Positions 1 to 64,000 of a DNA stretch of 64,000 nt are shown one piece after another (within the stretch, counting starts at the first letter, position 1; each line of letters starts with the position of its first letter). The notes under the pieces were generated by a model, which had not been told where the DNA came from, did no database searches, and saw only the letters and a list, made by a program, of their open reading frames with translations. The translations under genes and the position numbers were made by a program. The stretch comes from Octopus sinensis (lineage: Eukaryota), in NCBI RefSeq assembly GCF_006345805.1, contig NC_043008.1, positions 19,654,001 through 19,718,000 of the forward strand, given 5' to 3'.

Positions 1-162
1 TCGTTTTAGTTTCATATATTTTCATTTTTCTTCATCATTTTTACATTTTGGCGTTTTTGCTGAGATTTTTTCTTGAGAACACATTCTTCGTGGTAATGGC
101 AATTTGACGTCTATGTTTAGCATGCAGCGTGTCCAGTTTGGTGGTCATTCCTCTTAATTTTG

Positions 163-193
<31 letters not shown>

Positions 194-219
194 ACATATA
201 TATATATATATTATATATA

Positions 220-251
<32 letters not shown>

Positions 252-254
252 ATG

Positions 255-286
<32 letters not shown>

Positions 287-293
287 CACACAC

Positions 294-341
<48 letters not shown>

Positions 342-378
342 TATATAATATATTATATATATATATATATATATATAC

Positions 379-452
<74 letters not shown>

Positions 453-1150
453 TGAATCTGGGAAACCATCTGGTATGAAGATATGACTCGGAAAGTTGGC
501 TCGGAAGGACCGCCTAGTGATTAATTCTATAATAGTTAGAAGATGCTTTTTCTCGCTCAGATAAAGTAAGTCTATAAATGGAAAAACAATATTTTGAATG
601 ATATAACATATTTTATATAGGCTGATGTATTACGTGTTTTCGAGTTCAGTAACCATTCGACTTTTTATGGTTTTAAATTCAACGGGTGTGGGTTTCAGTC
701 ATATCTCTGGTCGTTAAAATCGGTTGTAACGGATTAAAGCTCTCCACTACGAATAATTACCCTGGCTCTAGGTATGAATCGGTTGCAATCTAATTTGCAA
801 CGGAAAAGATAAATGATTTAAATATTTTGACACTGGCTTAAGACTCGAATAAAAACATAAATATTTACTCGTCTTTTTTTAATGGATAGTCGATTCTATA
901 TGCTTCACAGCCCAGGGCTGTCGGATATTGCTGTCTTATATTGATAGAAATAAGCGCAGTTGGGCTGAATGACTAACATATTCGCTTTACAATCACGATT
1001 TCCTGCTATCGTTCTCTTATTGTAGTATTTTAGTAAATGGAGGCATTGTGACCAGGCTGAAACGTTGTGGCAGATCGTCGTGGTTGTTGCATCTGTAATT
1101 AAATGCCCGAGCTTTGCCATGCACTGTGTCGAACTGAATGTATGTGGTGT

Positions 1151-1470
1151 GGAAGCACTCCGTCGGTTACGACGACGAGGGTTCCGGTTGATCCGAATCA
1201 ACGGAACAGCCTGCTCGTGAAATTAACGTGTAAGTGGCTGAGCACTCCACAGACACGTGCATCGTTAATGTAGTTCTCGGGGATATTCAGCGTGACACAG
1301 AGAGTGACAAGGCCGGCCCTTTGAAATACAGGTACAACAGAAACAGGAAGTAAGAGTGAAAGTTGTGGTGAAAGAGTACAGCAGGGATCACCACCATCCC
1401 TGCCGGAGCCTCGTGGAGCTTTAGGTGTTTTCGCTCAATGAACACTCACAACGCCCGGTCTGGGAATCGA
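1151..1470 (-). mobile_element. tRNA-derived SINE H1+T1, 5'-truncated at the B-box
   Basis: Closely matches 42786-43110. Confidence 0.9.
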
Positions 1471-2690
1471 TAAACAGACAATTCAGTTTTTGTAATAACG
1501 CTATACATACTGTAACAACTAATGAAAATAGCTTTTGCTGGACATCACTGTTCTTTTAAAAGTGAAAAACTTGTCTCTAGTGTAAAGTGAGCAATCAAAA
1601 GTTTTAGCCGAACCCGTATTTGCTAGATATATATATATATATCAATTGATTACCTAATGAAATATGCTTTAATATACTCTCCCGTTTCAATACATTTCCG
1701 TTATATGAAATATAATGTACATATTTAAAAAAAATTAATCTGAAATATATATTTGTAGAAAACTAGGCTTGAACTGAAGTATGATGTGAATTTATACTGT
1801 GCATGCGTCAGCATAATCTCAACCGTATTGTCGTCATTCAATTGTCGTTATTGAATACTTTGAGCTTTTAATAGGTAGGAATGAGATGCATCTCTCTAAT
1901 TCTGAATCGTATTCTTGCGTTTTCAAATGACGTAAATAGCTCTCAGGTATACAACACAGAGAAGAGAAGTTCATTGTAGTGTTAATATTATGTAATCGTA
2001 TTAATATTGCTTTCATATATAATATCACCTTTATAATTACGTCCTTCGTTACGGAAGTCGTAAAAGTATGTAGAATATATAATTTCTTTTAGTGTCAATT
2101 TACTTTCCTTGTTTGCTGGAAGGCAAAATGTTTAAATATCCTGTAAATCCTGTTTTACAGAACAGCGGTGTCTGGTTTCTGGTTCAAGCGAAATCCATAA
2201 TATCGTTTATTCACCTCCAAGTAATTTTATTTATGTGGTTATATGAAGTGATAACGCAGTCAGCTATAGAAAGCATTGTGGAACGACATCTTTTCCTTGC
2301 TATAAGCACTTCACCAGATATCACCATTATAGTTTGGAAAGAGACTCACCAAAGACGGTTATCTTAAGTTACTCTGCGTAATCACAAAGTCTCCATTATT
2401 GACTGTAAATCATTTGAATTGTAATACACAATGACCGTATCTGTCTATAAATCTTTCAGTAAATAAATCTTACAATAAATACATTAAATATATATTGCTT
2501 CAACCGAAGAAAACGGTGAGTGTATATTTCCAGAGTTGCTATAGGTGAAGTGTTTGCTCTTTAGAAATTTACCTCATTGCTTTTCACACAAATAAGATAA
2601 TGCGATGACATGTGAGGAAGATTGTATTCTATAGCAAAGGCGTTACTCATTATTTCCTTCAGAAACCATACACTATCATCAACATATGTA

Positions 2691-3168
2691 TGTGAAATTG
2701 GTTACGAATTAAGCAAGGTAATAATTTAAAAATTAAATGAAGTGTTTATATGTAATTCACGTACAGAAATGGCCAGAACCTTACTACCACATTGGTTTCT
2801 AACTCGCAGAATCGGAATCCAAGAACTACTAAACGTTCATCTACCTTTATGTGAAATTGGTTACGAATTAAGCAAGGTAATAATTTAAAACTTAAATGAA
2901 GTGTTTATATGTAATTCACGTAAAGAAATGGCCAGAATTTTACTGCCACATTGGTTTCTAACTCGCAGAATTGGAATCCAAGAACTGCTAAACGTTCATC
3001 TACCTTTATGTGAAATTGGTTTACGAATTAAGCAAGGTAATAATTTAAAACTTAACTGAAGTGTTTATATGTAATTCACGTACAGAAATGACCAGAACTT
3101 TACTGCCACATTGGTTCCTAACTCGCAGAATTGGAATCTAGCATCTGCTAAACGGTCAGCTACCTTTA
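2691..3168. repeat. Tandem repeat, three copies of a 159-bp unit
   Basis: tgtgaaattggtt.acgaattaagcaaggtaat begins at 2691, 2850 and 3009; copies highly similar. Confidence 0.95.
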
Positions 3169-3797
3169 CTTCAGCTGTTGCATTGAAGTATGTTGTGCGG
3201 TTATGGTATCAGTGAAACAGCTACATTATGGGTCATTCATACTCGATCATTGACAATAAGTAATATCTATAAACCAGATTATTTCCTGCAGTCAAGACTA
3301 TGATAGAAATTCAGGTTTACGCAAATACCATGATTTTTTCCTGTCTTCTATGTTTCTCTGTCCTTCTCACTCTTTCTCTCTCTCCCCACCTCTAGCTTTT
3401 AGCGTTGTGTTGGGTATAATAATATCCAAATTGCCAACAGTCTCTTTAGATATTTGCCAGTCTACTGACTCAAGAAGTGTCTCTTAGAGAAGAACTCCAT
3501 TTGGAATATAAAAACCAAGTTTTAAGTAAACTAGAAACTCATAATTTGTTGTGTCTGGGGAGAGTCATTTTCTTTTTGTGCCTTATAATTTAATACACTC
3601 ACCGGTAAAATTTCCACTTATTTCGTTGCGTCTTGCTTCAACACACAAACTCATACAAAGAATCTTGCACACCAAATCCAAAAACGAAATAGAAACTCAT
3701 AAGTTATGTCTATAATATGAATAATGACTGATCGATCGTCCCATAAGAAAACATATTCACAGCTAATTTGTTTCATTCCGATTGTTATATTTTTCAG

Positions 3798-3944
3798 ATT
3801 GGGTGGTGGTATTTTTGCTGATACTTTCGTTGGTAAATGGGACTCGTGGACTGTGGCTGTGAAACGGTTAACTCTAGTGATTCACCCAAACCAGTTATCA
3901 TCATCCCTAATTGAATGGATGAAGAAAGAAGTGAATTATTTCAG
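3798..3944 (+). CDS. Protein kinase (TK/TKL-like), first exon in window: Gly-rich loop, VAVK lysine, alphaC Glu
   Basis: Acceptor ttttcag at 3791-3797, donor gtatgt at 3945. Reads LGGGIFADTFVGKWDSWTVAVKRLTLVIHPNQLSSSLIEWMKKEVNYF. Ends in phase 2 (AG), matching the next exon. Confidence 0.93.
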
Positions 3945-5967
3945 GTATGTTTTTGAATCTCATTTTTTGATAGACGCAGCCATATAAGGTTTCATAAAAT
4001 TATACAACATAACTGACTTGACTGGATTGTAACAATGGACTGACTTCAGTGCAGATGGTAACCTTCTGCCACAAACAGTATGTGTGATCGCTATGAGTTT
4101 ACAACCATCGATCTATTGGCGTACATCATGTTAAAGAAAATAGAAACAATTTTGAACTGTTACAAGCAAATATATAGTTTGTTACATTCAAAATTTTTCT
4201 CTCCTCAATGAAGACATTCATATCTTTCATGCTACCTGTTCTTCTGGCAACATCTCATATAGCGTCATCAATATTTTCACGAATCTGAGAATCTAGGTGA
4301 GGCCAATGATGTTATAGTTAATAATAAAATATATGATCGTGATTGTTAAGTTGTTTGTCAATGGGTAATGTGCCTTCAAATTTTCTGATATTCGACGTTG
4401 TTTGTTAAAGAGCAAAAATACGACGTGTACGGACAGATCTATCACAGAAACAAATTGCGTTAATGTATCCCAGATTTTGGCCATGTGTAACACATCCGAA
4501 CAAATGTACACTACCAATGTTCCGCATTCTGTTCATTACATTCTTATTTAGATGTGTTTCACTCACTCAAATATATTATCCTGTCCTCACTCTAGTCTTA
4601 CACATTGGGAAACTAAATGCATCATTTTGAAGCACACAATATTTCATATACGCTGACAATATAATCACCGAGCTGTTTCAACTTCACATTCGGAGCAGAC
4701 AAAAAGTGAAAAATACGATATCACCACCAGTAATCATGAACAGACATCAACGAAAACATTGTAGGTAATTACTAATGCTAGACATCCACAATCTCTGGTA
4801 ATGTGTTATGCTTGCCACATCTATATGTACCCAAAATCCGGGATTACACATAAAATGCCTGTAGTAATATAACTTTGATAAGATGATAAACTTCCTAAAA
4901 GCTCAAGTAAATCGTATATTGGAATATTTCTCACAAACATAATCCAGTGACACAGACTTGCTTGGCCATTTTTATAATAGTTCGCCCGTTTAACTGAATC
5001 AAACGTTGTAATCTCCAAATCAAAATTGTTTGGTTCTCTCGCGTTGTCGCTAAAATAACGACACGTGCGTTTGTTATATAGCTTATATCATAGCTTCTTA
5101 ACAGAAGAACGCAGCCCAAACGCATTTTCTCTATTCATCAGATTCATTGCCACATCCATGGCTCCCGCAAGTATGATATTAGCCTGGTTATTTTCTTCAT
5201 CGAGCGTATAAATGATTAAATTAAACACTATCTGTATCAATCGCAGATTATGTCGTCAAATACCGTATTTCACAGAGCCTACTTCATTGAAGCAAGTGTT
5301 AAAATTGTTGAAAAAGAAATTTTTGTTACAGCTTTTAGAGCTTACCTTTATTCAAGATGATCGACAGATTACAAAACCCACTTTTTTAATATATAGTCCA
5401 CTTCGTTCTCGTTCAAAGCTACATAGCCATGTATTCCTTAGTGTGTCAATTTTTGAAAAAAAAAGAAAAATGATAATCTACATTTATAAAGAACCACACT
5501 ATCGGTTTCATGCTGCGATATTCCATCATTTCCGGTGAAAAATTTCGTGTCTTCCAAATTCTTATATCTTTTCAATCCAGTTCATATAACCTTCGTTTGA
5601 CAACTGAGATAACGTTTCAATCAATTTAGTGTTAAACAATATCCACACTTGGATTTACTGTATCGCTAGCAGCATTACAGTTTTGAAAGCGTAAAACGTA
5701 TGTGATATATTTCTTTGATAGATAATACAGCCTTCCTAAACACTTCCTTATATGTTAGCGGGTCACATTGAAATGTAGACATTTTCGTCATTCTCCTTTA
5801 TTCCCTCACAGTTACGTCTCAGTGAACTTTTGACCCTATGCAAAAACGACAGCTACCCTACTAAGATATTTCAGTAGCATTCCCTTTTTACATTGCATTG
5901 CTCTTTTATATTTGAAAATTCAATATTAAAGTGTAGACATATTATATGCATGTGTATATATTTATAC

Positions 5968-6003
<36 letters not shown>

Positions 6004-6007
6004 CTGA

Positions 6008-6067
<60 letters not shown>

Positions 6068-8020
6068 ATATCTGTTGGTGTCTATGTCTGCGTCTTTATG
6101 TGTGCGTGTGCTTTTATACATACATGCATATATATATGTATATATATATATATATATATCTCAAGATTAATCAGCCGAAATTGCTAAGATGATCTGGTTC
6201 TTGACTGATGACTGAGGGCTTCGAATGTCCCGTCCTGTGGTTCTTGTGTCGTCTCTGTGGTGTTTCATGTTCTTGTCCATGTCTGTAATTATTTTTACTG
6301 TTTACCTATATATATGTATAGATATACACACGTACATACTTTCGCATACGTACATATGTATGTACGTGTGCATATGTATCCACACACACACACACACAAC
6401 TCACACGCACACACACACGCAGAGGTTTATATGTTTATTAGGGAATTTTATCATTTTGAATTATTAAAGGAAACAAAAAATTCAAGAAAATACGTTCATG
6501 CGTGTTAGTGAACGACTCATATTGATTCCCAAGTCTGTAAATTTATTTTTACATTTGTAAGGGATTTTTTTTTCTTTTACTTAATTTCCGCTGAATAAAA
6601 CCCGAAATTATTTGAACAATGTCTTGAGATATTAATTTCGGAAATTCAATTCGTTCAGAAAACTTTACATGATATACACATTTTTATCTTTTTTCATCAA
6701 TAATAGAAAAGTCGTGTTGATATGCATTGCATTAAGCTTTTATAGAATATTATGGAAAAATCCCAGTTTTTTTTTTTTTCTATCAAGTAAGAAAAATATT
6801 CTGTATAATATAACTCTTCTGTTTTTCCTGACAAATTTATTCATGAACCCCATTTAGGTTTCTGCTAAGAACTGTCTCCCTGCTGGTTGTTTGTTGTATT
6901 TAAAGTGAATTGCTTATGCGAATTGCATTTTCAGAGGTGTGTTTAACAATATTTAGCAGTTAAAGTTAGTCATTATTAGCTCTGGCTAATTCTAGTGGAC
7001 ATTTTATGTCATAAAACGCAATTTTTGAATTACAGAATTATATGACTGTTTTGAAAATGTTTTTTTCTCTCTTTTTGTTTTTTGCATTTCCCATCAAATT
7101 TAGTCATTGATATTTCATTCACATTCGTATTTCATACTATAGCTTCGCAAAAAAACTAAAATATTTATTATTGTAATGGAACAGAAAAGGATGAATGTGC
7201 TTTTTTTTCAGCATCCTCCATTTGGGACTTTCCGAGAAAATTTATCATAATTTCGAATATAATTTACATATGAAGAAAATTTAAATACTATATATTAACT
7301 TCTAACACACCTGACAACGTAAAAAAATACGAATTAAGAAATTTGGCAGTTAATAGGTTAAGAATGATATATAAGGGTATAACTCTGTATTGGAACAGGC
7401 CAACATTGTTTCATTGGTGACTTATGCTTTTTACATCTTGACTGAAATAAGATTACCAAAAAACAAAAGACGAAATGACTGAGTTACGGTGTTCACTTAA
7501 CACGGTTCGCATTATAGTTCAATAAACGGATATAGAATGGAATTACCGTCAAACCATGAATGAAATTATAAAAAAAACAAAAGCGTTTGAATAAAATAGG
7601 TAATTGGTAAGCGGAGCCATTTTCCATTCTTCTTCTTCCTCGTGTCATGGGATATGCTGAACACAGCATTTTAAATTTCCAAATACCTACCAGATTGATG
7701 TTGCGTCCTTTTCCTATGTAGCTAAACGGCAAAATATTGCGGTAGATTACGTATAACACTGAGCTTGCAGTCTATTCTGCAGCCATGCAGTTCACCCTGG
7801 GAACATATGTTTCCCATGACTGTGTGGTTAACAATCTCAAACTGCAATCATATGATTTCGCGTTCATTTCCAGTGGGCGGTACATTGGGCGTCTGACTCG
7901 TACAATACCTCCGAGCAAACCAATGCCTTGGGATTGAAATTAGAGGACGGCAGGATGTGTTGAAGGCCGTCATCTCTCTCTCTCTCACTCTATCTATCTA
8001 TCTGTCTGTCTGGCTGTCTG

Positions 8021-8065
<45 letters not shown>

Positions 8066-8077
8066 GTGTATATATAT

Positions 8078-8309
8078 TCTTTTATTCTTTTACTTGTTTC
8101 AATCATTTAACTGAGGCCATACTGAAGCACCACCTTTACTTGAACAAATAGACCGCAAGACTTATTCTTTGAAAACCTAGTACTTATTCTATCGGTCACT
8201 TTTTTGCTGAACCGCAATGCGACGGAGACGTAGACGCACCAGCCACGCTTGTCAAGCGATGGTGGGGGAACAAATACAAGACACAAATAACAAATACATA
8301 CATACATAC

Positions 8310-8368
<59 letters not shown>

Positions 8369-8695
8369 GACGGGCTCTTCCAGTTTCTGTCTACCAAATC
8401 CACTCACAAGGCTTTGGTCTGCGGCTTCTTACCACACAGCCACTCCTGCGACTATACACATGCACCCATATATATATGTATTATTTTACTTGTTTTAGTC
8501 ATTTGACTGTGGCCATGCTGTAGCACCGGCTTTAACCGAACAAATCGACCCCACGACGTTCTTTGTAAGCTTAGTAGTTAGTAGTTATCAGCTGTCAGTA
8601 TCTTTTGCCCAGCCGCTAAACACACCAGCGTCGGCTGTTAAGCGATGGAGGCGGAAAAACACAGAGACAACACACACACACACACATACACATAT
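8078..8695 (-). mobile_element. Two adjacent family C SINE copies (8078-8447 internally deleted; 8481-8695 3' half)
   Basis: Reverse-complement matches to 15759-16160. Confidence 0.85.
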
Positions 8696-11600
8696 GAACC
8701 GAAAGAGGCCGGTCAGTTCTGATAGCTTTTATGACTTACTGTAGCATCCAAGAGAGACAATGATTACAGTGTCATTTCTACCTTTTCGCTTCTCCACGCT
8801 GTCACTCTAGTAACTGTATAAAATATTCACGGAGTGGCACTGATATTTCAGATGAATCGATAAGTAGGTGAAAAGGATGCTTACATGTTTTAAAGAAAAA
8901 TATTGTGGTTTTCACTATTTTTAAACTTTGAATATTAGAAGAATCAAAAGTGCAAGTATATAAATTCCTGTATGCCTAGGCAAACCTCCTATTAAATTTC
9001 ATTAATACTAACTGGAAATATAGTTACTTCTCATAAGTAATATACATTTGTATCATAAATAACAGGAAATAGCAGATAACAAATGATATATTATTCCACT
9101 AAATAGAAAAGAGATAAGAAATCTAAAGTTACCGTATTCCGTAGTAATATTTGCCTTATCTTATTCGTTTGTCTTCAAAATATATGAGTATAAAATATAA
9201 TTGCGCTTATTTTTTTTTACTTTCGCACCAAAAGTGTCCAAAAGTTATCAAAAATGCGTCTGCAGTTTACAGGCCACCATTTGTTTACGAGGCAATTAAA
9301 ACTATTGCATTTCTTATTTACAGTGTTTCATGTGTCCCAGGAGATTCATGAAATACTGTATAACTATTCCTGTCTTTTGAAACGGTAAATTTTTAATCAT
9401 TTTGTTTTCTTTATGTAGTTCGACTGTCTGAAATTGCGATCGTATCTAACGCAGAAAATATGTACAATCGCCTTTGGCTGACTCTAGGTTGACTAGAACG
9501 AATGGTAAGCGAGTCGTGAGTGTTTTTAAACATGACTCAGCTTATGAAACCACAGTGTTTCCTCTCTATGTGGGTGACTCGCTTGATCTGTGTATTGTTC
9601 TTGATTCTTAGAGTGGCAAGTTCAAGTTTCTGAATTGGAGTTTGAACTATTTTGTGATAACTATGAATAAACGAGAATGGAGTTGAATTGGCAAGGTAGG
9701 AGAAAAGGTCTTCAGCAAAGTACTTGAAATATAGGTTACTGTATATTCTTTGTGTTGTAGATATTCGTTTCCTGCAAGTCAAGTGTAAGATGAAGGTGTC
9801 AACATCTGGTGTTAACATTGGCTGTTGATACCAGGTGTTCAACAGTCGATATAGTTAATTTAAACCTCTTAAATGGCTGGCGAAATATATCGAATATAAT
9901 AACTTCCCACTGTGGCTTCATTACAGAAAATGTATTCTAAACTGTATATTCATCTTGTGATTGAGATAATTGTATATTTTTTCCATATTTTAACTGACAT
10001 TACTTTGAGAACTGTGCAAAGAGCTGAATGTCAGAAGGACAAAGTAATGCATTGTATAATAATCTTCCCACAGTACTTTTAGCAAAGCTACACACACACA
10101 CACACACACACACATACACACAGGCACGCACACACACACATCCACACACACAACGTAGCTGCTAAAATCACTTACATGTGAACGGCTCTGTAGACAAAAA
10201 TAAATAAATAAATAAATAATTGCTGTCACAATAATGTCGACAAGTGTTTCGTTCGTTTACAATATTGAATTGAATTCTTCAACTGAGCATTACTTGGAGG
10301 AAGCAAGTTCCACTAGTTACGTTTCTTCAACCGAAAATGGCATCGTACACATATTCTGAAATACAATAATTCAATACTCATTTATTCCTGCATTTTTGCA
10401 GAAAATGTGGATGTGCCTGAGTGTGGGCATAGTTAGGACATTAAATTGTATAAGCATAAAGCGTAAGACGGCACCGAAATTAATTATTAATTAATAATTA
10501 ATAACCTTTTTAATTTTAAATCTAATGTGGTTTAGCAATTGATGTCAGAGACCAGACGTTGTTTCCCCCCAAAAAGTAATGAATGAAACCATGATCATAG
10601 ATATCTCTCTAACTAGGGATGTCGAAATGTATGATCAAAAATAGCCCAATATTGAGAAGTACAAACCGCTAAGTGTTATAATATAGACCCAGTATTGATA
10701 TAAAGAACATGTTTCTAGGTTTTCATATCGCTCTGTGGACTGAAATTATTCCATACATTTTGGATAACGTTTGTTTCCATTCTTCGACCTTCTTCCATAT
10801 ATTCTTCCTTATTTCTTATCCTCCACAACGGTTTGACATTGCACTTACTTCCTGTCGAAGCATATGACTGGTATGGTACTGCTAGACATGGAATATTCGG
10901 TAGAGGAAAAACTGATTTCTGAATTTTTGAATTTCGATGCAGTAACCTCCGTCATTCGTTCCTGTTTCAGAGCAAGTTACTATCCATCATCATCATTATC
11001 ATCATCATCATCATCTCTCTCTCATTCCTCTTTTCCTTCTCTCAGACTTTCCAGAAGACCATGATATTTCCCATACATCGGCCAGAGCCCATTTAAACTA
11101 GTCGTTTAAAATAGGGGGCATATAAAAACATCCCTAATACACTGTGACGTAAAATATGTCATATGGACCATGTTTTCTCTCTCAAAGCATTCGGCCAACG
11201 CTATAGAGAGTTCAACGTGATACACCCTTGTTTCTCTGTGAAGAACATGTATATGACAAGAATTTTCTGACGTGATATTTGGAAAGCTGTGTTCGCAGAG
11301 CCATGAGTTGTTATTGCTTTCGCCGTTGCTGTGGTAATAGTTAAGCCACTTGACAAAAGCGCTGACATTTGCTCTAAAAAGTCATAAACATAATTGTTTT
11401 CAAACTGTTAATACCTTGTTTTGCAATATTGCTGTCCATTTAGCTTCTGATTTCATATTTTCCGCACACTGTCTCTGTTTATGCTGCAGGGGAATATTAT
11501 CCCCGACTTGTTGTGCTGTATGTCAGATAAAAATAAACACAAAATCAGACGAAGTTTGGAAAAATTGTTCAGATAATTTGGGTTAAAAATATTGAAACAA

Positions 11601-12888
11601 TATCTTTGAGTTCTTTGAATCAAATCAAATTGATACAGCAGAAATAATCCAAGAACCAAGAGCATTATGAAGTATGAATTGCCAGTTTGAAATTGTAATA
11701 ATGAATGGGAAAATAGCAGCAACGACAATAATATTAAAACGATGATGATCATAATGATGATGATGATGTTAATGACGATGCGAAGGAGGATGATAACAAT
11801 GCCAATAATGATATGTTTCTTCGTCAAAAAATGTTGTGTGAAGACTTGAACAAGATTGTTTGTAAATAAGTCCCGTGTCGGAATGGAAAATACATAATTT
11901 TTACGCGTCAGAAGTAGGACACAATGCCGAAGCTAAAATAGTGCATTTCTGATATCTCTAAATGTTCTTCAAATCATTGGAAGCTGTGTTCGTCTTGTTA
12001 TGAGAACGATATAAAAGAAGTTAAGAGTAGAACAAGGAAACATTCAGTCACAAAATTCTCATCGGCCTTTCAGAAAATTTACTGCCGCACAGAACCACTA
12101 TCCACTATCCTGGCGTATTTGAAGAAGAGGATGGGCAGTTAGGTTGAAAAGAAACGTTTGTTCTCAATCCTTGCAGGAGTGTGTGCAATGCTTCTTTTCT
12201 AGTAACCACAAATAGGGAAATTTTTCAGACGATATTCACAATTGACTGCAGGGATACCAAGATAGAGTAAAGAAATACTGAAGCGCATTCTGTGTAATTT
12301 TCAAAGTTTGAAGAAGTGCGTGCATGAAGTTGCCAATTCTCCTCGTTGATATATCTACCGTTGCAATAATTCCTTCTACTATTGGTAGAAACTTTGCAGT
12401 AGGTGGCTAGCCGATCATAAAGACACCAAGGCTCGACTGGTGCTTATTTTATCAACCTCAGTGAGATGAAAGGCCAAATCAACCGCAGCAGAATTTTGAA
12501 TTAGAACTTTGAGTCGGAAGAAATGCCGCTATTCATTTTGTCGGACGTAGTTTAGTAAATTCATGAACAATGAACTGCCAAAGAAAAGTATTAAATAAGT
12601 CCAATATATTTTTAACAGACTGCCAATGAAACGGTCAGCAATGCAGGTTTATCCTCTGTGAAGATTTACAGACATTTAGTTCGTCGGAATTTCTCAAGTA
12701 AATCACCTTTATCAGAGTTATTTCAGATAACAATTGAAGCGATTATATGCAAAATAACAAGAAAAAATTTGCAAAAACTATCATGTAAAACTGATCACAA
12801 AATAGATATTCCTCACTATACTTCAGGTGAAACATTTCTGAATTGACTTGATAATAAATATGCAAGTGTGTGTGTGTGTGTGTGTGAA

Positions 12889-12929
<41 letters not shown>

Positions 12930-14289
12930 GGTGAGAGAAAGAGAGAGAGAGCGTTTGGGTTCGTTTAAATTTTTTGTACGTGCTTCTTCTTAAAATAGTG
13001 GTTCAGCAATACGAACCCCATAGAATTAATAGGAGATTCATTTATATTTGGACCCTCTTGATACCTATTTCACTCTCCTGGACCTTTTTAGCTGTTTGAT
13101 ATTTAAAGAAGTCCTATTATATTTTTACGATTAAATATTGTAAGAAATCCTATTAAAAATTTGTTAAAATTATAGAAGTATATATAGAAGCATAACCAAT
13201 TTATTGTACATAAATTTTAACAACGAAATCGTACGGACTCCTCCTGAGTCGAGTCACACAGACATCGGTTGGGAACGTTTACTTGAAAATAATAAAGGAC
13301 TGGTGCCGATTTGTCAGAGTAAACAATTCAAGGCAATAACCTAGCATGGCCTTGGTCCATTGATCACAGCAAGTAAAAAGATAAAAATATGTAATATTGA
13401 TCAAATACCAACGCTACCACATTAAGAGACGAAATAGGCATTGCTCTGTTCAGTAGATTTTGATATTCAGGAGACGCGATTGCCTGTCAGAGCCATACTG
13501 GGAAAATAACGAAAAAAAAAAAAGAAAGTAAAGTCAAAGGAAAAGCAAAGAGCAACGATCAAGTCCGCAGTAAGTATTAAAAAAAACCAAAATTTGCTTC
13601 ATAACAACAGCGGTTGTATCTAATTTAGTTTCGTACATTTATTGCATGGAAAAGAAGATGAAATAATAACGGCATATATTGCGCACCCGAATAACCTGGG
13701 TATTCTCTGGAGGCATCGTGCTTTGACTAGAGAAAGACACAAAGAGAGAATAACACAGACAGACATATGATTTTCTGTCTGTGAGAAAATTATTGTTTAT
13801 TATTATTACTATTATTATTTTTATTATTATTATTATTATTATCATTATTATTATTATTATTATTATTATCATTATTATTATCATTATCATTATTGTTGTT
13901 GTTGTTGTTGTTGTTGTTGTCGTTGCTGCAGTATTATAAAAACATACATTGTGTAAGGTTCAGCGTGTGATTACTATAGTTACGTGACCGTAATGTTTTA
14001 ATAAAAATAAATTGTTTTTCTCGTTCATCACAAAAACAGAAAGTAATTATTTTAGCTAGTTTTTTTTTCTTCTTTTTCTGTTCTCTGAAAGTTGTCTGAT
14101 GGTTCATAATGTGACAAATATTATGATAGAACTGCACTTCTATAATTTAGATATTCCACGAGGAAATCATTCATTCACCTCTCCCTGGCAACATAGATAC
14201 ACAAACGGGATGACATTGAATCAAACGCACACTCTCGCATACATATATTGATGCATATAATATATATATATGTATATATATATAAGTAC

Positions 14290-14323
<34 letters not shown>

Positions 14324-14479
14324 GTGTATGTGTACAAAATATATGTAGGTATATATGTATGTATATATACTCCGCACATAAGGATATAATATACACAAAC
14401 TTATACACATACATAAAATCATTACTGAATGACAACAACGACAAAAATAATAATAATAAAAATAATAATAATAATAATA

Positions 14480-14518
<39 letters not shown>

Positions 14519-14549
14519 TAATAATAATAGTAATAATAATAATAATAGT

Positions 14550-15223
14550 TTCAAATTTTGCCACATGAGCAACCATGTTGGGGGGTGGGTGGATAAGCCG
14601 ATTACATCGAACTCCAGCATTTCACTGGTACTTAGTTTATGCAAGGTAAAGTCTACTTCGGCAGAATTTTCAATCAGAACTTACTGACGGGCGAAATACC
14701 GCTAATTCATTTTATCCAGCGCGTCGCCTTATTAATGGTAATAATCCTTTCTACTATAGGCACAAGGCCTGAAATTTTGGTGGGGGGGGGACTAGTCGAT
14801 TACATCAACTCCAGTGTGTAACTGGTACTTTAGTTTATCGACCCCGAAAGAATGAAAGGCGATGTCAACCCCGGTGACATTTAACCTCAGAATGTGAACA
14901 CAGACGAAATACCACTAAGCATTTCGTCCGGGTTAATAACGATTCTGCCGGCTCACCGTCTTAATAATAATGATAAAAATAATAATACTTTCTTTTATAG
15001 GCACAAGGCCTGAAATCTAGATAGCCGATTACATCGAACCCTGTGCTCAACTAGTACTCAACTAGATAGTCGATTACATAGACCCCTAATACTTAATTTA
15101 TCGACCCCGAAAGTATGAAGGGCAAAGTCGAGCTGGGTGAAATTTGAACTAAGAATATAGTCGTAGACGAAATACATCCAAACATTTCGCTCGGCGTGCT
15201 AACGATTCTGCCAGCTCACCGCT

Positions 15224-15225
<2 letters not shown>
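14550..15225 (-). mobile_element. Head-to-tail trimer of family B SINE between (AAT)n arrays
   Basis: Three minus-strand units, the first two with the full g..gagc.ggcagaatcgtta head, separated by short att-rich spacers. Confidence 0.85.
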
Positions 15226-15314
<89 letters not shown>

Positions 15315-15758
15315 TAATAATAATATTAACAGCAACACCAACAAGAATAAAAGCAAGAGCATTTAGCAGGCTGATAATATAGTAAGAACAAAGAACGTGT
15401 TCTCAGGAAATGGAAGTAATAATCGATTCACTGATCTGAAGGATGCCTTCGAGGCGCCGATTGTCACAATATATTCACGCACATAAGCTGTTCCAGTGCT
15501 TTAGTTATTTAATACGTATTTTTACTGAATGCAGTGATTTGCGACTGAGTAATATCGGTGCCTGTTAGTCATAGTTTGTTTTCCATAAGTAGCTGTTAGA
15601 TAGTCATTCATTTTGTTGAAAAACCTTGGATAAACACGCTTTGAAAGACGAGGCGCGTCAAAACTAGCTGCACATTTCTACATATCGTTCAGAAGAATTA
15701 TTTCTGTAACTTAACAACATAGTTTATTTATATAGCGGTGACAGACACGGGTTTAAGA

Positions 15759-16160
15759 AAGACTGGCTGTGTGGTAAGTAGCTTGCTTACCAACAACATG
15801 GTTCCGGGTTCAATCCCACCTCGTGGCAACTTGGGCAAGTGTCTTCTACTATAGCCTCGGGCCGACCAAAGCCTTTGAGTGGATTTGGTAGACGGAAACT
15901 GAAAGAAGCCCATCGTATATATGTATATATATGTATGTGTCGTGTGTATTTGTGTGTCTGTGTTTGTCCCCCTAACATTGCTTGACAACCGATGCTGGTG
16001 TGTTTATGTCCCCGTAACTTAGCGGCTCGGCAAAAGGGACCGATAGAATAAGTACTGGGCTTACAAAGAATAAGTCCCGGGGTCGAGTTCCTCGATTAAA
16101 GGTGGTGCTCCAGCATGGCCGCAGTCAAATGACTGAAACAAGTAAAAGAGTAAAAGAGTA
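15759..16160 (+). mobile_element. ~410-bp tRNA-derived SINE family C (probably the octopus OK family, unverified)
   Basis: tggctgtgtggtaag A-box, gggttcaatccc B-box, internal (TA/TG) tract, tail gactgaaacaagtaaaagagtaaaagag. Confidence 0.9.
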
Positions 16161-16379
16161 TCCAATTTTCTTCCCAAAATATACTTGCGTTGGGCCATCA
16201 TGTAGGTGATATATTTTTTGCCCGTAAAAATAACAAAAAATATCAGGTTACAAATAAAAGAGGATCATACATGGCAGTTTTTTTGTGCTGGTGTAGGTAT
16301 GATATATTTTCATTAAAAAAAAATTTGCCGTTTAGGCTCCTGTTTCCTTTGTTCGTTGTTGTTTTTGTGGTTGTTGTTG

Positions 16380-16863
16380 TAGTCTTCTTCTCTTCTTCCA
16401 ATCAGGACACACGCCATTAGCCACAAAGAATAATCTCTAATTCGAGCCTACTCTAAGCTACTAAGAACGCGTGTGGAAACTTGAAGATCCACTCACTGGC
16501 AGACTGGCAGTTTCACGGCCGCGAAAGCTACGTTGTTATCCTCATTCCGTAAACGGTGGCTTTTAACCGGTGGAGAGATGAACCATCGTGGGGTGCAGAG
16601 GGTTCGCAATCGAGCCTAGGGTCTGAAAGTTTACCACACCATAGTGGGTTACACTATGGTCCCTCTGCTTTGTTGTAGAAGTTGGATGTAAGTGTGAGAG
16701 AAAGTTGTGGTGAAAGAGTATAGTGCCCCCACCCCCCGCCGGAGGCTCGCAGAGCTTAGGTGTTTTTGCTCAATAAACACTCACAATGCCCGGTCTGGGA
16801 ATCGAAATTGCGTTCTTATGACCGCGAGTCCCCTGTCCTAACCACTGCACCATTGCGCCTCCA
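16380..16863 (-). mobile_element. tRNA-derived SINE, head H1 + third tail T3
   Basis: H1 head at ~16690-16863, then an unrelated ~300-bp body ending in gaa/caa repeats. Confidence 0.7.
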
Positions 16864-17535
16864 CGGGTGTTGTTTTATTCGGTGTTAATAATGGCAATGT
16901 TGTTGATGTTTATCGTCGTTCCTGAACTTGCTGCTACTAATTTTGTCCATGTATTTGTCGAGTGGAACTGACTGCGAAAGACATCTTCGCCATGAAAACC
17001 ACCTCCACTCTTCGCTTCTTGGTTTCATGACAAATACAACGCCATATTAATGTTTTTCCAATATTTCGAAAAGAAATATTTACGTTTCGAAATTTCACCC
17101 CTTGGGGTAGATAAAAATAATGTTTGCTAAGAAGCACTATCCAACAAAACAGGAAACGAAACTGATAGACTTATAAGAATGAAAACAACCAAAAGAGTCA
17201 CAGAGTTTTCGTCACACGTTTTGTGTTGGTGATAAACAAGAAGAAAAACAATAATATTCCTTTCTACTATGGGCACAAGGTCTGAAATTTGGGGAGGAGA
17301 TGATTTGATTACCTCGACCCCAATGTTTATCGACCCCAAAATGACAAAAGGCAAAGTCCACCTCAGCCGAATTTGAACCTAGAACGTGAAAATAAACGAA
17401 ATACCGCTAAGAATTTTCCCCGGCGTGCTAAACATAATAACAACAACAACAACAACAACAACAACACTAATTACAACAGCAATAATAATATTAATAATAA
17501 CAACAACACCAATAACAGCAACAGCAACAACAATA

Positions 17536-17621
<86 letters not shown>

Positions 17622-18183
17622 CTGAGAGATTTTTAAAACGCTTTGTTGAAGATGATTTGGAGCAATAAGTTAAACAATACAAATACTATCTGCACGGAAT
17701 GATAAAGCCTCTACAGGAAGCATATCTACCTTAATTTTCACACATCACCTTAAAGAAGTGTCTTTTATTAGATAATGCAGTTTGGGATGCATAAAGCCGG
17801 CTAAATAGAGTCCGTTAGAATGTCTTTCATCACAGGTATGTTTGATTTGGTCTGGTAAGGATTGTACAATAACCACATACCAGAGCTGTAAAACTGAATA
17901 TTACTGGTTGTACATCTAGCAACTCATAAAACACGCTACAGTCTCGTGGGGTGTTTAACGTCTCAGATGATAAGGATATAGATGAATTTAACTACATTGT
18001 CAATAAATGCAACAGCAAAAACAGTGAAGTATTAAACTATGAGATGGGAAAAAATGGACAGAAGGACAGAATATGTTTCCTCATCTTATAATAGAATACT
18101 TGGTGGTTCCTATCAAAGGCATTTGCAGATCGAAACTTACACATGCCCACTGTTTGGTTACTTATGAATATTTCTGAAACTAA

Positions 18184-18555
18184 GGCGGCGAGTTGGCAGA
18201 AACGTTAGCACGCCGGGCGAAATGCTTAGCCGTATTTAATCTGTCGCTACGTTCTGAGTTTAAATTCCGCCTTTCATTCTTTCGGGGTCGATTAAATACG
18301 TTCCAGTTGCGTACTGGGGTCGATATAATCGACTTAATCCATGTGTCTGTCCTTGTTTGTCCTCTCTGTGTTTAGGCCCTTCTGGGTAGTAAAGAAATAT
18401 GTATTTCGTCTGCTGCTAAGTTCAAATTCCGTCGAGGTCAACTTTGCTTTTCATCATTTCGATGTCTACAAATTAATTACCAGTTATGTACTGAGGTAGA
18501 TCTAATCGATTGGCCCTTCCCCCAAAATTTCGGGCCTTGTGCCCAAAATAGAAAA
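18184..18555 (+). mobile_element. Family B SINE, dimeric, with up to 18-bp TSD
   Basis: ggcggcgagttggcagaaacgttagcacgccgggcgaaatgcttagc head. gaatatttctgaaactaa at 18166-18183 and 18556-18573. The second half repeats gtatttcgtctg..ttcaaattccg..gaggtc. Confidence 0.9.
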
Positions 18556-18639
18556 GAATATTTCTGAAACTAATTGATGATCCCATTCTCCTTCATATTT
18601 TGTTCTTCTTATGACAGTATTTATTAAAGTGTATTATCA

Positions 18640-18828
18640 GTAAGAAGATAAAGTTGCAACTGTACCCAACAATTGGTTTTCCAACCGCCATCTAAACTTG
18701 AAACCTGGAAGAAAGCAATGAGGATTGCTTTCTTCTCAGTTGCTGGGCGTGTTCAAGCGACGTTGTCTACGTTCAGTCCTGGGTAACGATGATGTGAGAA
18801 ACAAAGATGTATGTGCGCAACACACACA

Positions 18829-18830
<2 letters not shown>
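18640..18830 (+). mobile_element. Possible RTE-type LINE remnant
   Basis: ETW followed by LGVFKRRCLRSVLGNDDVRNKDV resembles the post-RT region of RTE elements. Short and degenerate. Confidence 0.4.
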
Positions 18831-18864
<34 letters not shown>

Positions 18865-19142
18865 CATATTAATTTTTAACGATTCGTATAAAGATCGCAA
18901 TATGTTCAGTTTTGGGGAAACTGTGAAACGTAGCTTGCATATAGGAACAATAGCACGACCAGCTTATATGTAAATATCAAAAGAGATTATGCTGTGTAAA
19001 AAATATATTGGTACTTCCAATTTCATACGGTCCTTTTAATTTTCGTCCTCTACTTCATATCTCACTTAGACTTCTCCTTGTATCGCACTCCCTAGGTTTG
19101 TCAGTGTATCCTTAAATGTCTGTATATCTTCAAGTGTTCGCA

Positions 19143-19206
<64 letters not shown>

Positions 19207-19592
19207 CGTGTATGTATATATATATATATACATTCTGAGATTTAATTATGTCTATGTATATATATATATATACATTCTGAGATTTAATTATGCTTACTGT
19301 TCGTTTTTCGACATCAGTGGCAGACGCCATTAGAAAAACTTATATCTATTTGCAAAGGAGCCTTCACCTTCATCGCTACCTGGTGGTTGCCGCCCGTTGA
19401 CGAGGGACAAACATCCTGAAACTAGTTCGAGCGTATTACTCAGGCTTGCGAGGAAGGGATGGCCTCCCTTTGCAAATACAGATATTGTGTTTAGAGCCAG
19501 CTAGAGACGAAGATCTTTTGGGGCTATAAAGCTACGGTAACAACCCCCTCCCCAATGTGGTTAGCCATGATAAGATGGCTTTTATACTTTAC

Positions 19593-19633
<41 letters not shown>

Positions 19634-20620
19634 TACATTTAGTAAAATGAAGTACTGAACCCCCAACCTATGAATCAAATAACCACATAATATAATTTCT
19701 AAATTACTTGAATAGACTATATAAATATACATAAATATATAATGCAATAATTAAAATAAAATAAATATAAAACTAAAATTATACAATAACAAATAAGACA
19801 TACATCCCAATAAAGGTAAATTTGAAAATAGTAATAGAGGATAATTTAGAAGTAAAACTATGTGTAGGGTAATTACCCTCCTTGGTACTAATTACCTATA
19901 AATACCCAAAGCTACCAGCTATCTTCTTCCTCAAATCCCCATTTTAGTTCCAGCAAAAAAAAGGAAGAAATATATTTGAATTTTTCTAGTTATATATTAC
20001 ATTTAAACACAGAAATATATATTTATTCCGATGTTTAATCTTATATCTCAGGTTCTGTATTTGGCATATACATGATTTTACATGATTGATATATATACTA
20101 ATTCATATTTACAATTTATAATTCATTCATTTTAATTCTTAATATTACAAAGTATAATTTTTATACTTAATTTTTAATCTTTAATGCTTAACTCTATTGC
20201 TTATTTTTAAAGGGATGTAAAATAAGATATATACTATTTTGAAATGGAACCTGAATATGTGTTGGAATAATTGCAAATCTGACGTTTGCATATATATATC
20301 TATATATGTATATATATATATATATATATATAGATATATAATATATATATATATATATATGTTGTAATCTTCCATTACTGAAACACGTGTAGCTACTTCA
20401 TATTTAATAAATATAAGTTTTATCTATAGTATAATATAATTAATGAAGTATATCATTTAATCAGCTGCTAATTTTGGCAATATCGTTTCGTGAGTTGAAA
20501 ACTGATACCATGCGCTTAGTGTCAGATGTACTACTCGTTAGGTCACTTTTGTATTATCTGAAATAAAATACCCGCATATCGATTAATTCCAAAAGGTTGA
20601 ATACATACACACACATATAT

Positions 20621-20682
<62 letters not shown>

Positions 20683-20755
20683 TATATATATATATATGAT
20701 ATATATATATATGTATGTATATATATATAATATATATATATATATGTATGTATAT

Positions 20756-20789
<34 letters not shown>

Positions 20790-20859
20790 ATATAAATATA
20801 TATATATATATATTATATATATATATAATTATATATATATATATATATTATATATATAT

Positions 20860-20904
<45 letters not shown>

Positions 20905-20913
20905 GTATGTATG

Positions 20914-20949
<36 letters not shown>

Positions 20950-21121
20950 TGTATATATATGTATATATATATGTATATATATATGTATATATATATGTAT
21001 GTATATATATATATACATCTATATAAATATGTATATATACATGTATGTATATGTATATACATACATCTCTCTCTATATATATATATATATACATGTATAT
21101 GTATATATATACATATACATT

Positions 21122-21154
<33 letters not shown>

Positions 21155-21960
21155 TATATATATAATATATATATATATACCTATATGTACAAACATATAT
21201 ATGAATATATATGCATGTATATATATGTGTGTGTATATATATATACATACATTAAGCCAATATATATATGACAGTTTGGTAGGCGGCGAGCTCTTAGATT
21301 CCTCAGCATGCCAGTCAAAATGTTTTGTAACTGCATTTGGTCTATCGTTACCTTCTGAATTCGAATTCCGCCGCCGTCGACTTTTCTTTCCAGTACTAAT
21401 GATTTAGTCGACTAAGCCCTTCCCATAAAATTCAGGTCTTTCCTCTCTTCTACGAAAATTGTTTACAGCTATTTGCTCAAATCTATCTTGTCCGGATTCT
21501 TGAATGCCTATGTCAGAGGGAAACACATACGTTCCCTATTATTTGATTCAATTCATTTCAAAAAGGTGCCGGTCTCTGTAAAGAAGACGAAGAGAATATG
21601 ATTAAATGAGAAAGTTTGCATTCAATCATTTCTGAAATAGAGCTGACAGCATAAAACTTTTCAAATATATGCAAAACGTAAATATAAGCCAAAATAATGT
21701 TTAATCTTTCATCCTATTTGTATTATCTACGAAAACAGATTTATAATTTGCATAATTACTCTATTTTAATTAAAAAATAAAACCTTGTTTGTTTAGCAAA
21801 TGGCAGAAGTGGCAGTATATGTCACCTTAGGTGATGGCCCTTTCATGAAAAAGATTATGTAGGTGAATATTTTGGGGTATCCGTATGCATAGACCTACAA
21901 CTTTCAACATACATACATTCACACGAATGCCACCATGCATGTTTGTGTTTGTACGTATAT

Positions 21961-22026
<66 letters not shown>

Positions 22027-22055
22027 ACATATATGTATGATATATATATATATAT

Positions 22056-22086
<31 letters not shown>

Positions 22087-22173
22087 ATATATATACATAT
22101 ATATATATTATATATATATACGTATATATACATATGTGTATGTATATATATATTTAGATATCTGTATATATGA

Positions 22174-22228
<55 letters not shown>

Positions 22229-22473
22229 TGTATATCTATGTGTGTCTGTGTTTTTCCCCCATACCGATGCTGTAGTGTCTACGTCCGCGTAAGCCCAGCG
22301 GTTCGGCAAAAGAGACCGATAGAATAACTACTATGCTTACAAAGAAAAAATACTGGGGTTGATTTACTCGACTAAAGGCGGTGCCCCAGTATGGCCGCAG
22401 TCAAATGACTGAAACAAATATAAGAATAAAGACTATATATATAATTTTGTGTGTATACATATATATATATATA

Positions 22474-22703
22474 AATTTATATATAGAGGGCATTATACAT
22501 ACATGCCAGAAGGCATTATACATACATGCCAAACGCTAAGAGGGACAATTAGTCATTTCTACCAAAAATATTACTAATCCCACCGAATGCAATTTTTCAA
22601 AGTAAGACATTTAAAAAAATATGACTAATTGTCCCTCTTAGCGTTTGGCATGTATGTATAATGCCTTCTGGCATGTATGTATAATGCCCTCTATATATAA
22701 ATT
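22474..22703. mobile_element. MITE/fold-back element with perfect 83-bp terminal inverted repeats
   Basis: 22474-22556 is the exact reverse complement of 22621-22703; 64-bp spacer. Confidence 0.85.
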
Positions 22704-22822
22704 AATATGTTCAATAAGAAATAATTATTTTCGAAATTTTTTCTCTTATGAGGTTTTTACGCTATCTACCTGACAATTTCTTGTTAAGTTTTCCTTATTA
22801 AGTAGTTGTCCTTAATTGCTAA

Positions 22823-22852
<30 letters not shown>

Positions 22853-22859
<7 letters not shown>

Positions 22860-23140
22860 ACCGACCACACCATCACATGTTGTTACACATCGCTTGTCAC
22901 AATGCGTTCGCATTGTTTCAGCCTTCGAATGACGCCACCCCGCTGGCTAAGCAAGCAGGCCAACAGAAGAAAGAGTGAGAGAAAGAGTGGTGAAAGAGTA
23001 CAGCAGGGATCACCACCCCCTGCCTCGTGGAGCGTTTAGGTGTTTTCGCTCAATAAACACTCACAACGCCCGGTCTGGGAATCGAAACCGCGATCCTGCG
23101 ACGGCGAGTCCGCTGCCCTAACCACTAGGCCATTGCGTCT

Positions 23141-23143
<3 letters not shown>
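22853..23143 (-). mobile_element. tRNA-derived SINE, head H1 + tail T2
   Basis: Same H1 head as 43170-42990; different tail ggcctgcttgcttagccagcggggtggcgtcattcgaagg..cacgtgat. Confidence 0.85.
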
Positions 23144-23176
<33 letters not shown>

Positions 23177-23209
23177 ATATATATATATAAATATATATGT
23201 ATATATATG

Positions 23210-23256
<47 letters not shown>

Positions 23257-23261
23257 GTATA

Positions 23262-23293
<32 letters not shown>

Positions 23294-25684
23294 AATATAA
23301 ACATATATATATGTTTATATATATAAGTATTTTTATACAGTAGTAATTTCCGTGGTTCAAAGTATGTTGGTCATCAGTTTTCACATTAAATAGCTTATCA
23401 TTTTCTCACCAAATTAAGTGCGAATGATCTCCTTTGCTGTCTTATTTTATTGGCCAAAAAAAACAACCGTCTAAATAAAGAGTGTCTTTGAAGAAATTAT
23501 ATAATAAAAGTGAGGCATCTTTTTATCTTTTCTTTATCAAACTTTTAGCTATCGATCTGTTATTATTTTAAAATATACAATATCGAACCCTTTGTTCTGT
23601 TCTTCGCTGGTATTATTAGCGCGATTTTTATCAAATAACATGGTATTACATTTTATATCAGTAAAATCTTTTTATAATGGTTCTTTAAATAAAATCCATT
23701 AGTAAATCGGCTTGTAACCACGTGTTTACACGGTCGATATTAGGGAATATATATATATATATATATACTATATAGTCGTTCCGGTACATTATATCGTTTC
23801 ACTTTATTTGCTATTTATATTTTATTTGTAGAAGAAATGAAAGTTATAGGGCGTGTCTAAACAAAACGGAGACTTTTATATCGCGGATGCTGGTTTCGAA
23901 CAACGCATGCACAACATAATTTCATAATGAAAACTGATATAACTCGTGCATAGAATTTCATGAGACCTGAGCGCATCCGGATTTTCATGGTAGGCTTATA
24001 GAAAAAAGAATCGTGTGCAAGAGATACTAGTCCAGCACAGGATGAATACACAGGTGGCACTGATTCCCTTTAAACGCTCCTAGAATTTAAAATGCTTTGA
24101 TTATAATGTCTATGTTTTACAGCCAAACAACTAACCAAAAATAATCCACTTTACGAAGCCAGATATCTTTCAGTACCTTTTATAATTGTAGAGAATGTAA
24201 TGTTTTTCTTGGGTCTTCGTGATCACAGTGTCGGTTATTCAGTTTCCATTGTGTGCAAATGAACAAGATCACCAAAATTAACTCTGAACGGGTGGCCACT
24301 GCGTCGTAGGATTCAAAACCAACAATTTTGAGCGAAGACGGTTAATCGATTACATCGATCCGATTACTTGAGGGTTCTTTATTTCATTGACTCTGAAAGA
24401 ACGTCAGTCAAACTCACGTCAGCGGAATATGAGGAACCGGATTAAATACTGCTAATCATTTTGTTCCGGATTCTAATGATTCTGCCTGCTTTAGAGAGTA
24501 TACAGAAGATTGCAACTTCGCAAAAGTTTTTTTCTTAACCTTTGAATGCTAATTCAAATTCCAGCATCAAAATTTGGTTCACGGTTCAAATTTCTGGCTA
24601 GAAATTTATTGGATAAACTGTTAAACTCAGACTGTTAAACCATTTGCTGTAAAACGATTTTGTTTGAAGGTACCCCGTACTGAGGTCAGTGTCAAAATTG
24701 TATTACCGTCTATTCACTACAAGCTAACTTTTTAGTTTAAAAGTAAGCTGAAATTGTTTTCTGCTTAGGTTGAGCCAAGTTAGTTATTATCAGAATAATT
24801 TAACTTGACATAAACCGAAGATACCACCGGAAAATGAACCATCTTAATTCGAGTATGAATTATATAATGTTACATCAATATTCAGTCGAAGTTTAACTAA
24901 CTTGAATTGTATTTTAACCCAAACCATCATAAAGAGACACGAAACTGCTTATTCGTTCTTTATAGTAACTTCATATATAAATCTTGATACAATGATTAAA
25001 CGTAATACTTTCTTCGCAAAGCAAAATACGTTATATACGCAAATAAATGTATCCATAATCGAAAGCGGCGAGCTGGCAGAAACGTTAGCACGCCGTGCGT
25101 TCTGCGTTCAAATTCTGCCGAGGTCGACTTTGCCTTTCATCCTTTCGGGGTCGATATATTAAGTACCAGTTACGCACTGGGGTAGATTTAATCGACTTAA
25201 TCCGTTTGTTTGTCCTTGTTTGTCCTCTTTGTGTTTAGCCCCTTGTGAGTAGTTAAAAATAAAATAAAATAAATGTACCCATAATTTATGAATATCTGTG
25301 AGTGTATATGAGTGTACCTTGTTACTCACGTTTCATGGGTTCAAATCCACAGCTGTTTTTTTTTCAATGTATTTAGGTTCCGAAAATGCCATTCCGTATT
25401 ACATCAATGTTGCAAACTCTTAGAAGTTGGTACCGCTTTTTTCCGGTGAACGGTTCGAAAGTTAAATACAATACAATCAAATACACAAAATACACACAGT
25501 TGCATAAATATATTTTTTTACAAACGAACGGCTGACCATTTAACATCTAAAAATTGACTAGATTTATCGCACGCTGGCAAGAATATATCAATAACTACAT
25601 TTTTGTTTACTTTATTTCATGAATTCAGTAATATATAATTCCGTTTCACCCTTAAATATATATATCTTCTAACTTCAAAATAAT

Positions 25685-25766
<82 letters not shown>

Positions 25767-26259
25767 ATATAATATATATATATATATATATATCTATATA
25801 TATATATATATATATATATCTATATATATATGTATATATGTATATATATATATATATATTATATATATATATTATATATATATATATATATTATATATAT
25901 ATATAAACATCTGCATATATGTTATTAGAACTTCTCACATATGCCAAATATTAACCTCATAAATATCCCAAGTGTATCGGAAAGTAGAGGGTGCATTTTG
26001 CTGTATCAGCCATCTCGGAAGATTTATAATAGCGGAAGAAATGCTGTCAGGTCAGAGTAATTGATCGCTCAGTTCAAAAGTGGCAAATATGTTTCATCGT
26101 ATTCATGACAACAGGATTTACAGTATAGAATTGTCAGCAAAGAAAACGGAGCATCGACAGGGACATACATCCAATGACAGAGCTGATAAATGTTGTGAAC
26201 TTGTATAAATAAACGCCTTTGTTGGGCACGCTTGTGTATTCGAACATATGTATATATAT

Positions 26260-26311
<52 letters not shown>

Positions 26312-26370
26312 TACGAAAGTACATATATGTAGACATATACATATACAGACATACATATATATATATATAT

Positions 26371-26414
<44 letters not shown>

Positions 26415-27821
26415 ATATATATATATATATATAATATATATATATATACACGCGCACACATATATATATATACGCATATATTTATATAAGTGTGTATGTA
26501 TGTGAGTGTGGGTGTATGTAAATTCCATATGTTTGGGTGTATAATTAAGCACTACAGCACAAACATAGAATTTTGCATGAATAAGAATGAACTTACCCAT
26601 AAATCTCTGTAAATGTTTGACCTTAAGTCTATGTCACACGCACACGCGTGCAAAATACACATACATTCATGCATACATTCATTTATATTTACGCACACAC
26701 ACATAGACACACAAACACACACACACACACAGTACTGAAATATTTAGGGAAACGAAAATATACGTTTGGTTATAAAAACAGGGATATAGAACTAAAATTA
26801 TGAGTATGTAGAATCATTTAGCATCGCTTTCATATTATCATTTTTTCATCTAAAAATTCCTTCTTCATAATTTGAATTGTTATGTTCTACGTCCCCAATG
26901 TTTTGTAGTGTCCCTCTCTACGTCGCCCCTAGTGGGTAATAAAGAAATGAGAGTATGTAGAGTCATTATTTCATCGGCAGAAATTACAAAGGGACACAGT
27001 AGAAAGAGCTTTTTGTGAATTCGGAACTAATCAAACGAAAACCAAAGTTTTCTAGTATCTAGTTATTATAAAAGTTTTACTAAAGTTGATTATTTTTTTT
27101 ACGGTATTGATGTCCATTCAGAGAAGCCTTTTTAGATGCTGATGGAAGAAAAGCAGAAATATTGATACCGAATTACTTTAAAGTCACGCTATAATATCTA
27201 ATACAGTGAACTTAAAACTTAAGACTAGTCGGTTTTAGGGTGTTTAATTGTTAAATATATGTTTCATCTAAATTAGAATTAATATATAATATTGTTTTCT
27301 AACTGGTACTTAATTTATCGAACCCGAAAGGCAAAGTCGATCTCGGCGGAGTTTGAACTCAGAACGTTAAGATAGACGAAATGCCGCTAAGCATTTCGCC
27401 CGGCGTGCTAATATTTCTGCCAGCTCACTCCCTGTAATGTATAATATTCTGAAATATGTTTAGTAATTAGTATATCCCTCCAATAAAACACCTTAAATCG
27501 CTGAGTCTTGGTAGCAACATTAGGCCTCGTCATGTATAGTAATTCATCCGATCAATTATTATGCATTAATATAATCAAGCTCGTATTTTCATCTTGGATG
27601 ATGTCTTAGATATGCCCATGTTTTGAATATGACATCATAATGTCACACTCGATCACGGAATCTCGAAATTTTGAAGCTATATCTATATTTCATCCATACT
27701 ACAACGATATGCTTTTCTTATTGCATTTTTAACGCCAAACATATTCTCGTAATTGTGATTCGTTTGCACTTTACTTCTTCTGTTGGAAACAGTATGCATA
27801 TATATACACATATAAATACAT

Positions 27822-28067
27822 ACTGGTGTTCCACAAGGTACTGTCTTAAGGCCATTACTCTTCATAGTGGTTCTCTCAGATATGCCCTCAATTATTCAGA
27901 TAGCCACCCTGGCTAGCTATGCAGATGACACAAGAATCTCTCAGAAAATACAAGATACTGGAAATATTGCACATATGCAACGAGAGTTGGACGCAATATA
28001 CAGGTGGCCTGAGGGCAACAGCATGCAGTGTAATACAGGAAAATTCTAAGCACTGCGCTACCAGCCT
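27822..28067 (+). mobile_element. CR1/L2-group LINE reverse transcriptase fragment
   Basis: TGVPQGTVLRPLLFIVVLSDMP..LASYADDTRISQKI..MQRELDAIYRW..NSMQCNTGKF*ALRYQ; YADD motif and an in-frame stop. Confidence 0.85.
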
Positions 28068-29084
28068 ACAAATATATGTGTATATATTTGTGTGTATATA
28101 TTTGTGTATACCTGTATATTTATATAAAATATACAACATAATTTATTGGGATATGCAATACTATGAATTAGATACAGCCCGCCCATCTATGCATGTTGCA
28201 GAACTTAATTTAACAGTGGCTATATACATTCTTAACCGCTAGTGTAATACATACGTAAGCACTGAAATTACTTGATAAATCAATAATTGCCATCCCTTAA
28301 TCACTAATACTCATAACTGTTCAATTCAACGTTATATGCTTCTAAAACCTACTGATACAAGCGACCTATGGCCTTTTACGGCGTGTATTCATCGTTTACA
28401 TTTTTACTACTGCGAGTAACGGTTTCTTAATGACCAGCCTTTTGTTTTTGAAAATTAATTGACCAATAGTATTCTCTTACTCTCCAGTCTAGTCCTACTC
28501 CATACCTGTGGTTGTTTCAGGTATATTGCCTACTTATAATAATTAGTAAAATGCATACGAAAGCAATTAATAGCAAATTATAGTCAACTGTTATTATTTA
28601 ATTCTGTAACTACTGGTATTTCTAATTATTTTTTTTACTTAAACAAATTGTTTATTTAGTTATTATATAGTTAACCCACGCCTACCCCCTGTATATAGGA
28701 ACGTACCACTTAATATTATAACTATCCCTTATTATATTTCTAAACTCGAGTTGGTCGAATGTTTCACAGTGGGTCAGCATGTAGCACCAATTGATTGTCA
28801 CCGTTCTCACTTTCTCCTTTACTTTCTTTTTTTACCTATATTTTATTTCTTTTTCCGCTCGGAGGAAATTTCGAGATTCAATTTAGTATAACTAATTACT
28901 TAGAATGATAGCTATTATTACTATTATTGTGTTGGTTAGAATTGAGAATAACGCTATCAGAAACAGTTGTAAGTTGGGATTTTGTCTTTTTGTAATTAAT
29001 TAATAAATGATAATTGTTGTTAATCAATTGTTATTCATCAATTGTATCTCCATTTTCTGATTACCTGATATATATATATCCTCC

Positions 29085-29252
29085 ATGGAAACAATAATAG
29101 CAAGTGGTGTTCCACTGCAGTTTAATGCAGGAAAATTCCAAGCCATGCGCTACCAGCACACAAAACAGAATGATATGCAGAGAGGATACACTGTTCCGGG
29201 AGGAATTACAATCCCTGAATCAAAATCAGTGCGTGACCTGGGCATTTACATG
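29085..29252 (+). mobile_element. Second CR1/L2-group fragment of the same family, RT core deleted
   Basis: METIIASGVP joins directly to QFNAGKFQAMRYQ..YTVPGGITIPESKSVRDLGIYM. Confidence 0.75.
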
Positions 29253-30541
29253 GGAATGAGGCATCTTTCCAGTAGCATTTTGTCTATCTTTACATTCTGG
29301 GTTCAAATCCCACCGATATTGAATTTACCTTTCATCCTTTCGGTGTCGACAAAATAAGTAAGTGCTGGAAACTGAAGTCCATGTAATCGGCTTATCCCTT
29401 CCCAGGAATTACTATTATGGTGACATGTTTTTAGTAATATTGAATTGTTCTCGACCTTTATGCCTTTGCTTTTGAAAGATGATGCTATGCTTACAGGCGA
29501 GTTGTTACACTTAATTGCTTTTCTAACAATTACCTTTTCTCCTTGTTATGTCTTTCTTATTGCTACATATGTATTGTACAGGAGGTCGTTGACTGCAAAC
29601 AATTTTTATTCCCTTTCTATGGTTTGTGAGAACCAAAGTTCATATATTGTGGTTGGGTGATGTGGATAAATCATTCGTGTGCTGGCATCAAATGGAAGAC
29701 TAGCAAACATCACTGCACCACAGGAAGACAATAAAACATTACATAAAGTAAGAAACTGCAAATCGACAGGACAACATAAAATGGGTTCCATTGTACACCT
29801 ATGATGCACTGAATTTACTTTCAAGGCATCCTTATATTGGAAGCTCACATTTATTTCTCCGTGTTTAAATGTTTATTACCGTTTCAAAGATTTTCATGTC
29901 AACTGATCATGAGAAAAATGTGTCTATTCCAATGTTCGTATTTCATTGTAAACCCCTGTGAAAGTAAATAAGAGGAGAGACAAGTCGCACCAGTAAAATT
30001 AAAGCGAGAGGAACTCTAAGTAAACTTTTCAGGAATGGTGGGGTTGTCATTAATTACAAAAAAACTGTCAGACTAAGGAACTTGCGTGTGTTTGCGGGTG
30101 TACATTGTAAGTATAGATTTAAATGCAATAATGTTATATTTTATATATTTCTGTCTGATTTAAGATGCCATTTTTTCCATCCTCCGACTAAACTGGTTAA
30201 ACATTACGTGGAATCTTATATAGCACTATAGAGTATGAAAGAATCTTCACTAATATATGAAGTCACAATTTCTTACAAGATGATGGGGATTGGTAAAAGC
30301 GTCAACGCATTGGCCCAAATTTAATTCAGAATGTTCTCCAAAATTTACATTCTGCGTTCACATCATAGCAAAGTAAAATTTTTTTCGAGGTCGATAAATT
30401 GAAATACCAGTCAAAGGCTTTGATGTGTATAGTGTGTTATGTCACCCACCTAGATTTTGTACCGTGTATCTATATTAGTAATAGTTATGCTTATTAGAAA
30501 AATATATATACATATTGTCTTATATTTTTCTTTTGTTCCAG

Positions 30542-30695
30542 GAAGCACAGACATCGAAACATTGTTAGCGTTTTAGGATTGTGTCTCGAAACCCGTCTTC
30601 CTTGTCTTATGGTCGAATTTGTGGAAGGTGTTGCTCTAAGGGATTACATGAAACATAACTACAATTGTATGACATGGCCTCTTCGAGCACGAATC
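30542..30695 (+). CDS. Protein kinase exon 2 in window (subdomains IV-V, hinge)
   Basis: Acceptor ttttgttccag, donor gtaagt at 30696. First G completes AGG (Arg), then KHRHRNIVSVLGLCLETRLPCLMVEFVEGVALRDYMKHNYNCMTWPLRARI. Ends phase 0. Confidence 0.93.
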
Positions 30696-31521
30696 GTAAG
30701 TATTTAAAACAGAATTTGAGATGCGGCACATTGCTAATTGATATATCTAGCTTTATGTAAATGATGTCTAATGACAAAAGACGCAGAGCTGAATTGGTAT
30801 GTTTACTTTATCGACTCATAGTACTATGTATTGATTGACACCATGAAATTCGAATTCACAACATAGACTACTGCAAATAAAACGTGCAAGATATCTAGTC
30901 AGTTTTCTAAAGATTCTCCCACCTAGAAATAATACCTCTACAAATAATAATTATCATTACCGTACATCTGGCTTTATGCGGAGTTCATACGGGAACACCG
31001 AACGTTAAAACTAACTGCTAGAAATAGCAACACCTTTGCCCTGAAATATTTGAAAAAAGGAAGAGGATGTGTTCAAAGAATCACTTTGAACATAGATCTT
31101 AGAGATAAGGATTGGTCTGGTGCTAAACAAAAACAACAAAGAAGAGTATAAGGAAACCGTTTCGAAGATAATTATCTATTGTAAATATATTAGCTTTGTA
31201 GAAGATAAGATGCTTTGCTTATCCTATTTCATTGCGATAAAATCATAATTTTCTTTCTTCACCGCGTAATTGTTTAACTGGTGTTAAACGACTTGTAGTC
31301 TAACACACAGTTTTACATTTTTCGTCAACTTTGAGGTCAATATTACAAATAAAAGGTGTGACACCTTTGAAGCAATCCATCAGTACATTTTTTTTTTCAA
31401 ATAAAATACCTTGTGATTTTCTTGATAATATAGTTATAAGCTTGAAGTATTAATTATATATTGTTTAGAATAAGATGTGAGCATTTATTAAACATACGTT
31501 CATAGACATACGCACACGTAT

Positions 31522-31574
<53 letters not shown>

Positions 31575-31670
31575 ATACGTGTGTGTGTATATTTATATAT
31601 ATGTAAATACGTGTTTATATATATGTATACATGTATATATATATGTGTGTGTATATATACATATATCTTT

Positions 31671-31757
<87 letters not shown>

Positions 31758-32064
31758 GTGTGTGGAGAGAGAGAGAGAGAGAGAGAGAAGGAGAGCGAGT
31801 GTGTGTGTGTGTGTGTGTGTGTTTGAACTGAATATACACATCTTCTATATTCAGAATAACAAGGCAGTCAGAATGTTGGATAATTATCTAGATTTTCTAT
31901 TTATTTACATTAGTGCTTACTTCCGCTATCGGATTTATGAAAAACATTTTCATAAATCTCATTACGGAAGAAAGCGCTAAAAGTGTAGATAAAAATATAT
32001 ATAATCATCTAACTATCTGACTTCCTTATTTTTCTCAATATATGTAAATGTATATATATGTATA

Positions 32065-32125
<61 letters not shown>

Positions 32126-32467
32126 TGTGTGTGTATGTACATATATATGTATATAAATACTTCTTTATATATATATGTATATATAAACATATATTAGATA
32201 TGTCTTAAAACTGTATATATGTATATATATATATATTGGGAACACATTTCTATGAAAGGAATTTAGGGAACGTGAGAGACAGCTCTTGAAAAGTTAATGG
32301 TGCTAATGACACGCGTGTACTAATTATATATGTATTGAAAATCTTTCAATAAATAAATAAGATGAAAAAAATCAAAACAGGAGCAACACCATAGGTACGT
32401 ATTGTAGAAGAATATTTACACAGGCCAAAGATGCTATCATATATGACATATATACATATATATATAT

Positions 32468-32511
<44 letters not shown>

Positions 32512-32512
<1 letters not shown>

Positions 32513-32830
32513 AGGGCGCGTGGCTTAGTGGTTAGGGTATTCGGCTCATGATCGTAAGGTTGTGAGTTCGATTCCCGGCGACGCGTTGTGTCCTTGAGCA
32601 AGACACTTTATTTCACGTTGCTCCAGTCCACTCAGCTGGCAAAAATGAGTTGTACTTGTATTTTAAAGGGTCAGCCTTGTCACTCTCTGTGTCACGCTGA
32701 TTATCCCCGAGAACTACGTTAAGGGTACACGTGTCTGTGGAATGCTCAGCCATTTGCACGTTAATTTCACGAGCAAGCTGTTCCGTTGATCGTATCAGCT
32801 GGGACCCTCGTCGTCGTAACCGGCGGAGTC
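32512..32830 (+). mobile_element. tRNA-derived SINE, head H2 + tail T1
   Basis: Head gagggcgcgtggcttagtggttaggg..gagttcgattcc..tgtgtccttgagcaagacac..ctccagtccactcagctg joined to the T1 tail ccttgtcactctctgtgtcacgctg..cgtcgtcgtaacc. Confidence 0.88.
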
Positions 32831-33051
32831 TTTTTTTATATATATATATATATATTATTATACATACATACATACATACATGTATATATATATATATACA
32901 TATACGTACATATATATATACATACATTTATATATATATGCATATATATATATAGATATGTATATACATATAAATATATATATACATATATAAAGACATA
33001 TATGTATTCATGTATATATATATATATACACATATATATACTTATATATAC

Positions 33052-33088
<37 letters not shown>

Positions 33089-33481
33089 CATACACACACT
33101 CACACACACACACATATATATATATGTGACCCTGTTTACGCATTCCTGGTGACTGCTGTTGCGCTGTTGCCACCATATGCAGTTGCATTCAGAGTAAGAG
33201 ACAGTGAAAGAGTTCGCTAAGAAATAGACGAGAGGGTGAAATTCACTTTAGGCGATGAGAACCCCTGAGTGATTCTTCCTTTTATTTTCGCTTTATTATT
33301 ATGCGAGTGAGTGGTCATATGAAAGAACATTTCTATATAACTTGCTTTTAGCTTAGAATGTTCGTTTTACTGTAACTAGATAGAGATAACGATATTTCGC
33401 CCCTGTTTTCGAGCCTGTTGATGCACCGCAAATTGGGATCCTGAAACTACATGCCCTATATTGCTTTTCTTGTATTTTCAG

Positions 33482-33592
33482 TGTCTCCAGGCATCAGAGG
33501 GCCTGCATTTTTTGCATTCCCGTAAACCAGCAATATTACATAGGGACATCAGATGTGCTAATATATTCATCAGCGATCATGACATCGTTAAG
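33482..33592 (+). CDS. Protein kinase exon 3 in window (catalytic loop HRD)
   Basis: Acceptor gtattttcag, donor gtaaaa at 33593. CLQASEGLHFLHSRKPAILHRDIRCANIFISDHDIVK, phase 0 on both sides. Confidence 0.95.
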
Positions 33593-33716
33593 GTAAAAGC
33601 GTTTTATATATGTCATTGCTCCAGTTATGGAGTCTTAATTTATGCTTCTACGCCTTTTCTTACCGCGTGTATACATGTCTATCAGATTCTGTCTTTTCCA
33701 TCCGTCTCTCTCTCAC

Positions 33717-33751
<35 letters not shown>

Positions 33752-33752
33752 C

Positions 33753-33787
<35 letters not shown>

Positions 33788-33809
33788 CCCTCTCTCTCTG
33801 AATATAGGC

Positions 33810-33855
<46 letters not shown>

Positions 33856-33897
33856 TATATATATACATATATATATACATATATACGTATACATATA

Positions 33898-35046
33898 CAT
33901 AGGTTGGACAAAATAATGGAAATACCTAGCATCATAACTTTGAAATATCTATAAAACCATCTAAACCTTGTTTATTTCTATGTATTTTTTATTTATTATT
34001 AGTGTTGCTTAATATGTTTTGCTAAAATTGCTGTTTCTTTTCAGTGTCATCTGGAAAAAGTAATTAAAATTCATTAAAATGACAGATCTATCGGACATTC
34101 AAAGAGGTCAAACTCTCAGTACTCATTTAGCAGGCGCTAGCCTAACGAAAACAGCCAAAATAGTCGGTGTATCATGAAGTACTGTCTCGAAAGTAACGAC
34201 AGCTTTTGAGAAAGAGGGCAAAACATCCTCGTCGAAACAAAACTCCGGAAGAAAACCAATCTTGCGTGAATTGTTATAAAGGATCACAAAAGTACAGTTC
34301 CCAAAATTATTGCAGAGTTTAATGACCACCTCGAGAACTTAGTTCCCACAAAAACTGTTCGCTGGGAGTTGCACAAAGCCGGATTTCAGAATTGGTCCCT
34401 AAAGCAGTGGAAGAATGTTATTTTCTCGGACGAGTCATCCTTTACTTTACTTACGACCACCGGCCGAGTATACGCGTGGAGACAGCCAAAAGAAGCAATT
34501 GACCCAGACTGCCATCTTCCAACTGTTGAACATGGAGGAGATTCTGTGATGAACTGGTCGGGGTCTGTATCAGGGTAATCTGCTGGCTCAATTGTTTCAA
34601 TCCATGGCAGAATTAATAGTGAAGACTAATTAAGCATTTTATCTGATCATATTCATACTATGGTTGCAGAACTGTTTCCGAAGGGAAGCGCAATGTTTCA
34701 GGATGATAATGCACGAATTTACACAGCTACACTTGTTACTGAATGGCACGAGGAACATTCTAGTGAAGATGAACATATTATCTGGCGAACACAGGATCCA
34801 GATCTCAATACTATTGAACGTTTGTGGTGCATTTTAGAAAAAACCATGTAGAGTCGATATCGTCCGCCAACCTTACTGGATACTGTTTTAACTGAAGAGA
34901 GAAAAATTCCTTTGGAAACAATTCAAACTTTGTACGAGCCCATAGCACGTAGAAGTGAAGCTGCTATTACTGCCAAAGGCGGTCCTACCGCTTAAAAAAA
35001 AATACGTGAAACTTTAAGGTGTTTCCATTATTTTGTCCAACCCATG
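33898..35046 (+). mobile_element. Decayed Tc1/mariner DNA transposon with DD36E spacing (Incomer-like)
   Basis: 30-bp TIRs (cataggttggacaaaataatggaaatacct / aggtgtttccattattttgtccaacccatg) with 2 mismatches and TA on both sides. Transposase remnants MTDLSDIQRGQ..., VIFSDESSF, QDDNA...PDLNTIERLW with stops and frameshifts. Confidence 0.92.
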
Positions 35047-35052
35047 TATATA

Positions 35053-35151
<99 letters not shown>

Positions 35152-35240
35152 GTCTGTGCTTCTGTTAATTATTTGCGTTCAAGATATGTGCGCGTATATA
35201 TATATATGACACACATAAATAGATACAGACATGCATATAA

Positions 35241-35320
<80 letters not shown>

Positions 35321-36012
35321 TGTGTGTGTGTGTTTATATACATGTCTGTATCTATTTATGTGTGTCTTCATGTGTGTGAAGGATATATGATATGTGTATG
35401 ACTATCTGTTGATAGATTGCTATATAAATAGCATTTTATCTCTTTCTCCATTTAAAAACGTCCTACCATCACTATAAACCACACACCTATTCTCTGTACA
35501 TAAGTAACTATAAATACCATTCCTATCGGAATCTATTAATCACCTCATTCACGAATCAATACATAGTTTACCCTTCGTTCATCGACAAACCTTTTTATTA
35601 TGTAACTTCCATATATGTGGTTTATCTTCAGCACTGTTTTCCCACTCGCTCTTTATTGATATCTATATAAACATACACACACGCGCGCGCAATATATACT
35701 GTATGTGTAATATATAGCTCTATATAGTTACATGTATAAGCACATGTATAAATACTTCTACGTATACGCATACCTACCTCTGTATGTATATATGTATATA
35801 TGTATGTATGTATGTATGTGTGTCTCTATCAATTTATATATATGTGTGTATATATATATATTCATACATATATATACACACACACGCATGTATATATATA
35901 TATGTAATATATATATATATATATTATATATAATATAATATATATATATATATATTAATATATATGAATATATATATATAATACGTATATATATATATAT
36001 ATTAATATATAT

Positions 36013-36077
<65 letters not shown>

Positions 36078-37180
36078 CATATATATATATATATTCATAT
36101 ATGTGTGTTTGTTCTATATATATGTTTATTCCTCTCTGTTTTTATATATGTGTCTATGTATATCTTCGCGTTTATGGACATGGCAAATGCGATTAGTCTA
36201 ATGTCTGCGAATATGGACGTGCATTTGCCCCATCTCACACAACTTCACGGTTATGTGCGCCTTGTGAATTGACATACATTGTCTTAATTGAATATGTGAG
36301 ATCTGGTGTAACCTAATGTAATGCCTGTATTGGAGATGCTTGCCAATCATTCACTCTATTCGATCACGGCTCGTATGATTGTGATTGATAATCCATCATT
36401 GTTTATTAGAAACGTTGACCGACCTTAGACAAGAATTATTGTGGAAATGGTTTCGATTTAATAAGATCTTGACAGCCTAAATATAAGTATATAAATAGAT
36501 TTTTAGATAAGCAAAATTTTCGTCCATAACACAACTCAAATATCTATTCTGCTGTCTCTATTGTTTTGTCTGAATTGTGTTATGGTGGATTCTATAAACT
36601 CCGTTGCCAACAATGAGTCATCTTATCAAACTATAATTTGATACCTATTCTGCTGATGACAGCGCGTAGTCACAATATCAAGTCACTAGACTGTCGGACT
36701 GTCAATGCAATGATGAATCTGTCAATAGTTACAAACTTATATTTTGCCTGGGACTGTGAAGGTACTGCTAATGTAATGCTTAGCAAAGGTGGTGAGCTAG
36801 CAAAATCGTTAGCAATTTGGGCAAAATGCTTTGTGGTATTTCGTCCCCCTTTACCTTGCTTTCCATCATTTCGAAGTCCATAAAATAATTACCACTTTAG
36901 AACTGGAGTCGATTACCCAAGAATTCAAGGGTCTGTGCCGAAATTTGAAACCAATATAATGCTTAGTAAACAAATGTATCTTTAAACATAGTATTCAAAT
37001 CCCATTTGAGCAGGTGAAAGTAAAATTATCTGACTAAAGGTTTGGGTGATCTGCAACCATCCAACCTCGGACTTTGTCCTTTTTCGCGTCACTTGGAGCA
37101 AGTGGTTCCTACTACAACCGCGGTCCAATTAATTCTTTGTGAATGAATTTGATGTCAGAAACTGCATGGAAGCATCTCTG

Positions 37181-37224
<44 letters not shown>

Positions 37225-40200
37225 GTGTGTGTGTGTGTATTTATGTCTGTGTGTCTTCCCACCATCCATGATAGTTTGTGTGCACCCATATCTTATCTGT
37301 TCGGGTAAAGAGAACGTCAAAATGAGTACCGGACTTCGGAGAACGCCCTGGGGTCGATTTGTTTGACTAAGATCCATCAAGAAGGTGTGCCCTATCACGG
37401 CCCCAGTCCCGTGACTGAAACGAAGTGTTTTAGTGAAACGGTACACCCCTTCCCACATGGTAAAGTGGTATGAATTGCCACTATAAAGCCAGATAGTCAG
37501 TCGTTGTAGGGGTTGAATTCAGTCAGCAGTCGTAGAGTAGATGTACGAGTTTCTTAGTTGGAGTTTGCGTCAGCTACGTGATATACATGAGTTCGAGGTA
37601 ACGTCAAGTTAGAAGATCCAAAAGCCATTGTCTTGTGGAGCTATCACTGATAGCACGATTGACAAGTCAAAGACAATAAGACGTGGAATACCGCCACAAC
37701 ATAATGGTGGCGACAAACATGTTACAGTGCCGACGACAATATGCATTTGGATGAGGATCCACATAACACTATACAAGTGGACGAAGATCAACAATATAAT
37801 ATAAAGGATAATAGATTTGCACAGAATTTCTTGAAATCCTGAATTACTAGTATGTACCAAATGGTTATATCAACGGGAATTTGTTTGAGTTTAGTATAAT
37901 TTAACGTACAATAATTTAAATATAATTCGGAAACAATGAATCTGAGTAACGAGGAACATTTTGATGTCGTTTATAGTATTTTGGAAAGCCAAGCGCAAAA
38001 CATTTTAGCAAAAGAAGGAATGCTATAGTTCCAAATTTAGGCACAATGCAATCATATTTATGGGTCAGGGATAGTCAATTATTTTTGCCCCATTACTTGG
38101 TAGGTGCTTTATTTTATCGACTCCGAAACGATGAATGGTAAGTTCAGCGTCGGAAGGATTTTAACTCAGAACGTAAAAAGGCAGAAAAAATTCACAAAAC
38201 GTTTTCCAACACTCTTGCAGTTCTGCTAGCTCATCGTGTTGTTGAAGGAAATGGTATTAATTTAAATTTCTTTTCGTTTAATCAAGAGGATAAGACATAC
38301 CGAAGATATTTTGCATGGCTCCTGAAAGTGGTGGGAAGTAAGGAAAGGTATCATGCTCGCAAGCATGTGGACCGGGTGAAGGCAGAAAATGCCCTAGGTT
38401 GATGTTTAAAGGGGTGCCATCCATGTTGAACTGTGAACCTCAAAACCCAGAAAAAATTATCGAAAGAAATTCGATCTAACGATCTTATATTTTTGAATCT
38501 AAAAAATAAAAAAAAAAAACGTAGGACCAATTGACAGGTGTTTATTTATACTGAGAAATGAAAAGCAAAGTTGGTCTTGGCGGGATTTGAATGCCGAACG
38601 TTGGGATGTGAAAGAAATACGGCAAGGCTATCTATGCGACCTACTAACAACTCTGCTTATTCGCAGTTGGTACAGTGAGTGAATTTGAGCAAGCAGAGAT
38701 TTCTTCACCGACGTTACAGTATTCAGAGTAACGGTATGATTCAAATAGGGAACGATTTAACGGCATATTAAAACTCCTTATGTGTACTGGCAACGTTTCT
38801 TTTTTTGAAGAGTGAAGATTTCCTGTGATGAGTTTGAAATTTCAAACTATGGCTTATATTTTATGAATCGCAATGACTTAGCTTCAACTGGAAATCAACG
38901 TTGCATTACAATACTGTTACTTGAGATGCTCTCAAATGTATTTCTCACTTCAAATGACTACACTATAGAATATTTATATGTAGATACTATCACTTAGAGA
39001 GCGGTGTATGCTGAGGCTAAGTTAGAAAAAGAAAACTGAATGTTTACGAAACTTCACAGAAAACAAATAGCTAATCAGCTAAAAGATTAGGATGAAAGGA
39101 TTATTTCAAACATGTTGGGAAGTCAAGAAAAAGATCTAGATAAAGTGAATTAATTTGCAGGAGAAATAAACATGAAATGGGTATGAAAACTTAGGCTACA
39201 TGGATAGATTAAGTGAACTAATATTTGGTAGATATGTAAGATCAAACAAATAGATATGTAGTAAATAAAGATGGCGTGCCTTGTAAACAAAATCAACAAT
39301 GTGACCATAGAGTGTAAGCAATGATAACGTCGGAAAAGTTTATATATTTTTAAACAAAGGGACTCGGAAGTTTTTCAGGTGTAAAATTCAGCGTCAAAAG
39401 ATGCCAGTCAGTGGGAAATGTTTGCTTTCATTTGTTTTAATATTTGCATTCTGTAGCTGCAATTCTGTAAATATGTATGTAAGGAAATAAAAAAATAAAC
39501 TATGTTGTTAAGATAATACAGAAGTTGTTAGCGATAGTAATTGATGAAATAGGACATATCTCTGTATTAATAATAAAGCTTTCTCTATTCAACATTGTGA
39601 ATATACTTCATGGGCAACTTAAAGACTGGAGTCTCATTCGGTTATTTATTTTAACATCAGTATAAATTATGGATATATGTTCATCTGTATGAACGTGCGG
39701 CTCTAACAGCTTTCCGTATTTAATTTAACATATATTGATACACAACCAAATTACGTCAAAACACACGTTAACAACTTATAATGGGAAAAGTATGTTCCTG
39801 GAAAAACATCGAATTGGCTCAATTATTACGTAGGTCTTAAATTTTGCACAATGCCAACAATTTCGGTGTAAGGTGTAAGTCGATGATTAAATCAACCCCA
39901 GTACTCAACTGGTAATTGTTTCATTGACCCTAAACGGATGAAAGGCAAACATTGACCTCGGCAGTATTAGAGCTCACAAAGTAGAGACGGACGAAATGCA
40001 ACGAAGCATTTTTCCCGGCGTGCTAATGATTCTACCACCTCGCCACCTTAGCTCAATTATTATATTACTATTCAAGTTAGATAAGAAGAATCTTTCTACA
40101 TTTTAAGAGAAAATTCTCTAAAGATGCGTCTAGAATTCTGAACATAGAAAAAATAAGTAATCTCATATTTACATAAAAAGCTTAAGCATCTAAACAAGAG

Positions 40201-41415
40201 CTGGCTCCACACGTACAGGTCAGCAGAATGCAAAAGGGATTTGTAAATACTCGGAAATAGCTTCCAACAACGCAATCCATCGATACATTTTTGTATATTT
40301 TAAATTCATTATTCAGTGTCCCCTGGAAATCGAGTAACTCCTTCCTTGAATGTATATACTAAATGCAAATGAGCAATCCATAGAGTTCATGCAAACAGAA
40401 CAGACAGGTTATGAGGGAGAAAAATAAATTCACGCTGCGGTATAATATTAAGTGATATCGCATTTCTGGATGATAGGAAATCCCATGATGCTTAATATTA
40501 TCACCGATATGATCAAATTGATCGTATCAATAATTCCCAGCGAACGATCGAGATTCCATGCTAAATGTATGCGATGTGTATTCAGTTATTGGAAGTATGT
40601 TCCAGTTTGCCTCTTGAATGACGCTTTCGTTTTGTTATTGATTCGCTGACATTAAAGCCGACATTATATGATGATAGAAATAACCTTTAAATAAATTTCT
40701 CTTAAAATGTAGCATATTTCTTCATAGTTAAACTGAATATTAATAGAATAATTGGGCTAATTAAACGTCTTGCTAGCAACATAGATTTCTCATAAGATGT
40801 TAGCGTGTGTTTCGATGTAGTGTGGTTATGTGTCAGCATGTCTTGAATCAAATATGGAAACGTAATAGAGTCGGACTTTCATACGAAAGAATATTCATAA
40901 TTTATACAGATGTTAAAAGAAATAACTGAATAAGACCCAGATTTCGCGGTGTCAACGGTCCATGTATTACATACACAATTTTTGATATAGGAAGAGAGTT
41001 AGTTCGAGCACACTTCTCTAATTAACATATATTTGTGAAAATTTGAAATGCAATAAATCAAACAACAAAAATAGATGTAATAAACGCATACTGATATTAT
41101 CTCTCGGAGAATTCCTGTAAAAGTAGTAACATTAAAAGTTATCAACTTTCATAAGAAGGAATAAATGTGAAAGTGAGATCTTGTAATACAGAAAATGTTC
41201 TTATACGAATGCTATTATAACAATGATGCTCTTAAAACAGAGGTTGTTAATGTTACAGCAAATACGTCAACATTTTTTTTTTATTTTACTAGGGTAATAC
41301 ACCATATATATCGCAAGATGTACTTTAATTTCGCCCCAATCATTATCGAAATTTACTATTTTTAATGTTATTTCATTCATATTTAATTCGCAAAAAAATG
41401 TTAGGAATGTGAATA

Positions 41416-41637
41416 CAGAAATCCCTCGACTATCGCGGGTGTTACGTTCCCAAACCTCCCACGATACCTGAAAATCTGCGAAGTAGTAACAGTATCGTAC
41501 TATATATATTTTTAAATATTTTAATAACTTGTATATATTTACTTTATTATAAATTCAAAACAACACCACGGAGGAATCGACATAAGCTTAAATAATAAAC
41601 CGTGATGGGTGAACCGCAATATGGCGAGGAATTGCTG
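41416..41637. mobile_element. Tigger/pogo-type MITE
   Basis: Imperfect TIRs cagaaatccctcgactatcgcgg / ccgcaatatggcgaggaattgctg with TA on both sides. Confidence 0.75.
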
Positions 41638-42785
41638 TATTAAAAAAAAATTAAGTTTTCGTTGGCATATTGTAATATATACGGCTTCTCTCATGAATGC
41701 CAGCTAAAAATCTCTTTCAATAAAATAAATGTTACCATAGGACGTCCCTTTCTCTGTTGACGATCGGGTACATATTTTCAAAATCACGAATCCAATCTAG
41801 TACCTATATTTGTATATATGTATAGTATAGATTACGTAGTTTCTAGTATATTAAGTTGTTTGTTTAACAGGAAATATGTTTCAAACAGATCTATCGCAAG
41901 ATAATAAGCACCATCTTGGCATCAACAGTCTTTTATCGATGTATATTAATGTGTGTTTGTCATACAAAATACCGAAATGAGGAAAATATCTTCGCAAATA
42001 TATAACCATGAAAACGCATAAAATTTCCTATAAATACGCATTAATACAATTTCTAAATATTTGCTTACGCGCCAACAGTCATGTATAATTCATAATGTTA
42101 GTCTGCATCTAGAAAAATGTAATATCATATCTACGTCGATCATAGAGTTCACATTCATATTCAACTGTTGGACAAATTTTTCAGGCATTTTCCTTATCGC
42201 TTCCAAATATCCTAATCATTCAATAAATATAACGACAGGGATGATTGTAGAAGCATGGGTCATGTCACAGCATAAACAGCTGCCAGCCATTGAACTGTCT
42301 CTAACATCAGTTGATATCTCCTTGTTCGGCCTTTGGAGGAGTCTCTTATACGCATCCATGGTTGGCCTTTCTGTAATTCTCCTGTCACTAATCTTAATAA
42401 ATTCAACATCTGGAGCGTAACCGATTTAAAATTAACCGTCCAGAAAAATGGAAAACTGATACCGTTAATTTCTAAATTATGTAAAAATGATACGTTTTCT
42501 TCTTCTTCTTCTTCTTCTTCTTCTTCTTCTTCTTCTTCTTCTTCTTCTTCTTCTTCTTCTTCTTCTTTGATTAAAACTCACAGCTTACTTTGCTGGGTAT
42601 GATGGAAAGTGTCAGCTGTTCACAGCCTGTAAACGAAGGTGACACTTGTTTACTGGTCATGCTTCAAGAACCCTGCGAAGAATTCTTGTGGTTCCAAGCA
42701 ATGCTGATTTTTGTAGGTGTTCTACCTTCACACCTGCACCAATTTTCTTTAGTGTAGAGTGATGATACTTCCAAGTGCACCAATT

Positions 42786-43170
42786 GGAAGCACTCCGTCG
42801 GTTACGACGATGAGGGTTCCGGTTGATCCGAATCAACGGAACAGTCTGCTCGTGAAATTAACGTGTAAGTGGCTGAGCACTCCACAGACACGTGCACCCT
42901 TAACGTAGTTCTCGGGGATATTCAGCGTGACACAGACAGGGACAAGGCCGGCCCCTTGAAATACAGGTACAACAGAAACAGGAAGTAAGAGTGAGAAAAA
43001 GTTGTGGTGAAAGAGTACAGCAGGGATCACCACCATCCCCTGCCGGAGCGTCGTGAAGCTTTTAGGTGTTTTCGCTCAATAAACACTCACAACGCCCGGT
43101 CTGGGAATCGAAACCGCGATCCTATGACCGCAAGTCCGCTGCCCTAACCACTGGGCCATTGCGCCTCCAC
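42786..43170 (-). mobile_element. tRNA-derived SINE, head H1 + tail T1, full length with 12-bp TSD (possibly the octopus OR2 family, unverified)
   Basis: A-box tggcccagtgg and B-box ggtttcgattccc on the minus strand. TSD agtgcaccaatt at 42774-42785 and 43171-43182; removing SINE plus one TSD restores LINE codons AIVIGALGSII. Confidence 0.92.
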
Positions 43171-45387
43171 AGTGCACCAATTACTATTGCTATCACGTCT
43201 ACTCTCTTCATTGACCACAACCTTTGTATTTCGCACTTTGAATCGTCATAGTTGTTTATTTTTTCTGCTTCGTTCTCATTGATCCTGTTGTCAGTGGGAA
43301 GTGGTGTGTCTATTACCATACATGTTCTTCCTATTTTATTCATCACAACAATGTCAGGTTTCCGATGGTGATCGCACTCGATATATGCATCCCACAGGAT
43401 TTTGCAATTCTCATTCTCGGTGACTCCTGGGGTTTGCCCATACCACGTTATTACTCTTGGTAGGCTCTGATTTCTACAGAATTCCCGATGGGTCATTCTT
43501 GCCACATTGTCATGGCGTCTCTTTATTTGCGTTGTGCTAATTTCGAGCACTCGCTAACGATGTGCAATATCGTTTCCCCCCCCCCCTCTCACCACATATT
43601 CTTCATATTTCGCTGTCGGTAGTGTTGTCTATTCTGCACTTAACATAGCTGGTCCTTAGCACTTGTTCTTGAGATGCGCATATGAGTCCTTCTGTCTCTA
43701 TCTTCAGGTCACTCCTCCTCATCCATAGCCACCGACCCTCTGTATCTCTCTTGGCGTTCACATCCCTTGCGAACTAACCGTATATTTTTTTCTGTCCATG
43801 CTTTTTCTTTTTGGTGTTCATTTTTTGTATAAATTTTTCTTTCATTACACAATATTCAGTTTTGATGACGCCTGTCTTCTTTGAATGTTTCAACAATGGC
43901 GCCGCGACATTTTTTATATACCATGCTAAGCCGTTTTCCTCTGCTTCGATACAGCCCTGGCAACTGATCAAAGCTCCCACCCTTTCTTCTAGACAAGTAC
44001 AGCCTCTGGGTGTCATTCTTCATTTCTCTTCATTTCTCTCTTTTGCTATTTTATAATTCCCCTCCATACCGAGATGATGATATCGTCCACGTATTAAATG
44101 CTTGGATTTTATTCCACGCAGTCAATACTGAGTGCAATACCAACCTTAGTCTTCGAAAATACGCCACCCTCAGTTGCTCTTTCATTTCAATTTCTATTAT
44201 CTCGTTGAACGCTACTACGACAAGGTATTTGTATTTTTCCGATTCAATTTGCTTAATCTAGTCTCTATTCAGTACCTTGCCTACTTTTAGGTAGATTATT
44301 CCGCACTGCTTGAGTCCAAATTCCATTCCAATATCAGTACTAAAACAGTGTATGTGTTCACCAATGATCTCACTTGTGTGTCATCCTTACCATATAGTTT
44401 CAAATATCCATGAAGATGAGGTGGTTCATTGTTCGAGATTTTCCCCTTTAGATGCTACACCAGTTTCATTTCCCTAAGTACCAAAGGCAGGGGCATCCTG
44501 CTGAAAACAACGAGGAGAAGCTATCACCCTGAAAAATCCCTCTTCTGATATCCAGGGTGCCCAAGCTTTTTCCGTAAGATGTCAGTTCAATTTTCCACCC
44601 CACCATACTTCTCGTCAGGAAACAAGTTTCATTCCTCGCAATTCCAAACTAATCTAAGCACTCAATGATCAACGAATATGGAATCGTATAAGCTCTGCGA
44701 TAGTCAATCCAGGCCATTCGAAATGTATTCTCCTTTGTTCACAGTCTTGCATTACCATTTTGTTCATCAATAATTGGTTCTGAGGTGCCTCTGCATCTCC
44801 TTCTACAACCTTTTGGTTCCGTCGGTTATATATCGTTTTCACCAAGAAATTTGTACAGTTCTTCTGCAATTCCTCCTGACAGTACCTTCCACATTAATGG
44901 GAGGCAAGAAATTGGACCGTAATTGTCACAGTCATTTCCCTTTGATACATGTCATATACAACACTGATCGTATTTTTGTCATCCACTCGGGATTTCTTCT
45001 TCCATTGATCAATGCATTAATTTGATCGATCAATTTATCGCAACTACTGAACTTTCATTATCCAAAATCCCAGTGCACCATCAGGTCCTGCTGCTTTCTA
45101 ATTGCTTATCTCTTTATTCATATATCTGATACTATCTTTTGAGAAATGATCAGCCTCTTGCTGGGGATAAGAAGCTGTTTCCTTCAGTCTGTAGAGCCAT
45201 TCAGCTGTAGTATTATGCTGTTCTTGCTTACTGTATATCCTACCTCATAAAAGTCGACTTTCATCAGCATCAGAGACTAATCTTTCACGTTGTTTATCAT
45301 CATTAATCGCTCGATAAAATCTTTTTTGTTCGTTTCTAAACAATATGTTTCGCCGGTATTGCTTAATCTGTTGTCCAAACCTAGTTA

Positions 45388-45604
45388 CTCTTTCTCTTTA
45401 CTCTTTTACTTGTTTCAATCATTTGACTGCGGCCATGCTGGAGCACCGCCTTTAGACGAGCAACTCGACCCCGGGACTTATTCTTTTTGTAAGCCCAGTA
45501 CTTATTCTATCGGTCTCTTTTTGCCGAACCGCTAGGTGACGGGGAGGTAAACACACCAGCATCGGTTGTCAAGCAATGCTAGGGGAACAAACACAGACAC
45601 ACAA

Positions 45605-45635
<31 letters not shown>

Positions 45636-45796
45636 CATATATACGACAGGCTTCTTTCAGTTTCCGTCTACCAAATCCACTCACAAGGCATTGGTCGGCC
45701 CGGGGCTATAGCAGAAGACACTTGCCCAAGATGCCACGCAGTGGGACTGAACCCGGAACCATGTGGTTGGTTAGCAAGCTACTTACCACACAGCCA
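45388..45796 (-). mobile_element. Family C SINE nested in the R4/Dong-like LINE
   Basis: Near full-length copy. agtta on both sides; removal restores KLKLTRFGQQIKQYRRN in the LINE frame. Confidence 0.9.
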
Positions 45797-46872
45797 GTTA
45801 GCTTTAGCTTTTTGCTCAAGTATGCACTGCTTCAGTTTTTCAACTATAAACGTTAAGCCTTTTGCACAACACCAGCACTTCTTCCTAACTTTTTCGAATT
45901 TTCATTTATTATTAAGTTCTCCATTTCTTTTCCTGACAATTATTGACACTACACTGTTCAAGGAGTTTATATCTTCTGAAATTCTCCTTTCCCACCAAGG
46001 TTGTTTATTTCCGCTTCTGTCCATCGCCGTTCTGTTCTCAGCAGTCCTCAATCCCAACCTTTCCGCCACAATCTTAATAGCAGCATTGGTAAGATTATTT
46101 GTTTGCGTGATGTTCTTTGTTTCAATGTATCTCAATGCATTATTGACTTTATTTGTCTCTAGATTTAGTCTCCATTCTCCTGCCTACTTAAAGTCGCATA
46201 TAAATTCTGTCCCTTCCGTATATTTAATAGACACAAAATCCTGTCTATTATTAATCGATCTTCAATGTTTGAGTAGTCACTGATCTCAATTCTTTCACAA
46301 TTAACAGTAGTATATTCTTGTGAACAATTGTCCATCTCTTCCACTATATCACTTTCATTTCTCGCACGCCAAACCTCACTCGATAGCCTTCGTTTAATAG
46401 CTTCTAGCTCCAATTTTGTTAATTATTCCATTATTTCGTATTGCTCCTGCTTGGTCACGTAATCTCTCTTCAGTAATTTCAAACAGTTCAATTGCCTTCC
46501 ATGCACTGTGCATCTGTTTACTGTACCCTCTGATAGGCAAACCATTAGCATCACCTGGAGGTTTTCTCCAGTAGTAACACTTCGGTAGTAACACTCCTCA
46601 ACTACTCCGGAAGTAACACTCCACAAGAGGAGGGTTCTCTTAGGATGTGCTAGAAACAACAGCCAAATCTCCCTTAAATTACACACTTTTCCCTCTGGAA
46701 ATGTTAGCAATTTGTTTATTATTATACCGAAAAGACACCCCCCATGGTTCTGAAGTGTAATAAAAAAATTTTAAATGGCCAGAATAAGTCCGGCGTGGGG
46801 TGATAGGGAAGGGGATTCGTGAAAAAAAAAGTTTCAAAACTTTTTCATAAAAAGATGCTCCCACCCCATCAT

Positions 46873-47293
46873 TTCTCTCTTTACTCTTTTACTTTTTTAC
46901 TTGTTTCAGTCATTTGATTGCGGCCATGCTGGAGCACCGCCTTTAGTCGAGCAAATCGACCCGGGGACTTATTCTTTGTAAGCCCAGTACTTATTCTATC
47001 AGTCTCTTTTGCCGAACCGCTAAGTGACGGGGACGTAAACACACCAGCATCGGTTGTCAAGCAATGCTAGGGGGACAAACACAGACACACAAACACACAC
47101 ACATACATATACATATACATATATGTACATATATACGACATGCTTCTTTCAGTTTCTGTCTACCAAATCCACTGACAAGGCATTGGTCGGCCCGGGGCTA
47201 TAGCAGAAGACACTTGTCCAAGATGCCACGCAGTGGGACTGAACCCGGAACCTTGTGGTTGTTTAGCAAGCTACTTACCACACAGCCACTCCT
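46873..47293 (-). mobile_element. Family C SINE, full length
   Basis: Head aggagtggctgtgtgg on the minus strand; shares subfamily variants with 45388-45796. Confidence 0.92.
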
Positions 47294-47719
47294 TTCGAAT
47301 GCTGTAATTTAAAAAAATAGGGAAATCCCCGTCACAACAGAGTAGTTATTTGGTCTTCCTTATTTGGTCTTCCTGATGCGAAACTCCTTTCTCCACACCC
47401 ACTGAAGAGATTTTTCCCACAAATTTCTTTATAATCGTAATCTATTTGTTTATTTTTCTAAAATTTTCGTTGCATCTTACAACATTTCCAATTCTCCAGT
47501 TCTGCATTTAAGACACAGCAATGAAGTAAATTAAAACTTGCAGAGGCATGTCATTTATTTTTTAGATTATCTTTGCATTATATTAGGATCATACCTTACA
47601 GAGTTTTCATTAGGACCCTCTTGGTTGTTAAAAAACAAGCATCCAGCATGGTTCTAGTAGCACTCATTATTATTATTATTATTATATTATTATTATTTAT
47701 TATTATTATTATTATTATT

Positions 47720-47750
<31 letters not shown>

Positions 47751-47807
47751 CTGTTGTTGTTGTTGTTATTATTATTGTTATTATTATTATTATTATTGTT
47801 ATTATTA

Positions 47808-47856
<49 letters not shown>

Positions 47857-47857
<1 letters not shown>

Positions 47858-48166
47858 TATGTTTGACTTTTGCTTTATATTGACTCCAAGTCTCACCCAG
47901 AGACCTCAAGAGACAACAGGTTGGAAGTTCACGCTGTTGTTATGCCTAATGTGCCATATATTTGGTTGTTTTTTTGGGGGGTTTGTACTAGTGGATGTCT
48001 GAAAAAAAAATGTTCGTTTTAAACCTTGAGATTACATAGAAAGTATTTTGCGTAGGATATGAGCAGTTCCCATGAGCACTATCTTTTGAATTTCTGCCAT
48101 TTTGGGGTTTCCTGGTATCTGGGTTAGGTAGCGATCAGCCCCTTTTGCTATCATTCCCATGGCACC

Positions 48167-48170
<4 letters not shown>
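47857..48170 (-). mobile_element. 5'-truncated Dong/R4-like LINE 3' end inside a (TAA)n/(CAA)n array
   Basis: Minus strand IGAMGMIAKGADRYLTQIPGNPKMAEIQKIVLMGTAHILRKILSM* (stop 48032-48034), then a 3' UTR and (AAT)n tail. Triplet repeats on both sides. Confidence 0.85.
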
Positions 48171-48212
<42 letters not shown>

Positions 48213-48309
48213 GTTGTTGTTATTATTATCATTATTATTATTGTTGTTGTTGTTATTATTAGCATTATTATTATTGTTGTTGTTGTTGTTATTGTTGTTG
48301 TTGTTGTTG

Positions 48310-48367
<58 letters not shown>

Positions 48368-48402
48368 GGTTATAACGAAGGTTATGATATTACTGATTGT
48401 AG

Positions 48403-48472
48403 GTTGCAGATTTTGGAATAACCAAACTCCTACAGCCTTTGAGGGAAGAGTGCAACAAAGAGGATTGTGCGT
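48403..48472 (+). CDS. Protein kinase exon 4 in window (DFG and activation loop)
   Basis: AG at 48401-48402, donor gtaagt at 48473. VADFGITKLLQPLREECNKEDCA plus 1 nt (T). Phase 0 start and phase 1 end fit both neighbouring exons. Confidence 0.9.
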
Positions 48473-49278
48473 GTAAGTAATGCTAATGTTTACCTAAATC
48501 AGTGACGATGGAAGTTTTTGTCGTAACATGCAGATGTTCGCGGGTACTTTTTACTGACGAGGCTCAAATAGACAGAAACGCGCAATTAGGCAGGCTTTCG
48601 CCTATGTTACTGATAAACCTTTGTGCTGTTCGACACTCTACGTCTATAAGAGATAATATCTCAGAACTAATACTAGAGTTAACGTGCTTCCGTTAATGTA
48701 TCTGCATTTAGTATAGTAAACAGATTACTCTTTTGCAGTAATATTTCGTTTGTTGCACAGATCAAACGAATATGCACACACATACATCTACAGAGAGAGA
48801 GAGAGAGAGAAAAAAGAGAGAGGGTGAGAGAGAGAGGGAGAGAGAGAGAAAGAGAGGGATAAAGAAAGAGTGGAAAACTCATTGATGACTGTGTAGGTCA
48901 AGGCAAAACTGTGTGTGGAAAAGTGGCAATTGACCCAGCAATTGCACGAAATAAATGTTTAACCAAAGTAATGACCATCAAGGAGCGATGCACCTCTGAA
49001 GCTCTGATGTTGCAGATGTTTCTGTCTGGGAATACAGAGCCAAACTGATAAAGTAATGTTCCTCACTATCTTTTCTGTACACTCGGCAAGGCACAACCTT
49101 GGGTTGGCAATATATTGTCGACCCCGAGACGACGGATGTGTTGAATTCATCAGAATTTGACTCCAGCAAGTAGAACCAAAAACCACGAGCATTGTATTCT
49201 GCACCCTCATTACTCTGCCAATTCGCCCTCTACATGCACATACACACACACACACACACACACTAATAACCACATTCT

Positions 49279-49325
<47 letters not shown>

Positions 49326-49375
49326 CTGTAAGTACGTGTACAAACATCTATATATAAATATATATTAACGCTCAC

Positions 49376-49415
<40 letters not shown>

Positions 49416-49556
49416 ATACGCATATCAATGTATGTATGTTTATGTGTATGTGTGTGTATGTGTGTGTGTGTGTCTACGATTGTATGTTTTTGTAAATTTC
49501 TATTTGCCGTATACATGTAACGATATTTCCTTTCTTTTGTTCGTGTTTTCTTAAAG

Positions 49557-49744
49557 GTCAAAAGCATCTCAGCGCATGCGCTCCTTCTATACGGTGGACC
49601 GCGCCAGAGGTTCTTCGCAATCCAAGAGCCAGAGAGGAAGACCGCTGTTTTTCCACAGCCTCTGATGTTTATTCATTTGGTGTGTTTATGTGGGAGATAT
49701 TATATAACAAAGATCCTTTCTACGAAATAGACAACGAAGAAAAG
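49557..49744 (+). CDS. Protein kinase exon 5 in window (P+1 loop, APE, alphaF)
   Basis: Acceptor tcgtgttttcttaaag, donor gtatgt at 49745. GT completes TGT (Cys), then QKHLSACAPSIRWTAPEVLRNPRAREEDRCFSTASDVYSFGVFMWEILYNKDPFYEIDNEEK. Confidence 0.95.
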
Positions 49745-51160
49745 GTATGTTGGTTTTTAATCATCTTTATTTGAAGACTATCTCAAGGAAAAACATTAGA
49801 AAAAGATTCTGTCACAATATTTGAAAAGACATGGGAAGAAGATGAACGGGTGGCTTCAATAAAAGGAATCGTAAGGAAAGCTCATACACACACGATTAAA
49901 TCAATACTATATGGTATAGATGATATTTTCCATTCCCTCAAGTGAGACAGTCGCTTCATTTGTTTTTGATTATTTCAGGAATTCTACATCGAAAAACTTG
50001 CAATGTCCAATTTAGCGCAAGATGATTGATCTGAAATAAATTTGGTATTTTTCGCATGTAAGCACGTCACTGAAGTACTTGATAGATTTTCTTGTTTATC
50101 TGTTGGCATTGAAGCATTTTTCAAACTGCTACTGTTTTCAGTTTCCGATATATAATATAACGATAAGAAAAGTTGACAGCAGAAAACGTATAGCATTGGT
50201 GAAGGTTTAGTTTTATACATAAAATGACAAATATGATGCTAAGTATTGCCAGTTCGATCACACACCACATTAGATAGGATAAGGTGTCGATGCAAATGAA
50301 GTGAAGCTGCAAAAAAGAATTCATCATTCTACTTAGATACCTGTATTTATCTCTAGTTCGAATTTTTCTTAAATTCGTTGACCCCACAGCGAAAATATAG
50401 CCACGTGTGGCGATAATGATTATCCCGTTGCAGAATTTACATTGATTATGGAGACAGGGTATTTGGCGGGCGATTTCTCTATTGCTTGGTGATTAACGTG
50501 CGTTCATAAAGAATGAAAGGTGATATACGGTTCTCAAACGCTTGTAATATCAGATATACAATAAATTCTTTTGACACCAGGGTTTATAATATGTAAACAT
50601 ATTAATCAAAACAGCTCATTCGAATCCGAATATCTATATAGATATGCAGTTTATATTTCCCTGAATTACACACGTATGACCTTCGAAGTTCCTTTATTGC
50701 GAAGAAGGAACTTCGGAATCGCCTTTATGGTAAACACACCAGGCTTCTCGCAAGAATCATTATATCTCATTGATTTAATGTAAAACATAAGTGATTTGAG
50801 GAAAAATTCCATCCAGTCCATCTATTTTTATAGGGTAAGCACTGCTCATCACTGCTACAGTGCTGATAAAAAGACCATATCAGAAGTTATATTTTGGCGG
50901 ATTTCCACAAAGTATTGGCAGACACACACAGCATGGAATTAAGCATCTACCAAAGCTAATAGGATATTGGTGGCGTTTTATCTTGGAACGCATCGCAACG
51001 CAACTGATAAAGATATTTATTCTAAATACGCGTCTGACAAATATATATATATAAGATAAGCACACAATAATTAATAAATGAGTATGATAATTAGTTTCTT
51101 GTAACCTTCCCTTATAGAGGTCTCCCATTTTTCATATTACGCCCCAATAAATAATTAAAT

Positions 51161-51228
<68 letters not shown>

Positions 51229-51342
51229 CATATGTATATATTTACAACATACACACATGCATATTCATACGCACATACACACATACATATATATATATAT
51301 ATCTATATATATATATATAATATATATATATATGTATACACG

Positions 51343-51376
<34 letters not shown>

Positions 51377-51509
51377 CATGCATACATATATGCAGACATA
51401 CATATATACATAGAAACACACACACAAACACACACACATATATATATATATATTAATACATACACACACTTGTATATATATATGAATATATGTATGTATA
51501 ACAATAACT

Positions 51510-51571
<62 letters not shown>

Positions 51572-52347
51572 ATGTGTGCGTGTGTGTGTGTGTGCGTGTG
51601 TGCGTGTGTGTGTATGTGTATGTATAGTCCTTACACATATGAGCAAAGACTCATACACACCTGCATAAGCCTACACAAAAACCCGCATAATACGTACCAA
51701 TATCGCCTTACTAGCTTTAATCTAGAATGTTGAGACAAAGTCGATTGTTATTACAAGTAAGATGAACTGATTATCGTTCTCTAAACGAAGAAAATTATAA
51801 GATATGAGATAAATATCTGGGCGTCAAAATCTCGATATTTTGTTTAAAAAACAATCATTTTGAAAACATGACGCCATGGGAAAATCTAAATGGATAGGTG
51901 TGCATTAGAGGTTTTTCATTAACTTACTCTGATACCTAAATTGTATATTGGGGACAAGAAACATATTATGAACTTACAGGTCTTGTCAGACTCATGACTG
52001 GTGTGAAATGTAATATTCTTCAGAAGTGTAATATTCTTAAGGTGTAATTGTTTCAACTGCACAGCCGAAAAATATTGCGCTCTGGTTTGACAGAATTTTT
52101 GTCTGTTTGTATGTATGTCTGTCTGCGTGTCTGCCTGTCTACTTATGCATCTAATCTAACTATATATATTTATCAAACAATCTCTGTGTCTGCTTTACTG
52201 TGTGTGTATGTAAATATATGTGTGTGTGTGAGTGTGTGCGTGTGTGTAAGTGTGTGTATACATACATACATAACACACACACATATATCTATATGTGCAT
52301 ATATATGTATATATATGCATATATATATATATATATATGTATACACG

Positions 52348-52397
<50 letters not shown>

Positions 52398-52431
52398 TAT
52401 ATATATATATATATATAATATATATATATAC

Positions 52432-52463
<32 letters not shown>

Positions 52464-52776
52464 CTATATATATATATATATATACATATATATAATCATA
52501 TATACAAATGTGTATATGTATGTGTGTACGTTTGTATGCATGTTTGTTCATGCGGTGTATTAAATTACTTTCCGGTAATGTAACAAATTAAATTATAAGG
52601 GACACAAATTGTATGATAAGATGTAATTAAAATGCAATTAGATACTAAGTAATCAGGTACAATTAGCAATTAGCAAAGACGGATACCTAAGCGAGTAAAG
52701 GTAAATTTGAAAATCAAAGTTGTTTTCATTATAATATAAAATTATATATATACATCGATACAGTTCTGCACACACA

Positions 52777-52822
<46 letters not shown>

Positions 52823-53531
52823 GAACGTAAAACTCAGATTAACATTAGACTCAGATTAACAATTTTTGCAATGTGTTTGCAGGTTTAATAGAAAAGCATA
52901 TTATTCTAACTTCGGTATTCGAGTTCTATCCGCCCCCTGGTTTTGCATTTATGTGCTTTACATATACATTGCTTAATGAATGTAAAGGCAGCAGGAATCA
53001 CGTAATAATTTTCATTAGCCTGCAGCTGTTTCGGTTATAAGTACGAGTGCACACAGAGATGAGTTCCTGTGTAAAATCATGTAGCTTCCTCAGAGACATT
53101 ACACTGTAGTACAATTCGTTAATTAATATTAAGCTCTGAACCTGCCTATGGCTTTACTCAACAACGCATAAATACATGAACATACACACATGTATATGCA
53201 TGAATGTATTATGCATGTATGTATAGAACACTCGGTAGGTTGGAAATGATTGCAAACCGGTTGAAGGAGTGGAGTTACAACATAAGTAATGGGTAAGAAG
53301 GAATATAGAAATGATAGTACTTCGACAAAGATTTGAAAGGGGAAGCTAAATAAATATGCAAGAAATGTTGTGTGAAAACATATCAGTCGCGTAAAATGGC
53401 GTATACAGAATGTAAACGATAAATATTTTTTGTAAAAAACAATATATTTTACACTGATACTTTAATTGCAACACAGTAACACACACATACGTGTCCACTA
53501 GCACACACGCATGCACAAACAAGTACACACA

Positions 53532-53569
<38 letters not shown>

Positions 53570-53590
53570 CATTTACAACTGTTTCACAAA

Positions 53591-54358
53591 ATTATTCCAT
53601 GCTTTCCGCTAAAAATTCAGATATGGTGTCTGTGAAAGGTAACTAGACTTAACAGACTGCAAAATGTGGCTAGATTCGACAGACAGGGCATTGCACATCT
53701 AAGGCATGTTACCGATGCGTAAAGTACAAATTAAAATATGTTATAATTAAACTCATGCTAGATTGTTCGTAACATATGCGACTCCCTCACGGGTATGGTT
53801 GGGGGACACTTGGGAAGAGAAGAATTGCTCATGATATCTCTGTTATTTTCATGGAACAATGATCGTAGATATTTTAATTAGCTGCGAGGAAAAATACTGC
53901 AATCATAACATCCGGATTAGTTTAGCTAAAATGGCGTTCAATTAAACAGATTCGGAAATATGTTAAGACATGAGACATGTTAAGTTGCCTGAAAATGATG
54001 GAAATGATGAAGATGATGATGATGATGATGTTTGTGATAATGATGACGATTATGATGAGGATGATGATTTTGATGATGATGATGGAGATTGTCATGGTTG
54101 TGATCGTTAGGACGATCATTTGGACGACTACGACGATGACGGGAACAATCATCGTCACGCGCATGATCGTGGCGGTGGTGGCGGTGAAGTTTATGTTGAT
54201 GACAGCAACATTACTGATGATGGTAGTTATGATGAAGTCGATGATGATTATGATGATGATGATGATGAAGATGAAGATGATGATGATGATGAGGAGGATG
54301 CGTGGAGCATAATGATGATGATGAATGCGATGGAGTTTATGATGATAATCCTGGTGTC

Positions 54359-54436
<78 letters not shown>

Positions 54437-54588
54437 AATGACAACAAAGACGACAGCAACGGCATCGATGATGGTAAGATATGTAAACGACGATGTGATG
54501 ATGATGATGATGAAGGAGTGAAAAGGAATGATAATATTTGAGTGATGATCTGCCTGGAAGGATTCTGATTCAGGCGAAGTCTGTTGTA

Positions 54589-54635
<47 letters not shown>

Positions 54636-54822
54636 AATGAAGATAACGTCCGCTGATTCTGAGAATGTGATTATGAAGGTCATGATGCTCACGACGTTTA
54701 AGGTGATATTATTCCTGATAACGGTACTGCTACAATATGTTGAAGGGTTATCAAGCTTTATGAGGATGCTCGAACAGTAGCAACAACAACGACGACAAGG
54801 AAAATTTATTTTACTTGTTGCC

Positions 54823-54856
<34 letters not shown>

Positions 54857-55032
54857 TATTTATATATTATAATAATATTTATATATTAACCAAAATTAAG
54901 TAGATTGACAAATGTATTTTTTGAACCAGTTTAAGACAGACGAGATGTCGAAATACCGTTCACTAGATAACAATGTCACTCTTCTTTTAATTTTGACTTA
55001 ATAATGATAATAATAACAACAACAACAACAAC

Positions 55033-55067
<35 letters not shown>

Positions 55068-55129
55068 CAACAACAACAGCAATAATAATAATAGTAATAA
55101 TAATAATAATAATAATAATGATGATAATA

Positions 55130-55225
<96 letters not shown>

Positions 55226-55879
55226 GAAGAAGAAGAAGAAGAAGAAGAAGAGAAGAAGAAGAAGAATTATAATGATAAGAGCACTCAGAGAGCTTAAACC
55301 TCCGACAAGGCAACGCCAACGTCCTCTCAACAGTTACCCAGAGATGATTTTTAAAATGAAAATATCTGACATATACTCGACTGCTCTCACAAACGAGAAT
55401 ACTGAGAATGAACCTGACCGCTCTCAACAATTAGGTGAAAAACAAAAACCCGGGAAAATAGTCCAGAATCCTTGTCCGGTACCTGACCGATCCCAGTGGT
55501 GGTCATTGAATGTGAAGGTTGGCGTACGAGCTGTATTTGTATTGCTGTGCGTGTGTCGCCTTCAGTGGCAACGGGGACAGTTTTCTCTATGAAACATTTT
55601 AAATCTATCCATTGATATAGTGTCTTTACGGCCATTAAGGTCTATAATAAAAATATATATCTGAGCGTGAAAGAAAACGGAAAGGACTTGTATACGGTGG
55701 TATTAATGGAGGTTTGACAACATCTTTGCACACAAAAATCTTGCGGCACAAGTTCGCATTCTCCTTACACGAAACTATCAAGCTAAACCTTTTTTTTATG
55801 TACTGTACCCATATGTGCATGTATATATACATATAGATGTAGGTATGTACACATATGTTATATGCATATATTTATACAT

Positions 55880-55942
<63 letters not shown>

Positions 55943-58030
55943 CATTATTTATGTTATATATATATATATATATATACTAGCAGTATCGCCCGGCGTTGCT
56001 CGGGTTGTAAGGGAAATAACTATATAAGCATTTTTAGAGAGTTATAGCCAAAAAATAGCAAAGAAAATGCATTAAAAATTGAAATAAAATTAAGGTAATT
56101 TTTTTTTAAATCGTTGACACATCGTAGATATTTTTAGAGAGTTGCTTCCCTTATATAAAAGCGAAAAAAATGCATTAAAATGGAAAAATATGATGGTAAA
56201 TTTTTTTTAAATCGTAGACTCATCGTAGACGCGCGCTAATACCCAGAAGAGCTCGATATGAATCACGACTATAAGATACCCGCTTTTGGTTAAACTGCAC
56301 CGCAAAATGTGGGAGTAATTACGAATGTAAATCGAAGGGGACAGACACACAACTTCACTCTTATATAAAGATGCTTTTTTTTTCAGTCATAGAGTTAGAT
56401 TTATGAAGGTCTTCAGTAGAAAATCCTTCGAATTCTGACTCGCTGCTTGATATAATGAAATTCGTATCCATTTTTTGTCAGAATTACAAATTTTGAAAAC
56501 ACAATAGGAACAAATTTCGGAAAAAAATCTCCCATAATTCACGGAATTAAAATTACACTTCGACTTTTTTACAAAACTGTATTTGAAGTGTTTACGAAGT
56601 ATAATACGTGTTTTCACGAATGTACTAAAGAGATTTACTCTGATATTCTCATTTAAATATGAATAGGTAAATTCGGGCGGTTTGGTAATGAAAGGGTTTA
56701 TATAAGTGTCGTCTGTTTATACATAAACACTGTTTCATAGTTTCAGTTTAGTCTTCTTCAAATCACTGTCGCTAATTTACTCTCTTCCAAGAACATTTTC
56801 ACTCACTGTTATCTGTTAGCTTCCCATACATTTTACTCATGTATCTATCAGCGTGATAGACAGAAACAAATATTACATTTACTTTCATTTTATTCGTTGC
56901 CCACTGTGTGTGTGCGTTTGCGTGTGGTGTAAACCAGACTAAGAAAAGCATTTGACACACACACCAGAATGCGAGTTTTCTGTAAATTTTGCTTAATTGG
57001 AGTTTAAATTTTAAAAACTGGACCTGGCATGACGCGATGCATTGTACTCTTAAAACTGCTAGGTAAATTGTAATTGAAGAAATCCTATATTGTAGATTTG
57101 TATAACTCCCAAAGGGAGGCAGATAAAATCTGCCTTTTATAATAAGAGATATGTGTTGTGTGTTTGTGTGTATCAATATTTATGTGTATATATGTATATA
57201 TTTCCAATTTGTGATTGTGTATCCCCCCAAAATTTGCCCTCTGGTGCTTTACGTCACTCTTAATCGATTATTCCATGCTTTCTCCTAAACATCCAGATAT
57301 GGTGTCTGTGAAAGGTAACAAGATTTAACAGACTGCAAAATGTGGGTAGCTTCGACAGACAGGACATTGAACATCTAAGGCATGTTACCGATGCGTAAAG
57401 TACAAATTAAAATATGTTATAATTAAACTCATGCTAGATTGTTCGTAACATATGCGACTCGCTCACGGGTATGGTTGGGGGACACTTGAGAAGAGAAGAA
57501 TTGCTCATGATATCTCTGTTATTTTCATGGAACAATGATCGTAGATATTTTAATTAGCTGCGAGGAAAAATACTGTAATCATAACATCCGGATTAGCTTA
57601 GCTAAAATGGCGAACAATTAAGCAGATTCGGAAATATGTTGAGACATGAGACATGTTAAGTTGCCTGAAAATGATGGAAATGATGGAATTGATGAAAATG
57701 ATGATGATGATGATGTTTGTGATAATGTTGACGATTATGATGAGGATGATGATGTTGATTATGATGATGGAGATTGTGATGGTTGTGATTGTTAGGACTA
57801 TCATTTGGACGACTACGACGATGACGGGGATAATCATCATCGCGCGCATGATCGTGGTGTTGGTGGTGGTGGCGGTGGCGGTGGTGGTGGTGAAGATTAT
57901 GATGATGACAGCAACGTTACTGATGATGGTAGTTATGATGAAGTCGGTGATGATGATGATGATGATGAGTGTGCGTGGAGCATAATGATGATGATGAATG
58001 CAATGGAGGTTATGAGGATAATGCTGGTGT

Positions 58031-58067
<37 letters not shown>

Positions 58068-58098
58068 AGTAATAACTACGACAAAGACGATAGCAACG
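53591..58098 (+). repeat. Direct local duplication: 53591-54461 and 57267-58098
   Basis: About 400 bp of complex sequence (attattccatgcttt..cctgaaaatgatggaaat) plus a cryptic (GAT)n region align between the two copies. Confidence 0.95.
55976..56372 (+). mobile_element. Non-autonomous Helentron/Helitron-like element
   Basis: 5' actagcagtatcgcccggcgttgctcggg with a small hairpin, ~100-bp internal tandem duplication, 3' acagacacacaacttcactcttatataaagat; follows a (TA)n tract. Confidence 0.65.
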
Positions 58099-58132
58099 CG
58101 AAAATACGGCAGATAAAAAGTATAGACTGAAA

Positions 58133-58690
58133 GTGAGGACAGGCTCGAGAGAAGTGTCCACATTGTTGCCCGTTGGTCAGTCCGTGATCCTACAGAATAT
58201 AAAACCAGTTATGATCGAGTTGGGCAATATATTTAGTAGAGCGTACGCTGTCACTGTTATTTCCCGCGCCATAAGAACTGGTATGAACACAATCTACAGT
58301 CAGTCACTGAGGGAGACAGTGTTACCGCACTATGGGATTATGGGATACATACAAGCAGGCAAATAAATACTAACACGTTAGACATCGTCATCATAACCGT
58401 AAGACAAAATAACATGCCTGTTAATGGATATGACATTGCCTACTGATACAAACAACTCAGCAAAAGAATTTGAAAACTGTCGATATACCACGGTTTTGAG
58501 ATTGAGGTTATTAGGATGTGGCAATTAACCAACAAATCCATGTCTATTGCTGTGGGTGTCCTCGGAATGTTCATGAAAGTTAATCAACTTACGAGGTTCA
58601 AAAGATTGTGCTGACATCACCCGCTCACCATCTCAGGAAGTTTCTCTCCATCTGATGTATACATGCTTTACATTTCTGGTGGAGTCCTGC
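58133..58690 (+). mobile_element. Degenerate REL-endonuclease LINE 3' fragment
   Basis: Frameshifted TALWDYGIHTSRQINTNTLDIVII..TCLLMDMTLPTDTNNSAKEFE..IEVIRMWQL..IAVGVLGM, followed by a (TAA)n tract at ~58770-58912. Confidence 0.7.
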
Positions 58691-58850
58691 AGGGAAGATG
58701 CAATGATATGAAAATGATACAAGTGAGCAAAAACAATAAAAACAAGAACAACCGCTGCAACGATGATAATATTAATAACGATAATAATAATAAGGTAGTG
58801 AAAACATGAGATAATAATAAGACTACTGAATAGTAATAATAATAATAATG

Positions 58851-58912
<62 letters not shown>

Positions 58913-58913
<1 letters not shown>

Positions 58914-59455
58914 TACTAGGCAGTGGCTCTCATGGCTTCTCATCTTAACTGATTGGAAGTGTCATCATATACATTGTTTTGTCTTGGTATAAAAGATGGG
59001 CTACAGCAAATATTCTGCTCAATACCACAGATTTACTTGTCAGTTGTTTGACATTAACCAATTGAGCATGTCCCTTAGTGGTTGACTATATGTGCATCTC
59101 TGATGATGAGCAGAAGTAGTCAGGGAGCATCATAGCCATGTGCTGAGAGAAATTCTTTGGGGTTTGAATAATTCCCCTCTAAAAACATGGGTGTTTCGTT
59201 CAACATCCTTAAACAACCCTTATTCAGGGACCTTTTGAGCGGGATGGGCTACTTGACCAGAATAAAATTCTAACTGGGCCCCACCTGCAAGGTCATGTGC
59301 TGTTTATCTTGATATGAGATCACCATGTCGCGCATACATGGTTGTGATGCATGTGCCTAGTGTACCCTTATCATAGGGGTAGTCATGATGGGTATACTCG
59401 GCTTCGTATATTTTACCTCATTGTCACTTTCATGGCATTCACTGCTCTCTCACTC
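58913..59455. mobile_element. ~540-bp non-simple insert between two (TAA)n tracts; probable non-autonomous retroelement or LINE UTR
   Basis: Complex sequence with no long ORF, sharply bounded by (TAA)n on both sides. Family identity not established. Confidence 0.5.
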
Positions 59456-59527
<72 letters not shown>

Positions 59528-59529
<2 letters not shown>

Positions 59530-59660
59530 TATGGTTTCTTAAGCATTTACTAGTACAACACTAAGTAGAGAACCAAATATATGGCACCCTAGGCATAACG
59601 CCAACATGAAATTCTAACTTGTTTCTTGAGGTCTCTGGGTGAAATTTTGGATTTGTTAAT
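59528..59660 (+). mobile_element. 3' UTR fragment of the same Dong-like family as 47857-48170
   Basis: Shares ctagtacaa..aaccaaatatatggcac..taggcataac..cttgaggtctctgggtga..ttgga with the reverse complement of ~47885-47992. Starts directly after (TAA)n. Confidence 0.7.
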
Positions 59661-59695
59661 CCCTAATGAGGATATGGCATCCTTGACTTGACTAA

Positions 59696-59745
<50 letters not shown>

Positions 59746-59755
<10 letters not shown>

Positions 59756-59913
59756 TATTTGAGACAAAACCACTATTTTGCAAAACAAACAAGGAAAGAC
59801 TTAATCAATACATAAAATTTAATAAATAGACTATTTATTAAATTTTATGTATTGATTAAGTCTTTCCTTGTTTGTTTTGCAAAATAGTGGTTTGTCTCAA
59901 ATAATATTTTATA
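59746..59913. repeat. 168-bp near-perfect palindrome
   Basis: Arms of 84 and 83 bp around a single A at 59830; the only difference is one A/T indel. Confidence 0.95.
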
Positions 59914-60005
59914 ATATTTTACTATAAATTGGATTTAATCCTAAATCTGATTTTTTTTCCCTGTAAATTTGGATATATTCCCTAATATTTATATTATTAT
60001 ATATA

Positions 60006-60040
<35 letters not shown>

Positions 60041-60043
<3 letters not shown>

Positions 60044-60265
60044 TTTTACTTGCTTCAGGCATTTGACTGCGGCCATGCTGAGGCACAGCCTTAAGTCAAA
60101 AAAATCGACCTCAGGACTTATTCTTTATAGGTCCAGTACTTATTCTGTCGGTTTCTTTTGCCGAGCCGCTAAATTGGGAAGTGATCGCTGGGAAGCTGTG
60201 GTGGTGGTGGTGGTGGTGGTGATGGTGGGGACAAACACAGATACAGAAATACATATATACATACA

Positions 60266-60322
<57 letters not shown>

Positions 60323-60502
60323 TTATGCGTTTTTGTGTGCGAGTGTATTTGTATACGTCGGACTTCCTGCACTTTCCGTCTACTAAATCCAGTATAAGTC
60401 TCTGGTCGACCCAAGGCCATAGTAGAAGACACATGCTCCATTTGCCACTGAACTCGGAGCCATGTGGCTGGCAAGCAAGCTTCTTACAACACAGCCACTC
60501 CT
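60041..60502 (-). mobile_element. Family C SINE, diverged
   Basis: Head aggagtggctgtgttgtaag and tail gcaagtaaaagaa on the minus strand. Confidence 0.88.
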
Positions 60503-60538
60503 TATATATATATGTTTGTGTATTTATATATATATATG

Positions 60539-60594
<56 letters not shown>

Positions 60595-60968
60595 TATATA
60601 TATATAAGGAATGGCTGTGTTGTAAGATGCATATATATATATGCGCGCGCGTGTGTGTGTGTATGTAAGGAATAATGAAGATGATGATAGTAGTCGTAGT
60701 TGTAGCAGTAGCAGTAATAGTTGTGATGATATCAATACCGATGCGATAAATTGCATAAAGTTGATGTCAATGATATATAGTGATGTCGGTGTTGAAGACA
60801 ACAAAATGGCGAATATGATGGTTTTAAAGATAACTAGGATAAAGTGGATTTGAAGGAAGAAGATCGGAATAATATTGATCCAAATCATGATTGGGAATCT
60901 CTTACATACATATAACATACTGCTTGCACACACACGCATACACACACAAGCATTTATACGTGCGTATG

Positions 60969-61000
<32 letters not shown>

Positions 61001-61109
61001 ATATATATATTCATATATGCATTGTCTTCATTGCATATATATATATATATATATATATGAGTGTGTGTGTGTGTGTGTGTGTGTGTATGTATATATGTGT
61101 ATGTATATG

Positions 61110-61330
61110 CTTGTCTGTCTGTGTTTGTCACCCCCAACATCGCTTGACAACCAGTGCTGGTATGTTTACGTCTCCGTAACTGAGCGGTTCGGCAAAAGAA
61201 TATGATAGATTAAGTGCGACGCTTACAAAGTATACGTCCTGGGGTAGATTTGCTCGACTAAAGGTGGTGCTCCAGCATGACCACAGTCAAATGGCTGAAA
61301 CAAGTAAAAGGGTAAAGAGTAAAAGAGTAT
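61110..61330 (+). mobile_element. Family C SINE 3' half (others: 22243-22432 +, diverged 37000-37440 +)
   Basis: cgcttgacaacc..gcggttcggcaaaag..ccagcatgaccacagtcaaatggctgaaacaagtaaaag. Confidence 0.85.
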
Positions 61331-62362
61331 TCCACTGCAGTTAATAGTATAAATCAGAATAAAAACCACCCTTATTGTAGATAATACAGAGGCAAAATTG
61401 ATCAGTACACTCCTTGTTACAGACCTTATATACGAACCCTGTACGTAAATACAAACACCTGTACTTCACCCGAAATTATACAGCATATAACTAATATTGT
61501 TAGCAGACACCTTTCGGAATTATCCTCAGGTATCGTCCAGAAGACCCATTTTATTTTACAATAAAGCGTTAGAGAGAGGCGGTATTAGCAAATTAGCTAC
61601 ATAGAGGCCAAGTACATTAGACTTGGTAGCAAAGTGGTCTCTTCTTTGAGAGAGATGGCGAACTAATTATATGTACAAATCAACCGAAGACGATAGCTAA
61701 TTTACTTCTAATTTGTTATCCTTTATCTGTAACCAAGAATTGAACAATCATATTCGCTACCAAAAATTTTTAATGGCCTGACATTCTGTTTTTCTTTGCA
61801 TATGCAGTATTACATGTTTCAATGTTTTCTTACCAGAGTACGAACTGAGCCTTTATTTTACTTTACCAACACGCGAACTGCAACCTGTTCATGCTGACCA
61901 ATAAAATGCTTTGTGTATCCTGGGTTCGAGCTTTCAATATTTGATTGGTATCTCATAGGTATGAATTCAGAATGTTGGAAACCATATACGGACATGGAGT
62001 AGTTGATCCAAACCTGTTATAACGTATCTTGTTATAACGTATATCGTTATAACGATATTGTGATATCATCAATACTTTTTAACAACACAGTGGTTTGTTC
62101 GTTCCTTCTTCCGTCAAAAGCACCAACTTTTTAAAAAGTGTCTGTGGGAGCTTAGTGAGATTAATTTCAGCACGATTATAAGAAATTTATGAATAATGCT
62201 GATTATGGTGGGCATACAGTCGTCCTATTGTCTCTATTTTTATTATTTTATTTTGCACCAGATTTTCGATGGATTGGCAAGACTGGTTAGTATCAGATAC
62301 TGAAATACTGTTATTATCAAAAATATTCATATGTTAATAAATATGGCGCGGGCCCATGTGTT

Positions 62363-62672
62363 TGAAGGTGCATAGCCTTGAGGTTAGGGACACATACTCA
62401 CGATCTCTAGATCGTGGGCTCGAATTCTTGACTGAGAGGCGCGTGGCCTTCTTGGGCAAAGCACTTCCATTGACTGGACTCCAGTCCACTCAGCTATAAA
62501 TGGATCACTCTGAGGCGGAGTATCTCCATATCGGTGGTGGAGAGGAGGACTGTTGTCTTGCTATCCCTAACCAGCGCGGTGGCATCATTTGATAGCTAAA
62601 TCGAAGCAAAACACATTGTGACCAGTGATATTTAACAACATGCGATAGTATGATGGATCACGCGATCACGTA
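62363..62672 (+). mobile_element. Diverged tRNA-derived SINE, head H2 + tail T2
   Basis: H2-like head including ctccagtccactcagct; tail ccagcgcggtggcatcatttg..cattgtgaccagtgat..aacaacat..gatcacg matches the reverse complement of 22853-22960. Confidence 0.75.
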
Positions 62673-62687
62673 GTATATATATCATAC

Positions 62688-62990
62688 ACTAGTAGTATAG
62701 TCCGGCGTTGCCCGGGATTAAGCGTACATTTTACTACTATGTTAGAGAATTTTACCTATTATTTCTACCAATGTATGTTTTTCTAACACCCTAGTCGCAT
62801 TTAGTGACAATTATAGTTTTCGTTTTTGGTTAAACACTACAAACTTCTGTGTCTATCTTAATTATACATACATACATTTTTACGTATGTACTTATGTATA
62901 TATGTATATATGTATGTATGCATGTATGTATGTATGTATGTATGTATGTATGTATATATCGTTAAAATATAAAATAGACAGCGGTTTTCA

Positions 62991-63020
<30 letters not shown>
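62688..63020 (+). mobile_element. Second Helentron-like element with the same 5' motif
   Basis: actagtagtatagtccggcgttgcccggg start, internal (TATG)n, ends agacagcggttttcaatttatatata. Confidence 0.55.
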
Positions 63021-63021
<1 letters not shown>

Positions 63022-64000
63022 ATGTGTGTGTAATACACATATGTATGCATATGTGTGTTGTGAAGTTGATGACCATGATTTCAGTCAAATTGTAGAAACA
63101 CTTGGTGCGATTTAATCACATGTATTGTTATATACCAGTTATAATCCCGAGTCTATGCCAGGTATCGTAGGACACATATTTATTAAGGCAGAATCGGTTC
63201 GAAATATGGTTGTGTATAACTGAATGTCCGTGCTACGAAACCTCAAGACGGAGCGAACTAAAGTTCAAGAGCACATACCGAGCGGCCCATTAACTTACCT
63301 GCCTTGTTTGTGTGGGGTTGGTTTGTAATAGCAAAACAACATCGACGCCAGTGCTGAACTGGTGCTAATTTTATCGCGTCCGAAAAGATGAAATCGAAGT
63401 GGACCTCAGCGGATTTGTACTCAGAGCGTAAGACGGGCGGAATGTCGCTAATCATTTTTCGCGGCGCAGTATCGATTCTCTAGCTCGTCATCTTCAAGGG
63501 AAGTGTATCATGTTATATAATCTTGCATATTTGAACTACTTTTTTGGATTATCAATAGGCGCTTTTTAAGAAGCTAATGTTACAAATATAAAATCACAAT
63601 CTTCTGAGAGATACACTACGTTTCGACACAGATATTTCCCGACATATTTTATTGTCAATAATTCAGAATGTAATGTTCACATGTGTAATGTGATTCATAC
63701 ACATGGCTACATGTAATTTTCTTTTCGATACTAAACGTCTACATTAAGACTTCGTATGTCTTTGAACTAAGCGACGGTTAACACGAAAGTAACATCGAAT
63801 TTACTTGTGCTGATATATATATGTATGGTGGCAATATATTTTCTCTGATCGTTACCGAATTGTGTTTCATACTGAAAACATTGCATGCCATACCTGAAGC
63901 TAGCAACCAAATAACCAATGACAGATATCGTGCTGTAATTAAATGGACGAGCATCAAACAGAGGCTTTGCATTTTTAGTCGGATTCTATAGTAATATTTT

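What the first reader, a model, noticed from the sequence alone, without database searches (positions are those of the whole stretch)
48403..49600. Kinase activation loop with a Cys/His cluster (C-x4-C-x-C-x2-H-x3-C): possible metal or redox switch
Seen: splicing exons 4 and 5 gives DFG-ITKLLQPLREECNKEDCACQKHLSACAPSIRWT-APE, 33 residues between DFG and APE, with four Cys, one His and no Tyr. The third Cys codon is split across the intron (T|GT), which supports the junction. Established: Src-type kinases have about 23 residues here and are switched on by activation-loop Tyr phosphorylation. Inference: this kinase may be regulated by Zn2+ binding or disulfide formation in an expanded loop instead. 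This is the most system-like oddity in the window.
Basis: partly seen in the sequence, partly recalled or inferred. Interest (0 to 1): 0.7.

Follow-up and report, generated by a model that had tools for sequence, protein, structure and literature searches.

The report
Conserved cysteine cluster in kinase loop
This octopus gene really does encode a protein kinase whose on/off loop is enlarged and studded with cysteines, and the cluster is conserved across molluscs, annelids and a rotifer, so it marks an unstudied receptor-kinase family that may be switched by a metal or by oxidation instead of phosphorylation.

Summary
Five GT..AG exons in the window encode 223 residues of a kinase domain. Joining exons 4 and 5 gives DFG-ITKLLQPLREECNKEDCACQKHLSACAPSIRWT-APE: 33 residues, 4 Cys, 1 His, no Tyr. 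The gene is Octopus sinensis/vulgaris "probable serine/threonine-protein kinase drkC" (XP_029643365.1), and the public model uses the same junction. The intron that splits the third Cys codon (T|GT) is at the same place and phase in the pearl oyster. cDNA-like contigs from cephalopod relatives encode the loop without interruption.

I found 38 relatives with 30 distinct loops. C-x4/5-C-x-C is present in every intact model from molluscs, annelids and a rotifer. The fourth Cys is present in all molluscs and is Leu/Phe elsewhere. The His is not conserved (7 of 30). None of 184 loops from other retrieved kinases has three or more Cys.

The protein is not Src-type. It is a single-pass receptor with an M6P-receptor-like (MRH) ectodomain and a RAF/TKL-like kinase. 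The first Cys aligns with the activation-loop Tyr of EGFR and JAK.

A thiol-based centre, either Zn-thiolate or disulfide, is the best reading, but it was not tested here. I found no description of it in the literature. Novelty: a new variant of a known kind. Interest 0.6.

The parts
3798..3944 (+). Kinase exon 1 of the window. It holds the Gly-rich loop LGGGIFA, the beta3 Lys (VAVKRL) and the alphaC Glu (MKKEV). It corresponds to residues 277-326 of XP_029643365.1.
30542..30695 (+). Kinase exon 2 (KHRHRNIV...PLRARI; beta4-beta5, hinge, alphaD).
33482..33592 (+). Kinase exon 3 (alphaE and catalytic loop). HRDIRCAN lies at 33539-33562. Its Cys (33554-33556) is invariant in molluscs and present in most annelid relatives.
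48403..48472 (+). DFG is at 48409-17, C1 at 48451-53, C2 at 48466-68 and the T of C3 at 48472.
48473..49556 (+). Phase-1 intron (GTAAGT...AAAG, 1084 nt) that splits the third Cys codon. It has the same position and phase in Pinctada imbricata. It is rich in microsatellites.
49557..49744 (+). Kinase exon 5: the GT of C3, then QKHLSACAPSIRWTAPE...SDVYSFGVFMWE...IDNEEK. His is at 49565-67, C4 at 49577-79 and APE at 49601-09. The remaining C-terminal exons lie beyond the end of the window.
48409..49609 (+). The activation segment as a whole, from DFG to APE across the intron. It has 33 residues between the two motifs, about 9 more than BRAF or EGFR.

Best explanation
Shown: the window carries five exons of a conserved spiralian receptor kinase. 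The architecture is an MRH-like ectodomain, one transmembrane helix, a juxtamembrane segment and a RAF/TKL-like kinase domain. The family signature is an activation segment enlarged by about 9 residues, Q-x-x-R-x-x-C-x(4,5)-C-x-C, followed in molluscs by x3-S-A-C-P.

Inferred: the cysteine triad, with the fourth Cys in molluscs, forms a thiolate centre that most likely chelates one Zn2+. This would tie the extra residues into a small knot and fix the conformation of the loop. The knot begins at the exact position where EGFR and JAK carry their regulatory Tyr, so it would take over the job that phosphorylation does there. Because the ligands are thiolates, the centre would be labile to oxidants: metal release followed by disulfide formation. 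That gives a built-in redox or metal sensitivity.

AlphaFold2 folds the invariant LxKLxQPLR stretch just after DFG as a helix, as in the Src/EGFR-type inactive state. This suggests the knot controls the switch between that helix and an extended, substrate-competent loop.
For: 1. Conservation. C1, C2 and C3 are present in all 30 distinct intact loops from cephalopods, gastropods, bivalves, three annelids and a rotifer, with spacing fixed at x4 (26 loops) or x5 (4 loops) then x1. They are invariant columns C185, C190 and C192 in alignment A3, while neighbouring positions vary freely. C4 is present in 24 of 24 distinct mollusc loops.

2. Retention in likely pseudokinases. The triad is kept in members that have lost catalytic residues: HRN instead of HRD in the rotifer Didymodactylos and in P0154, and beta3 Lys replaced by Thr/Ser in Pinctada, Tegillarca and scallops. 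This argues for a structural or sensing role rather than a catalytic one.

3. Location. The domain is cytosolic, following a clear transmembrane helix. From general knowledge, invariant Cys clusters in the cytosol usually bind metal rather than form permanent disulfides.

4. Position in the loop. C1 aligns with the EGFR and JAK activation-loop Tyr in both the single-sequence and the profile alignments, and the insert follows it directly.

5. Rarity. None of 184 loops from 117 other kinases has 3 or more Cys. No PDB chain resembles the segment.

6. Structure prediction. The AlphaFold2 model of the kinase domain has mean pLDDT 83.5 with a helix at 174-183, immediately after DFG. The nearest solved folds are inactive RIPK2, BTK/ITK and BRAF.

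7. Precedent. Thiol control of activation segments is documented for Aurora A and PKA (10.1101/571844), BRSK1/2 (PMC11964447) and the TKL kinase LRRK2 (PMC10991482).
Against: No experiment or metal-site calculation was possible. The prediction tool returns no coordinates, so I could not measure S-S distances. AlphaFold2 confidence over the Cys region is only 65-67. C-x4-C-x-C is not a canonical zinc-knuckle spacing. Only three ligands are universal. Annelids and rotifers have Leu or Phe at the fourth position, so a fourth ligand would have to come from elsewhere: the catalytic-loop Cys, Asp, His or water. Vicinal and CxC or CCC thiols are equally typical of disulfide switches, Cu(I) sites and S-acylation sites.
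Confidence: 0.35

Rival explanations
1. A metal-free redox switch. The cysteines form reversible intramolecular disulfides, for example C4 or the catalytic-loop Cys with one of the triad, or C2 with C3. These lock the loop on or off in response to H2O2, as in BRSK1/2, AKT and Aurora A.
For: The S-A-C motif in molluscs sits within one residue of the 'T-loop +2' Cys position described for about 11.5% of ePKs (10.1101/571844; my register count from APE). A further invariant Cys lies in the catalytic loop, HRDxRC. BRSK1/2 use a Cys pair near the HRD motif plus a T-loop Cys-CPE Cys disulfide (PMC11964447). LRRK2, also a TKL kinase, has a redox-active CC pair in its activation loop (PMC10991482). 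Fourteen of 30 loops have CCC.
Against: A simple two-Cys switch does not explain three invariant Cys with fixed spacing over more than 500 My. C4 and the catalytic-loop Cys are missing in some lineages that keep the triad. By strict register, C4 corresponds to T-loop +1, not +2. T-loop +2 Cys kinases are mostly AGC or CAMK, not TKL.
Confidence: 0.25
2. The conserved cysteines carry no special chemistry. They are packing or contact residues of a family-specific docking or autoinhibitory element in the enlarged loop, for example for dimerisation, substrate docking or a partner protein.
For: The neighbouring invariant residues Q and R and the helix LxKLxQPLR show that the whole segment, not only the Cys, is under constraint. 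Members that look like pseudokinases keep it.
Against: Cys is rarely invariant for packing alone. Ser, Ala or Val substitutions would be expected somewhere among 30 loops spanning three phyla, and none is seen at C1-C3.
Confidence: 0.2
3. S-acylation (palmitoylation) of the CxC/CCC cluster tethers the activation loop of this membrane receptor to the inner leaflet and gates access to the active site.
For: It is a single-pass membrane protein. Runs of adjacent Cys (CCC in 14 of 30 loops) resemble known acylation clusters (own knowledge). There is another Cys directly at the cytosolic end of the TM helix, GGLCY.
Against: I found no precedent for acylation within an ePK activation loop. The loop is about 190 residues from the membrane anchor. 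The fixed spacing and the distant C1 are not features of acylation sites.
Confidence: 0.1
4. The thiolates bind Cu(I) or an Fe-S cluster, making the receptor kinase a metal or oxygen sensor.
For: CxC motifs are typical of Cu(I)-thiolate sites (own knowledge). Copper-dependent kinases such as MEK1 and ULK1/2 exist (PMC9599708).
Against: No sequence similarity to any known Cu or Fe-S site. There is no second CxC. This reading is purely pattern-based.
Confidence: 0.05
5. Artefact: the exon 4/5 junction is wrong, and the cluster is created by joining unrelated sequence.
For: No Octopus RNA-seq could be inspected here. Several public gene models of this family contain errors at other exons.
Against: Canonical GT..AG sites. 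Read-through hits a stop. The intron position is identical in Pinctada. cDNA-like contigs from relatives encode the loop contiguously. The loop is homologous in 38 proteins.
Confidence: 0.01

Closest known systems
RAF/CTR1-type TKL kinases (BRAF, RAF1, plant CTR1; Dictyostelium DRK receptor-like kinases, from which NCBI's automatic name 'drkC' derives)
   Same: They are the best profile matches in the PDB: BRAF at 168 bits (E 1e-48), then CTR1 and RAF1. The fold is a typical RD kinase, and the catalytic residues are intact in Octopus.
   Different: Identity is only 25-30%. The domain context differs: an MRH-like ectodomain plus a TM helix rather than RBD/C1 domains. The activation loop is 9 residues longer and has 3-4 invariant Cys where RAF has its phospho-Thr/Ser. 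The catalytic loop HRDxRCxN and the P+1 loop S-I-R-W-T-A-P-E look like tyrosine-kinase motifs (HRDLRAAN, PIKWTAPE).
EGFR/JAK activation loops
   Same: The DFG-[LI]-[TA]-K-L-L start is the same, and AlphaFold2 predicts it as a helix, as in the inactive EGFR/Src state (own knowledge). C1 aligns with the regulatory Tyr (KEY in EGFR, KEYY in JAK).
   Different: The Tyr is replaced by an invariant Cys and followed by a 9-residue Cys-rich insert. Octopus has no Tyr in the loop.
Activation-segment cysteine redox control: Aurora A C290 and PKA C199 'T-loop +2' Cys (10.1101/571844); BRSK1/2 T-loop Cys-CPE Cys and the Cys pair next to HRD (PMC11964447); LRRK2 CC motif (PMC10991482)
   Same: Cysteines in the activation segment and next to the HRD motif are placed where oxidation changes activity. 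S-A-C in molluscs resembles T/S-x-C.
   Different: Those kinases use one or two Cys in loops of normal length. Here there is a conserved three- to four-Cys cluster in a dedicated insert. The register of C4 is off by one relative to T-loop +2. The kinase group is TKL rather than AGC or CAMK. No redox data exist for this family.
Zinc-thiolate redox switches and kinase-associated Cys4 modules (Hsp33 CxC...CxxC; the rubredoxin domain of M. tuberculosis PknG; C1 domains of RAF and PKC) - from own knowledge
   Same: A cytosolic Cys cluster that could hold Zn2+ and release it on oxidation. In PknG and in RAF/PKC such modules regulate a kinase.
   Different: Those modules are separate domains with canonical CxxC pairs. 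Here the cluster lies inside the activation loop, has C-x4/5-C-x-C spacing, and has only three universally conserved ligands. I found no report of a metal site within an ePK activation loop.
Mannose-6-phosphate receptor homology (MRH/CIMR) domains
   Same: The AlphaFold2 model of the ectodomain (Argonauta orthologue) matches CI-MPR/IGF2R domains as its top 10 Foldseek hits (E 4.6e-6 to 1.7e-3, probability 1.0).
   Different: There is no Pfam hit. Here the domain is fused to a kinase. I found no description of an MRH receptor kinase. I did not check the sugar-binding residues.

Membership tests
Eukaryotic protein kinase (ePK) catalytic domain | Significant match to the Pkinase / PK_Tyr_Ser-Thr profiles | tested here: met
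   PF07714 at 1.8e-41 and PF00069 at 1.5e-31 on the 223 aa encoded in the window. PF07714 at 4.2e-51 on the full protein.
Eukaryotic protein kinase (ePK) catalytic domain | Catalytic residues present: Gly-rich loop, beta3 Lys, alphaC Glu, HRD Asp, catalytic-loop Asn, DFG Asp, APE | tested here: met
   LGGGIFA, VAVK, MKKEV, HRDIRCAN, DFG and APE are all present in the Octopus sequence. Some relatives lack the Lys (Pinctada, Tegillarca, scallops) or the Asp (rotifer).
TKL group, RAF-like | Closest sequence and profile similarity to TKL kinases rather than to TK or other groups | tested here: met
   The best single-domain PDB hits of the family profile are BRAF at 168 bits, then CTR1 and RAF1, while one JAK kinase domain scores 161 bits. 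The nearest non-family database hits are plant and protist TKLs at about 30% identity. I made no phylogeny, so placement within TKL is provisional.
   Full-length orthologues have a signal peptide, an MRH-like ectodomain, a TM helix and the kinase. Pfam finds no SH2 or SH3 domain.
   The loop has 33 residues and no Tyr in Octopus. Cys occupies the position aligned with the EGFR/JAK Tyr.
   HRDIRCAN and SIRWTAPE resemble the signatures closely, but overall similarity favours TKL. Substrate specificity cannot be read from sequence.
'T-loop +2 Cys' redox-regulated kinases (Aurora A type) | A Cys two residues after the activating Ser/Thr, seven residues before the Ala of APE | tested here: inconclusive
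   S-A-C is present in 24 of 30 loops, all of them molluscan. Counting back from APE, however, the Cys is at -8, which is the T-loop +1 register. It is unknown whether the Ser is phosphorylated.
Structural Zn(Cys)4 / Zn(Cys)3His site | Four ligand residues conserved with fixed spacing | tested here: inconclusive
   Three Cys are universal. The fourth is mollusc-specific and is Leu or Phe in annelids and the rotifer.
   His occurs at C3+3 in 7 of 30 distinct loops. It is Ser in Argonauta and Ala in the other cephalopod sequences.
Structural Zn(Cys)4 / Zn(Cys)3His site | Thiols within bonding distance of each other; metal bound | not testable with these tools
   The structure tool returns no coordinates. 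pLDDT in the region is 65-67. No metal-site predictor or experiment was available.
MRH (mannose-6-phosphate receptor homology) domain proteins (ectodomain, encoded outside the window) | Flattened beta-barrel fold matching CI-MPR/CD-MPR domains | tested here: met
   The top 10 Foldseek hits are all CI-MPR/IGF2R domains, with E down to 4.6e-6. The core of the model has pLDDT 88-96.
MRH (mannose-6-phosphate receptor homology) domain proteins (ectodomain, encoded outside the window) | Conserved Gln/Arg/Glu/Tyr sugar-binding residues | not tested
   I only noted an invariant Glu and a near-invariant Arg in alignment A4. I made no structural superposition.

The most novel reading that the evidence does not exclude
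An ancient spiralian receptor kinase family with an MRH-type ectodomain has replaced activation-loop phosphorylation with a metal-thiolate (Zn or Cu) knot built into the loop itself. It would be the first eukaryotic protein kinase whose activation segment is a metal- or redox-sensing module. Signalling from the receptor would then be gated directly by cytosolic metal or oxidant levels.
Probability: 0.3. Interest if true: 0.8.

Novelty: new variant of a known kind. Interest (0 to 1): 0.6.

Why it matters
Activation-loop phosphorylation is the textbook kinase switch. Cysteine oxidation of single loop residues has only recently been recognised as a second layer of control. This family has kept a three- to four-Cys cluster for more than 500 million years, inserted where EGFR and JAK carry the regulatory Tyr. 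Members that have lost catalytic residues keep it too. If it binds metal or forms disulfides, it is a new way to build a kinase switch, and a natural template for engineered redox- or metal-gated kinases.

The family also appears to be an undescribed receptor type, with an MRH lectin-like ectodomain fused to a TKL kinase. It is present in molluscs, annelids and rotifers. Public annotation names it inconsistently: drkC, drkD, Ror, FGFR-like, ephrin-receptor-like, RAF-like, SIS8 and sty17. It deserves a proper family definition.

Tried and rejected
1. A word-indexed search with only the 86 aa of exons 4-5 found a single fragment. Longer queries and the exhaustive representative search were needed.

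2. I looked for the C-terminal kinase exons (VLISILKNVRPG...CWNQDPQKRPKF) and the N-terminal ectodomain and TM exons in the window, by tblastn and by motif scan. They are absent. They lie outside the 64 kb, as expected with introns of 15-27 kb. The ORF that follows an AG at 49978 (EFYIEKLAMSNLAQDD*) is not homologous to any relative, so I rejected it as an exon.

3. Pfam on the ectodomain gave no hit. Only structure prediction plus Foldseek identified the MRH fold.

4. A PDB sequence search with the loop peptide alone gave no hit at E <= 10.

5. I wanted to measure Cys-Cys distances in the AlphaFold2 model. The tool returns no coordinates and none are stored in /data.

6. Literature searches for zinc in a kinase activation loop, for 'kinase drkC' and for MRH receptor kinases gave nothing relevant. 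The oyster kinome paper mentions only four TKLs in 'unique families', with no detail.

7. I considered and dropped the idea that the loop is an Octopus-specific oddity or low-complexity noise. It is the most conserved part of the family signature.

8. I considered the His as a ligand and rejected it on conservation.
Full report
**1. What is in the window**

The region belongs to a large-intron animal gene on the + strand, with about 33% GC and many microsatellites. Motif scans and tblastn with BRAF and SRC kinase domains located five coding pieces. Their exact limits are 3798-3944, 30542-30695, 33482-33592, 48403-48472 and 49557-49744. Every intron is GT..AG, and the intron lengths are 26,597, 2,786, 14,810 and 1,084 nt. 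The joined sequence translates without a stop to 223 aa running from LGGGIFADTFVGKW to IDNEEK. Pfam scores it PK_Tyr_Ser-Thr at 1.8e-41.

Between DFG and APE the joined sequence reads ITKLLQPLREECNKEDCACQKHLSACAPSIRWT. That is 33 residues with four Cys, one His and no Tyr, and the third Cys codon is split T|GT.

**2. Is the junction real?**

- Reading through the donor gives TGT AAG TAA, a stop, so the intron must be removed.
- The spliced product is 100% identical to residues 277-502 of XP_029643365.1, 'probable serine/threonine-protein kinase drkC' of Octopus sinensis, and to the same stretch of O. vulgaris CAI9730957.1. The window therefore comes from one of these two species, and the public model uses this junction.
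- In the pearl oyster Pinctada imbricata the orthologous gene has an intron at the same codon and in the same phase...GAG TGC TGC T|gtaagt ... ag|GT CAG GGA.
- Three short contigs assembled from public sequencing runs (SRR27666082, SRR24189498, SRR8281676) carry uninterrupted 1.8-1.9 kb reading frames of cephalopod relatives, 55-57% identical to the Octopus protein. They read ...TGC GTG TGT CAG AAA GCA TAT AGC GCA TGC... straight across the site. These behave as cDNA.

I could not inspect Octopus RNA-seq itself.

**3. What the gene is**

The 579-aa Octopus protein and its relatives share one architecture:
- an N-terminal, Cys-containing ectodomain of about 200 aa;
- one strongly hydrophobic transmembrane helix;
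- a juxtamembrane stretch with a conserved RDYEP...KK..PVL motif;
- the kinase domain;
- a short basic tail.

Pfam sees only the kinase. An AlphaFold2 model of the ectodomain (Argonauta orthologue, 12-sequence alignment, core pLDDT 88-96) matches domains of the cation-independent mannose-6-phosphate/IGF2 receptor as its ten best Foldseek hits, with E from 4.6e-6 to 1.7e-3. The ectodomain therefore has an MRH-type fold.

The family profile of the kinase domain matches BRAF best in the PDB (168 bits, E 1e-48), followed by CTR1 and RAF1 and a JAK kinase domain (161 bits). The nearest non-family proteins are plant and protist TKL kinases at about 30% identity. The gene is thus a receptor-like TKL kinase, not a Src-type kinase. 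Even so, its catalytic loop (HRDIRCAN) and P+1 loop (SIRWTAPE) resemble tyrosine-kinase signatures.

All canonical catalytic residues are present in Octopus.

Automatic names given to relatives are inconsistent: drkC, drkD, Ror, FGFR-like, ephrin-receptor-like, RAF-like, SIS8 and sty17. I found no paper on the family.

**4. Conservation of the loop**

The exhaustive representative search and an alignment-seeded search recovered 38 proteins with the same loop, giving 30 distinct loop sequences. They come from:
- cephalopods: three Octopus species, Argonauta, and two unnamed relatives;
- gastropods: Lottia, Pomacea, Babylonia, Aplysia, Plakobranchus, Physella, Biomphalaria;
- bivalves: Solemya, Pinctada, Tegillarca, four scallops, Mactra, Dreissena, two unionids;
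- annelids: Owenia, Paralvinella, Helobdella;
- a bdelloid rotifer: Didymodactylos.

The consensus is DFG-L-x-K-L-x-Q-P-L-R-x-x-C-x3-[DE]-C-x-C-Q-x3-S-A-C-P-x-S-I-R-W-T-A-P-E.

| Position | Result |
|---|---|
| C1, C2, C3 | Present in every intact model. The two exceptions are gene models that skip the exon or mis-join exactly at the split codon. |
| C1-C2 spacer | 4 residues in 26 loops, 5 residues in 4 loops. |
| C4 | Present in all 24 distinct mollusc loops; Leu or Phe in annelids and the rotifer. |
| His (C3+3) | Present in 7 of 30 loops (Octopus, scallops, Paralvinella). Ser in Argonauta; Ala in the other cephalopod sequences. |
| Tyr three residues before C4 | Present in 10 of 30 loops. 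'No Tyr' holds for Octopus and Argonauta but not for the family. |
| Catalytic-loop Cys (HRDxRC) | Present in all molluscs and in two of the three named annelids. |

For comparison, 184 loops from 117 other kinases retrieved by the same searches have a median length of 20. None has three or more Cys. No PDB chain resembles the segment.

**5. Where the cluster sits**

Both the single-sequence and the profile alignments to EGFR and JAK place C1 on the regulatory Tyr...LREEC against ...EEKEY in EGFR and ...DKEYY in JAK. The extra nine residues follow immediately after.

AlphaFold2 on a 16-sequence alignment gives a confident kinase fold (mean pLDDT 83.5, pTM 0.85). It shows a helix at model residues 174-183 (ITKLLQPLRE), directly after DFG, and then coil through the Cys region at pLDDT 65-67. 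The closest solved folds are inactive RIPK2, BTK/ITK and BRAF. A helix at this place is characteristic of the Src/EGFR-type inactive state (own knowledge).

**6. Mechanism**

Shown: the Cys triad is the most conserved feature of an enlarged loop in a cytosolic domain. It replaces the canonical phospho-acceptor position. It is kept even where catalytic residues have been lost: HRN in the rotifer, and beta3 Lys replaced by Thr or Ser in pteriomorph bivalves.

Inferred: the thiols act chemically.
- I rank a Zn-thiolate knot first (0.35), formed by three Cys plus C4 in molluscs. Such a knot would be inherently labile to oxidation.
- A metal-free disulfide switch comes second (0.25). It has precedents in Aurora A and PKA (10.1101/571844), BRSK1/2 (PMC11964447) and LRRK2 (PMC10991482).
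- A purely steric docking element follows (0.2), then S-acylation (0.1), then Cu or Fe-S binding (0.05).

Against the Zn reading: only three ligands are universal, the spacing is non-canonical, the His is not conserved, and there is no structural or experimental evidence. I found no report of a metal site inside an ePK activation loop.

**7. Verdict**

- Observation: confirmed.
- Interpretation: partly supported. The cysteines are conserved, the His is not, the kinase is not Src-type, and the mechanism is untested.
- Novelty: a new variant of a known kind, namely thiol-controlled activation segments. It sits in what appears to be an undescribed MRH-ectodomain receptor-kinase family of Spiralia.
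- Interest: 0.6.

Noticed in passing
outside the window (XP_029643365.1 residues 1-246; Argonauta orthologue P0184 residues 1-229): The kinase is the cytosolic part of a single-pass receptor. Its ectodomain has no Pfam match, but its predicted fold matches mannose-6-phosphate/IGF2 receptor (MRH) domains. I found no description of an MRH-ectodomain receptor kinase in the literature.
   Followed up: partly
window 33554-33556 (Cys of HRDIRCAN): A Cys three residues after the catalytic Asp is invariant in all mollusc members and in two of the three named annelids. It could be a fifth partner of the loop cysteines. BRSK1/2 use a Cys pair next to the HRD motif in redox control.
   Followed up: partly
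relatives P0002, P0030, P0179-P0183 (beta3 strand); P0110, P0154 (catalytic loop): Pearl oyster, ark shell and scallop orthologues have Thr or Ser in place of the ATP-anchoring beta3 Lys (VAV[TS]R). The rotifer protein and a metagenomic relative have HRN instead of HRD. These likely pseudokinases still keep the C-x4-C-x-C triad.
   Followed up: partly
public gene models P0188 (O. bimaculoides), P0030 (Tegillarca), P0035, P0026 and P0175: There are annotation errors in this family. The O. bimaculoides model skips the HRD exon. The Tegillarca model loses the split Cys codon at the junction. P0035 skips the DFG-side loop exon. The O. sinensis model has an aberrant N-terminus. The O. vulgaris model has an aberrant C-terminus after ...EEKVLIS.
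   Followed up: no
window 48170-48366; 48790-48850; 49240-49470: About 200 nt of (ATT)n/(GTT)n microsatellite ends only about 35 nt upstream of the exon 4 acceptor. (AG)n, (AC)n, (AT)n and (GT)n tracts fill much of the 1.08 kb intron that splits the Cys codon.
   Followed up: no
window 34270-34848 (+) and 27816-28046 (+): There are transposon remnants inside the giant introns. One is a Tc1/mariner-like transposase fragment (HTH_Tnp_Tc3_2 at 0.0068; DDE_3 at 1.7e-4). The other is a reverse-transcriptase fragment (RVT_1 at 1.9e-6). All three hits are below the Pfam gathering scores.
   Followed up: partly
window about 1308-1556, 16698-16885, 22951-23291, 42995-43248 (+): A dispersed repeat occurs at least four times and gives near-identical pseudo-ORFs (…KEYSRDHH…[20 protein letters not shown]… / [19 protein letters not shown]…). 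It is probably a SINE-like element.
   Followed up: no
window 53758-54312 and 57434-58161: Two similar copies of a segment lie about 3.7 kb apart. They share the ORFs MFHENNRDIMSNSS… on the - strand and MRHVKLPENDGND… on the +. Each is followed by long low-complexity runs rich in Asp, Met and Ile codons.
   Followed up: no
relatives, juxtamembrane region (alignment A2 columns about 680-720): A conserved juxtamembrane motif, RDYEP-x6-8-KK-x2-PVL-[DE]-x2-I, precedes the kinase domain in molluscs. Its Tyr could be a regulatory or docking site.
   Followed up: no
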